Source: the human T2T-CHM13v2.0 reference genome, Homo sapiens. Taken from it: a stretch of DNA of 64,000 bases. The first letter of the stretch is position 1. Every line of letters starts with the position of its first letter. The stretch lies in NCBI RefSeq assembly GCF_009914755.1, contig NC_060930.1. One strand, written 5' to 3'. Below are positions 1 through 64,000 of this stretch, one piece after another. The notes below the pieces were generated by a model. It was not told where the DNA came from, did not search any database, and saw only the letters and a list, made by a program, of their open reading frames with translations. A program made the position numbers and the translations under genes.

Positions 1-1599
1 ATGCTCTGCATTACGGGAGTTTGTTAGAGATACTACTTTAAAGCATCAGTTAGTTAAGAAGAGTATTTCTCATTTTCTTAAAGTAGAAATTTTCAAGGAA
101 CACTGAGTTATTTTCTTGGCCAGTAGTAAGAAAATATTTACATATATTTTTTTTTATTTCAAATGCCAGAAAACCTCTGGCATTTGAAATAAAACGTACT
201 CAAATATATTATGTTCAGATGAAAAGCTGATTAAAATCTTATAAATATGTGTGGATGGCTTTCACATACAAAATAGTGTGGAAGGTGCATCTAATTATTC
301 ATTACAATAACAGGCAACAGAAAATGAGTAGGCATATTGCTTTTTGTGTTGTATACAAAGGCGTACCAGACTTAGGGTATCATTCACACATCAAACACCA
401 ATTATCTATCAGTTACCTTTTAGAGGAAAATATTAGTCTATTGACAGGCAGAGGGGGAAAAAGAAATAAAAACAAGCGATATAGGAAATTGAAAACCCTC
501 ATTGATTCATATAAAGTCAACTAAAAGTGATCCGTAAGCCAAACTCTTATTATCAAATGTTTTAATTATAAGGTTAAAATATGTTATAGCAATCAGAAAG
601 CAAAAATAAAAATAAAATTTCAATGATCAAAAAAACAAAAATCATTCCTGCCTTAAGACTCCTATAAATAACATAACACAATGTGCATTACCAATAAATA
701 TTTTGAGGCTCAATGTCTAACTCCAAGATTTTTTATGTACAAATAAAATTTTGTTTAACAATACAGACAATTGAAAGGCATTTAATATAGGAGAGCATAG
801 AAAACAAAATATGTATTTGCTTTTCTGTAGAGAATTGCTCCCGCAACTTTAGGTTGATATTGCTATGAAAACTAAGAAATTTCAAGAACTGAATCAAAAT
901 TAGTAACTCAAGAAACAAGAAGTTGGAAATACAAGTATAAACTATTGAAAACAGAATTACTACTCTATTATTTCATAAGGCAATACATGTGAAAATAAAA
1001 TATAATTTTGAAAAATGTGATTTACAAAATAAGAACCATGGGAAAAAAGGTTATGTATCTTGTTATGATCATATATGATCATTATAGAAGCTGTAATAGT
1101 CTTCAATTAAAATCATTTTTCCAAGAAAACTTATATAAATTTTAAAAAAGTAAAATTGTGAATAGTCATGCTGGTATCTTTTACACCATTCATGCAAAAA
1201 TCTAGAAGTAAAAGTGAGGTTATGGTATTTCTTTATAGTAGAATTATAAATAAAGATTATATTCTTTTTTGTACTGTTTATGTTTTCAAATCTCCTTAAC
1301 AGGCATTTTATTTACAATAAAACATCCAGCAAATGTAACTAAAAACATAAAAACAATAAAATGTTGACTTGAATTAGGCTCTTGAATATATTAAATGAAA
1401 GATTGAAATCTGTGCATTTTATTATATACTGTACAAAAAACAATTACGCATTCTTGAAAAGGAGGATTACTTGATCATGGATTTGATTTAAAAAGAAAAA
1501 TCTGTCTGCAGCATAAGAAAATATAGCTTTGAATAACAGAAAATATTCAGAGGATGTCAAAAACCCAGATAAAAGTGATGGAAGGCTTGGAGTGTGGTC

Positions 1600-1830
1600 A
1601 TAGGGATAGAAATAGAAATAAGAGGTTGAGATTGAAAGAAGGTGAAGAAGTAGAATTGTCAGAAATTGGCAGTCAATTATATAAGGGTTAGGGGGTGAGT
1701 GAGAGGTCAAACATGACTTTAAGGTTTTGATTCTCATGAAAGAAAGAATGGCAATGTTATTAACAAAGATTAGGAATAGGAGAGAAAAAGACAAGAAGAT
1801 CAAAGATGGAGAGATGAAATACTTAAAATG
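1600..1830 (-). mobile_element. Degraded L2 LINE fragment
   Basis: Purine-rich, L2-like sequence (e.g. ...gagaggtcaaacatgactttaaggttttga...gaatggcaatgttattaac). Highly diverged; boundaries approximate. Confidence 0.4.
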
Positions 1831-2602
1831 TAACAATATAATCTGTCACTGAATCTATCTTACTATTGAGTAAAATGAAAGCTGAACACTGTTAATACAG
1901 ATTAAATGAAATTTTTAAAACTTGCTTTGACAGTTTGGGGGAAGAGTAGAAATAATTACTGAGGTCTGTGACAAGTCCTAGAAATTAAAATATCTAAGAA
2001 CATGTTTCTGTAAACCATATGAACTATCATGTCTTCTACTGTATATCACATTTTAAAAAATATATATTATTTCTTACTGGGGAAAAATGGTTGTGTATGT
2101 TAAGCAGAGTTGTCATAAAAATGCTGCTTTCCCTAGGGAGTAAACACCTTGGGAATTCAGTGCCAGCTGTGTTATGACTGGCTTTAACCATACACTCATA
2201 TTTTAAAACTTTAAAAAAAAATCACAAAAAATACTTCAAAAAAGTATTAAATAACTAATTTTTTTGTATATTTTAGGCATGCAAAATGTATCATCATAAA
2301 TCATCAAAAAGTTTTCATTAAGTACACATACACCATGCGATTCCACTAGGCACATGCAAAAAATTAGCCTAGGCCACTATGCCTAGCTAGGCTATCTGCA
2401 TAGCCTAACACGCACTAAAAAATATAAGCTTTATTCCTTTAAAAGAGAATAATAAATAATTCAAATTTCTAGATATTTGGTAAGAGTTAAATTTAAGATC
2501 AGAGGAAAACTTCTAACTATAGGTAGGTAGACTATCATCGATAAATTCAGTAGGGAAAGGAATCAGTTGAATTCTATAATAAACCTGAGAATAATTCTAA
2601 GG

Positions 2603-2686
2603 GCCACTGCACTCCAGCCTGGGCAACAGAGCGAGACTCCTTCTAAAAAAAAAAGAAAAAGAAAAAAGAAAAAAAAGAAAAAGAAA
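2603..2686 (+). mobile_element. Alu 3' terminal fragment with A-rich tail
   Basis: gccactgcactccagcctgggcaacagagcgagactcc followed by an A/GAAAA tail. No clear TSD. Confidence 0.9.
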
Positions 2687-2985
2687 GTTAAATTTACATA
2701 TGTAGAAAGGTTCAATTATTTCTTCACTATTAAACTTTGGGCACTTGAGGACTATTCCATAATGTTTTATGCCTATAATTCCAATAACTAGTGCAAAATC
2801 CATCCTATGTATTCATAAGAGTTACAGCAAATGAACATATACTATAAAATATTTTATTTATAAACTATATATTTCTTACACTGAAAAATTTAATATTTAA
2901 ATGCTATCTTATTGACTCCTCCCTCTAAATTTATAAGACAACTAGAAAATAGAAGGGACAAAAATTTTAAGAAAAGATTTGTTCA

Positions 2986-3200
2986 AATGAGAACACATGG
3001 ACACAGGGAGGGGAACATCACACAGCGGAGCCAGTCAGTGGGTGGGGGGCTAGGGGAGGGATAGCTTTAGGAGAAATACCTAATGTAGACGACGGGTTGA
3101 TGGGTGAAGCAAACCACTATAGCATGTGTATACCTATGTAGCAAACCTGCGCGTTCTGCATGTACCCCAGAACTTAAAGTATAATAATAATAAATTTTAA
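2986..3200 (+). mobile_element. 5'-truncated L1PA (L1PA7/8-like) 3' end
   Basis: L1 3'UTR (aatgagaacacatggacacagggagggg...aacttaaagtataataataa) flanked by TSD aaaagatttgttca (2972-2985) / aaaagattggttca (3201-3214). Confidence 0.9.
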
Positions 3201-4611
3201 AAAAGATTGGTTCATTAGCAGCTATCTCCCAATGTCTGTCCTAATCCCTACTTTATGAAGAATACCTATGTTTTAATTAATCAATCACATTACTTTCATT
3301 TCAAAATCAATATATTTATGGCACAACTGCTCACACTCCCACAGACATAAACTAACAAAATCTTTTCATGTTTTATGTATGTTGAAAATTATGTAAACAT
3401 AGTTGCTTTCCAATATCTCTCTGTAAGTAAATTATTTGAAAAACAGAAAACAAAATAAAACAAAGCTGAATATCCAAACCAAGATAAAAAAAAAAAAGCA
3501 AAAACATACAGCAAAAGAAAAATGGACTGCAAAGAAAAACTTTGCACAAAGAATAAAACGATATATTGTTCTCTATGTGAGGACTGGGTTTCTACTAACT
3601 CAATGGCAGGATCACCTGAATTGTGTGGGGAACTAGACCTCAGAAGGCCTGGCTGGTTTTACAGCACACCTGAAGAGGTAAGGTGCTCAGTATGTCAGAA
3701 TTATTGTGTGTAAAATATAGTAGCACAGAAACTGCAAAACTCTCTGAATTCAAGTTCAACCTTGTGATACCTTGTAGTAACCCAGGAGATTTTTCCTGAC
3801 ATTTTGCTGAACCCAACATAGAGCCTTTGCATGATCTAAGTATTATAATACAAACAGAAGTAAACATAAATGTTAACTATAAATATAAATATATTAGAAA
3901 TAAATTATATATATACATTACTAAGAATTAGTAATATAAAATAGAACTCTGTTGGTAACTGAAACAAATTTTTTCTATTTAATCTGTTGTTTAGAGTCAG
4001 TAATTTTTATTGTGGGTGGGGAAACATTAGGTAACATTTCTTGCACATGCAAAATGTGAAGTTGCAATTATCCTTGTCATTTAAGGATTAGGAGAGTACC
4101 ATAGATTCTCTGAACAACAAGAATTATAAGTACTTTTAAAATTTAATTGAAATAAATCCCTGGACTCACTTTAATCAATAGTAACAAAACTGACTTTTCT
4201 AGAATTAATAGTGCTTTTCTAAATGGCCAAAATCAGATTATTCTTTCACTAAACAGTTTTCATATTTGGTCCCAGAATACTTGGTCAGTAAACAGCACAG
4301 CCTGTCTCAGGAAGTATAGAGTTACATCTTATCACATGTTGGCTCTGCAAACACTGAGGAATCTAACAATGGCCTTCTCTGAGGCAGAACTTGCTAAGTG
4401 AGGTTAGCTCCCCTTAGGAACTACAGCTATTATCAGTGTCCTCTCCTACAGTACAAGGTCTTGATTATTCATAACAATATTAGTGTTCTCATGCATCTGA
4501 TTTTAAAAAGCTGGAAAAGAAAGGAGAAAGAGAGAAGCAGCTCATTGTTGATGGTTACACTGTAGGTTTTTTTTTAACTACTGCAAAATGGTTTTTCTTA
4601 AATATTAAATA

Positions 4612-5163
4612 CAGATCATATTGTCAGTTAACCGAGACAATTTGACTTTCTCTTTTTATGATTTGGATGTCTTTAATTTCTTTTTCTTGCCTGATTGCTC
4701 TGGCAAGGACTCGTAGTATGATGTTGAATTGGAGTGAGGACCTGGGCATCCTCCTCTTGTTCCAGCTTTTAGGGGGCATGTTTTCAGCCTTTTCTGATTC
4801 AGTATGATGTTACCTGTGATTTTGTCCTATATAGCTTTTATTATTTTGAAATATATTCGTTCAATTCTTAGTTTCTTGAGGATTTCTATCATGAAGGGAT
4901 GCTGAAGTTTATCAAATGCTTTCTCTGGATCTATTAAAAAGATTATATATTTTTTCTTGTTTTGAATTTATGTGATGAATCACATTTATTGATTTGTAAA
5001 TGTTGAGCTATCCTTGCATCCTTGGACCAAAACTCATTTGATTGTGATGTATTATCTTTTGGATATGGTGTTGAATTTGGCTTACTAGTATTTTGTGAGG
5101 ATTTGTGTTCATCAGAAATATTGGCCTATAGTTTTCTTTTTTGTCATGCCCTTGCCCAGCTTT
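4612..5163 (-). mobile_element. Inverted segment of L1PB-like element (ORF2 RT region)
   Basis: Minus-strand ORF 5008..5265 contains KKENYRPIFLMN...IQHHIQKIIHHNQ, which is L1 ORF2 RT. The left end corresponds to the DDMI region. Confidence 0.9.
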
Positions 5164-6103
5164 ATATGCACCCAACACTAGAGCACTCACACTCAGACCC
5201 ATAAAACAAATACCACTAAGAAAAGAGACAACAATACAACAATACAATAATAATTGGTACTTCAATACCTCATTGACAACACTAGACAGATACCAAGGTA
5301 GAACATCAACAAAGAAACTCTGGACTTAAACAAGACTGTAGACCAAATGGATCAAATACACATTTACAGAACATTCTACCCCCAAACAACAGAATATTGA
5401 TTTTGCTTATCTGTGCATGGAACATTCTCCAAAATAGACCATATACTTAGCCATAAAGCAAGTCTACATAAATTCCCAAGTATCAAAATCCTGTCAAGTA
5501 TCTTCTCAGACCACTTCTCAGTGGAAAAAAACTGGAAATCAATACCAAGAGGAACTTTCTAAATTATTAACTGACAGGAAAATTAAACAACCTGTTCCTG
5601 AATGATGCTTGGTAAACAATGATGTTAAGGCAAAAATCAAATATTTTTTTGAAATGAAAGAAAATAGAGACAAAATATACCAAGACTTCCGAGATACAGT
5701 GAAAATGGTACTGAAAATAGTTCATACTGTTAAATGCCTAAATCAAAAAGATAGATTTCAAATTAACAACCTAATACTGTATCTCGAGGAACTAGAAAAA
5801 CAAAAACAGACCAAACTCAAAGCTGGCAGAAGAAAAGAAATAAAAAAGATTGGAGCAGAGCTAATGAAATTGAGACTGAAAAAATCAATAAAAGCATCAA
5901 TGAAATGAGAATTTGGTTCTTGGGAAGAGAGACAAAACTGATAGATTGCTAACCAAAACAAAAGAGAAGATTCAAATAAGTACAATCAGAAAAGACGACA
6001 TATGAAAAAATGCTTAACATCACTAATGACCAGAGAAATGCAAAATAACCTACAGTGAGAACCATTTTATACCAGTAAGAATGGCTATTAATAAAACATC
6101 AAA

Positions 6104-6200
6104 TTTGGGTAACAGGTACACTAGAAGACCAACCCCCAACAGTATGCAATGTACCCACGTAACAAACATGCACACATCTCCGCTGAGTTTAAAATAATTT
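6104..6200 (+). mobile_element. Short L1 (L1PB-like) 3' terminal fragment nested in the L1
   Basis: gggtaacaggtacactagaag...gtaacaaacatgcac...tttaaaataa interrupts the host L1, with a degenerate duplication of aaaa(g)tcaaa on either side. Confidence 0.7.
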
Positions 6201-6479
6201 TCTAAGTCAAAATATTAACTGATGTTGTCAAGATTGTGAAGAAAAGGGAATGTCTATACATTGTTGGTGGGATTGTAGAATAATTCGATCTCTATAGAAA
6301 AAAAATATGGAGATTTCTCAAAGAACTAAAAACAGAACTACCATTTGATCCAGAAACCTCACTACTGGGTATCTACACAAAAGAAAGAAAATCATTATAT
6401 CAGGAAGATATTTTCACTTGTATGTTTATCACAGAACTATTCACAGTAGCAAATGTATGGAATCAACCTAAATATTGCT

Positions 6480-6840
6480 TGATATGGTTTGGCTGTGTCC
6501 CCACCAAAATCTCATCTTGAATTGTAGCTCCCGTAAGTCCCTCTTGTTGTGGGAGAAACCCAGTAGGAGACAATTAAATCAGAGGGGCGGTTTCCCACAT
6601 ACTGTTCTCATTGTAGTGAAAAGGTCTCACGAGAGCTGATGGCTTTATAAGGGGAAGCCCCTTTCGTTTGGCTCTCATTGTCTCTCTTGCCTGCTGCAAT
6701 GTGAGATGTGCCTTTCACTTTCTGCCATGATTGTAAGGCCCATCAGCCACATGGAACTGTGAGTCCATTAAACCTCCTTTTCTGTAAATTGCCTAGTCTT
6801 GTGTATGTCTTTATCAGCAGCATGAAAACAGACTAATACA
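6480..6840 (+). mobile_element. THE1C-like 5' LTR (ERVL-MaLR)
   Basis: tgatatggtttggctgtgtccccacc ... gaaaacagactaataca. Confidence 0.93.
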
Positions 6841-8309
6841 GTAAATTGGTATCAGTAGAGTGGGGCGCTATTAAAAAGATTCCCAAAAATGTGGAAGCAA
6901 CTTTGAAACTCAGTAACAGGCAAAAGCTGGAAGAGTTTGGAGGGCCCAGAAGAACACAAGAAAATGTGGGAAAGTTTGGAACTCCCTAGAGACTTGTTAA
7001 ATGGCTTTGACCAAAATGCTGATAATGATACACACAATGAAATCCAGGCTGAGGTGGTCTCAGATGTAGATGAGGAACTTATTGGGAACTTCTCTTGTTA
7101 TGTTTTAGCAAAGAGACTGGCAGCATTTTGCCCCTACCCTAAGGACTTGTGAAACTTTGAAATGGAAATAGATGGTTTAGAGTATGTAGCAGAAGAAATA
7201 TCTAAGCAGCAAAGCAAAGCATTAAACAGGTGACTTGGGTGCTGTTAAAGGCACTCAGTTTTAAAAGGGAAACAGAGCATAAGAGTTTGGAAAATTTGCA
7301 GCCTGACAATGTGACAGAAAAGAAAATCCCATGTTCTGAGGAGAAATTCAAGCCAGCTGCAGAAATTTTCATAAGTAACAAAGAGCCAAATGTTAATTCC
7401 CAAAACAATGGGGAAAATGTATCAAGGCATGTCAGAGGTCTTCATGGCAGTCCCTCCTATCACAGGCCCAGAGGCCTAGGAGGAAAATTGGTTTCATGGA
7501 CTGGGCCCAGGGTCCCCATGCTGTACGCAGCCTAGGAACCTGGTGCCCTGAATGCCAACTGCTCCAGCTGTGGCTGAAAGAAGCCAAGGTACAGCTCAGG
7601 CTGCGACTTCAGACGGTGCAGGCCCAAAGCCTTGGCAGCTTCCACATGATGTTGAGTCTTTGAGTTCCCACAAGCCAATAACTGGGGTTTGGGAGCCTCC
7701 ACTTAGATTTCAGAAGATGTATCGAAATGCCTGGATGTCCAAGAAGAAGTTTGCTGCAGGGGCAGGGCCCTCATGGAGAACCTCTGCTAGGGCAGTGTGG
7801 AAGGGAAATGTGAGTTGGAGCTCCCACACAGAGTGCCCACTGGGGCACTGCCTGTAGAGCTATGAGAAGACAGCCACCCTCCTCCAGACTCCAGAATGAT
7901 AGATCCATTGACAGCTTGCACCACGCACTTGGAAAAGCTGCAACACTCAATGCTAGCCTGTGAAAGCAGCTGGGAGGGAGGATTTACCCTGCAAAGCAAC
8001 AGGGGCGTAGCTACACATAACCTTGGGAACCACCTCTTTCATCAGCATGGCCTGGATGTGAGACATGGAGTCAAAGGAGATCATTTGGAGCTTTAATATT
8101 TGACTGCTCACTGACTTTTGGACTTGCATGGAGCATGTAGCCCCTTTGTTTTGGCCAATTTTTCCCATTTGGAATTGCTGTATTAACCCAGAGCCTGTAC
8201 CCCCATTGTATCCAGAAAATAACAAACTTGCTTTTGATTCTTCAGACTCATAGCAGAAACGACTTGTCTTGTCTCAGATGAGATGTTGGACATGGGGCCA
8301 GGAATGGAA
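6841..8309 (+). mobile_element. THE1 internal region with decayed ORF
   Basis: Starts gtaaattggtatcagtagagtggggc. ORFs 6937..7152, 7230..7535 and 7552..7857 (KMWESLELPRDLLNGFDQNAD, PKPWQLP) are MaLR-int ORF remnants. There is an internal deletion near 8290. Confidence 0.92.
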
Positions 8310-8666
8310 TGATACGGTTTGGCTGTGTCCCTATCCAAATCTCATCTTGAGTTATATCTCCCATAATTCCCTCGTGTTGTGAGAGGGACCAGTAGGAGAT
8401 AATTGAATCATGGATGTGGTTTCCCCATACTGTTCTCATGGTAGTGAAAAGGTCTCACAAGATCTGATGGATTTTTAAGGAGAAACCCCTTTCGCTTGGC
8501 CTTCATTCTCTCTCTTGCCTGCTTTGATGTGGGATGTGCTTTTCACCTTCCATCATAATTGTGATGTTTCCCCAGCCACTTAGAACTGTGAGTTTATTAA
8601 ACCTTTTTTGTAAATTGCCCGGTCTTGGGTATGTCTTTCTTGGCAGTGTGAAAATGGACTAATACA
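8310..8666 (+). mobile_element. THE1C-like 3' LTR
   Basis: tgatacggtttggctgtgtccc ... aaaatggactaataca; direct repeat of 6480-6840. Confidence 0.93.
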
Positions 8667-8734
8667 TTTTTAAATGGATAATTGGATAAATAAAATGTTA
8701 TATATGTATATACACACATACACACATGGAAAAC

Positions 8735-8812
8735 TACTCAGCCAAAATATACACATACACTACTCAGCCAAAACATACACATACACACATATGGAATGCT
8801 ACTCAGCCAAAA
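8735..8812 (+). repeat. Local imperfect triplication of ctactcagccaaaa with acacatacac spacers
   Basis: ctactcagccaaaa occurs three times within ~80 bp, next to a (TA/CA) microsatellite in the L1. Confidence 0.85.
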
Positions 8813-10029
8813 AAAATGAAATAATGTATTTTGCAGAAAGATGGATAGAACTAGTGGCCATTAAGTGAAATAACTCAGAAACAGGAAATCAAATACTACA
8901 TGTTCTCACTTATAAGTTGGAGCTAAATAAGGTGTACACATGGACATAGAGAGTAGACTCATAGATATTGGAGACTTGGAAGGGTGGGAGGAAGGTGAGG
9001 GATGAGAAATAACTTAGTGGGTATAATGTGCACTATTTGGATAGTGGTTACATTAAAAGCCCAAACTTATCTACTACATAACAAATCCATGTATCAAAAT
9101 TGCAATTGTATCCCCACATTTATACAATTAAAAATATTAAATAAAGCATACATTAAATATACCTAATATCATTTCATTTTCATTTTCCTTAATATTAAAT
9201 ATGTAAAGATATTTGTTTACCTTTCCTCCCCAGTGTGAACAGAGATAAAGAGCCTGAACAACTCATGGAATGTAACAGTTCGTTTTGTGTAAAAGGTTCA
9301 AATATCTATCTATACAGTAATATTTGACCTTTTGACATCCAGAAAGTCTGGTTAAGACAGATATTTTACTCTCTTTCTTTTGTGGCTCACTCCAGAGTTT
9401 TCTCAGGAACCAATTTTGAGAAGGGCATCGAGTTCAGGTTCATGGCTGTCCCTCAGGCTCCCAAAGCCAAAGAGCTTTATTGTTTTATTGATGTTGGCAG
9501 AAGGGGAGCCAGCAGTATGTAATGATTCACCTCCAAATCCTTATAAAAAAGGCTAACTCTTTTCACAATTTTTAAATCAGGAAAAAGAAAATCCAGAAAT
9601 CATTCTGTAAAAATTATTTTTCAATTGAAATTTATTTTACAATGCATGTAATCTTCAATAAAAACTACACTATTTTCCCAGTATACATTTATATGTCAAT
9701 GCAGATATTTAATTCTATTTTAATTTTAATATTGGCTTTAAAATGATTGCTAAATTAACACTTCATTTTATCTTTTTTAACCTTTAGAATGCTATAAACA
9801 TATTTTAACTTTTATGAAATTTTTTTTTCAAGTATACATTGAACACTGCTGTATGTTCTAGGCACTTTTTATGCAGTGGAAATAATCGCAAGGGTGGCCA
9901 AAAAAATCTTTTTAATCTAGTGTAAAATAAAAAGTGGGAAGTAGAAAAATAATGTTTTAAAAATTAAACTAGTAATCAGAAGTTGGTCTGTTTAAAACAC
10001 TTTTCAATTATTACTCTGTATCTTCTACA

Positions 10030-10182
10030 TGCAATATAAATCTTTACAAATATTAACCAATTTAATATTCACAACAGCCATGTGAAGTAACTACTGTAAC
10101 AGATAAAAAAATTGAGGTACAGATGGGTTAACTATATTACATGAAGTCATAAACATAGTAAGTGGCAGAATTAGGATTCAAA
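10030..10182 (-). mobile_element. MIR SINE
   Basis: acagataaaaaaattgaggtacagatgggttaa...agtaagtggcagaattaggattcaaa matches the reverse-complement MIR core. Confidence 0.75.
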
Positions 10183-10309
10183 ATGTTACATGAATAGTAT
10201 GAGCAGGTGACCATGGTAGATGAAGAGAAAGAATGCCTAGCTGCCCTGGGAGATCACTAAAGGCCTCAATGTAAAAGTATTACTGGGTCCTAAAAAATAT
10301 TTGGGAGAT

Positions 10310-10530
10310 AGTAGCACATATTTAAATCAGACAGCCCTGAATAATATAAATGTGAGCCGGATCATTTACATACCTGTGAAGCCCTGGTCAACTTACTTTA
10401 CAACTTTAAGCTTTTGTTCCCTTCTTACTAAAAATGGGCTAGGAATATTACTTATTTCATAAGGTTTTGTGAGAATTAAACTAAGTACTATACAGCATGA
10501 TCTCAGGCCTAGGATTAGGCCCAATAACTT
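10310..10530 (+). mobile_element. MIR SINE
   Basis: ...taaaaatgggctaggaatattacttatttcataaggttttgtgagaattaaa matches the MIR core and tail. Confidence 0.7.
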
Positions 10531-11751
10531 AAAAAATAATTATTATAAATGATGAGAAAGAGCTAGGTAAGTGAAAAAAGGTGAAATTGAAAACATTCCA
10601 GACATATGTTGATTACCTGGTAAGGAGTGGGTGAAAAGGGTTAGAAAGATGAGGGGAAGGACAATGAGTGGTAGGAACAACAAGTCTGTGACTCATCTCT
10701 GAATACATTTTTTGTATAACTGGGACCATAAACAAATCATTAAAACTTGCCAGCACATTGAAGAAAACAAAAATATAATTCAGGAATAAAAATTTAACCT
10801 AATTGTATTGCAAATCAGTAACATAACCACACTGAAGGGCATGAGGAAGGCAAAATATAAACTAAGTTACTTTCTAAAGATAAAGACAAAACAAAACAAA
10901 AAACTCTGTACATAAATATATACTGTAATCTGTGCAATAAAATTTTAAAATAGATACTCAGAGATGAGCCAGAATTTATGAAATTATTCCACACTAGCAT
11001 TAAACAAAGCTATAAATATAGATAATAAAAATAAGAGTTGGCTAAGTATCTGAGAATGAAGTTGAAAATAAGAAATGGAAAAAGCTCAAATGATAGAATT
11101 GGAGGTGTCAGTATAAACTGATCATGAAAAATTATATGTTATATGATACAAGATGATTGACTGATTGGTTAAAGATGGATAAATAAATATATGTTGATAT
11201 TTGTATTATGCATGGATTCATATACATACATAGATTCCCTAGCTCTCTATTGAGAAGGCCAAGACCAAGTATTAATAGTACTCCAGTGGCAATGAGCACA
11301 ATTAGTATTACAATCTTTTATTCTAAACATCATTCTCCAATAAAAAGAACTAGGGTTTCATGTTAAAATAATGGTTGAATCTAGGGCTAGGGTGAGGAAA
11401 TTACAAAATATATCTAAAGCATCTTGGGGTGCCAGAATGTAAAAAAGTTATCACAAAAGGACAGGAGCATAACAAAAGAACACAGAAGTCAACCTGTAGT
11501 AGATCCTGATGGTCAAATAATTTAAACAATAAAATAATGATAGTTTTAATTATAGCCCATATAATAAAAATTCATGAATCAAATAAATATTGAATTAATA
11601 AATAAGAGAGAAGGAATTCTTACCCATAGAAGAATTCTGACTTGAAAATTTAAAAGAAAAGAGGGAAAGAAGAAACCACTCACAGTAAATACCAGTGTAA
11701 TAATTATTTTATGGAAAAGTTATCTATGGTTGGCAAAATTAGTGGGGGAAA

Positions 11752-11826
11752 ACACATTGCACGCATGTATCAAAATATTGCATGTACCACCAAAATATGC
11801 ACACCTATGATATATCAACAAAAAAA
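11752..11826 (+). mobile_element. L1MA-like 3' terminal fragment
   Basis: acacattgcacgcatgtatcaaaata...tatatcaacaaaaaaa, with degenerate TSD aaaattagtgggggaa / aaaatagtgaagggaa. Confidence 0.65.
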
Positions 11827-12225
11827 TAGTGAAGGGAATTTGAAAACAAACAGGACATTTGTATAATTTAATTATATGTACCCAAAAATATGTATAAATT
11901 ACAATGGGAAAAATAGTATTTAAAGTGAATAAACTTGGCAGATACTAACTTAAGCAAGTAGTCAAGGCTAACATCACCACTTATAAAATAAATTGGCATT
12001 GTGAAGTCCCTGAAATCATTCATTGAAAAGAATAATATCATTTTTATATTATTATTTCCAAAATGGCACTGTCTCATTTTAGTAAGAAATAGCATCAATA
12101 AAACCCAAATTGATAGGCTTTTCCAAGTAACTGACCAGTACTTCCTAAAGTATCAATGCTGTGAAGGAAAATTAAAGACCTGGCAACTGTTAAGAAAGGA
12201 GAAAACTAAGAAAAAAAAAAAAAAC

Positions 12226-12433
12226 AAACCTGTCTCTAATAAAATTGCAAAAATTAGCTGGGCGTAGTGATGTGCACCTGTAGTCCCAGCCACTAGGGAG
12301 GTTAGGCAGGGAAGCACTTGAACTCAGGAGGTGGAAGTTGCAATGAGCCGAGATTGTGCCACTGCACGCCAGCCTGGGAGACAGGGCGAGACTCTATCTA
12401 ATTAAAAAAAAAAGAGAGAGAGAGAGAGAGAGA
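12226..12433 (+). mobile_element. 5'-truncated old Alu with A tail then (GA)n
   Basis: Central A-rich linker plus the complete right arm. Confidence 0.9.
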
Positions 12434-12839
12434 AGTATGTGACAATGTTAATTCTCTGGTATTGATCATTTTAGTATGGCTATGTAACATGTTAGCATTA
12501 GGGAAAGTTTGGTAAGGGAATATGAAAAATCTTTATTTTTTTGGCAACCATTCCTTTAGTAAGTGTGACAATATATTTAAAAATGTAAATAAAATCCACC
12601 CAGGAGATTTTATTATGTAAGCAGTGTGTCGGGTTTTGTTTTTTTGTTTGTTTGTTTGTTTGTTTTTGCTCTGTGTGTCAGAGTACAACAATACAAGTTT
12701 GGAGGAGTAGGCAAGAATCTGATCATGAGAACTCCTATAAATTATGCCAAACTATAAAACATAGATTTTAAGTAGGAAAACTAAAGGATCATTTTTACAT
12801 TTTAGAAAGGATGTGCTTACAAAAAGCAAAGAGGATTCT

Positions 12840-13530
12840 GGCAGGTTCCATGAGTTGAGGAGATGGAGCTAAGACTACCAGGAGACTTAGGTAGCAAGAG
12901 TTCACAGCACAGAGTACCACAAAGGAGAAAACTGCACAGAGATAAAATCCTAGAAATCTACAGAAGTCCCCCTCAAAGAGCAGAATATTGATCCGTACAT
13001 ATATGTGAGAAAACTACCTGAGGCTGGGTAAAGAATTATAAAAAAGGATCAGCGATAACAATGACCAGTGCACACATAGGTCCAGAAACAGTGTGTGCTC
13101 TCATTGGTAAGACCAGAAAAACTCATAATTCATGAGGCAGAAGGTTAAAAACTCAGAAAGACCATACCTAATTAATGAGAAATAATTAGCTGCCTGGTTA
13201 CTTCTCTGCAGCTGCCTAACCAGTCATAACATCAAGATCTGAAAGGAACAAGCTATGTCTAAGTAACTTACTAAATACCAGAAAAAAATACCTAGAACAT
13301 TTACAAGCAATAAAAAATTCAAAACACAATGACAAAACTTTTGCAATGTCTGGCATAAAATCAAAGATTATCAGGCATTTAAAGAAACAGGGATGTATGG
13401 CCCATAATTAAGGAAAATAATCCATTGAAAACATCCCAGACATAACACAGTAGTTAGGATTAGAGGTAAACTACTTTAAGACACTTAATATAACTTTACC
13501 CCATATGTTCTAAAGGTAAAGAATTTGAAA
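12840..13530 (+). mobile_element. Old L1M 5' region fragment
   Basis: Similar to 59900-60500 (gaaa.ctgcacag...atctacaga..tcccc; tccaagtaa.tta). Resembles ancient L1 5'UTR/ORF1. Confidence 0.55.
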
Positions 13531-13626
13531 ATATAAATAATGTCTTGAAGTTAAACTTCACTAACAAATAATCAAGCAGTATCACAATAATAAATAAAAA
13601 TAGAGATATATAATGAGTTAACATGA

Positions 13627-13970
<344 letters not shown>

Positions 13971-14421
13971 TGATCTTAGATTTAATATCATTCCAGTCAG
14001 GATTCTGGCAGGCTTTTTTTGTATAAATTGACAAGTATATTCTAAAATTCAAATGAAAATTCAACAGGCTTGGAACATGCAAAACAATTCTGAAAAAAAG
14101 ACCAAAGTTGCAGTATTAGTCTTTCCAAGATGTATCATAAAGCTATAGTAATCAAGACCTGTGAGAGCTTTATAAAGATAAATAAATAGATCAGTAGAAT
14201 AGAGAGTCAAGCAATAGACTGACACATATAAGGATGACATACTTTTAATACTGGTTCAAGACACAGCATTGGAGAAAGATAGCCTTTTCAACAAATTGTG
14301 CTAGAATAATTAAATGTGCATACGCAAAAGTCAAGTTTGATACATACCTTGAACTATAAACAAAAATCATAGACGTATGTAAAACTTCTAGGAAAAAAAT
14401 ATAGAATCTTTGTAAATTTAA

Positions 14422-14925
14422 TGCATTAGTCAGGATTCTCCAGAGAAACAGAATCAGTAGAATTTCTCATAATTAATATCGTGTGTGTGTGTGTGTGTGA
14501 TTGTGGAGAAATTGGCACATATGATTGTGGAGGCTGAGAATTCCCATGAGATCAGCTAGTTTGAAGCCAAGGAAAGCTTTTAGTATAACTCAGTTCAAGT
14601 CCAAAGGGCTGAGAACCATGGAAGCCAATGCCATAAATCCCCAGTTCAAGAGCTGAAGGAAATGAGATGAGATGTTTCAGCTCAAACAGTGAGACAGGAA
14701 AAAGTAGGGCAAATTGCTCTTTCCTCTCTGCCTGCTCTATACCAGGCTTTTAATGGATTAGATGATACCTACCCGCATTGAGGAAGGCAACCTACTTTAC
14801 TACATCCAGCAGTTCAAATCCTAATGTTATCCAGAAACACCTTCACATAGACATAAACACAGAAATAATGTTTAATGTGGGCACCTCGTAGCCAGAAACG
14901 TTGCCATGTAAAATTAATCATTGCA
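14422..14925 (-). mobile_element. MLT2-family solo LTR (ERVL)
   Basis: tgcattagtcaggattctccagagaaacagaa...(TG)n...gtaaaattaatcattgca. Confidence 0.85.
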
Positions 14926-15023
14926 CATAGATTAGGTAAAGATTCCTTAGATATGCCACCAAAATATTTTCCATAAAAGAATAAATAAAATGTAATTTTT
15001 CAGAAATTACAAAATCACTGTTA

Positions 15024-15344
<321 letters not shown>

Positions 15345-15442
15345 TTGGGCAGTTCCAAGATGGCTGAATAGGAACAGCTCCAGTCTACAGCTCCTAGCAT
15401 GAGCAATGCAGAAGACAGGTGATTTCTGCATTTCCAACTGAG

Positions 15443-16390
15443 GAACGCAGCTCCTCTCCAGCAACGGAACAAAGCTGGATGGAGAATGACTGACGAGTTG
15501 ACGGAAGAAGGCTTCAGACGATCAAACTTCTCCGAGCTAAAGGAGGAAGTTTGAACCCAATGCAAAGAAGCTAAAAACCTTGAAAAAAGATTAGATGAAT
15601 GGCAAACTAGAATAAGCAGTATAGAGGAGTCCTTAAATGACCTGATGGAGCTGAAAACCATGGCACGAGAACTATGTGACGAATGCACAAGCTTCAGTAG
15701 CCAATTCAATCAACGGGAAAAAAGGATATCAGTGATTGAAGATCAAATGAATGAAATGAAGCGAGAAGAGAAGTTTAGAGAAAAAAGAGTAAAAAGAAAC
15801 AAACAAAGCCTCCAAGAAATATGGGACTATGTTAAAAGACAAAATCTATATCTGATTGGTATACCTGAAAGTGATGGGGAGAATGGAACCAAGTTGGAAA
15901 ACATTCTGCAGGATATTATCCATGAGAATTTCCCCAACCTAGCAAGGTAGGCCAACACTCAAATTCAGGAAATACAGAGAACACCTCAAAGACACTCCTC
16001 GAAAAGAGCAACTCCAAGACACATAATTGTCAGATTCACCAAAGCTGAAATGAAGGAAAAAATGTTAAGGGCACCAGAGAGAAAGGTCGGGTTATCCGCA
16101 AAGGGAAACCCATCAGACTAAGAGCAGATCTCTCGGCAGAAACTCTACAAGCCAAAAGAGAGTGGGGGCCAGTATTCAACATTATTAAAGAAAAGAATTT
16201 TCAACCCAGAATTTCATATCCCGCCAAACTAAGCTTCATAAGTAAAGGAGAAATAAAATCCTTTACACACAAGCAAATGCTGAGAGATTTTGTCACCACC
16301 AGGCCTGCCCTACAGGAGCTCCTGAAGGAAGCACTAAACATGGAAAGGAACAACCGGTACCAGCCACTGCAAAAGCATTCCGAATTGTAA
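15443..16390 (+). pseudogene. L1 ORF1p remnant (start codon spliced out, disrupted)
   Basis: ORF 15645..15950 MELKTMARELCDEC...SLQEIWDYVKRQNL...ENFPNLAR is L1 ORF1p. Premature stops and frameshifts are present. Confidence 0.92.
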
Positions 16391-16453
16391 AGACCATCAA
16401 TGCTAGGAAGAAACTGCATCAACTGATGAGCAAAATAACCAGCTAACATCAAA

Positions 16454-20279
<3,826 letters not shown>

Positions 20280-20949
20280 ACAAATAGAACACCTGGACAC
20301 AGGAAAGGGAACATCACACACCGGGGCCTGTCGTGGGGTGGGAGAGGGGGGAGGGAAAGCATTAGGAGGTATACCTCATGTAAATGAGGAGTTAATAGGT
20401 GCATCACACCAACATGGCACTTGTATACATATGTAACAAACCTGCACGTTATGCACATGTACCCTAGAACTTATAGTAAAAAAAATTGAAAAGACCCACA
20501 AACTAGAATATAGTATTTGCAACCATAAGTTGTATTTAAAAAATCCAGCTTATATAAGGAACTCCAGACTCAATAATAAGAAATCAAACAACCAACATAA
20601 AAAGGAAAATATTTGATAGATACTTCAACAAAGAAGATATGACGATGACAGATAAGCACACAAAGATATGCTCAACATCACTAATATAGTTAGGGAAAGG
20701 CAAGTTAAAAGTACTTTACTAGAATGATTTATGTGGGAATGTGGAGGAATAGAGGCTCTCATACACTACTGGTTGCAAAGTAAAGTGGTGCAACTACTTT
20801 GGAAAACAGATTGGCATTCTCTTAGGTGATTTCCCAGAGAAATAAATGTTCATGACCATGCAAAGACTTGCACATGAATGTTCATAGAAGATTTATTTTT
20901 AATAGGCAAAACTAGATATAACCCAAATGCCAATCTACAGGTGAATGAG

Positions 20950-21552
20950 TGTGATGATTAATTTTATGTGTCAACTTGACTATCATATCACAAGGTACAA
21001 AGAAATTTGGCTAAACATTATTTCTGGGTGTATCTGCATAGACTTTTCCAGATGAAATTAGCATTTGAATTGATAGAGTGAGTAAACAAGAATGCCCTCC
21101 TCAGTGTAGACTGGCATTATCCAATCCTTGCAGATCTGAATAGAGCAAAAGCGTTAGAGAAAGAGGAATTTGCTCTCCGAATGATGGCTTGGGCTGGAAC
21201 TTTGGTCTTCTCCTGCACTCATATTGGTACTTATATTATCAGATCGGCTGATTCTTGGGCCTTGGAAATTTGGGATTTATTTCATTGGCTCCCCTGGTTC
21301 TCAGGCCTTTAGACTCATACGGAAACTGTATCACTGGCTTCCCTAGGCCTCCAGCTTGCAGATAGCAGATTATGAAACTAGTCAGTCTTCATAATCAAGA
21401 GAGCTTTTATATCTTTATAATAAATTCTATATGTAAATATATATACATATATATGTAGATAGGTAGATAGATGATAGATAGATAGACAGATAGATAGATA
21501 TAGATAGATATCTCCTATTGATTCTGTTTCTCTGGAGAACCCAGAATAATAT
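20950..21552 (+). mobile_element. MLT2-family solo LTR with internal (TA)n/(GATA)n
   Basis: tgtgatgattaattttatgtgtcaacttgact ... ttctgtttctctggagaacccagaataata. Confidence 0.88.
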
Positions 21553-23369
21553 ATTAGGTAAAAAGATGGTGGCATATCTATACAATGGAATACTAATCAA
21601 CAATTAAAAAAATTACCTAGAGAGATATCGAACAAAAGGCTGAATATTAAAATATGTAGAGTGATAAATTCAGTCAAAAGAGTAAATAACGTATTATTTG
21701 ATATATACTCATTTCTATAAAACTAAAACTAATCAATAGTGACAGGAAACAATTGAATGCTTCCTTAAATCTTAAAGATTTAATCCAGATGTGACAAACA
21801 TGACTTCTCAAATTTTATAACCAAAGCAAGTTATATAATACATCTAACATGAAGAGGCAGAGGATCATAAAGAGTGCTCAGAAGTGGAGAGAATAAAAAA
21901 TACTTACAACAACATTATCAGCTAGTGAATGTCAAGGAAAGTTGCATGTTTAATTGAACTCATTTATACAGAATAGAAAATCTTTTACTGTGGGAGAAAG
22001 AATAATATATTACTGCATATTTTTCCTTTAGAACCAATCACCAAAGTTAACTTCCTTAAACTTATTTGCTTTTCTCAATTTTTTCTCTTATTTCAATATG
22101 TAATGGATTGTTAAAAGTGTGCATTTTTTTAAGCAGAAAACACAGATGAACTTAGAATTAATTTTAACTGTGTTACAACATTTGCAAGTTGATGACAACA
22201 GGGAATATTCCAGTTAGTGAATACTGATTTAACTTCTATTTAGAAGTTGCCTTCAGATAATATTTAGATTCCTATGCAAAATAAGTTGGGAGCTTCATCA
22301 GCAGTATCTAGCAGTCAGAGATGACTATATTTAGAGTTGAGCTAGAGGCAGCTTTATCACAAACTTAACCAACTTCTGACATGTCATTGTCAGTATGCTG
22401 AAATCCACATGTGTATATTTTCTGATTTTAGGCAGAAGTGAATATTACATTCAGAGAGGAGATCTTTTTATTGCTTTATCATTGCATAATGTCCTGGATA
22501 TATTTGATACTGCTCACAGCTCCAATACACCTGTCACTGCACCTCACTGCTAATACAATGACAGCTCAGTGGTCATGTGTTCCAAGCCAATGTCATGCAA
22601 TACTGTTTTTCGCTACTCATTCTGAGTTACAGTCAGCATTAAAAGCTATGCTCAGACTTATTCTGGATTAGTTTCCTCCAGAGATGCACATCACTAATAT
22701 GTTTGATTTTAAGAAGTTGTGATGAGTATTATACGGAAGTAGACCTGTGTATAGTATTTTCAGTATTTGAGATTATAACCTGGTCAATGGGGTCTTGAGT
22801 ACCATCCAGGATCCAAACAGAGGAGATTTAGGCTTCCAAAATGGCTTGATAATGCCCATCTTCTTCATGATTACATTAGTACAGAAATATGTAAGTAAAT
22901 TATTAATTATTTAGAGCTAAAAGTACCTTAAAATGAAAAAATGACATACAGAGTTATATATTGAACTCATTTAGAAGATATTTTACTCTGGGTTATATGC
23001 TTTAGGAATCCAATGGAGTAAGTTTAATCATTCTCATTTTACATTTACAAGAACTGGCCTTAGTAAGTGGCATAACTAGAATTGGAATTCAGGCCCAGAC
23101 TTTTAGATTTTATGTATCTTATTCATTTTAGAGAGATATTTTATTACAAACACAATCTTATACCTAAATGTTTATACTGAATATGAGAAACCCAGGGCAG
23201 AGAAACTAAGTAATTTTATAAAGCTTGTATAGAGATAGCTAACAAAAAAACAAAAGACTCTCTTGAATTCTAAGTAACTCTCATGTCCTGAAATCAAATC
23301 AACATCCTGGCTTCTGTATTCTTTTCAGAGTAGCTTTCTAATTAATTCAATACTCTACCCAGTTCCTAA

Positions 23370-23640
23370 CATTAATTGAGCATCTACTATCTGTAAGACT
23401 CTTGACCTTACAGTTTATAAAAAGAAAGTCTGTCTATATTGAGCTTACAATTTAGTTGAGGAGGATATTGAGTAATAACTAATTAAATAATATCACTTTT
23501 ATGGTTGTAGTTGTAGAGAAGAATAAAACTGGGTAGAGGAATAAACTTACTATTTTTAGCAAGGAAGGACCTATGAGGATCCCATTTGAACAGAAATTTA
23601 AATAATGAAAACAGTCATGTCATGAGGAAAAATTGAGAAC
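23370..23640 (-). mobile_element. L2 3' fragment
   Basis: attaattgagcatctactat...gagcttacaatttagttgagg is L2-like. Confidence 0.5.
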
Positions 23641-23998
23641 AAGGTAATACCTTCAGCCTACCTGTGTTATAAAGTTCATGTTTTTTATATAATATAACTT
23701 ATAAATAAGTGGTTCTTGAATAAAGTCATCTTTTTTTTACACACAAACGTGCACACACAAATACATAACAATTTCTTACTTATATTTGTGAAGTGGTTTT
23801 GTGTATCTCTGCATATTTGTTTTCCTTAACATACTATATATAGAGACCTTTACTGAAATATTTAAATTACAAAAGCTCAAAGATTGTTATTAATGTTAAA
23901 GTAGCATTTTAAAAAATCTAAGATTCAAAAACGTGTCAATAATGAGATAAATTATAAATAATTATTTAACTATTTTGATATTTGGAAAATGGGCTTTT

Positions 23999-24278
23999 AT
24001 TTTATTATTTATTTTTATTTTTTATTTTTAGACGGAATCTCGCTGTGTCACCCGGGCTGGAGTGCAGTGGCGCGATCTCTGCTCACTGCAACCTCTGCCT
24101 CCTGGTTTCAAGCGATTCTTGTGCCTCAGCCTTTCCAGTAACTGGGATTACAGGAATGTGTCACCACACCCAGCTAATTTTTGTATTTTCACTAGAGACG
24201 CAGTTTCACCATGTTGGCCGGAATGGTCTCGGCCTCCCAAAGTGCTGGGATTACAGGCGTGAGCCACCACGCCCGGCA
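23999..24278 (-). mobile_element. AluS with ~30-bp internal deletion
   Basis: Junction ...atggtctc|ggcctcccaaagtg; TSD ggaaaatgggctttt / ggaacctgggctttt. Confidence 0.95.
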
Positions 24279-25075
24279 GGAACCTGGGCTTTTTCTTACA
24301 AAACCTTTACTTAATAAGATTCAATGCCAGATATGTTTTAAATCATCTCATAGAAAGAAATAACACTTTATTAGCTAATGTGTTAGCCTTGAGAAAACAG
24401 GTGATCTTATTCCATGATTCACTGATTACTCAATATCTTGCACATAAAATTCTAGAAGTAATTAGTGGCTAAATTAAGAAATTATAATTAATCTAGTATT
24501 TACTCTTTGTTTATAAACATGAATGTATAATTTTACAAATAGATATATGGAAAAAATGTAAAATTTATATTTCAGACAAAAATATATAAAAAATTGGGTA
24601 TCCTAAAATGTTTTATTTACAGATTTTCATTTTTTTCAACACATGCTTTATGGAAAAATAACCACACAATATACACATTCAAATATCCCACAGAAATGCT
24701 GTATCTTGTTTGTATATGAAAAAAATGATTTCATAAAATGCTGGTATATTTTGTCCAAATATAAAAATTTCCATTTGGAAAATTCATTTCTCAGCAGTAA
24801 GAAAATTCTTGGAAGTTCGAATGTTGTAAGAAGTCAAAACCAAACACGTATCATATTTACATATTAGCTTTTCCAAACGTGAAAATGCTTCTCCAATTTT
24901 CTAACAAATCATGTGTATAATAAACAAAGCTTTCTTTATATACAGAACTTATTTTATATTTTCAATTTTTGTCCTCTACTTATGTTTGAAGTTTTTATTT
25001 TTGGAATCTAATAAATGTGTCCATTTTCTATGCCATGAAATACAATACAAAGTGCATTTAATAAATAAAAAATAT

Positions 25076-25366
25076 GGCCAGGCGCGGTGGCTCCCGTCTG
25101 TAATCGCAGCACTTTGGGAGGCCGAGGCGGGCGGATCAAGAGGTCAGGAGATTGAGACCATCCTGGCTAACAAGGTGAAAACCCGTCTCTACTAAAAATA
25201 CAAAAAATTAGCCAGGCGTGTTGGCACGCGTTTCTAATCCCAGCTACTCAGGAGGCTGAGGTTGTAGTGAGGCGAGATCGTGCCATTGCACTCCAGCCTG
25301 GGTGACAGAGTGAGACTCAGTCTCAAAAAAACAAAAAAACAAAATAAATAAATAAATAAAAAAATA
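25076..25366 (+). mobile_element. Alu (Sc/Y-like) with internal right-arm deletion
   Basis: ggccaggcgcggtggctc...; junction ggaggctgag|gttgtagtgag; TSD ataaataaaaaata. Confidence 0.95.
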
Positions 25367-26365
25367 GCTGTATAATTTTTGAAAATCAATAATTGTAACA
25401 ATATCTAAAATAAGAACTGTTGCTATCATTTTTAATATAATATGCTAAGCATTTTTCTAATGTGTAAATGTATTTAGTTTTTAGAATAACATTATAAAGT
25501 TGGTACATTTTAAGAAAATTTAGATAATTAAGGCATTTAACCAGAGTATTCCAGCTAATAGATAGAGGAGATATAAAATTACTACGTTTCCTTCTCTGCC
25601 TTGACAGACAAAAAAACAAATATGTGCTTTTGAAAATACAGAAAATAAGTGAATGAGTCCAACAAAAAAGTATTTAAGAATTGATGCCAATCATAAAACA
25701 AGAAATTTATGCTACCGTATGCAACATATTAAATGTTATAGTTAAAAACACAAAAGAAGTAAAATTTCAGAAATTCAGCACACAATTTTCAAGCTCTAAG
25801 AGACAGAATTGTCTGCATAAAAATATGTCTTAGAATTTTGCTTCTCATTCCATCTTTGATGCCCTGGGACTAAGATCCCATCTCTCCAAGCAGGAAGGCT
25901 ACAATAAAACAAAATTAGAGCATTGATTAGGATGACTGTTTTATTCATTGTTATATATTATGTGTATATGTGTGTGTACAATACATAATGACACAAAAAG
26001 GAAAAATTTGTTTTTATTTATTTGTTTGCTTTTTTTGTTTTGTGAGTCCATCTTTCTAGCTGCATACTCAATGTGAACTTCACTCAACACTTTTCCAAAG
26101 TATTGAAGTATATACATATATATGAAAAGTTCCAGAAATGATATTCCTTTTTATTTAAGATGTGTTTATTTTTCATCTTCAGAAAGGCTTGGCTTTGGAA
26201 CCTAAAACATTTGCATACAGTAGAAAATATCCACATGAATTCAACAGGAAATTCGTGGCAGAGTTTATGTTTACTGGTGCCTAAATTTAGAGAACTGCAG
26301 TCATAAGTGACTGTGTTGAAACAAATAATTCAGAAAATTAGGAAAATTATTAAATACAGGACACC

Positions 26366-26449
26366 TTCTTCTTCTTCTTCTTCTTCTCCTTCTCCTTCTC
26401 CTTCTCCTTCTCCTTCTCCTTCTCCTTCTCCTTCTTCTTCTTCTTCTTC
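26366..26449. repeat. Compound microsatellite (TTC)7(TCCTTC)8(TTC)5
   Basis: Read directly from the sequence. Confidence 0.95.
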
Positions 26450-26763
26450 TTTTTTTTTGAGACAGAGCCTCCCTCTATTGCCCAGCCTGGAGTGCAGTTG
26501 TACAATCTCGGCTCGCTGCAACCTCCACCTCGTGGGGTCAAGCAAATTCTCCTGCCTCAGCCTCCGGAGTACTTGGACTACAGGCACACTCCACCAAGCC
26601 CGGCTAGTTTGTTTTGTTTTGTTTTGTTTTGTTTTTTGTATTTTTAGTAAAGACGGGGTTTCACTGTATTGGCCAGGCTGGTCTTGAACTCCTGACCTTG
26701 TGATCCACGCTCCTTGGCCTCTCAAAGTGCTGGGATTACAGGCATGAGCCACTGCGCCCAGCC
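26366..26763 (-). mobile_element. AluS with (GAA)/(GGAGAA) tail and (AAAAC)n linker
   Basis: Alu body 26459-26763; TSD aggacaccttctt / aggacagtttctt. Confidence 0.95.
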
Positions 26764-28499
26764 AGGACAGTTTCTTCTTTAACTTAAGGAAGAGAGGATC
26801 AAAACCGTGATTAATTTATACTTTGGGTTGTCTCTTATTTAAAGAAAGTAACTGTGCAGGAAGCCCCACTTGCAACCAGAAGTTTACTCTATTGTAAGTA
26901 TCATAGGGATGGTGCCCAATTTTTTTATTTCTTTTTTGTTTTTCTTAATTTTTACTTTTTTGTTCACCTCTAACAGTGTCTGCAGTGTCTGCAACACAGT
27001 GGATGATTCAGCAAGTATGATTTTTGAGTAAAGAAATGATAAGCCAACAAAAGACAAAACACAGGAACAAGTTACTAAGACAGGTTTTAGAAATATTTGA
27101 GACCCCAAAAAAAGACAAAAAGGAAAAAAATACACACTTATACTACATTGTTTACACATCGATCTGCCATTAGGCAAAAGATTTGAACAGAAGATTTCTG
27201 AATACCCATTTGTGCTATTTCATTCCATTCACCAGTGGAATAAAATAATGGCATGAAATATCACTATCACCATTAATGTCTATAATACAGTATAATAAAT
27301 ATAACGTTCAGTACCATTTTCAAGCCAGGCTTTCCAAATACTTTTCTTACTTTTCAGTCTTCTAACTTTATGAACACTTTCACTATGTCTCCAAATGTTG
27401 CTTTTCTAGGTTTGCTTTGTTTTAAGCCTATTATATTTACATTATATTCTAGGGAAAGATATTTGCTAACAGGGATGCAACTGAACTTAAATCATTTTTT
27501 TTATTATTTTTAAATCTTTTTTTATTTAACTAACTAACCAAGGAGCAATGCCATGAACGTAAGTCTCTTAACTCTTGGTTTACTCCCACAATCTGCCTTT
27601 CTCTAAGCAACAAAACTGAATATTAGATCGCATATGCATTAGTGATAGATATCAAAAATGGTAGTAATTAATCTGCTACTCTTCTCACTCTTCATTCCAG
27701 GAGAAGACATTACTATCCATCCTTTAACCAAAATAGGGAAGATCTGAGTAATTTCCTTCTCATATCAGTCCTTTTCTTCACATGTTTAAGTGGCTGTGAA
27801 ATATTAGAAATTCTGCTTAATTTAGTTTCTCTCATCTTCCCTTCCTGTTAAGAGCTAGCTCTTTTGCTAGATGTAAGTCATCTTACATAGTAAAAATAAT
27901 TTCCTCATTTTGCAAGAAGCTCTTGGAATCTGGTGCACAGTACCACCCTCCAATTCAGCTAAATATGTATGTGTGTGTGTATGTGAGGGTATCCTCTCTG
28001 CTAAGATCATGTCTATTTTCCTTAACATGCTCTGGTTGGTAATGTAGAGACTATACCATCCAGAAGATCCCCTTTAACTTTAAAGTTTTTCTAACAATAG
28101 ATGATATTTCTCATTTCCTTTAATCCATATAATTCAGTGGTCATCTCATGTATTTATTCAGCTTAATTTATCAAAATCATAGACAAAAAGCCCTTTTCAA
28201 AAATATCAATATTTTTATATATTGTGGTCATCATGAAATACAAACTTTAATTAGTAAAATAACATAAGACTCCATGAATTTTGTAAAGAAAACATGAATG
28301 TCTTCCTCTCTTTTCTTCCTTCCTTTGACTATAAAAGAGATAATAATAGAAAATTTCATATTGTAATTCTATAATTTGTAAAAAATACTAAAACATTTCT
28401 ACTTGGATTTGTTCAAAATTTATTCTTTTAAAATTCTTTCTGAATTTAAAAATGTTAAATGTGATTTGAGAAATAGCACAAGGCCCTTGACAGAGGCTC

Positions 28500-28557
28500 C
28501 TGTCTGTGTGAGTGTATGTATGTGTGTGTGAGTGTGTGTATATGTATGTATGTGTAT
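28500..28557. repeat. Degenerate (TG)/(TATG) microsatellite
   Basis: tgtgtgagtgtatgtatgtgtgtgtgagtgtgtgtatatgtatgtatgtgta. Confidence 0.8.
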
Positions 28558-29575
28558 AGAACCATTTTGAAGTTACCTTCTTTTACTATAAATAGCTAAC
28601 TCTTATGCTAAATATGTCTTCTTTCATATGAATAATTAGTGATTTTTCTTTTTATGAGATTCTTTCGTCACATTACACAGTACTCATCCTTCAATTTAAC
28701 TTGATCAATTTAACTATTGCCTTGAAATATACACCACTTTAAACTTACAAATTAGAAAAGGCAAGATGGCTCAATAATTCAGTTTCTTTATAAGTCAAGG
28801 CTGTTTGTTGTTTTCAAATTATTGTATTTTTGTATATATTTATTTGTGATCTAGAACTAATTATCATGTAGATATAGAAAATTATGTATATAGGTGTGTA
28901 TGTAGAAATTGTATTCTATACATTGAAAAATAATTATCAATGTGTTGCTCTATTGAAAATTAACACAATTTAATAAACCTCATTTTAAAATGCTGAATAC
29001 TTGTTTCCACATGAGACAAAGCATTTTTTTACTTCCACTTTAAAATGTTCTGAATTATTGCTTTAACTCTAGTTACTTTTGTGAAGTTGCAGGCTGAAAG
29101 TAAATAAGTATTGTTACATTACATTAGCATAATAAATATTTGTGAAAACATTTATTGCTTTATGCACTAAACTATGAACTACCTATGCAATGCCAGATTG
29201 TATTTTTTAAATCTTTGATTATTCCTATTTTCTATTAAACTAACTGAGAATTTATTGATAAACAATTTTACAACTTGTCACACAATTCACATAAAGTTTG
29301 CTGAAAGGTTCAGAATAAATGTGAACCACGAGTTTAAGTGAAATTGCTTGACTAAATAATATTTGATATATGTCAACGCAACATATTTCACATTTAAGAA
29401 GATTAAAATATGTGGGGTTTTTTTAGGCTGTTGACATTTCAGATAAAATTTTCAATATGTAGACTCTCTTTTTAAAATTATTCTAAGCTGATTTGTTAGG
29501 AGAAAGATATTGGCTTAACTACTGTGGTAGGGTGCAAATTTTACAATCTTGCTTGGGTCAACCTTGCTAACTTGA

Positions 29576-30208
<633 letters not shown>

Positions 30209-30215
30209 TAAAACT

Positions 30216-30277
30216 ACTATTATCCATTATAATAGTCAGTAAAGAGACTGACTATTATCCATTATAATAGTCAGTAA
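30216..30277. repeat. 35-bp-period tandem duplication built from alternating 12-bp inverted repeats
   Basis: actattat-ccatt-ataatagtcagt-aaagag-actgactattat-ccatt-ataatagtcagt; actgactattat is the reverse complement of ataatagtcagt. Confidence 0.92.
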
Positions 30278-30739
30278 GGAGAGGGGAGAATGAGCGTGGA
30301 GCCCCTCATCCCTCTCCACTGGGTTAGGAAGTCAGAAGGGAGACCCCGCGACGCCTTGCTGTGGAAGCTGGGATGCCTCCGAATGACCTTTGGGGTCCAC
30401 CCGTCATTATCAGACAGGGGTGAGAGACAGCGCGGAATATCAACACCACAAAGTAAACTGTAGTGTATAGTTCCTGAGAACAGTGACTATAACTTAATCA
30501 CCTTTCTATCACTATCCTTTAATAAAATGCCAGATAGATTATGTTTCTCTTCTGTCACCAATATCACTCAACCCAAGAAAGCCAAGACTACAAATTACAA
30601 GACATCTGCAGTTCCCATTCTTTTTATGAGATGAAAGACTCTAGGAAATATAAAACTTTGGGTGTTATTCTTTAGGATTTCCATTTTCACTCCCAAATGA
30701 ATATTAGTTTCAACTGGGAAACTTTGAAAACTGTACTGC

Positions 30740-31647
30740 TGATAGCTATAGAAGGGAGGGAACTTCTAGGCAGACAGGGGTGGGTCCCTGGCAAAACACC
30801 TTTGAGCCAAAAGGCCTGAAACCTACAGCCCAAAGTGAGAACTTCCATCTCTGTGTGCCTGCTCTCTCCCGATTGGTTCTTTCTGAATAATGTCTTTTAA
30901 CCAGTGGAATGCTGCCTTTTCCAAAACTACCTACGGCCGCCCCTATCCTGTACCTATAAAGACCCCAGACTCAGCTGGCAGACAGTAGAAGTGGCCAGAC
31001 ATCAGGGAGAAGCAGCTGGATATCTGGGAGAAGCAACTTTCACTTCAGAGATGGTGTCTGGACTAGGCAACTTGACCTCGAAAGAGAGATGCTTGAGAGG
31101 CGGCTTGACTTTAGGGGAGAGGGACCTTCCGTTCCTGTCCCCTTTCCAGCTCCCTCTGCTAAGAGCTGCTTTCATCACTCAATACAATTCTCCACATTCA
31201 CCATCCTTCAATTCATCTGCATGACCTCATTCCTCTTGGGCACCAAACAAGAATTTGGGATGCACTGGGTGCGGGTACCCAAAAAGGCTGTCACACTGGC
31301 CCTTTGCCCTCACTGGTGAAAGGCAGCTTCCCCACGTGACGAGGCAAAGGGCTTGCCGAGCTGATAACACACTGCTGTCTGCAGGTGGAAGAGCTAAGCG
31401 AGCATTGTAACATGCCCTCTGGAGCTTTGGGGTCACAGGCACCCCTAACCTGGACACTGCTGCGAGGCCCTCCCAGACTTCGCTCCTGCAGGTGCCAAAG
31501 CAACTGGTTCCTACACCAGGTTGCTCTGGTGCCTGCACTCGTTTGCTCACACGCTCCCTCCCACAAGGAGTTGACTGGGATGGGCTGAGTAAATGAGGCA
31601 CCCATGTTGCAAGTCCTACAAAGGGGTCAAGAAAATATCTGGCATCA
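30740..31647 (+). mobile_element. ERV1 solo LTR (LTR27/LTR28-like)
   Basis: TG...CA termini (tgatagc...ggcatca); ATTGG box and cctataaa TATA-like box; 4-bp flanks ctgc / ctac. Family assigned from memory. Confidence 0.8.
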
Positions 31648-32234
31648 CTACTGGTCAGAGTCCACCAAAGTAAATAAAACACCAAATTTGAACTCCAGCC
31701 CCAAGAATAATTACCAGTTCTGGGCCAAGCTCATAGACACTAAACTGCTTCACCATAAGAGACCATACATGTGTGGACATATTTGTCTCTGAGAGCTAAT
31801 TGACACCAGGTTGTAAATTAATGAAATCTCTAGCCAAATGAGATGAAATTAAGTTAAATGTAATGATGCTGCTTGCTACTTGCCAATATATCCTAGGGGA
31901 AGTAAGAGAAGATAAAAGTAAAACATTACCCCAAGGCTTAAGTTTAAAGCCCACAAGTGCCTCACAATATCTCCACAAGAAAGTCCAGAAGTTCACAAAC
32001 ACGTTACAAATTTTATACTGTCTAAATCTAGTATACATCTCATTTACGTTTTTCTAATTGCTCAAAATTTCCACTTTCCAAGGTTGTTTATCCTCAAGAA
32101 GATTTTCTTCCATAGTGCTCTGCTTATCTTGGTATCATGATCCAAGTTATTCTCATTTCCCAAACCCAAATAGTGTATTGATTTCATGAAATAATTAAAT
32201 TATTCCTGAATCTGTAATTGGATTGACTTTTTAA

Positions 32235-32346
32235 TATGTCTGTAAACTTCATAAGAGCAGAGAACTTGTCTTGTATACCCATTATTATAACTGGATTATG
32301 TAGAAGCATTTCTTGCTCTTAATAAGCCAGGTTTGAATGAATGAAG
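32235..32346 (+). mobile_element. L2 3' end
   Basis: tgtaaacttcataagagcagagaacttgtctt...gtttgaatgaatgaa. Confidence 0.6.
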
Positions 32347-32439
32347 TCATGTTCAACAACAAAGAAGTTTTGTAGATGTGTAAATATTTGAAAAACAGGA
32401 TAGTAATTATGTTACCTATAGCAAGCACACCAGAACACA

Positions 32440-32660
32440 ACAATCTAGGTAAATCTTGTTCCCTTTCAGTACTGCCTTTTTCTATTTGTAAGACCTTGGA
32501 AAATAATTTTGTCTCTCAGTGAATCAAATGTCATTTTCTATATAGAATAGAATAATAGCTATCAGGTAAGGTTATTGTGAGAATTAAATATGTTAATGGC
32601 TGTAAAACACAAGTAATTGTTCTAGCACATAACACTCAATAAATGTTTGCTCTTATTATT
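32440..32660 (+). mobile_element. MIR SINE
   Basis: gaccttgga...aaggttattgtgagaattaaat...ctcaataaatgtttgctcttattatt. Confidence 0.75.
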
Positions 32661-34666
32661 GAGTAGAGTGATTGTTTTCTTAGGCATCTATGTCAGTTTC
32701 AGTAACAATTATCTGCTTTTAATTATAAAATTCTAAATATTAATTATAATCTTCTATCTGATGAAGACAACTGCTAATCTAAGATCACAAAGTATTCTCC
32801 ACATTCAAAATTAAACCATGGTTTATAATTTAATTCAGACCTGTATAAAAATATATGAATTAGAATGTCAGGACGAGAAGAAGTTTATTCTGTTTTAGCA
32901 TAGGCTCCTTTTCAACTAAATAGGCCCTAGTTTTCTGGCTAGAAATCAGGCAGTAACTTTGCAGAAATTCTGTCCAATCCCCTACTTTAATTAATTTCCC
33001 AAAATGTGAATAGGAGGAAGAAATACAAATTTAAAAAAATTGGAAATATTTTAAAATATTGAGTGGAAAGATTGTAAGCTATCCCTATATTTTTACAAGA
33101 ATCTTGAATTAAAATATCTGTTAATATTGTCAGAAAATATGTCAAGTGTTCTGGTTTAATATCAATAAAATCTGCATAAACAATGGTTTCAAATTTTTCC
33201 ATATATAATTCACTATAGAATATGCCTTTGAAGAATGTTAAGGGTTGTTTCTAGCTAGAAAGAACAATTGGTTTACATGTCCTGAAATAAATATTCATTT
33301 CACCCTTCCAGCCACGTTGCCATTTTTGTCTTTGCTCCTTGATGATTAGACAGGTTTAAGGAAAACAAACATTTTTTGTTTGTCTTCAAAAGGACTTTAT
33401 AGTTCCTATGGTGTAGATATACTGCATGTAGTAATTTAAAATAAGATAGAGTAATTTATTAACTGCCATTAAGCAAAATAAAATTTGCACATGGGCTCTT
33501 CCACATTTACACTGGAATAAGAACTAGAAGTTTCTTGCATTTCATTTACACAATTCTTAACTAGAGTTTGAAAACCTTTCCATAGTCAAAGTAGTTTCAA
33601 AGGATGATTACAGAGACGAAACTGTCACCGAATTCTGCTTTCCTCAGCAATTCAAAATAAAAGTTCAGAAAGCATTTTGTCCTGCTCAACCTATCATTTA
33701 ATATGAAATTTAAAGCTGTCACTGATGTCACATTATTAGGGTAGAAAGCTTGATATCATGTTGACACTAAATTCCATTTAAAAGCTTCCAAAAATATTCT
33801 GGGTGTCTTGTTCTGACTTTTACAACCTTTGATAATATCATCTTGAGTAGATCACTCAAGAGCAGAAATCAGTGATTTTTGTAAGCTTCATAATGGTAGA
33901 GAATCCCACATGGAGATATTTGCAATATACTGCTTTGTACTAGAAAATGCACAAGGTGAATGTAATGAGATGAGTTGGGAATATTGCAATGCTTTAAGTG
34001 AGAAATGATGAGTCTGGGCTTAAGTTGAAAAAAAGGGCAGCGATTAGAGGAATAAATATTTGTAGAGTGAATTGGACCGGGTGACCTATTTGTGGTTGGG
34101 AATGGGAAGGAGAAGCGGACGGTAGTCGTAAAATCTTTTATTGTTAGACTGGGTAGACGGACATGCTACTAATGGTCATACACTCAGGTTGGGGGTGAGG
34201 ATTTTGAGGCTTTATGATAACCTCTGTCCTCCCCACATGAAAAAACAGTTCTAGAATTACTGCATCAATGCAAGAAGGTCTGGGACATTTGCCATAAGCC
34301 AGCTCCGATCCCATGCATTATGAGCAAATGTGGTTTCTCTCAACCTCAGATATCTTCAACTTTTATTTTTCTGGCCCTTGGGCATATAATTTGAACCAAT
34401 CTTTCCTTTAATTAGAATGCAGATTCCAGTAACTCTATTTACAAATTTGGCTTAAGCCTAGGAAAAAGTACGACCCAGTCTACCTTACTGATGTATTTCA
34501 GGGTAGTTTTGACACTCAGGCCTCTATTTTACTATAAGTAAAAACAAAACTAGCAAAGCATCACCTATCATAAGTGGAAATTCAAAGAGCACTACATATG
34601 ATGGAGACATATTTTCAACATCCAATGTCATTATCTGAGAGGTAGTAAGTTGGAGATAAATTAGAA

Positions 34667-34970
34667 CAGATTTTCTAAACTATCTGTGGTAAAGGATCAG
34701 ATATTTATTTTTAAAAATACCTAATGTGGTGTAAACTGATACTTATGCAAAATGCAAGAAAAGTGAATCCGTTGAAAAATTAGATGAAAAAGCACAAATA
34801 CAAACCATCCAATTTTGTATTAATATAAAGTTTAATCTGTATAAAATTACTCTGTCAAATTGCTATAAAAAAGTTTCTAAATATTACTGTGGATCCTGCC
34901 TTTGTATTAAAAAGTGTCAAAGAGCTCACACACCTATTCTGGTCTGCCAAACGCAGTTTGGGTAGCATTA
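34667..34970. mobile_element. hAT-Charlie MITE (Charlie18a-like)
   Basis: cagattttctaaactatctgtggtaaaggatcag ... ataaaattactctgtcaaattgctataaaa ... tttgggtagcatta. Confidence 0.75.
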
Positions 34971-36359
34971 GATTCAGAACCTGAATCCAAAAGAAAACAT
35001 TTAGATCAGCACTAATGAGGCTAGAAGGAGATTATAATTAGGAAAAGCAAATGCAATGAGAAACAGCCCTGAATCACAGCTGAGATCAGAAAAGAAAACT
35101 GTAAAGTCATTTTATCATTTTTTAAAAGAGAACTTTTTACTAGCTAAACCTGAAAATGCAGGGGAAAGCAAGTTGATATAGCTGGAGTTGAAATTTTGTC
35201 TATTTTTAACAAGGTGGAAAGAACGGTATGTTGGAGCATAAGTGTTGGAGAGGATGAAAGACAAGAGTGGGATTTTTGAATGTAAGATTAGAAGTTTCAA
35301 TTTCCTGTCTTACTTTTAGATCTTTATTACAGTAATTTTTAGAATAAGTCTATCTGGAGTCTTCTAAACTAGCAATTTTTATTTGTTACATAAACTATTA
35401 ACTGCTACTTTTTTCAGATTATATTTTTTTTTCAATTTCTGCCAGAAGTATCTTCTCAGTCCTCCACTCCTAGAGTAGACCATTTCTCAGATGCAAATAT
35501 TTACAATAGTAATGACACAGAGTGGCAGAGTATTTTTATTCCTAGATGTCACTTCATGGAGGAAAGATGACCTGATATAAGATTACTGATTGACACTCAT
35601 TAATCCAGTATTAAAACCGTGAGAGCTGAGAATTTTTCACATTCCTATCTCCATTTGGGGAAAACTGTCTTCAGTATTTTTTTGAAATGACAAGAAAAAT
35701 TTAATATTGAATTGCAAGGAATTTGAATTCTTGACAGATGTAATGATTTGACAGCACCTAATTCAAATGGAGTTGCACAGATCTCTAGGAACAACGGAAT
35801 AAAGAAACTTAAATGATCCCAATGATGGAGGAAGAGCCAAAAATAGAATAAATGACATTTGTTTGACTTGTCAACCTGTGAAGCCTACCTCATGATCACT
35901 GAGGAGCCTCTAACAGAAGTTTCTCTTCTCAAACCATCGTCACAGATAGATAGGGACTCCTAGAGAGAAAACATAAACTTACACATGTGACAACTCAAGG
36001 GGCAGTGCATATAATGGAGCTATTTTAAATTAACAATTCCACAACTTTCACGGGAAACTCTGTAGAGAAAATAACCAATTTAGTTTTGTGGAAAAATGAA
36101 AGAGAAAATTCAAAAAACTTGACAGCATATTTAACCCTAAAGTTTTGGTGTGGGCTTTTTAAATGTAATCACTTACATATAACTACTTATACTCATAGTG
36201 AAAAGAATGTATATGTATGAAAAAATGTAATTTTCTAGACTTAGATATAAGAACAAAGTGCTATTGTTAAGTCTTTTACTTGAAGAGAGTAATTGTCCAG
36301 AACACTATGTACATTAAGGTAAAGATAGAAAGAGTACTAATTGAGTAATAATAACAATA

Positions 36360-36560
36360 ATAATAGTAATAAATGTTTGTGGCATATTTACCAGGTGAAG
36401 GGCACTGTACTGAAAGTTTTATGTGTGTTATCGGGTAAATAATATTATCTTTGTTTTTGTGCAGACATGAAAATGAAGGCAAAGATCAGAGAATTTGAAT
36501 GACCTGCAGAATGTCACCTTGATGAGTTACATGTCAGAGATTTGAGTATGATCAGTGTGG
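36360..36560 (-). mobile_element. MIR SINE
   Basis: ggcactgtactgaaagttttatgtgtgttatc...cagacatgaaaatgaaggc...tgacctgcagaatgtcac. Confidence 0.6.
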
Positions 36561-37421
36561 TGTCATTTTATTTAGTTCTTTGTTCAGCCTCAAATGCCTT
36601 AGCAGTGATTAGTCAACACTTTCATATGAGTTGTAGCATGCCACCATTTTAGTAAAAGGAGTGTTGGACAGAGATAAAGGAGACAAAATGTGGTTCTGAC
36701 TCTTGAATTAGGCGGTTATGTTATCCTGAGTAACCCATTGTCTCTGTAAAGCTCTCATATCCTACGTGTTACAAGAAATTACTGAAATAGCTTTTTAAAA
36801 AAATTTTCCATTCTGTTTAATGTATACATAAATGAGCTACTATAATTATTGCATGTTTATTTTATGTACTACCCCCTCATCTTAAACCAACTAATTCGTG
36901 TTTATGAGCTATGGATTCAATAGATAAAATGAAAGGATGCAGACTGTTTAATGAAATACAGCACATCATTACCAGCTACCACTAGAAAATGACTCATAAT
37001 TCATGTCCATGAAAGGGTGCTTTAGTAGCATTTTCATAAACAAATGGAAAATTGTTGAGTATTTGTTAGATATTCTAAAGAGTATGCTTTATCTGAATGT
37101 GAGTCTCAGAATTATCTAAGCCATTACTTGAGACTGTTACGTGAAAATATCAACAATTTCATTACATTCTGAAAAATTGGTTCTTAAGTGCTTTGAAGCA
37201 AAAATGATAACAGTCTGGAAGTTTGAAAGTATGAGTCTTTATTTCAGAAATAATGGAACATGAAAATAAACAGTACTCAATCTACCATAGAAATTATTGT
37301 ATACTTTTTGGGAAGCTTGAGGGACAAGGGAAAAGAAGGAATATATATTATTTTAACAAGTATTATCCCAGGAGTTGGGGAAATAGGTATTAGAGTAGTT
37401 CCATGAAAATTTTGTTCTGAT

Positions 37422-37807
37422 AAATTCCATTATCATGAGTTGTATATTTTTACATTCCTGATACCATGATTTTGAGAAGATGCAGTTTGTTGTAGTTGTT
37501 TTAAGGCAATTGGAGACGAACATAGTTGCAAGTATGGATTCAAAAACCACACACACACACACACACTCACACACACACACATTCATGCACATTTGTTTTC
37601 CATTTTATTAAAGAAAGTATACTTTTAAGAACAAGAACATAGAAAAAATGTAATTTCAAATTGATGCATGTATCTCTCAGTATAAAAATCTGCTGGATTC
37701 CCAAGTTGAAACAGCAAGTTCAGATAGCCAGAGAGAGTGTTTCCTTGAAATGATTCCATCACAATTTATCGACATGTTTTCAGCTCCAGAGATTGGATAG
37801 TGAGTGT
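37422..37807 (+). repeat. Source copy of ~385-bp segment duplicated at 38532-38930
   Basis: Aligned by eye at about 90% identity, including the (CA)n tract. Confidence 0.95.
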
Positions 37808-38519
37808 TTAGGTAGTAAAAGACATCTGGCATTTGGCTTTATGGAAAAGTTTGTACAGTGATTTTATTTTTCTTATTTTTACAAGAGTCCAATGAAACAT
37901 TATCACAATTAGCAAGCAGCTTATGATGGTTGAACTAGCAGACTGCAAGAAAAATATGTTTGATAAATTGCTGATGTAGATAAATCAATGGATTTTAAAA
38001 AGTAGGCTTACAATAAAACAAAATAAAATAAGACATGTAATTTTAGAAATTGAAGAAATATAAATATTTTAAAAGGTAAATTAATTGTTCATAATTTAAC
38101 AGAGCTCTGATTCTATGTTCAGCCCTTTTTAAAAATGTACCAGAGAGTCTTACTCTTTTAGGCCCATTACATTTATTCTTGTACATTAAAATATATAAGT
38201 ATAATCTGGAAAAATCCTGATTTTTAAATGATGGAAGATTTTCCTTCCTGTAAAATATAATTTTTACAAAACAGTGCACAAAATTTTCTGAGTAAATTAA
38301 AGCTCTCTTGATGCAGTCTGTACATTACCCACAGCTTGTTCTATCCAGTTGAGAAAAAGACAATTAAGAATATTAATAAATCATATTGAAATGTTGATGA
38401 ATTAAGAATGCAAATTGAAATTGGATTTAAACAATGTCTTCAGTAGTATAAGACAGAAATAACATGAATTAATCTTCTTTAATAATAGTATCCATCTTGT
38501 AATATTTCACTTTCTTATG

Positions 38520-38657
38520 TTAGGTTGGTGCAAACTTCCCTTATCATGAGTTGTATATTTTTACACTCCTAATATCATGATTTTGAGAAGATGCAGTTTG
38601 GTGTAGTTGTTTTAAAGCAATTGGAGACCAACATATTTGTAAGAATGGATTCAAAAA

Positions 38658-38694
<37 letters not shown>

Positions 38695-39171
38695 CACACA
38701 TTCATGCACATTTATGTTCTAAACATTTTATTAAAGAAAGTATACTTTTAAGAACAAGAACACAGAAAGAATGTAATTTCAAATTGATGTATGTATCTCT
38801 CAGTATACAAATCTGCTGGATACCCAAGTTAGAACAGCAAGGTCAGATAGCCAGAGAGAGTGTTTCCTTGAAATAATTTCATTACAATTTATCTACATGT
38901 CTTCAATTCTAGAGATTGGATAGTGTGTGTCTATCCAAACTCTGGAGCTGAAAGCATGTTGATAAATGTTGATTGTTCATTTCATATTATTTGATATTTT
39001 GCCAATTTAATATCTCATTTCATTTTTATTTTAACTCCTTAATGATACATCCCCCACATGTCACAAATTATTGTGTTTCTTTAATTTGCCATTTATAGAT
39101 TTTATACATTAAAATGCCATTTGACATTAAAAGTAATGGCAAAAACCATGGTTACTTTTCAACCAACCTAA
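38520..39171. mobile_element. MADE1 (Hsmar1-derived MITE) split by ~585 bp of flank-derived filler
   Basis: Left ttaggttggtgcaaa (38520-38534). Right tttgacattaaaagtaatggcaaaaaccatggttacttttcaaccaacctaa (39120-39171), followed by TA. Left flank is TG. Confidence 0.88.
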
Positions 39172-39358
39172 TAGTATTGGAGAAAAAAAATAAACACTTG
39201 GATTTAATTACACTGTCAATACTGCATACAGTTTCTCATAGAATGTTCTGAGAAGAAACTGAATAAGCAGTCACAAATAGAAAAGAAATAAAATTAATGT
39301 TGAAAGTTTAGAGAAACTAAGACATGTATATAAGCTTTCTAAATAGAAGAAAAAAGTG

Positions 39359-39505
39359 AAATTTTGTTTGTTTATTCAATATTATTTGACATTTTGCCAA
39401 TTTAATAATATCTCATTTCACTTATATTTAAATACCTTAGTGATACATCCTCCATGTCATAAATTATTGTATTTCTTTAATTTGCCAGTTACAGATTTTA
39501 TATAT
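39359..39505 (+). repeat. Source copy of ~145-bp segment duplicated at 38964-39109
   Basis: atattatttga.attttgccaatttaat...tgatacatcc...aaattattgt.tttctttaatttgcca is present in both places. Confidence 0.93.
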
Positions 39506-42500
39506 ACCTAAAAAATATCATGATCAATGTCTGAGATTAACACACATTATTTGTTTGAAAAATCAATAAGTAAAATATAAAGCCAAAGAACATGAGATAA
39601 GAAGTGTTTTATTAAGTTTTTTTTTACAAAGCCTGGAGATTTAATTCTGAAAGAAAATGAATACTGCAGTCTTGAAATCACGTGATTTTATAGGTTGATG
39701 TAGATGTCCCATTTAATGAAAAATGTTGTCCTTCAAGTGATTCCACTTATACTTCTGACTAGATTAAATTTCCCCCCTAGAAACCTAATGAAGATAATGT
39801 ATCTTTTTGCTTTCTTAATTCTTTCCTAACAAAACTTTTGTGAGGGGGAAGGAAATGAAGAGATAATCTTTTGACAACATACTAAAATGAAAGCATTATA
39901 AGATGGACAGGAAACATGAGTAAATTTATTGGTTAATTAAGTCTTTAGTTTCTCTTAATTGGCACAACCTAAAATTACTTATTGATAGCAAATGGTTCTA
40001 TGTTCTAAATAAATTTTATTTTTGGACACTGTGGAACAGTTAATAAATGTATCAAATATTCTACCTCGTGTTATTTTTGCTAGTTTACACAAAAACACAA
40101 TTATTTTGTTTGATTCTGTTTTTCATAAATATTTATGTATAATATCATTTTCCTTGTAAACAGGATTTTTCCTGCCCAAAGGGAGGAAAAACAATTTGTG
40201 TGTTAATTTTATCTCACTGGTTTTGTTCAGCTTCAGTAGTTGTGTATATAAAGGAAGAGATTAGATAAAGGGGAATACAAGCAACCCCTGTTGTGAACGT
40301 AAAGAATTTTAATTAGCCATGATGATAATTTTGAAGCATTTCAGGTATATTCCACCCCTCTGCTCATAGAACAGACCAGCTGCTAAATGGTTCCTGTCAG
40401 TAGTCCTTCAAAACTTATTTTGTTTAGATTTTGCTGCCCCCTACAGAATAACCAAAGGCATTCCTGAGTTTGCCATGTACCTTCAACTTCAAGATGAGAG
40501 CATTTCATGTCTTCTTGAGATTCTGGTAGAAATAACCCTCACATGGTAGTTTTTATTACTAAATTTGGCATATTTTGTATTACTTGTGACACAGCTGAAC
40601 CTCCCTCAAAATTAAAATAAAGAAATAAAAAGCATTCTTTCCAATAATTCCTCCCTTCTCTACACGAAAAGAAAAAGTAAAAATTTTTAAAGAGAAAAAC
40701 TAGTAATGTTTAAAATTTTCAAATAGTAACCTCATTGTAAAACTATAGAGCGTTTTGCCTTTTTTCCCATTTCATGAAAGACAATTTTATTGTTCTAAGT
40801 GCTTAACAGGCATAAATAGGCCATGGAACTGACAGGGGGAAAAAATCCTTCAATAAGATAGATAGATTATCTGGTTTACCTTCAAAAGTTCTAATCTATG
40901 TAAAAAAAAAAATGCATTCACTACTAATAAATATAAAATGGTTCTTTCTTTGAAAATCACATTATTGATTTATCAAACATCTTTTTTCTGGGTCTTCAAA
41001 TAAAAAAATGTGTATTTGTTTTTAAATAAACTCCTTGCTCATAGTAGAAAAATATAGGTTAAGTGCAAAAATTTAGGTAAACCTGAAAGTGGCAATTCAG
41101 TGTGTTCTATTTCCCCAATAAATTGTTTCCTAAAAATGTGCAACACATGTAATTACTTTCACTTATTTTTTGTATTTTTATCAGCTGTTTCTCTTTGCTA
41201 GAATGGTGCTTATGAAGAAATAAGATACATCAATCATAAAAGGCGTTACTATTTCTAAATAAAAAATCGTCATCACCACTAAATAGTGACTAGTAATGGT
41301 GAGGCATTAACCCAACAGTCTTCTTTCAGGTCAAGCATGATCTTTAGCTAAGAGAATTTCATTCATTGCTACAGAGAACATTTTTAAATTTTTTAATGAA
41401 AATGAATGGTATATTTTAGTTGTAAACATTTATTATTTTCCTGTTTAAAAAAGTAATATTTAGAAAAAACAAAGTTTTCATGAAGATAGCTGAAATAATT
41501 TCCATTGCTAATTACATAAGGTAGCATACTCTATTTAAATATAAAGTCAGACTAATATGTGAAAGTGGCAAAAAAGTATAAGTATTAAAACAATCTGGAA
41601 CTTAATATGAGCAATTTGACTCAACATTTTTTAATCTCCCATCTAATAAATAAAATTGTTTATTTAAAGATAAATACATCCAATGTTCACCTAAATGGCA
41701 CTTTTGATCTCCAATATACATCAAAATTTTGAATGTTTATACCCTTACAAAACATCCTTTTAACTCCTAATATAGGGTTATCAGTGCTAAAAGCCTGTGA
41801 AGCAAATTACCACTATCTTAATTTTAAATGACATATCTTTAAAAAAAATTAAGAAACAGCATAGGAAATAAAGACTACCTAAGCTACACTAAAAAGGAAC
41901 ACATGATTTTTAAACTGAAATATTTTAGTTCTACATTCTTTGCATTTCCAAATATGTTTTATAATCAGCTTATCAATTTCTGCAACAAAAACAGAAAATA
42001 TGTCTTGGTAAAATTTTACATGATTGACATTATATGGTTTTGCCCTTCATAAAAGCATGAGTTTTATTTTCTTTATAAAATTACATATTTTTTCCCAAGA
42101 AAAATATTGTATAACAAAGCTATAAATTTGAGAAAATATATTCAATAATCAGATATTGTTTTTTATTTAATTGTAATCTCAGTATATATTATTAAGTGAA
42201 ATTAATTGTAATTCTTTAAAAATCAAATAGGAATCTTTTATCTAAATGAAAACAGATATTGTCTGAAAGTATATATTTAAAATACATTCATAATTTCAGT
42301 CAGGAATAATGAAATAAAATTGCAACACTGGAAATTGATTATTAACTACTTAGGTTCCTTCTTGGAAATTTCCGTAGTATATAAAATTCCGAGGTCTTTA
42401 TTCAGGACTTAGTATTAAACTTCCTGCAAGGGAACTATTTTATTTAGGTCTTGATGCTTCTGATATTCCTTATCACTGGATTCTGGTATGTATTCTGTCT

Positions 42501-43779
42501 TTTCATTAACAACCTTTATTTTTAAAGAACATATTCTTGAATAATAAACATCATAGAAGTGCATGGAATTTTAGAGAATAATAACATATGTAAAAGAAAA
42601 AACAATAGCAAGTATAAAATGAAACTATATTGGTGAATGAGACAGAATGATTACGAAATACAAATTGGGTAAACTTAATGCTAAACAAATAATAAATAGT
42701 AATAAAGAAATAAAGTTTCTTAGTGCCATAGGCTGAGTAGAATGAGAATGAGAACAGTGATTAGCTAGGTGATTCACTGTGATAATTGAGATCTATTTAT
42801 CCAGAATATTTTAAAAAGGATATTAGATAGAAGAGTATGACCCTAAAGTGACTTTGTCATAAAAAAGCATTTAAGTACTAAGTTTAGCTTGCTGTATTAT
42901 AATATTAATCTTAGTGCTTGGTTTCAACATTTAAAAATATATTATTATTTAAAAGGGTAAATGAACTATCATGCAGAATGGACTTAATTTGTTCATTTGT
43001 TCTATGTTTCAATGCCATTCTGAAACATTTTTAATTAAGAACATGAAATGACTCATTAACATTCAGCTCTAAAAATAAGTGACTGATTACAATATGTTGA
43101 AAAAAGCAAGTTACTTCATGCATTGCCATCAAATATTTCTCAAAATGGACTCAAGGAATTCTGTTTCAAAACACTTGGGGAGGTAAAAGCTTCACATTAA
43201 AAAAAAAAGGACTCTAAGCAGTGCCATAGGTAGGGGGTCACAGATATACACAAAAGATAAAACTATGCATTCCTCTCAATCTATTCATTTAATGGTTATA
43301 AGGAGCCTGATTTCACCCCTGTAGCAAAAACTCTAGTTTTTATGTACTCAATACATGCAAAGTATTAAATAACTTTTATTTATTCATATAATAAATCATG
43401 AGTGAAGCTATTAATTCAATTCTCATTTTATAACTAAAGCAACAAATATATAGGAACTATTAATAGACTCTCAGAATTACACAGGAAGTTAACATCAGAT
43501 CCAGATAGATAATAAAAATACTATGTACCTATTCATGCTTTAGCTATATGAAAAAAATAATAGTTCATGAACTCTAAAAATTACGATTTCAATCTACTTG
43601 TTTTGGACATTTTTAATGGTGTCAGCCATGTTCCTGTTCCCCTAATAACACTCTGATATCCTTATCGTGGGAATATTAATTGTTAGAAGCTTTTCAGAAA
43701 TAAATAAAGCAGATTACATAGAAATACGTATGCTAAATGATACATTTCTTACAGAAAACTATTGTAAGCATGAGGCAAT

Positions 43780-44590
43780 CTAGCAAGACTTCTTCTAGAG
43801 TGGCAAAGGGAGGACATTCCTCAAAAAAAAAATAAGAAAAACGCTAGCAAAAAGTGTTAAAATTGATGTTTTCAGGATTATAAAAACTAACCAAAGGCTT
43901 CCAACAACCTAAGAGTGTTTATTGTAGAAAAATGACTGAATTTGGAGCAGTGTGGTTTGTGTCCATTAAACTTGGCCTACTACCATTACCTTCTCTACAA
44001 CTCTATGGTAGCTTCAAAATCCAGCAGCTTGACTGGTGCAGTGGCTCACACCTGTAATCCCAGCACTTCAGGAGGCTGAGGCAGGAAGATCATGTGGGGT
44101 CAGGAGATCGAGACCAGCCTGGCCAACATGGTGAAACACCATCTCTACTAAAAATACAAAAATTAGCCAGGCATGGTGGCGCACACCTGTAGTCCCAGCT
44201 ATTAGGGAGGCTGAGGCAGGAGGATCGCTTGAACCTAGGAAGCAGAGGTTGTAGCGAGCCAACATTGTGCCACTGCACTCCAGCCTGGGCAACAGAGTGT
44301 GACTCTTTCTCAAAAAAAAAAAAAAGAAAAAGAAAAAGAGTAAAGAAAAGAAATCCAGCTGCCTTGCATGCTCTGGAGAAAGCAGACTGGATTTGGGACT
44401 TTTCAAAAAATCCTATTCCATAGCATTGTCACTTAGAATCTGTCTGATAGCTCTATAGAAATGCCCATTCCCAGGTTATTGTTGTTGTCAGACTAAATGA
44501 AATCCAGCTCCATGGAAAAAGCCTATCCCCAGAGTATTTGTCAAAAATAATCAATGGCAATATTTTCTTATCACAGCTGCTTTGGCTAAA
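43780..44590 (+). mobile_element. Old L1M 5' region fragment interrupted by an Alu
   Basis: aactaaccaaaggcttccaacaacct..gagtgtttatt..agaaaaatgactgaat resembles ancient L1 5'UTR. Confidence 0.5.
44031..44350 (+). mobile_element. Full-length Alu (AluS/J-like)
   Basis: Dimeric Alu with A/GAAAA tail; TSD aaatccagcagctt / aaatccagctgcctt. Confidence 0.95.
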
Positions 44591-44599
44591 GCGATGTAT

Positions 44600-44845
44600 T
44601 TGCCTTATTTGGGCATCTTGTAATGAGGTAATGAGGCATTTCCCTTAATTGGTCATGGTGTGATGAACTGGCTGCCTGTGATTGGCTGAACCCTGCCTGT
44701 TTGTGATTAGCTGAAGCTCGGCTGTTTTTTGGAGACTTAAATCAGGTTTTGGTTTGTTTATGTATTAAGTTAGTCTGCAGTTTGTTACATAAAAACTGTA
44801 CGTATGAAGGCAGCCTCAAGTCAAATTTAATTCTGCATGCAACAT
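44600..44845 (-). mobile_element. ERV1 LTR fragment (MER57/MER67-like)
   Basis: gtgattggctga duplicated CCAAT-like boxes; ends gcctcaagtcaaatttaatt...aaca. Family uncertain. Confidence 0.5.
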
Positions 44846-44894
44846 ACATTTTAATAAACAAAAACTCCACAACATTAATAACTAAAATTAAATA

Positions 44895-45258
44895 CAGACA
44901 ATTTCCATCTTACAATGGTTTGACTTATGATTTTTTTACGTTAGAATTGTACAAAAGTGGTGTGCATTCAGTAGAACAGTACTTCAAGTATCATTCAACC
45001 ATTCTGTTATTCTGTTTTTCACTTTCATTGTAATTACATTTTCATTTTCAGTATTTTATTATGCAATAAGCTTTGTATTAGAGGATTTTGCCCAATGCTA
45101 TGCTAATATAAATATTTTGAGCACATTTAAGACAGGATAAGCTAAGCAATGATATTCATTATGTTATGTATTAAATGCATTTTTGAGTTACAATATTTTC
45201 AACTTACAATGAGTTTATAAGGTTGTAAGCCTGTTCTTCATAAGTCAAGAAGCATCTG
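44895..45258. mobile_element. MER47A-like TcMar-Tigger MITE
   Basis: caga...cttacaatggtttgacttatg ... taagtcaagaagcatctg, with TA on both sides (44893-44894, 45259-45260). Confidence 0.85.
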
Positions 45259-45305
45259 TACACTCAACTAACATATAATGAAAATAATGCAGACATATCC
45301 CAAAA

Positions 45306-45799
45306 TAGAGGCTCAGCCTGGGAAGTTTCTTGGCTTCACTCAGGAAACAATTCAAGAGCGAGCCAACAGTGAAAGAAAGCAAGTTTATTAGAGCAACAGT
45401 GTACAGCAAAATGGCTATTCCACAGACAGGGCAGGGTTATACTATAGGCAGAGTGCTCCAGGGTAGCCCTCAAAAATTACTGACTACCTATATTTATACC
45501 CACTCAATTATATACTTAATTAAGAAGTGGGTTATTCACGAACTTTCTGGAAAAGGAATGGGGAGTTCCCTGAACCATGTAAGGCAACTTCTGGGTTGTG
45601 GCCATGGCATTTCTAAAACATCACGTAGCTGGTGGGAGCATCTTATGCAAATGCAAATAAGCAGTGACAGTAACTAGAGGTCACTTTCATCACCATCTTG
45701 GTTCTAGCTGGCTTTGCTGGTTTCTTTGCTACATCCTCTCTTGATAAGCAGGGTCATAACTAAGGCTCAGAAAACAAGTTCTGCTGATCTCCTACCTCA
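45306..45799 (-). mobile_element. ERV1 solo LTR (MER66-like)
   Basis: Reverse strand begins tgaggtaggagatcagcagaacttgttttctg; minus-strand AATAAA (tttatt) near 45385. Confidence 0.7.
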
Positions 45800-46330
45800 A
45801 AAATGGATACAGACATAGAATGAGATAGACAGAAGACTGTCTCCAAGAAATAATATCACCTCTTTCGTCCAATATAGAAATAAGCAAGAGACTTATTTAG
45901 ATATGACAAGATGAAACATCCTAAAATCAATCTACAAAGTCAGAAATTCATGTAATAAGGTATTTGTTATGCCCTCATTATGTGCTACAAGATGGAAAAG
46001 CAGACTCCAATTAGATGCAGTCCCAGTCTGTTAAGACTTGCAATCAGAAGGAATAAATACATAAATCAATAATTCTAATACATTTGATCAATTAGAGTGT
46101 TCAATGTAGCACAATAGAGAAAGGAAAAAGTGGTCCATTGTGTTTATGGTATAAGAAAAGTTTTTAAAGACAAGGTGGAAACATGAATTCACTGAGAAGA
46201 ATGAAACTAGAGGAATATTTTAGGCAGTAGAGATAATATGAACTAACTTATAGAAAAAAGAAAAAAATTATCATGCTCAAGAAACTGAAAGTTATTAGTT
46301 ATGCTCACAGTAAAGCAGAAGGCATGGTGT

Positions 46331-46887
46331 TATTAGGGAAACAGGAACTTGGGAGGGCCAGGCTGACACCATTTAAAAATCAACTCCATTTTAAACTAGC
46401 AAGGCACATTTCTTGCTAATCATGACCCATGGTCCTAAGATGTTTACTGCTAAGAGAGTAGTTTAATAATGTCTGCAAGGACAAACCCCTATGACAACAA
46501 AATGTACCGATGATCTAATATTGCATAATAATTTATGTTTTTAAGATGATTATAGTCATACTTTGTTGTACTTACACACTAAAATGCCAAGAATAACTTT
46601 CTTTAAATCAACAAAGTACTAAATGTTATGTTGTCAACCCACCAGCATGTAGACATAATGTAAAGTAGCTTTTACATAGACAAGACCCCTAGATAAGAAG
46701 TGTTTAAAAAAAAAAAGATGGTGGGTGCTTCCTTTTGCTTTCTGAGGATGCCCTACTATGTATCTGAGTAGCTTTCAATAAACTAGCTCTTTTCACTGCA
46801 CTCTGTGACTTGCCTTAGATTCCTTCCTGTGTGAAATCCAAGAATTCTCTCTTGGGATAGGGATCAGAACCCCTTTTTCTGACAACT
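46331..46887 (+). mobile_element. MER41-group ERV1 5' LTR
   Basis: ttagggaaacagg...tgacaccatttaaaaatcaactccatttt...caataaac...gtgaaatccaagaattctctcttggg..ggatcaga.ccctttt. Confidence 0.8.
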
Positions 46888-49800
46888 TCTTCCTGGCAAT
46901 ACCACAAAGGGATTTTAAGATGAGGCCCTAGGCTGGGGAAATTCAGTTTGCAGCAGAAATTGGCCACCTCTGGTAAGTAGGATCTGGGTGAGCGCACTTT
47001 GTTGTCTCTTCCCTTCCCTTTCTTGTCCCTTTTTCTTGTTGCAATGCACTTAGCCTTCTGATCCCCAGGAGACACAAGGATACCATGTTCCTTTATATTC
47101 TGTGGAGACTAGGGATTAGAGCTCCCTGCCCAGAGTTGTTGGATCCTTTGGGCTGTGTCTGCTAGGGAGCCTGGCCTTGTAGGATCTCCCAGGTTGGCCA
47201 CCACCTTGTTGCACAATATTTTTTGGCCTTTAGAGGTATCAGGTTACAATGTTGCTCTGATGGATAAACTGAGGCTCAGAGGGATATTTGCCAGAACGTA
47301 CTGCTTCTTGATCCCCGTGTCTCTTTTTTTGGCTGCATATTTGCTGTCTGTGCCTCACTAGTGATGCGCATCACCCTGAAATTTATACCTATCATTTTCT
47401 TTCTGGTTTTGATGATTTTTATTCTTTGGATTGCTTAATTGGTATCTCTCTGGACAGCATTGGAGGCCAAAAGCCTTCCGGGATCTAGTTTCATGGAGTA
47501 AAAACATAATTTTATCTAATTCAGAAATTATCTAAGGTCAATTAAGTTATGGACTCAAAAATGGTTATTTATGAGACAAGGTAGAAAGGAACCAATATGT
47601 AGGGGAGAGAGAGATATGAAGAAAATTATGAATATAAAGATGTATTTTTTGTAAGGAAAGTTATGAAGAAAAGAGAATAATTTTGTATGAAAAAGGGTCT
47701 TATATGGTAAACTGTTGTATTAAATTAAAACAACTGATAAGTTAAGAGAGACAAAATTTAGAACAACTCAGAAAGTCCAAGCATGTTGTAGGTAGCCCGT
47801 GTAAGTTATGATAAGGCTTGTGAAGGAGAATTTATAAAAGGAATTTGTATGTGATTAAGTTGATTATAATTAAAAGGAAATCATTTATAATAGCTTTTGT
47901 AAGATTGGTCTCCTACGTAAAACCAGATTTTTCAAGGTATTGATTTGCTCTCAACAAAATTACAAGAAATTTTACTTTTAATTTTAAAAGCTTTCTCTTT
48001 TAAAAACTTCTCAGAATCATATGTCAGAAGTTCAACTTTGTCTGTGTCTCACTGCTTTCAGCGTATTTTCCCCTTGAAAAGACCTAAAATGACAACTCTC
48101 TCTTTCAAGTTTTTCATCAGCCCCTGTAATGTTTTTTCCTCTGGTTCTAACTGTTGTTATGGCCTGATGCTGTAATATTTTATCTTGAAGGTCAAACAAA
48201 AAAGCAACGTTTTCCTCTAGCATAACTTGATTCTCTACTCTTGGCTTTTCTTGATATATCTAAATTTTCAATGTAATCAGAAAACTCATGCTGTTCTTAA
48301 GAGTCACATAATCCCCTGCTATACTCATAACCTTGAAAACACTCTTCCTGTGTCTGATTAAATCAAGCACTTTTTTCACCAAGTTTGACTTCCAGATTAT
48401 ATAAATGGGCTTTCCTTAAGGAGAAGCAGTCACAGTGCAAAATATTTTTTTGTTTTGCCATTTTGGTAACTGGCTTTAGAAACAAGATTTTATAATTATT
48501 ATGCCGTCTTAATTAGGTTTTTAGTTGCCAAATTTTAAGATTTAAAAGAGTTAAGGATTTTACGTCTATTGCCTTTCAAAGTCATTTTGATTATCACTTC
48601 AATAAAATGAGTAAGTATTATTTCACAATGACCTGTGATTCTCTTTTAATCAAATGTTTGGGTCTTTTAACATCTTTAATAAATGTTCCCAAAATCAAAA
48701 TCCTAAATTAGTCTCTGACTTATTTTTTTATTGCTGGGACTTTTTAAAACTATAAAAAATACTCACTGCAATGTTGTAGAATCATTTTACAGCTTCCAGT
48801 CAGACCATGAACTCCAGTATTACCACTCCCAGCCTGATAATTACATATACTGAAAAAAATCAAAGGACTCCCTCCAGCCCCCTTGAAAATGTCTTTATCA
48901 GGTGCTATTAACAAATCCTTGTGCTGTTAAGCTACAGGGCTTCAACTCCTGAGTACGTATATCTCATCTAAAGAAGGCATTAACTCCTGTCAGTTTCTAA
49001 CACCAAATTCAAGTTAAACAAACTTCATCTTCAGATTCAGGCAAAAGCGACAATCAAAATAAACAGCTTTCATGAGACACATGGTCAGGCTTGTATTCAA
49101 AAGCATTAAGATTCATTTAATAATGTTGCCTTTATCTGAAATAATATAATTTATGCTATGCCTTGATACTGAATAATTTAAATGTTTAACTCATTTCCTG
49201 TCATTCTTAAAACTAGGCAGGACTTATTAGCTTTTTATTTAAAATATTGTTAATTCCTCATGTTTTAGCTCCAGAATTTGAAACTATTCAATCCCTCCAG
49301 AACTAGAGACTATCGCATTGTAAGGGCCAGTTTTGAGGGCTAAAATTAATTCAGACCCTCCAAATCAAGGATTGGCACACAAATACCTCAATAGCTGAAC
49401 AAAATGCTGGTGTTTTGTATAGCTACTTGCTTTAAGCCAAGATTACAGTAGCTCAATACATAGAATTTATAGATAAGTTAATTTTACAACCTTGCATTTT
49501 GGCTTTTGGTTTTTGGTTCTTATGTCGCTTAAAAGAGATTTTAAATTAATTACTGCCTGCCCTCCTCTATTTGCATCTGGCCTAGAGCATTTAATTGGCT
49601 ATAAGTCTTTTGACTCTAAGTCTCTTCACCATAGGGTTCCCACCAAGAGATATGGTGGACCTGGGGCAGGTAGCACACCACCCTCACATCACTATGGAAC
49701 AAAATAAAAGCTTGGCAATGTATACTGCCTCTGGCATGTCTTAACTAAAAAGCAGAAATATAAACTAAAATAAATAAAAATAAACTAATTAACCTTAATC

Positions 49801-50500
49801 ACTCCTCCTCCTACAGAATGTACCCACCTCTTGGACAAAGGGAATTAAAAAAAAAATTGAGAAACTAGTTGAGGCCATGACAGGAAGCAGGGTCTGATGG
49901 GGGGAGGATACACCTCCTATACCTTCCCCCCAACTTGAAAATAAGGCACAATTGATCAGCATTAACATTAAAACATAAATCATAAGACTTTCAGAACAGA
50001 CTCCTTATGGCAATAAGATACCAAATTATAAACAGGATCTAAGACCATATCAGGCAAGGGTTGAGTCTCCACCCCAACATAAACAAAGTCATATTTCACA
50101 TGCATGTTTGTTCAATATAGATGTATAAAAACCACCTTCATAAATATTGATAGTTCTCCTGTTCAACCAGGAGACTTAGTCTTATTAAAAACTTGAAAAG
50201 AAGGATCCCCTGTAGATCACAAAAATGGAAGGGCCCCTATCAGGTATTGTTAAGCACCCCTATTGCTGTTGAACTTCAGAGAATCACTAGCTGGGTACAC
50301 CTATTCAAGATTAAACCTGTGTCTTATGAGTCCCAGCAGACTCCTGAGAAAGACAAGAAGACCTACACTTGTGAACCCTTAGAAGACCTAAGGCTGTTGT
50401 TTTGCAAATAAACAGATAAGTAACATCCCAAGTCTTTTTTACTGGTACTCAACATTCTTAATGACTCCCATCTATGGATGTCTGGTATTATGTAGTAAGG
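46888..50500 (+). mobile_element. MER4/MER41-group ERV1 internal region; 3' LTR not seen
   Basis: PBS-like tggcaataccacaaaggga directly after the LTR; splice donor ctctg|gtaagt near 46972; AT-rich MER4-group-type body; integrase remnant near the end. Confidence 0.75.
50150..50411 (+). pseudogene. ERV1 pol integrase C-terminal remnant
   Basis: QPGDLVLLK followed by KWKGPYQVLLSTPIAVELQRITSWVH..IKP...YTCEPLEDLRLLF, the gamma-like integrase GPY/F module. Confidence 0.88.
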
Positions 50501-50504
50501 ACTG

Positions 50505-52332
50505 GCATGAGGTGACATCTTTGCCTTGTTCCTGATCTTAGGGAAAAAAATCAACTAACTTCTCACTGTTAAGTATGATGTTAGCTGTTGGGCTTTTTAG
50601 GCATTTATTATCAAATTTAGTTTGTCTTCTATTCCTAGTTGTCTGAGAATTTTTATTGTGAACGGATGTTGGATGTTTTAAAATTATGTTTGCATCTATT
50701 GCTATGGTGATAATTTTTCTTATTTACCCTGTTAATATGATGGGTTATATTACTTAAATTTTTAATGCTAAATCAGTCTTGCATAACTATTATTAATACT
50801 ACTTGGTCATTGCATATAATTTTTTACATACACTGATGGACTTGATCATATTTTGTTATCGATTTTTGCATCTATGTTTATAACATATATTGATTTCTTT
50901 TAATGTCTTTATCTTGGTTCGAGGATAACACTGAATTCATAGAATTACTTAGAAAATGTTCTTCTGCTTCTATTTTCTGGAAGAGAATATAGGGGATCGG
51001 AATATTTTTCTAATTAAATATTTGACATAATTTACCAAGGAAGCCATATAGAACTGGTACTTTATGTTTTTTTTAAATGTTATTTATTGGTGACTCAATT
51101 TCATTAGAAGACATAGGTCTAATCTATTTGTCTGTTTCTCTTTATGTGAGTTTTGAAGCTTGTGTATTTTTTTTAAATTATCTTTCTTCTAAGTTACCAA
51201 ATTTGTGGATAGTGAGTAGGTTATAGTGTTCTTTTATTTATTGGCTATGATAGGAATAGTTATAACTACTCTTTAATTTTTGACATTAGTACACCTTGTG
51301 TTTTCTTTTTCTTTTATCCCTAGTTAGCTTGGCTAGAAGTTTGTCAATTTTATTGTTCTTTTCAAAGAACCAGCTTTAGGTTTCATTAAATTTTGTTTTT
51401 TCTGTTTTCATTACCATTTATTTCTCCTCTGATTTATACTATTTATTCTACTTTATTTATGCTTAAATTGTTCTTTTTAGTCTCCTAAAGTATAAGTTTA
51501 AACTATTCATTTTAAACATAACTTCTTTTCAAATATATGCAATTGATGATATAAATTTATAAGTTCTGCTTTCACTGCAAAACAAAAACATAGAGAATTT
51601 GTCACTAACATTTCTAACTGGATACTGTTGATGTGGGAGTAGAAGTGGGAAAAAAAATCTATAGTCTTCTGATAACATCTCAGTCTCTTAGTGGGTCTGA
51701 CATCTTTGAGTTTGATTCTCACAGTATTTACAAGATTTTTTTCTGTCCCTCTCTCATACTTAAGACAGGAAAGATGGAGGAGGTTATACCCGGGTAATTG
51801 CCCTTCTGTCTGTGTAACACAGGGTTCTGGAAAAGTCTTTTTGACTAGACAGTAGGCATTTGTTACAGAGAATGTATTTAGTATATTTTGAAATGGTTTA
51901 TTTTCCTTTCTCCATGCCAAAGACACAAAGTGTAATTTCTTGGTTTTTCACCTTTGAGAACCTGGTAGGATTCCTACAGGTAAAAGCCAAGATAGCTCAT
52001 AGTCCTCTTCTTATGACTATGACCTAAGTAGTTTCTCACTCTCAACCTACTCTACCCTTAGCCTTTAGCAATGTGTTAAAATTGCTCTTTGAGTGTGTCT
52101 TCCAGTTTATAGTTCCAATGGCTTCTTATCTAGTTAAACTAACCTTGGTTATTTTTTCTCCGTATTTGCCTGCCTCTTCAGATTTCAGGATACTGTTTTG
52201 CCTTTTAACCTCAGTTTTCTAATGGTTCCAAAAACAGTTGTTAATATTTAACTTATTCAGCTTTTTTCCTTGTTGTAAGGATGGAAGTGATTACTTCCAA
52301 ACTCGTTGCCTGTTGGAACTTAAACCAGAAGT
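50505..52332 (-). mobile_element. Old L1M fragments (ORF2 RT region and 5' end)
   Basis: ttgccttgttcctgatcttaggg...gttaagtatgatgttagctgt...; ttttcaaagaaccagcttt; 5'-end-like ttgtaaggatggaagtgattacttccaa...accagaagt. Confidence 0.75.
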
Positions 52333-52544
52333 TAACAGTAGATATTTTAATTCTGATGTACTCCAATTTGTAATGTTTTGGTTTTTATTGATTATACTTC
52401 TAGTGTTCTTCTTAACATATCTTTGCCTAAACCAAGGTCACAGAGATATTCTATGATTTTATAAGCACTATAATTTTATATTTAACATTTAGTGTTCTTT
52501 TTTAATCTAATTCTCTATAAAGTTATTAGGCTTCCTTAAAAGTT

Positions 52545-53400
52545 TAATCTGGAGATTACTCATGTTATTCCACTGAATTATATTAGTTAAAATAAGTCAC
52601 AAGCCCTATCCAGCTTTATGGAGAAAGTGCTACACATGTGTTAGAATGTAGGAGGCTATGGTTCATCAGGCACCATTAATACAACAAACAACCAGAATCT
52701 GACCTCTTGTGCTGAATGATTTATATCCTTCACACATGCAAAATATGTTTATCTTTCCAGATGCCCAAAAGTCTCATCTCATGATTTATGCCATTATCCT
52801 GGAACTTGAGATGCAGGATATCATTATCTAACTCAGTTCCAGAGTGGATAAGAGTCCTCTGGATCAGCTTTTCTCAATCTGAACAGGGTGGAATGGGGTG
52901 AGCATGAGGGAGACAACCTGTGCCCAACACAGCCAACATACAAGAGTGAGAGAGGGAGAAGTTAACTTCAAAAGACATGGCCATCAGAAAAATAAACAAA
53001 TGGGAGGCATTTCATAGTCAAAATTTATAGACATTTAAAATCCAGCCAATCACAGGTCCTTGATTAACACTCAATTCTATTCCTTGTGAGTGGTTCTTCA
53101 TGTATTTTTTTGGTAAGTCATCCAAGTTCTTAGTTTTTTCCTCCTAAGCTAGTCTTCATTTGCCGTAAAAACTATTTTTGTTTGAAGATGAGGTTTCTAT
53201 AAGTTTGTCCTGTCCATAGAAGATTTCAAGTCCAATGGCATCTTTTAACTTTGAAATGTATGAATCATTTTTAATCTAAGTGGTACAATTACTTAAAAAA
53301 AAAAACGTTGTGGACTTCCTATGTACTTGATTATAATTAACTCCATTATGGATCAAAGAGAACATAGTCACAGATTTCTATGAAACAGGCTGCTCTCTAC
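52545..53400 (-). mobile_element. Degraded MLT1 LTR plus internal region (ERVL-MaLR)
   Basis: aagtcacaagccc..ccag...; ccttcacacatgcaaaatat..., cccaaaagtctcatc are typical of the MaLR LTR/int junction. Confidence 0.55.
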
Positions 53401-55759
53401 TTCAGTCTGTCAGTATTGGTGCTAGAAGCCAACACTCAGACTGTTCTTACAAACCTGTTATTACATATTCTTAAGATAAACCCTGCAAATCACATTTAGA
53501 GTTGACCATTACTTCTACAACACAGCTACTATTTGTTAATTAATAACAATTGTAATGTTCTTTTTTGTATTGTTTTACTGGCCTAACAAGAATAGTTTCT
53601 AGTTAAGGGCAAGAAAATAAATTGTTACTTAATAAGTAGAACTGAGACCTTTACTGTCTAAGTTTATAATAAAATAATCAAGTCATGCATTTAACCTCTA
53701 AAATGTCAGTTGAAACGAATGAAATCAAAACAAACTGTGAATCCTATAAATAAACACATTAATGGCTCATCTCAGAGTCAACAGGAACTTTAGAAATGAA
53801 TGACAACACCTGATTATACATTACTAAAATGAAAGTCTTCTCTTGCTCTGTTGGGCAAAACAGTGCATAACTCCAATTTTCACAAATATTTTATTTAAAG
53901 GAGTCATACTGTGTTTACAATTATTTCATAATTTTCTAGCTCAATTGCATGCTGTGACTTAAATATAAGTGTGGACTAATGGAAAAAATAAAGGGGAGAA
54001 AAAAATTCTACCACATTATTACAAAACCCCAGAAATAAGCATAAATGAAACTTTACACTATATTTCATTATCAATTTTTCTTTTATTTTAATGTAAAAAT
54101 AATGTTTCCCCTGAGTCTAAATGGATTGTCAAAACTGCATATATTGAAGACACCTTACTTAATCCTTTTTCAGACAATGATAATTTCAGTGTTTAGTTAA
54201 ATTAATACCAAGAATATGAAAATATTTGTAAAAAGCCATTTTAGCATGTATCTATGAAATATAATCTAGCATATATTTTATTAATATGGATATTATACAA
54301 ATAAATTAACATTATTTTTATTCTAATAGATGCTTTTATCTGAAAACAAAACCACAACATTCAGTATTCAATTTTAAATGTTTTTAAGAAAAAAAAAGAA
54401 GACATTTTATATGTTTATTTATGTTTATAGTAAAATAAGATTTTGGAATATATGTCATTTTTAAGAGAGAATACTACTAAGTAATAAAATACAAATGTCT
54501 TTTTTTATGGAGATTCAGCAAGTTTCAGGGGGTCACTACAGAGGGCTCTTTCAGAATTGCTGTTTGTAATGATAAATTTTAATAGCATCTACATATAGAA
54601 ACTATTAAAGCAAAAGAGAAAAACAAGTCAACACTGGTTTAAAGAGAGCCATTATTAATGACTGCTTGACTAAGTTATGTGACTCCTGAATAATGGTAAG
54701 TTCACTTTACTCCATAAAATACGTAAGCTTTCTTATAAAATAAATAGGCTCTGATTTAATCATCTTTAATGTTTTCCATATGGCAGATACCACATTCTGA
54801 ATATTCTTCTTACTGCTCTGGCTTGATAAGCCTATTTGGTTGTATCTATGAGGCCATACCAATACCACATTGCTAATAATTGGAGAAAACTTGTATTTAA
54901 CATTCCTGAATAAAATATGTTCTATCACAGTTTATTCTCCGATTTTCTAATTAATGCTGAGAATGAACGGTTTTAGACCCTATTAGTCAATTCTTATTCT
55001 ACACAAACCACTCCTCTATGAGGTCTCTCTGGGAAATAAATGTTCAAAATATAAGGTCATGTAGATTAATATAATTTTGGATTAAACTTTGACCCCTAGT
55101 TTTTATATATTCATTTGGGATAAACAGATAATCATATTTTCCATATTTTTCATTCCATATTCAAGATGACAGTCAGGCCAGAGAGTAGAGTTTTATCTGT
55201 GACTTAAGGAAGTGTTAATTTGAGCTCTCACTCTATGTCTTTCTAGATTTTATCTGGAATGGGAGGAAGATATCTGAAGACTGAATTAAAGATATAAAAG
55301 AGAAAAAAATAAAGAGAAGTTTGGCAAGCCCTGATTAGGAAGCAGTCATAATCTAGTAACAATCAATGACTTATTTTTCCAAAGTCATAAAACCAAATCA
55401 GAGATAATGGCTAGGAAATATCTACCCTTTAGCATGGTAGTCTATGAAAAATCTGAAAAAAGACCATTGAACTTAAGAATTATACTTACGGAACTTGTCA
55501 ACCAACCTCGTACAAACATCTCTATCATAAATAATTTTATTAGACACTATTTCTGGACAATCAAAGGGCTAAAAAAGAGGATTGTTTAATATTTTTAAAA
55601 ATTATTCATGAATGTTGTAATTCTCAAAAAGAATGACCATTTGCTCTATGCAAATTATTGGGATAGATGCTATGGTCTAAAAACAAGGCACTTATATTTT
55701 CAGATATTATAGGCTATATGGAATAATGCAATATGCATAAAAACAAATAATAGAATATG

Positions 55760-55930
55760 TATTATTTCATTTGATGCTCACAGCAATCCTAAAATAGTAA
55801 GCTATTATTTTCAAATTTTACAAAATAGAAAACTGAGGTTAGTAGGTGTTAAGTAATATATCCAAAAATCACATAAGTGATCAAAACTAAAACTTTGTAA
55901 TAACAGATTTCAAGGTCTTATCTATTACAT
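55760..55930 (-). mobile_element. MIR SINE
   Basis: ttcatttgatgctcacagcaatcct...ttttacaaaatagaaaactgaggtt...ttaagtaa. Confidence 0.75.
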
Positions 55931-56749
55931 AAGCTAATTTTCTACACGAATGTAATGAAAAGAAAGAGTTTCCAGTGGAAATGCTCTTGAATTATTTAAC
56001 TCAAACAAAAATTGTGCTTATTCAAAATGAAAATAAAAATTATAGCTTTCACTTTCTACAAATTAGGAAAAGATACATTTAAGAAGAAATAATTAATGCG
56101 ATTGAAATAGCCTAATATATGGATATCTGGATAATTTTAAAAACACAGTTAATACTTCTTATTTCATTACAATATATCTTCGAAAATGGAGTTTTTATAT
56201 TTTTCTCCAACAAAAACAAAATACAAAAACAAACCACGTTTCACCAAACTAGCAGCTTGTACTTATTGACATTAATATGAAATTGATATGTAACTTTAAA
56301 ATTACATTTTTAAGCCCATGTGACATTTCTATTATATTTTATTTAAATCTATAAAATAAAATACCCTTTAATCAGTTTGACAAGTTATGAGTATTTAATT
56401 TTTATTATAGATGGCATACAATAAATACAAATATTTATTTTTAATTACCTGCTGTTGAGAAGGTTTTATTAGATAAAGTAAGATGTGTAAGGAAATAGGT
56501 GTATTATCTCTTGAACAATTCCAAAAGCTGCCATTTATTATATTCCTCTTCACTGCAAGATCACTATAGAGATAAATAGCAATAGGACATATTTATTGAC
56601 AATGAAAAATGACACAGAGTCACAGATTTACTTACAATAAAGATACAGAAAAAATCAGGGCAGTGTATACATTAGTTATCAGCAATATTTTTGTGACAGA
56701 TGAAGTACAAACTTATGTTTTTAGTATTCAGAGGTCAAGAGGGTTGAAC

Positions 56750-58855
56750 AACCATCCTGAAGCATAGGCATATGGGACTTATTGAATTCTGAGTGCAGAG
56801 AGGAAAACTGAGAAAAATCCACAAGCACTCTGGGTCATACACTGAGAATCAGGCAGGAAGTGTCTGCTATTGGGGAAGACATATGAGAGTTGAAAGAGAG
56901 CTCTTGATAGACTCACGTGCATTGTTAGCAGAGGACATTACTAAGGAAAACCCCACAGGCACTTATATTGCAACAAGTTCCTGGTAGTAAACCCTTCTAC
57001 CACTGGAAAAGTAGAGGAGACCCAAGAGACATCCTCATGGTCTAGTGATGCCTGATGCATGGTAGAGAGAAATGAGTCAAAACCTCTAGACCCTCAGATC
57101 TTAATCACTGCTAAAGAAAATGTGTAACCTTGCCATCATATAATTTGAAACCTGTGGTGAATTGAATGTAGATAAAGCACAATACCAATAACCAATCCAC
57201 CACAGACTTGTTTGACTCAACTGCCCACACTGAAGGCTTGGGAGAAAAAGAAGCATGTCCTTTTCCACACTTAAATATTATTTACACTAGATTTTGAACA
57301 TCATGGTTAACATTCATCAAAAATTACCAGATATGTGAAAAACGCAAGGAAGTAAAACGTATTGTCAAGAAGGGAAATAGTCAATAAAACCAGATGAAAA
57401 GATTGCCCAGATGTTGTCAGAAAGGGATTATAAAATAAATGTGATAAATACAGTATCTATATTGTCTTTAGTTACAGTAAACATGTTAAAGGATCTATTG
57501 GAAAAGGTGAACAACACGTGAACAAGTGAGGAAGAGCAGCGAATATATAGGACAAAATGTGAATTCTAGAAAATATATAGAGGCAAAAAATTATTCCGTG
57601 GACTTAACAAAAGACTATACACAGCATGGTAATACTCATTGATCTTGAAACCAGACCAACGTAACATAAAACCAGAAATAAAAATGGTTAAGTGTAGAAA
57701 AGAATATAAAACAGCATTCTGTGATCAGTGAGATAATGTAAAATGCTTTTCCAAATGCGAAATGGGAGTTTAACAAGTTAAAAAAAAGTCACAAGAAAGA
57801 CAAAAAGTTAGAAAAGACAAAAGAAAAGAAAAAAGTGCAAAGAAAAGTACGTAAAGAGAATGACTAAGATTTTCCAATATCAATGAAAAACATAAACCCA
57901 TAAATCCATGAAGCTCAAGATATTTCAAAAAGAGTAAACACAAAAAAAACTCACTTTGTAATATTAAAATGAAAGGCTGCAAAACAAAAAAAGTCAAAAA
58001 AGAAGTCACATAACATGTAAGTTATAATAATATAATATATGGTTGATTTCTTATAAGAAACAATGACGACCAGAAAGCAATCAAATGAAATATGTAACAT
58101 ATGAAAATAAGGAAGTTACAAATTCAAAATTATATGTTCAGTAAAAAAAAAAACCTTCAAAAATGAAAGAAAAATAAAGATGATTTTAGAAAGATAGTGT
58201 GTTTATTTCCAGAAGTCACGCAGTATCAAAAAAAGTTGTTTGCAAGAATATTGATGCCAGATAAAAGACTGTTTCCACAGGAAGGATTAGAAAACTTCAG
58301 AAAGAGTGTGTTTTAAATATAAAACTCTTTTCTAAGAATTTATAATAAAAACCATTTAAAGACCTTTAATTGTTTACATTTAAAATAATAAAAATGAAAT
58401 ATGGGTTTGTATTATATATAGAAGTAGAATATATGACAAGGGTGAGATTGTTGAAAATGGAATTGGAAATGTACTGTTACAAAGTTTATATTGTTACAAT
58501 GACATTATTCATAGAGCTCTATACGCACACAAACAGACACACACACACACACACACACGCACAAAGAATGTAAGTCCATAAGGCTTACAGCAGGTTTTAG
58601 GGCAGGCTAGAAAGATAGCAAAAAATAAAAACATTTTAAAAAAAGCATTGAAAGTAAATAGAGTAGAAATAATAAAATACTTTTAAAACAGCAATTTCAC
58701 AAAAAAGGCAGGAAAAGATCAAATAAAACAATGGAAAGAATAAAAAATAATAATCTTAAAGCCTAATATATCAATAATTGCATTAAACATAAATTAAATA
58801 TAAAACAGTTAAGTATCTAAATAAAAGCTTGCCAGATTTGATTGAAAGAATAGAC
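56750..58855 (+). mobile_element. Ancient L1M 5'UTR/ORF1-like fragment
   Basis: A-rich ORF1-like remnants (gaatgactaagattttccaa..., catgaagctcaaga, ggttgatttctt..agaaacaatg). Highly diverged. Confidence 0.5.
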
Positions 58856-58857
58856 TC

Positions 58858-59356
58858 CATGAATGCCTATGTTCATTGCAGCACTATTCATGATAGCAAA
58901 GACATGGAATCAACCTAAATGCCCGTTAGTGATAGACTGGATAAATAAAATGTGGTACTTATACACCATGCAATACTGTGCGGCCATAAAAAAAAGAATG
59001 AGATTGTGTTCTTTTCAGGGACGTCAATGGAACTGGAAGTCATTATCCTTAGCAATCTAACGCAGGAACAGAAAACCAAATATCGCATGTTCTCACTTAT
59101 AAGTGGGAGCTAAGTGATGAGAACTCATGGATACATAGAGGGGAAAAACACATACTGGGGCCTATAGGAGGTCAGAAGGTGGGAGGAGGTGGAGGATCGG
59201 GAAAAATAACTAATGGATACTAGGCTTACTACCTGGGTGTTGAAATAATCTGTACAACAAACCCCCATAACACAAGTTTACCTATGTAACAAACCTGCAC
59301 ATTCCGCATATGTACCCCTGATCTTAAAAGTTAAAATAATAATAATAATAATAATA
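58858..59356 (+). mobile_element. 5'-truncated older L1PA 3' end with (AAT)n tail
   Basis: ORF 58863..59060 MFIAALFMIAKTWNQPKCP is the ORF2 C-terminus; L1PA 3'UTR follows. Confidence 0.92.
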
Positions 59357-59357
59357 G

Positions 59358-59584
<227 letters not shown>

Positions 59585-60810
59585 AACTGCTTTTTAAATT
59601 AAAAAAAAAAAATCTAAGAACAAATGTTTGGATGTTTTTTCTGACCAAAATGAAGTAACAAAGACTAGATTTATATTCTTGCCACTGACAACATAAACAA
59701 GAAAATAGGCAAAAATATACAACGATGGATTTCGAGACACTGAATATCAGTCAACAAAGGATAGTGCTCCTCAAATAGAACAAACAAATGTAGTGACACT
59801 TACAATTGCCTCCAGCCACTGCCTTGAAATAGTTCCCAGGCACGTGGAAGAGGGACCCAGGGGAATCTGGCATTCTCTGAATTGATGAGATGGATTTGAG
59901 CTCAGAGAGATCACATCAGCTACTGTTTGTAGACCGAAATAGCAGAGAAGAGAAACCTGCACAGTAGCAGAATTATGGAGATCTACAGAAAATCCCCATC
60001 AACTGTTTACCAGGGTTGCAATTTCTTTATGAATGGCGGGAAACTACTGAACACTAGAGAAAAAGACTTAGCTAAATGAATTAGAGGTAAAAGTGCTTGG
60101 CATTCACAAACTGTAAAAACCTCGTAATTCATATGGCACTGGGTGGAATATTCACACAGGTCTTGCCTCAATTGTGGGAGATAATTAACCTTAGACTAAA
60201 AACGATTCTGGCTTCACTAAGCAATCTTAAAAGCAAAGCTCAAAAGAATTAAACTGTCTCCAAGTAATTTAACATCATCCTGGCATGGCAGAGGGGAGGC
60301 TCATGAATATTTATAGTAATATAAAAATATAGATCACTCAATAGGGTAAAATTCCTAATATATGGCTTCCAATGAAAAGAAGTAGGAGAATATAATAAAA
60401 AATGAGGACAGAAATCACTCACACTGATACAGAACTGAAACAGATGTTAGAATTAACAGAGGCATTAAAATAGTTATTAAACTGGATTCCAGATGTTCAA
60501 AAGTTAAGTAAAATCATGGAAATTATTTAAAATATTCAAATAAAACTTTAAGTGGAAATGAAATGTCTGAGATGAAAAATATAAGGTGGATATGATTAAT
60601 GGTAAATTAGTCATTATACTAATAGAAAAAGATAAGTGAATTTGAAAACATATAGCCACAGAAACTATTCATAATAGAATGCATGAATAAATAGTAATTT
60701 AAAAAAATGGAACAACTTGAAGTGTAACCAAAGTCCTCAAAAGAAGGCAACAAACAATTTGCAGAAATAAATGTAAAATCTGATAAAAACTACAAATCTA
60801 CAGATCCAAT

Positions 60811-62136
60811 TGTGTCTGGAATTGGGTTCTTGGTCTCACTGACCTCATGAATGAAGCCGCGGACCCTCGCCATGAGTATTACAGCTCTTAAGGTGGCGCG
60901 TCTGGAGTTTGTTCCTTCTGATGTTCGGCTGTGTTCGGAGTTTCTTCCTTCTGGTGGGTTCGTGGTCTCGCTGGCTCAGGAGTGAAGCTGCAGACCTTCG
61001 CGGTGAGTGTTACAGCTCATAAAAGCAGTGTGGACCCAAAGAGTGAGCAGTAGCAAGATTTACTGCAAACAGCAGAAGAACAAAGCTACCACAGTGTGGA
61101 AGGGGACCCCAGCGAATTGCCACGGCTGGCTCGGGCAGCCTGCTTTTATTCTCTTATCTGCCCCCCCCCCTACATCCTGCTGATTGGTAGAGCCCAGTGG
61201 TCTGTTTTGACAGGGCGCTGATTGGTGCGTTTACAATCCCTGAGCTAGACACAAAGGTTCTCCACGTCCCCACCAGATTAGCTAGATACAGAGTGTCCAC
61301 ACAAAGGTTCTCCAAGGCCCCACCAGAGTAGCTAGATACAGAGTGTCAATTGGTGCATTCACAAACCCTGAGCTAGACACAGGGTGCTGATTGGTGTGTT
61401 TACAAATCTTGAGCTAGAGACAGAGTGCCGATTGGTGTATTTACAATCCCTGAGCTAGACATAAAGGTTCTCCACGTCCCCACCAGACTCGGGAGCCCAG
61501 CTGGCTTCACCCAGTGGATCCCGCACCGGGGCTGCAGGTGGAGCTGCCTGCCAGTCCCGCGCAGTGCGCCTGCACTCCTCAGCCCTTGGGCGGTCGATGG
61601 GACTGGGCACCGTGGAGCAGGGGGTGGCGCTCATCTGGGAGGCTCGGGCCGCATAGGAGCCCACGGAGGGGGTGGGAGGCTCAGGCATGGTGGGCTGCAG
61701 GTCCTGAGCCCTGCCCCGCGGGAAGACAGCTAAGGCCCGGCGAGAAATCGAGCGCAGCGCCGGTGGGCTGGCACTGCTGGGGGACCCAGTACACTCTCCG
61801 CAGCCGCTGGCCTGGGTGCTAAGCCCCTCATTGCCCGGGGCCGGCAGGGCCGGCCCGCTGCTCGAGTGCGGGGCCCGCCAAGCCCACGCCCACCCGGAAC
61901 TCCAGCTGGCCCGCAAGCGCCCTGCGCAGCCCCGGTTCCCGCTCGCGCCTCTCTCTCCACACCTCCCTGCAAGCTGAGGGAGCCGGCTCTGGCCTTGGCC
62001 AGCCCAGAAAGGGGCTCCCACAGTGCAGTGGTGGGCTGAAGGGCTCCTGAAGTGCCGCCAAAGTGGGAGCCCAGGCAGAGGAGGCGCCCAGAGCGAACGA
62101 GGGCTGTGAGGACTGCCAGCACGCTGTCACCTCTCA
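60811..62136 (-). mobile_element. LTR12C-like solo LTR (ERV9)
   Basis: Minus strand starts tgagaggtgacagcgtgctggcagtcc; CpG-rich U3; tandem ctgattggtg...gagctagacaca units; perfect TSD caat (60807-60810 / 62137-62140). Confidence 0.96.
61140..61460 (-). promoter_or_regulatory. LTR12 promoter module: tandem CCAAT (NF-Y) boxes, GATA site and TATA-like AATAAAA
   Basis: Several attgg on the + strand between 61180 and 61440; ttttattctcttatctg (minus strand cagataagagaataaaa) at ~61144-61160. Confidence 0.7.
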
Positions 62137-62974
62137 CAATTATCCGAAAAATAAAACAAACACAAGCACAGAACCGTGGCGAACACTACGCCAACCTATA
62201 CCATATCAAATTACTCAAACAGTAGTAAAGAGATATCTTAAAGACAGCCAGAGGAAAACAGACACATTATGTGCAGAGGAACAAAAATAAGAGCATTAGC
62301 AAGCTTCTAGTTAGAAAGAATGTAAGCAAGATGACAGCAAACAAGAAGACATTTACCAACCACTGAAAGAACAACAACAATCAACCTAGAATTCTATATG
62401 TAGCACAAATGCCTCTTAGAAAATGAAAGTAAAATAAGGAATTTCAGATGTATACAAGAAGAAAAAAATAAATCACCAGTATATCCACAACACAAGAAGT
62501 GTGAAAATAAGTGCTTGCGGGTGAAGGAAAATAACATCAGATGAAAGTGTAAATCTATAGCAAAAAATATCAGATAAGGTATTTACATGGTAAATATAGC
62601 ATAATTTTGTTATTTCAAGTTCTATTAAAGATATTTAAAATTTTGAGCAAAAAGCCCAATGCATTATGTGTTTATTTTTAAAGTATTATTGAAATATAAA
62701 TCAAGAATACCATAAAGACCAGGTGGAAAAAAATGGAAGTATATTATTACCAGTTTCAAACACTATATGTGAAGTGGGATAATATCAGATAGACAGTGAC
62801 ACATTAATGTATATAATAGGAAGCCTAAAGCAGCCATTAAAATAACTAAACAAAGAATTATAGAGGATAAACCAACAAAAGATATAAAATTAAATCATTA
62901 AAAAGTAGGCAGAAAAAAATTTAAAGCCAGAAAAAGAAAATGGGGAAAAATAAATGGAACAAATAGAAAACAAT

Positions 62975-63445
62975 ATTGTTTTTGTGATTAAAAAACACTA
63001 AGATCTACCCTTTCAGCAAAGTTGAAGTATATAAAAGAGTATTGTTAACTATAGACACTATGCCATATAGTAGATCTCTAGAACTTAGTGATCTTGCATA
63101 ACTGAAATTTTGTACACTTTGACGATTACCAACCCATTTCTCCCTTCCGTATGTCCCTGGTAACTATCCTTCTACTTTCTACATCATTATTTTGACCTAT
63201 TTCAGATTCTTTGTATAAATGGGATCATATAATATTACTGAATATGCATTCCTTCTTGGTCTGGCTTATTTCACTTATCATAATGTCCTCCAGATTTATC
63301 CATGTTGTCACAAAGGCAGAATTTCCTTTTTTAAAATGCTAAATAATAATCCACTGTGTGTATATACTGCATTTTCTTTATCCGTTAATCCTTAGAAAGA
63401 CATTAAGTTTACTTCCATATCTTGGCTATTGTGAATAAACTTTGC
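62975..63445 (-). mobile_element. L1MA-like 3' end
   Basis: aagatctaccctttcagcaaa...gtattgttaactatag...agatctctagaactta...ctggcttatttcactta...catatcttggctattgtgaata. Confidence 0.85.
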
Positions 63446-63629
63446 AGTTCCTCATAATTCACAAAATAGCAGCATATCGATCTCCACATTTGAATTTAAT
63501 TTCTTGGAAAAACAAAGAATAATTACAAAAAAATGAAAAGATGATAATGAACAAATTTACTAATTAAATAATATTTTGGGGGAATATGGTAGACAATATA
63601 AAGATCAAAATTTTCTCAGAGTCTGTAAA

Positions 63630-63672
63630 ATGTGTGTGTGCACGTGAGAGAGAGAGAGAGAATGAGAGAGAG
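63630..63672. repeat. (TG)n-(AG)n compound microsatellite
   Basis: Read directly from the sequence. Confidence 0.85.
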
Positions 63673-64000
63673 TTGAAGAAGCTTCAGGAGTGTCCTTGAG
63701 AAACTTCTGAATTTTAGTTTATGTCTTTAAAATATACATTTACCAAAAAAATGTGGTTCTTTCATAATGGAAATTTTTTGGAGTAGAGACTTGTTGGCAC
63801 TTGACTCAATTTCTTCTTGTTTGAGATTCTTTAAACTATACAACAATAAATAAACTCCCATATGGTATCATAATTCCATTTTATTAATACCAATTTATTG
63901 ATTTCCTACTATATCAGTTAAGGAGCCAGTCAAGAGTCAGAAACTATATAAGTTATTTTGGCAGGGATAATTTAATATAAAGAATTTTATTAGGCTCTTC

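What the first reader, a model, noticed from the sequence alone, without database searches (positions are those of the whole stretch)
37422..39505. MADE1 mariner MITE that captured DNA from both of its flanks ('Pack-MADE1'), with a fold-back inversion
Seen: the first 15 nt of the MADE1 terminal inverted repeat (TIR) (38520-38534) and the centre plus right TIR with TA (39120-39173) are separated by ~585 bp of filler in three parts. (a) 38532-38930 is a direct copy of upstream 37422-37807, with shared AAA at the junction. (b) 38931-38969 is the reverse complement of 37761-37800 and forms a hairpin with the end of part a. (c) 38964-39109 is a direct copy of downstream 39359-39505, with shared AAAT at the junction. 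About 13 nt of the left arm are missing, and ~10 nt (39110-39119) are unassigned. I counted ~11 differences in the first ~125 bp, so about 90% identity. Known: MADE1 is an 80-bp palindromic Hsmar1 derivative with TA TSDs, and abortive gap repair with template switching puts filler inside DNA transposons (P elements, Ac/Ds, Pack-MULEs). Inference: a break in the MADE1, made by transposase or at the hairpin, was healed by serial microhomology-primed copying of the left flank, its own opposite strand and the right flank, early in primate evolution. I do not recall such two-sided flank capture being described for human mariner MITEs.
Basis: partly seen in the sequence, partly recalled or inferred. 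Interest (0 to 1): 0.8.

Follow-up and report, generated by a model that had tools for sequence, protein, structure and literature searches.

The report
Broken MADE1 transposon patched with neighbouring DNA
An old 80-bp mariner-type mini-transposon (MADE1) was broken and patched with about 585 bp copied from DNA on both sides of it, which is a clear but ordinary example of a repair scar already catalogued in primate genomes.

Summary
A MADE1 element is split into its first 15 nt (38520-38534) and its positions 29-80 (39120-39171, followed by TA).

The ~585 bp between the two pieces has four parts:
- a direct copy of 37422-37810, which lies 0.7-1.1 kb upstream;
- a 40-54 nt inverted copy of the end of that same donor, forming a hairpin;
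- a direct copy of 39359-39505, which lies 0.2 kb downstream;
- about 10 nt that I could not assign.

The joints show 3-5 nt of microhomology. Copies differ from donors at 58 of 587 aligned sites (9.9%). The composite occurs once in the genome.

The claim that this is undescribed does not hold. Pace et al. 2009 catalogued 824 proximal "repair-mediated duplications" in human transposons, 3 of them in MADE1. Tan et al. 2021 described animal "Pack-TIRs" made by gap filling, including Pack-MADE1 rows. This locus is in neither table as far as I could see.

I also found three other MADE1 copies with fillers copied from unique nearby DNA. MADE1 carries 19-79 bp internal expansions about 15 times more often than a same-length Alu segment.

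Verdict: real, a new member of a known kind, of modest interest. What made the break (transposase, hairpin or chance) remains open.

The parts
37422..37810 (+). Upstream donor A. It is unique DNA containing a (CA)n microsatellite and was the template for the first filler segment. Its end lies 709 bp before the MADE1.
   Evidence: 33/389 mismatches to the copy; the only other genomic match of the copy.
37746..37800 (-). The end of donor A, which was also copied in inverted orientation (secure core 37758-37800).
   Evidence: I1: 43-nt arms, 88%. (55 columns, 85.5%). (7/54 mismatches).
38518..38519 (.). Left target-site dinucleotide. It now reads TG where TA is expected.
   Evidence: direct reading.
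38520..38534 (+). MADE1 left terminus, consensus positions 1-15. The last AAA is shared with the start of donor A (3-nt microhomology).
   Evidence: 15/15. (only one exact hit in the window). (the longer 21-mer end has 2075 exact genomic matches and 0 in the reversed control).
38533..38933 (+). Filler segment A', a direct copy of donor A.
38931..38973 (+). Filler segment 2, an inverted (snap-back) copy of the end of A. With the end of A' it forms a ~35-bp stem around a 7-nt loop. It may extend to 38984.
   Evidence: (-19.7 kcal/mol, z -5.8).
38964..39109 (+). Filler segment C', a direct copy of downstream donor C. Its first ~21 nt are ambiguous between the two donors.
   Evidence: 18/144 mismatches.
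39110..39119 (+). About 10 nt with no clear template. It could be a degraded continuation of C' or a short slip on the MADE1 motif next to it.
   Evidence: direct reading. No match.
39120..39171 (+). MADE1 centre and right arm, consensus positions 29-80.
   Evidence: 44/52. (5'-truncated Rfam mir-548 match, 16 bits, E 0.57, far below the gathering score of 90). (this stretch hits many MADE1 copies genome-wide).
39172..39173 (.). Right TA target-site dinucleotide.
39359..39505 (+). Downstream donor C, unique DNA starting 185 bp after the MADE1.
   Evidence: (the only other genomic match of C').

Best explanation
An 80-bp MADE1 (a Hsmar1-derived palindromic MITE) inserted at a TA in this gene desert and was later broken in its left arm, between consensus positions 15 and 29, with 13 nt lost.

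The gap was filled in one repair episode by synthesis-dependent copying of nearby duplex DNA with template switches. The left 3' end primed on AAA at 37422 and copied about 389 nt of upstream DNA. It then switched to the opposite strand and copied about 40-54 nt backwards, which is the snap-back. The downstream segment (146 nt of 39359-39505) was copied either by the same growing strand or by the right-hand 3' end. The strands joined at an AAAT(T) microhomology lying within a ~21-nt patch of imperfect similarity. About 10 nt of untemplated or unassignable filler remain next to the right MADE1 piece.

The product is a single-copy, immobile scar. It is a chimeric 'repair-mediated duplication' in the sense of Pace et al. 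2009, and equally a single-copy 'Pack-TIR by gap filling' in the sense of Tan et al. 2021.

Shown: the anatomy, the joints, the single-copy status and the approximate age. Inferred: that it was a single episode, the order of the switches, and the initiating lesion. My odds for the lesion are about 0.6 for a structure-induced or random break or stalled fork at the palindrome, and about 0.25-0.3 for Hsmar1 excision followed by abortive re-synthesis.
For: - Anatomy: three contiguous segments, each with exactly one other copy, lie inside one MADE1 whose two pieces are in the correct inverted orientation.
- Single copy: a genome-wide search with 38500-39200 finds only the two local donors, plus microsatellite and MADE1 hits (40 of 258 candidates scored, and long matches would rank first).
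- One age: the segments' divergences are compatible with a single date (8.5%, 13.0%, 12.5%; Fisher p = 0.18 for A versus C and 0.14 for A versus C plus the inverted piece). In the 43-nt stretch present three times, A' and the inverted copy share no derived change (my reading).
- Published signatures are met. Pace et al. report 824 proximal events with mean 162 bp and maximum 619 bp, 20 chimeric acceptors (5 with a second donor within 3.5 kb of the first), microhomology of 2-9 nt, deletions of 1-15 nt and filler of 1-68 nt.
- Tan et al. find cis bias, microhomology and post-transposition origin for primate Pack-TIRs.
- Age: 9.9% sits in the range of the chr6 'All primates' rows of Pace Table S1 (median 10.8%, n = 24). 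It is above 9 of the 10 'HCOR' rows (human, chimpanzee, orangutan and rhesus only; median 5.5%).
- Recurrence: three other MADE1 copies carry fillers copied from unique DNA 0.3-1.3 kb away (L006; L044; L045).
Against: - No outgroup genome could be examined. The order 'MADE1 first, filler later' and the single-episode claim therefore rest on parsimony.
- The downstream copy and the inverted piece look somewhat more diverged than the upstream copy (12.5-13% against 8.5%). This is not significant, but it leaves room for two events.
- The ~10 nt at 39110-39119 and the 21-nt ambiguous joint cannot be assigned.
- The left target-site dinucleotide reads TG, not TA.
- This locus differs from most other filler-bearing MADE1 copies I examined. 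9 of 14 have the break at the palindrome centre with a 4-20 nt duplication of MADE1 sequence. Here the break is in the left arm with a 13-nt loss.
Confidence: 0.82

Rival explanations
1. Transposase-initiated abortive gap repair. Hsmar1 transposase excised the MADE1 and the gap was re-synthesised from the sister chromatid. The left strand left the template after 15 nt and the right strand after 52 nt, and both wandered onto flanking DNA before annealing.
For: - The estimated age, before the human-marmoset split by divergence, overlaps the period when Hsmar1 was active. That period is about 50 Myr ago per the PMC9062482 abstract, with DNA transposons inactive for the last ~37 Myr per Tan et al..
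- The left breakpoint is close to the terminus, and the missing stretch is 16% of the element against a published median of 4.6%. Tan et al. expect that direction for excision-based repair.
- Abortive gap repair with template switching is the accepted origin of filler in Ac/Ds, P and Tc1/mariner derivatives (PMC3814204, passages read, citing Rubin and Levy 1997).
- In 9 of 14 other filler-bearing MADE1 copies, MADE1 sequence is duplicated on both sides of the filler, as two converging syntheses would give.
Against: - The same signatures arise without a transposase. Pace et al. find such events in LINEs, SINEs and LTRs.
- One MADE1-hosted event is human-specific and one is absent from marmoset, both long after Hsmar1 went extinct.
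- Tan et al. date 22 of 33 human Pack-TIRs to the inactive period.
- Duplications flanking the insert are also produced when a strand returns behind its point of departure in replication-based switching.
- Nothing at this locus records an excision.
Confidence: 0.27
2. Replication-based template switching (FoSTeS/MMBIR type) at a fork stalled by the MADE1 hairpin, with no two-ended double-strand break.
For: - MADE1 is a near-perfect palindrome of two 37-bp arms and a 6-bp spacer (PMC1784062).
- Palindromes are described as fragile sites (PMC7999016, abstract seen in the listing).
- The switch to the opposite strand and the serial short-range jumps are typical of fork switching.
- MADE1 elements with exact 12-mer ends are expanded by 19-79 bp in 30 cases against 351 of normal length. 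The figures for an equally long Alu segment are 770 against 137,932, an odds ratio of 15 (p = 2e-24).
- In the 14 other filler-bearing MADE1 copies examined, the left arm ends at consensus 31-62 in 10 of 14 and the right arm starts at 30-45 in 13 of 14, that is, near the palindrome centre.
Against: - Sequence alone cannot separate this from break repair by strand annealing.
- At this locus the break is in the arm, not at the hairpin tip.
- The Alu control is on average younger than MADE1 and is a different sequence context, so part of the 15-fold excess may reflect age.
Confidence: 0.3
3. Two or more separate events, for example an older insertion of the downstream copy and a later one of the upstream copy with its snap-back.
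For: The divergences are 12.5% and 13.0% against 8.5%.
Against: - The difference is not significant (p = 0.14-0.18).
- The three segments abut with no MADE1 sequence between them, so a second break would have had to fall exactly at the earlier joint.
- Chimeric single-event acceptors are documented (20 of 1,136 candidate duplications in Pace et al.).
Confidence: 0.1
4. Chance resemblance or assembly artefact: the 15-nt 'left terminus' is not MADE1, and the duplications are unrelated to a transposon.
For: The left piece is only 15 nt long, and the left TA is not intact.
Against: - The exact 15-mer occurs once in the window. Its only near match is the partner end, in inverted orientation 652 bp away (chance expectation 0.30 at up to 2 mismatches).
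- The right piece matches consensus positions 29-80 at 44/52.
- The copies are about 10% diverged from their donors, so this is not an assembly duplication.
Confidence: 0.01

Closest known systems
[quoted passage not shown]
   Same: - The insert lies inside a transposon and has exactly one other genomic copy, less than 5 kb away.
- There is no poly-A tail.
- The breakpoints show microhomology, a small deletion and short filler.
- Chimeric acceptors with two donors exist in that catalogue.
- Its Table S1 lists MADE1 hosts. One of them (chrX, CNKSR2 intron, donor 1,215 bp upstream) is very probably my locus L006.
   Different: - This locus is not in Table S1. I read all chr6 rows of the '<5 kb' sheet and found none between 102.58 and 105.95 Mb in hg18. 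It is also not among the 6 MADE1 rows.
- A likely reason is that a 15-nt MADE1 fragment is not annotated by RepeatMasker. That is my inference.
- The total insert (~585 bp) is close to their maximum of 619 bp.
- It combines donors from both flanks with an inverted piece. Only 5 of their 20 chimeras had a second donor within 3.5 kb of the first.
Animal Pack-TIRs made by transposition-independent gap filling (Tan et al. 2021, Nat Commun, PMC8277862)
   Same: - Non-transposon DNA of 100-5000 bp lies between two pieces of one TIR element, each covering at least 10 bp of a terminus.
- It is single-copy, with the parent in cis and microhomology at the joints.
- Supplementary Data 1 has 7 rows with MADE1 as the host, including a gibbon case whose parent lies about 1.4 kb away.
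   Different: - This locus is not in their human list. The chr6 rows there are HSMAR2 at 158.2 Mb, Charlie1b at 27.85 Mb and MER33 at 105.39 Mb.
- Their pipeline targeted young cases with high identity to the parent, whereas this one is about 10% diverged.
- No gene fragment is captured here, since the window has no annotated gene.
Abortive gap repair with filler DNA in cut-and-paste transposons (Ac/Ds, P, Tc1/mariner; Rubin and Levy 1997, as cited in PMC3814204)
   Same: Terminal pieces of the element are kept and the interior is replaced by DNA copied from elsewhere through template switching at microhomologies.
   Different: That model requires excision by an active transposase and repair from a sister copy, and neither can be shown here. 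Rubin and Levy 1997 itself was not read; I saw only its citation in passages of PMC3814204.
Pack-MULEs of plants
   Same: Host DNA sits between the terminal inverted repeats of a DNA transposon.
   Different: Pack-MULEs are mobile and often multicopy and carry gene fragments. This element is single-copy, lacks a usable left transposase binding site, and carries intergenic DNA.
FoSTeS/MMBIR complex rearrangements
   Same: Serial short-range template switches, including a strand inversion, joined at microhomologies.
   Different: Those are usually described for much larger disease-associated rearrangements. The distinction from strand-annealing repair cannot be made from sequence. This comparison rests on the mention in PMC3814204 and on recall.

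Membership tests
MADE1 (Hsmar1-derived MITE) | Terminal sequence of the 37-bp inverted repeats at both ends, in inverted orientation. | tested here: met
   Left piece 15/15. Right piece 44/52 against consensus positions 29-80 built from 10 genomic copies. The two ends are the only matches to the 15-mer in the window and lie on opposite strands.
MADE1 (Hsmar1-derived MITE) | 80-bp near-perfect palindrome: two 37-bp arms plus a 6-bp spacer (PMC1784062). | tested here: not met
   The element is now split over 652 bp, positions 16-28 are missing, and no hairpin forms. Rfam mir-548 is not found in the 3-kb scan and gives only a truncated 16-bit match in the narrow scan. It is therefore a disrupted former member.
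MADE1 (Hsmar1-derived MITE) | TA target-site duplication. | tested here: inconclusive
   TA is present on the right (39172-39173), but the left flank reads TG (38518-38519).
Repair-mediated duplication (Pace et al. 2009) | An insertion of at least 50 bp interrupting a transposon whose two fragments are collinear within +/-30 consensus positions. | tested here: met
   The interior is 585 nt and the fragments end and start at consensus positions 15 and 29. Criteria read.
Repair-mediated duplication (Pace et al. 2009) | The inserted sequence is found at only one other place in the genome, within 5 kb but more than 50 bp away. | tested here: met
   each segment has one other match. The donors lie 709 bp upstream and 185 bp downstream of the element.
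Repair-mediated duplication (Pace et al. 2009) | No poly-A/T tail; microhomology, deletion and/or filler at the breakpoints. | tested here: met
   AAA and AAAT(T) microhomologies, a 13-nt deletion and about 10 nt of filler. The published ranges are 2-9, 1-15 and 1-68 nt.
Pack-TIR, single-copy gap-filling type (Tan et al. 2021) | 100-5000 bp of non-transposon sequence between two pieces of the same TIR element, each covering at least 10 bp of a terminus, with an identifiable parental copy. | tested here: met
   15 and 52 nt of the termini, 585 nt of interior and two local parents. Criteria from the passages read.
Mobile Pack-type element (Pack-MULE-like, multicopy Pack-TIR) | More than one genomic copy with different flanks, and intact transposase binding sites at both ends. 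| tested here: not met
   The composite is single-copy. The left end keeps 8 of the 19 nt of the recognition element (for the element; for the count).
Transposase-initiated abortive gap repair | The event happened while the transposase was active, at a site from which the element had been excised. | not testable with these tools
   No primate outgroup genomes are held. Divergence only places the event at or before the human-marmoset split.

The most novel reading that the evidence does not exclude
MADE1 palindromes are preferential break or fork-stall sites that seed local templated duplications in anthropoid genomes. On this reading the locus is an extreme, two-sided, three-segment example of a recurrent process that existing catalogues under-count, because they need both halves of the 80-bp element to be annotated.

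Support comes from three results:
- There is a 15-fold excess of 19-79 bp internal expansions over a same-length Alu segment.
- Three further MADE1 copies have unique local donors.
- Pace Table S1 has 3 proximal events in MADE1 where I expect 0.1-0.3. That expectation is my rough calculation from 824 events, ~7000 TIR-related sequences and 45% repeat content.
Probability: 0.5. Interest if true: 0.45.

Novelty: new member of a known kind. Interest (0 to 1): 0.3.

Why it matters
By itself the locus is a well-preserved fossil of error-prone repair. One scar shows a microhomology-primed invasion, a strand switch that left a hairpin, and a second donor from the other flank, so it would make a good textbook illustration.

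It changes no concept. Capture of proximal DNA at breaks inside primate transposons, including MADE1, is already published.

The wider point is that 80-bp palindromic MADE1 elements seem unusually prone to such events. If a proper age-matched control confirms this, thousands of MADE1/mir-548 loci would be natural fragile sites and a small source of local duplications.

Tried and rejected
**Rfam scans.** The scan of 37000-40000 at E up to 10 found no mir-548. It gave only weak, sub-threshold matches on the fold-back hairpin (MIR6425, MIR807) and on the (CA)n tract (mir-297, SCARNA7), which I treat as spurious. The narrow scan gave truncated mir-548 matches at 16 bits against a gathering score of 90. 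This shows sequence likeness to MADE1, not a microRNA precursor.

**Wide-gap scan.** I could therefore scan only one size class, 99-159 bp. Elements as large as this one (652 bp), or with diverged 12-mer ends like this one, were not surveyed.

**Position-ordered sample.** I took the first 30 exact matches of a 21-nt MADE1 end on contig C1. These are 28 distinct elements, which I classified:
- 13 are near full length.
- 2 are Hsmar1-like.
- 3 are interrupted by Alu-like DNA.
- 1 is a 34-bp internal-deletion remnant.
- 9 have only one end within 1.5 kb.

I self-compared 13 of these loci and none showed a unique local filler within +/-1.5 kb. The solo ends are a known category.

**Larger flanks.** The solo ends therefore could not be followed further.

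**Candidates not counted as verified:**
- L043: its donor is an interspersed repeat (40 matches scored of 302 candidates), so local origin is ambiguous.
- L040: its donor contains a second MADE1-like end, so it is too complex to score.
- L047: only 28 nt at E 1e-4.
- L041: only 15-21 nt matches to a nearby repeated motif.
- L041 and L049 share a filler, but their flanks are homologous over 3.1 kb at 84%. That is an old segmental duplication, not transposition of a filler-bearing MADE1.
- 7 of the 13 fetched expanded elements had no convincing local donor within +/-2.5 kb.
Full report
**What is there.**
The window is T2T chr6:104,408,001-104,472,000, and the feature lies at chr6:104,446,520-104,447,173.

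- 38533-38933 is a direct copy of 37422-37810.
- 38931-38973 (extendable to 38984) is the reverse complement of 37758-37800 (37746-37800).
- 38964-39109 is a direct copy of 39359-39505.

Nothing else in the 64 kb matches this stretch except (CA)n microsatellites.

Global alignments give 33/389, 7/54 and 18/144 mismatches, 58/587 = 9.9% overall (K2P 0.09-0.14). There are few gap events, the largest being in the (CA)n tract. The end of the upstream copy and the inverted piece form a ~35-bp stem with a 7-nt loop. It folds at -19.7 kcal/mol with z = -5.8, and 0 of 200 shuffles fold as well.

**The flanking pieces are MADE1.**
I collected MADE1 copies from the window's own genome, which the tools hold as G000. 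A 21-nt MADE1 end has 2,075 exact matches and 0 in the reversed control.

Against a consensus of 10 intact copies, 38520-38534 equals positions 1-15 (15/15). 39120-39171 aligns to positions 29-80 (44/52). Positions 16-28 are absent.

The 15-mer occurs once in the window. Its only near match, at 2 mismatches, is the partner end on the opposite strand (chance expectation 0.30). TA follows the right end, and the left flank reads TG.

Rfam's MADE1-derived mir-548 model matches the right piece only as a truncated 16-bit hit and is not found in the 3-kb scan. The locus is therefore a disrupted MADE1, not a microRNA hairpin.

**Joints.**
- *Left joint.* The MADE1 AAA (38532-38534) is also the start of donor A (37422-37424).
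- *Inversion.* The upstream copy runs to about 37808. Synthesis then resumes on the opposite strand at 37800, leaving the 7-nt loop.
- *Inverted piece to downstream copy.* This joint lies in an AAAT(T) microhomology. The next ~21 nt (38964-38984) align about equally well to both donors, roughly 76-77% by my column count. The switch may therefore have used a longer patch of imperfect similarity.
- *Right joint.* 39110-39119 has no clear template.

In the 43 nt that exist in three versions (donor, direct copy, inverted copy), the direct copy and the inverted copy share no derived difference (my reading). That fits a single episode.

**Single copy, made in place, immobile.**
A genome-wide search with 38500-39200 finds only the two local donors for the filler parts. 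All other hits are microsatellites or MADE1 copies. The donors lie 709 bp upstream and 185 bp downstream of the element, so the composite was built where it sits.

The left end keeps only 8 of the 19 nt of the Hsmar1/SETMAR recognition element described in PMC9062482. By my reading, the right-end site now differs from that element at 6 of 19 positions. 'Pack-MADE1' is acceptable only as a structural label.

**Age.**
Pace et al. give donor-acceptor divergences with phylogenetic presence in their Table S1. For the chr6 rows I read:
- 'All primates' events have a median of 10.8% (n = 24).
- 'HCOR' events (human, chimpanzee, orangutan and rhesus only) have a median of 5.5% (n = 10; 9 of 10 are below 7.2%).
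- 'HCO' events (human, chimpanzee and orangutan only) have a median of 4.4% (n = 6).

At 9.9%, this event most likely predates the human-marmoset split.

The MADE1 pieces differ from the consensus at 8 of 67 positions. The 10 intact copies show 6-14 differences in 78-80 positions. This places the event near the era of Hsmar1 activity, which was about 50 Myr ago (PMC9062482 abstract). DNA transposons have been inactive for the last ~37 Myr (Tan et al.). The resolution is too low to say whether the transposase was still present.

**It is a known kind of event.**
Two papers cover the class.

*Pace et al. 2009* (PMC2671141; abstract, sections 6-8, passages, and supplementary file 3 searched). They screened human transposons for inserts of at least 50 bp with one other genomic copy. 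Their findings include:
- 824 proximal (<5 kb) 'repair-mediated duplications', with mean 162 bp and maximum 619 bp.
- 20 chimeric acceptors, 5 of them with a second donor within 3.5 kb of the first.
- Breakpoints with microhomology of 2-9 nt, deletions of 1-15 nt, filler of 1-68 nt and target duplications of 4-21 nt.

They attribute these to synthesis-dependent strand annealing. Table S1 lists 6 MADE1 hosts, 3 of them proximal.

*Tan et al. 2021* (PMC8277862; abstract, section 8, passages, supplementary files 7 and 10 searched). They define animal 'Pack-TIRs' and conclude that single-copy ones arise by transposition-independent gap filling at breaks inside the element. Their Supplementary Data 1 has 7 MADE1 rows in primates.

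This locus meets the stated criteria of both classes (see the membership table) but appears in neither list. No chr6 row of the proximal sheet lies between hg18 102.58 and 105.95 Mb. The human Pack-TIR list has chr6 entries only at 27.85, 105.39 and 158.2 Mb. A 15-nt fragment would probably not be annotated as MADE1, which may explain the omission; that is my inference.

My literature searches for MADE1 or Hsmar1 with filler or gap repair found no paper describing this particular locus or a two-flank capture in MADE1.

**Recurrence in other MADE1 copies.**
*First sample.* Among the three MADE1 loci returned that I inspected, L004 is intact and L007 has an internal deletion. L006 (chrX) has a 74-nt interior, of which 55-62 nt copy unique DNA 1.26 kb upstream (89%). 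The joint shows an 8-nt near-microhomology, and 13 nt of MADE1 centre is duplicated on both sides. L006 is very probably the chrX CNKSR2-intron row of Pace Table S1.

*Size-class scan.* I then scanned for elements with exact 12-nt ends. 351 have normal length (64-94 bp) and 30 are 99-159 bp long.

Of the 30, I fetched the 13 whose displayed sequence looked foreign. This was my choice by eye, and the other 17 were not examined for donors.
- 5 of 13 have a local match of at least 28 nt at E <= 1e-4 within +/-2.5 kb.
- 1 has only weak matches.
- 7 have none.

Genome-wide checks of three donors gave these results:
- L044: 41-62 nt, inverted, donor 0.3 kb upstream. The donor is unique.
- L045: 56 nt, direct, donor 0.6 kb downstream, with a 7-nt microhomology. 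The donor is unique.
- L043: the donor is an interspersed repeat, so the case is ambiguous.

*Position-ordered sample.* A sample of 28 elements on contig C1 gave no case. Such fillers are therefore recurrent but uncommon.

**Is MADE1 special?**
I applied the same pattern method to an equally long, non-palindromic Alu segment, using two 12-mers 56 nt apart. It gave 137,932 normal and at most 770 expanded matches, or 0.56%. The 770 includes artefacts such as left-arm matches across deletions. For MADE1 the ratio is 30 to 351, or 8.5% (odds ratio 15, p = 2e-24).

Some caveats apply:
- About 4 of the 30 are nested or adjacent MADE1 copies, and 2 are microsatellite growths, by my reading.
- Alu copies with exact 12-mers are on average younger than MADE1.
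- Counts from this tool are lower bounds for large families.

Even so, MADE1 looks several-fold more prone to internal expansion.

Among the 14 other filler-bearing copies I aligned, 9 show a 4-20 nt duplication of MADE1 sequence around the interior and 5 show a loss of 3-53 nt. Most breaks lie near the palindrome centre. The window's element, broken at positions 15/29 with a 13-nt loss, belongs to the minority with an arm break.

**What made the break.**
*For a transposase-independent origin.* The same scars occur in all transposon classes. One MADE1-hosted event is human-specific and one is absent from marmoset. Tan et al. date most human Pack-TIRs to the period after transposon extinction. 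Palindromes are known fragile sites (PMC7999016, abstract only). The centre bias and the excess over Alu fit hairpin-induced breaks or fork stalls.

*For excision-linked abortive gap repair.* The age is compatible. The left breakpoint is near the terminus, and the missing fraction (16%) is larger than the published median (4.6%). The classical model is well established for other cut-and-paste elements (PMC3814204).

I put about 0.6 on a structure-induced or random break or stalled fork, and about 0.25-0.3 on excision-linked repair. Either way the healing mechanism is the same: templated synthesis with serial switches.

**Verdict.**
The feature is a new, unusually elaborate member of a published class, single-copy and without any sign of function. 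Interest is modest, at 0.3. The more general lead, that MADE1 palindromes are hot spots for local templated duplication, deserves an age-matched, genome-wide test.

Noticed in passing
L011, L013, L019, L020, L021, L028, L035, L036, L037 (contig C1 loci): 9 of 28 sampled MADE1/Hsmar1 ends have no partner end within 1.5 kb; the MADE1 sequence stops after 22-50 nt. PMC9062482 states that about two thirds of ~7000 Hsmar1 TIR-related sequences are single TIRs, so this is a known category. How they arose was not examined.
   Followed up: partly
L041 (C7:57458451-57458579) and L049 (C20:49896486-49896618): Two MADE1 copies carry the same ~31-39 nt foreign interior. Their flanks are homologous over 3.1 kb at 84% in inverted orientation. 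This is an old segmental duplication that contains a filler-bearing MADE1, not a transposed one.
   Followed up: yes
Places listed, e.g. C4:156224165, C5:28091746, C7:36627798, C7:72605358, C12:103023327, C14:40719724, C18:21880633: By eye on the listing, roughly a third of the 30 expanded MADE1 copies contain partial duplications of MADE1's own centre rather than foreign DNA. This suggests slippage or self-templated switching at the palindrome tip. It was judged from the listed sequences only.
   Followed up: no
L046 (C10:32988959-32989109): This element keeps only 14 and 13 nt of the MADE1 termini around a 124-nt interior made of ~40-nt tandem units. No donor lies within +/-2.5 kb. It resembles the window's element in retaining little more than the termini.
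   Followed up: partly
window 37545-37585 and 38656-38700: The (CA)n microsatellite inside the donor and inside its copy have drifted apart in length; the copy has 8 extra nt plus point changes. It is a natural pair for comparing microsatellite evolution from a common start.
   Followed up: no
L040 (C4:173208093-173208203): This MADE1 has an interior that is an inverted copy of DNA 30-67 bp upstream, followed by a copy of its own left flank-terminus junction. The upstream DNA itself ends in a MADE1-like terminus. The structure is complex and unresolved.
   Followed up: partly
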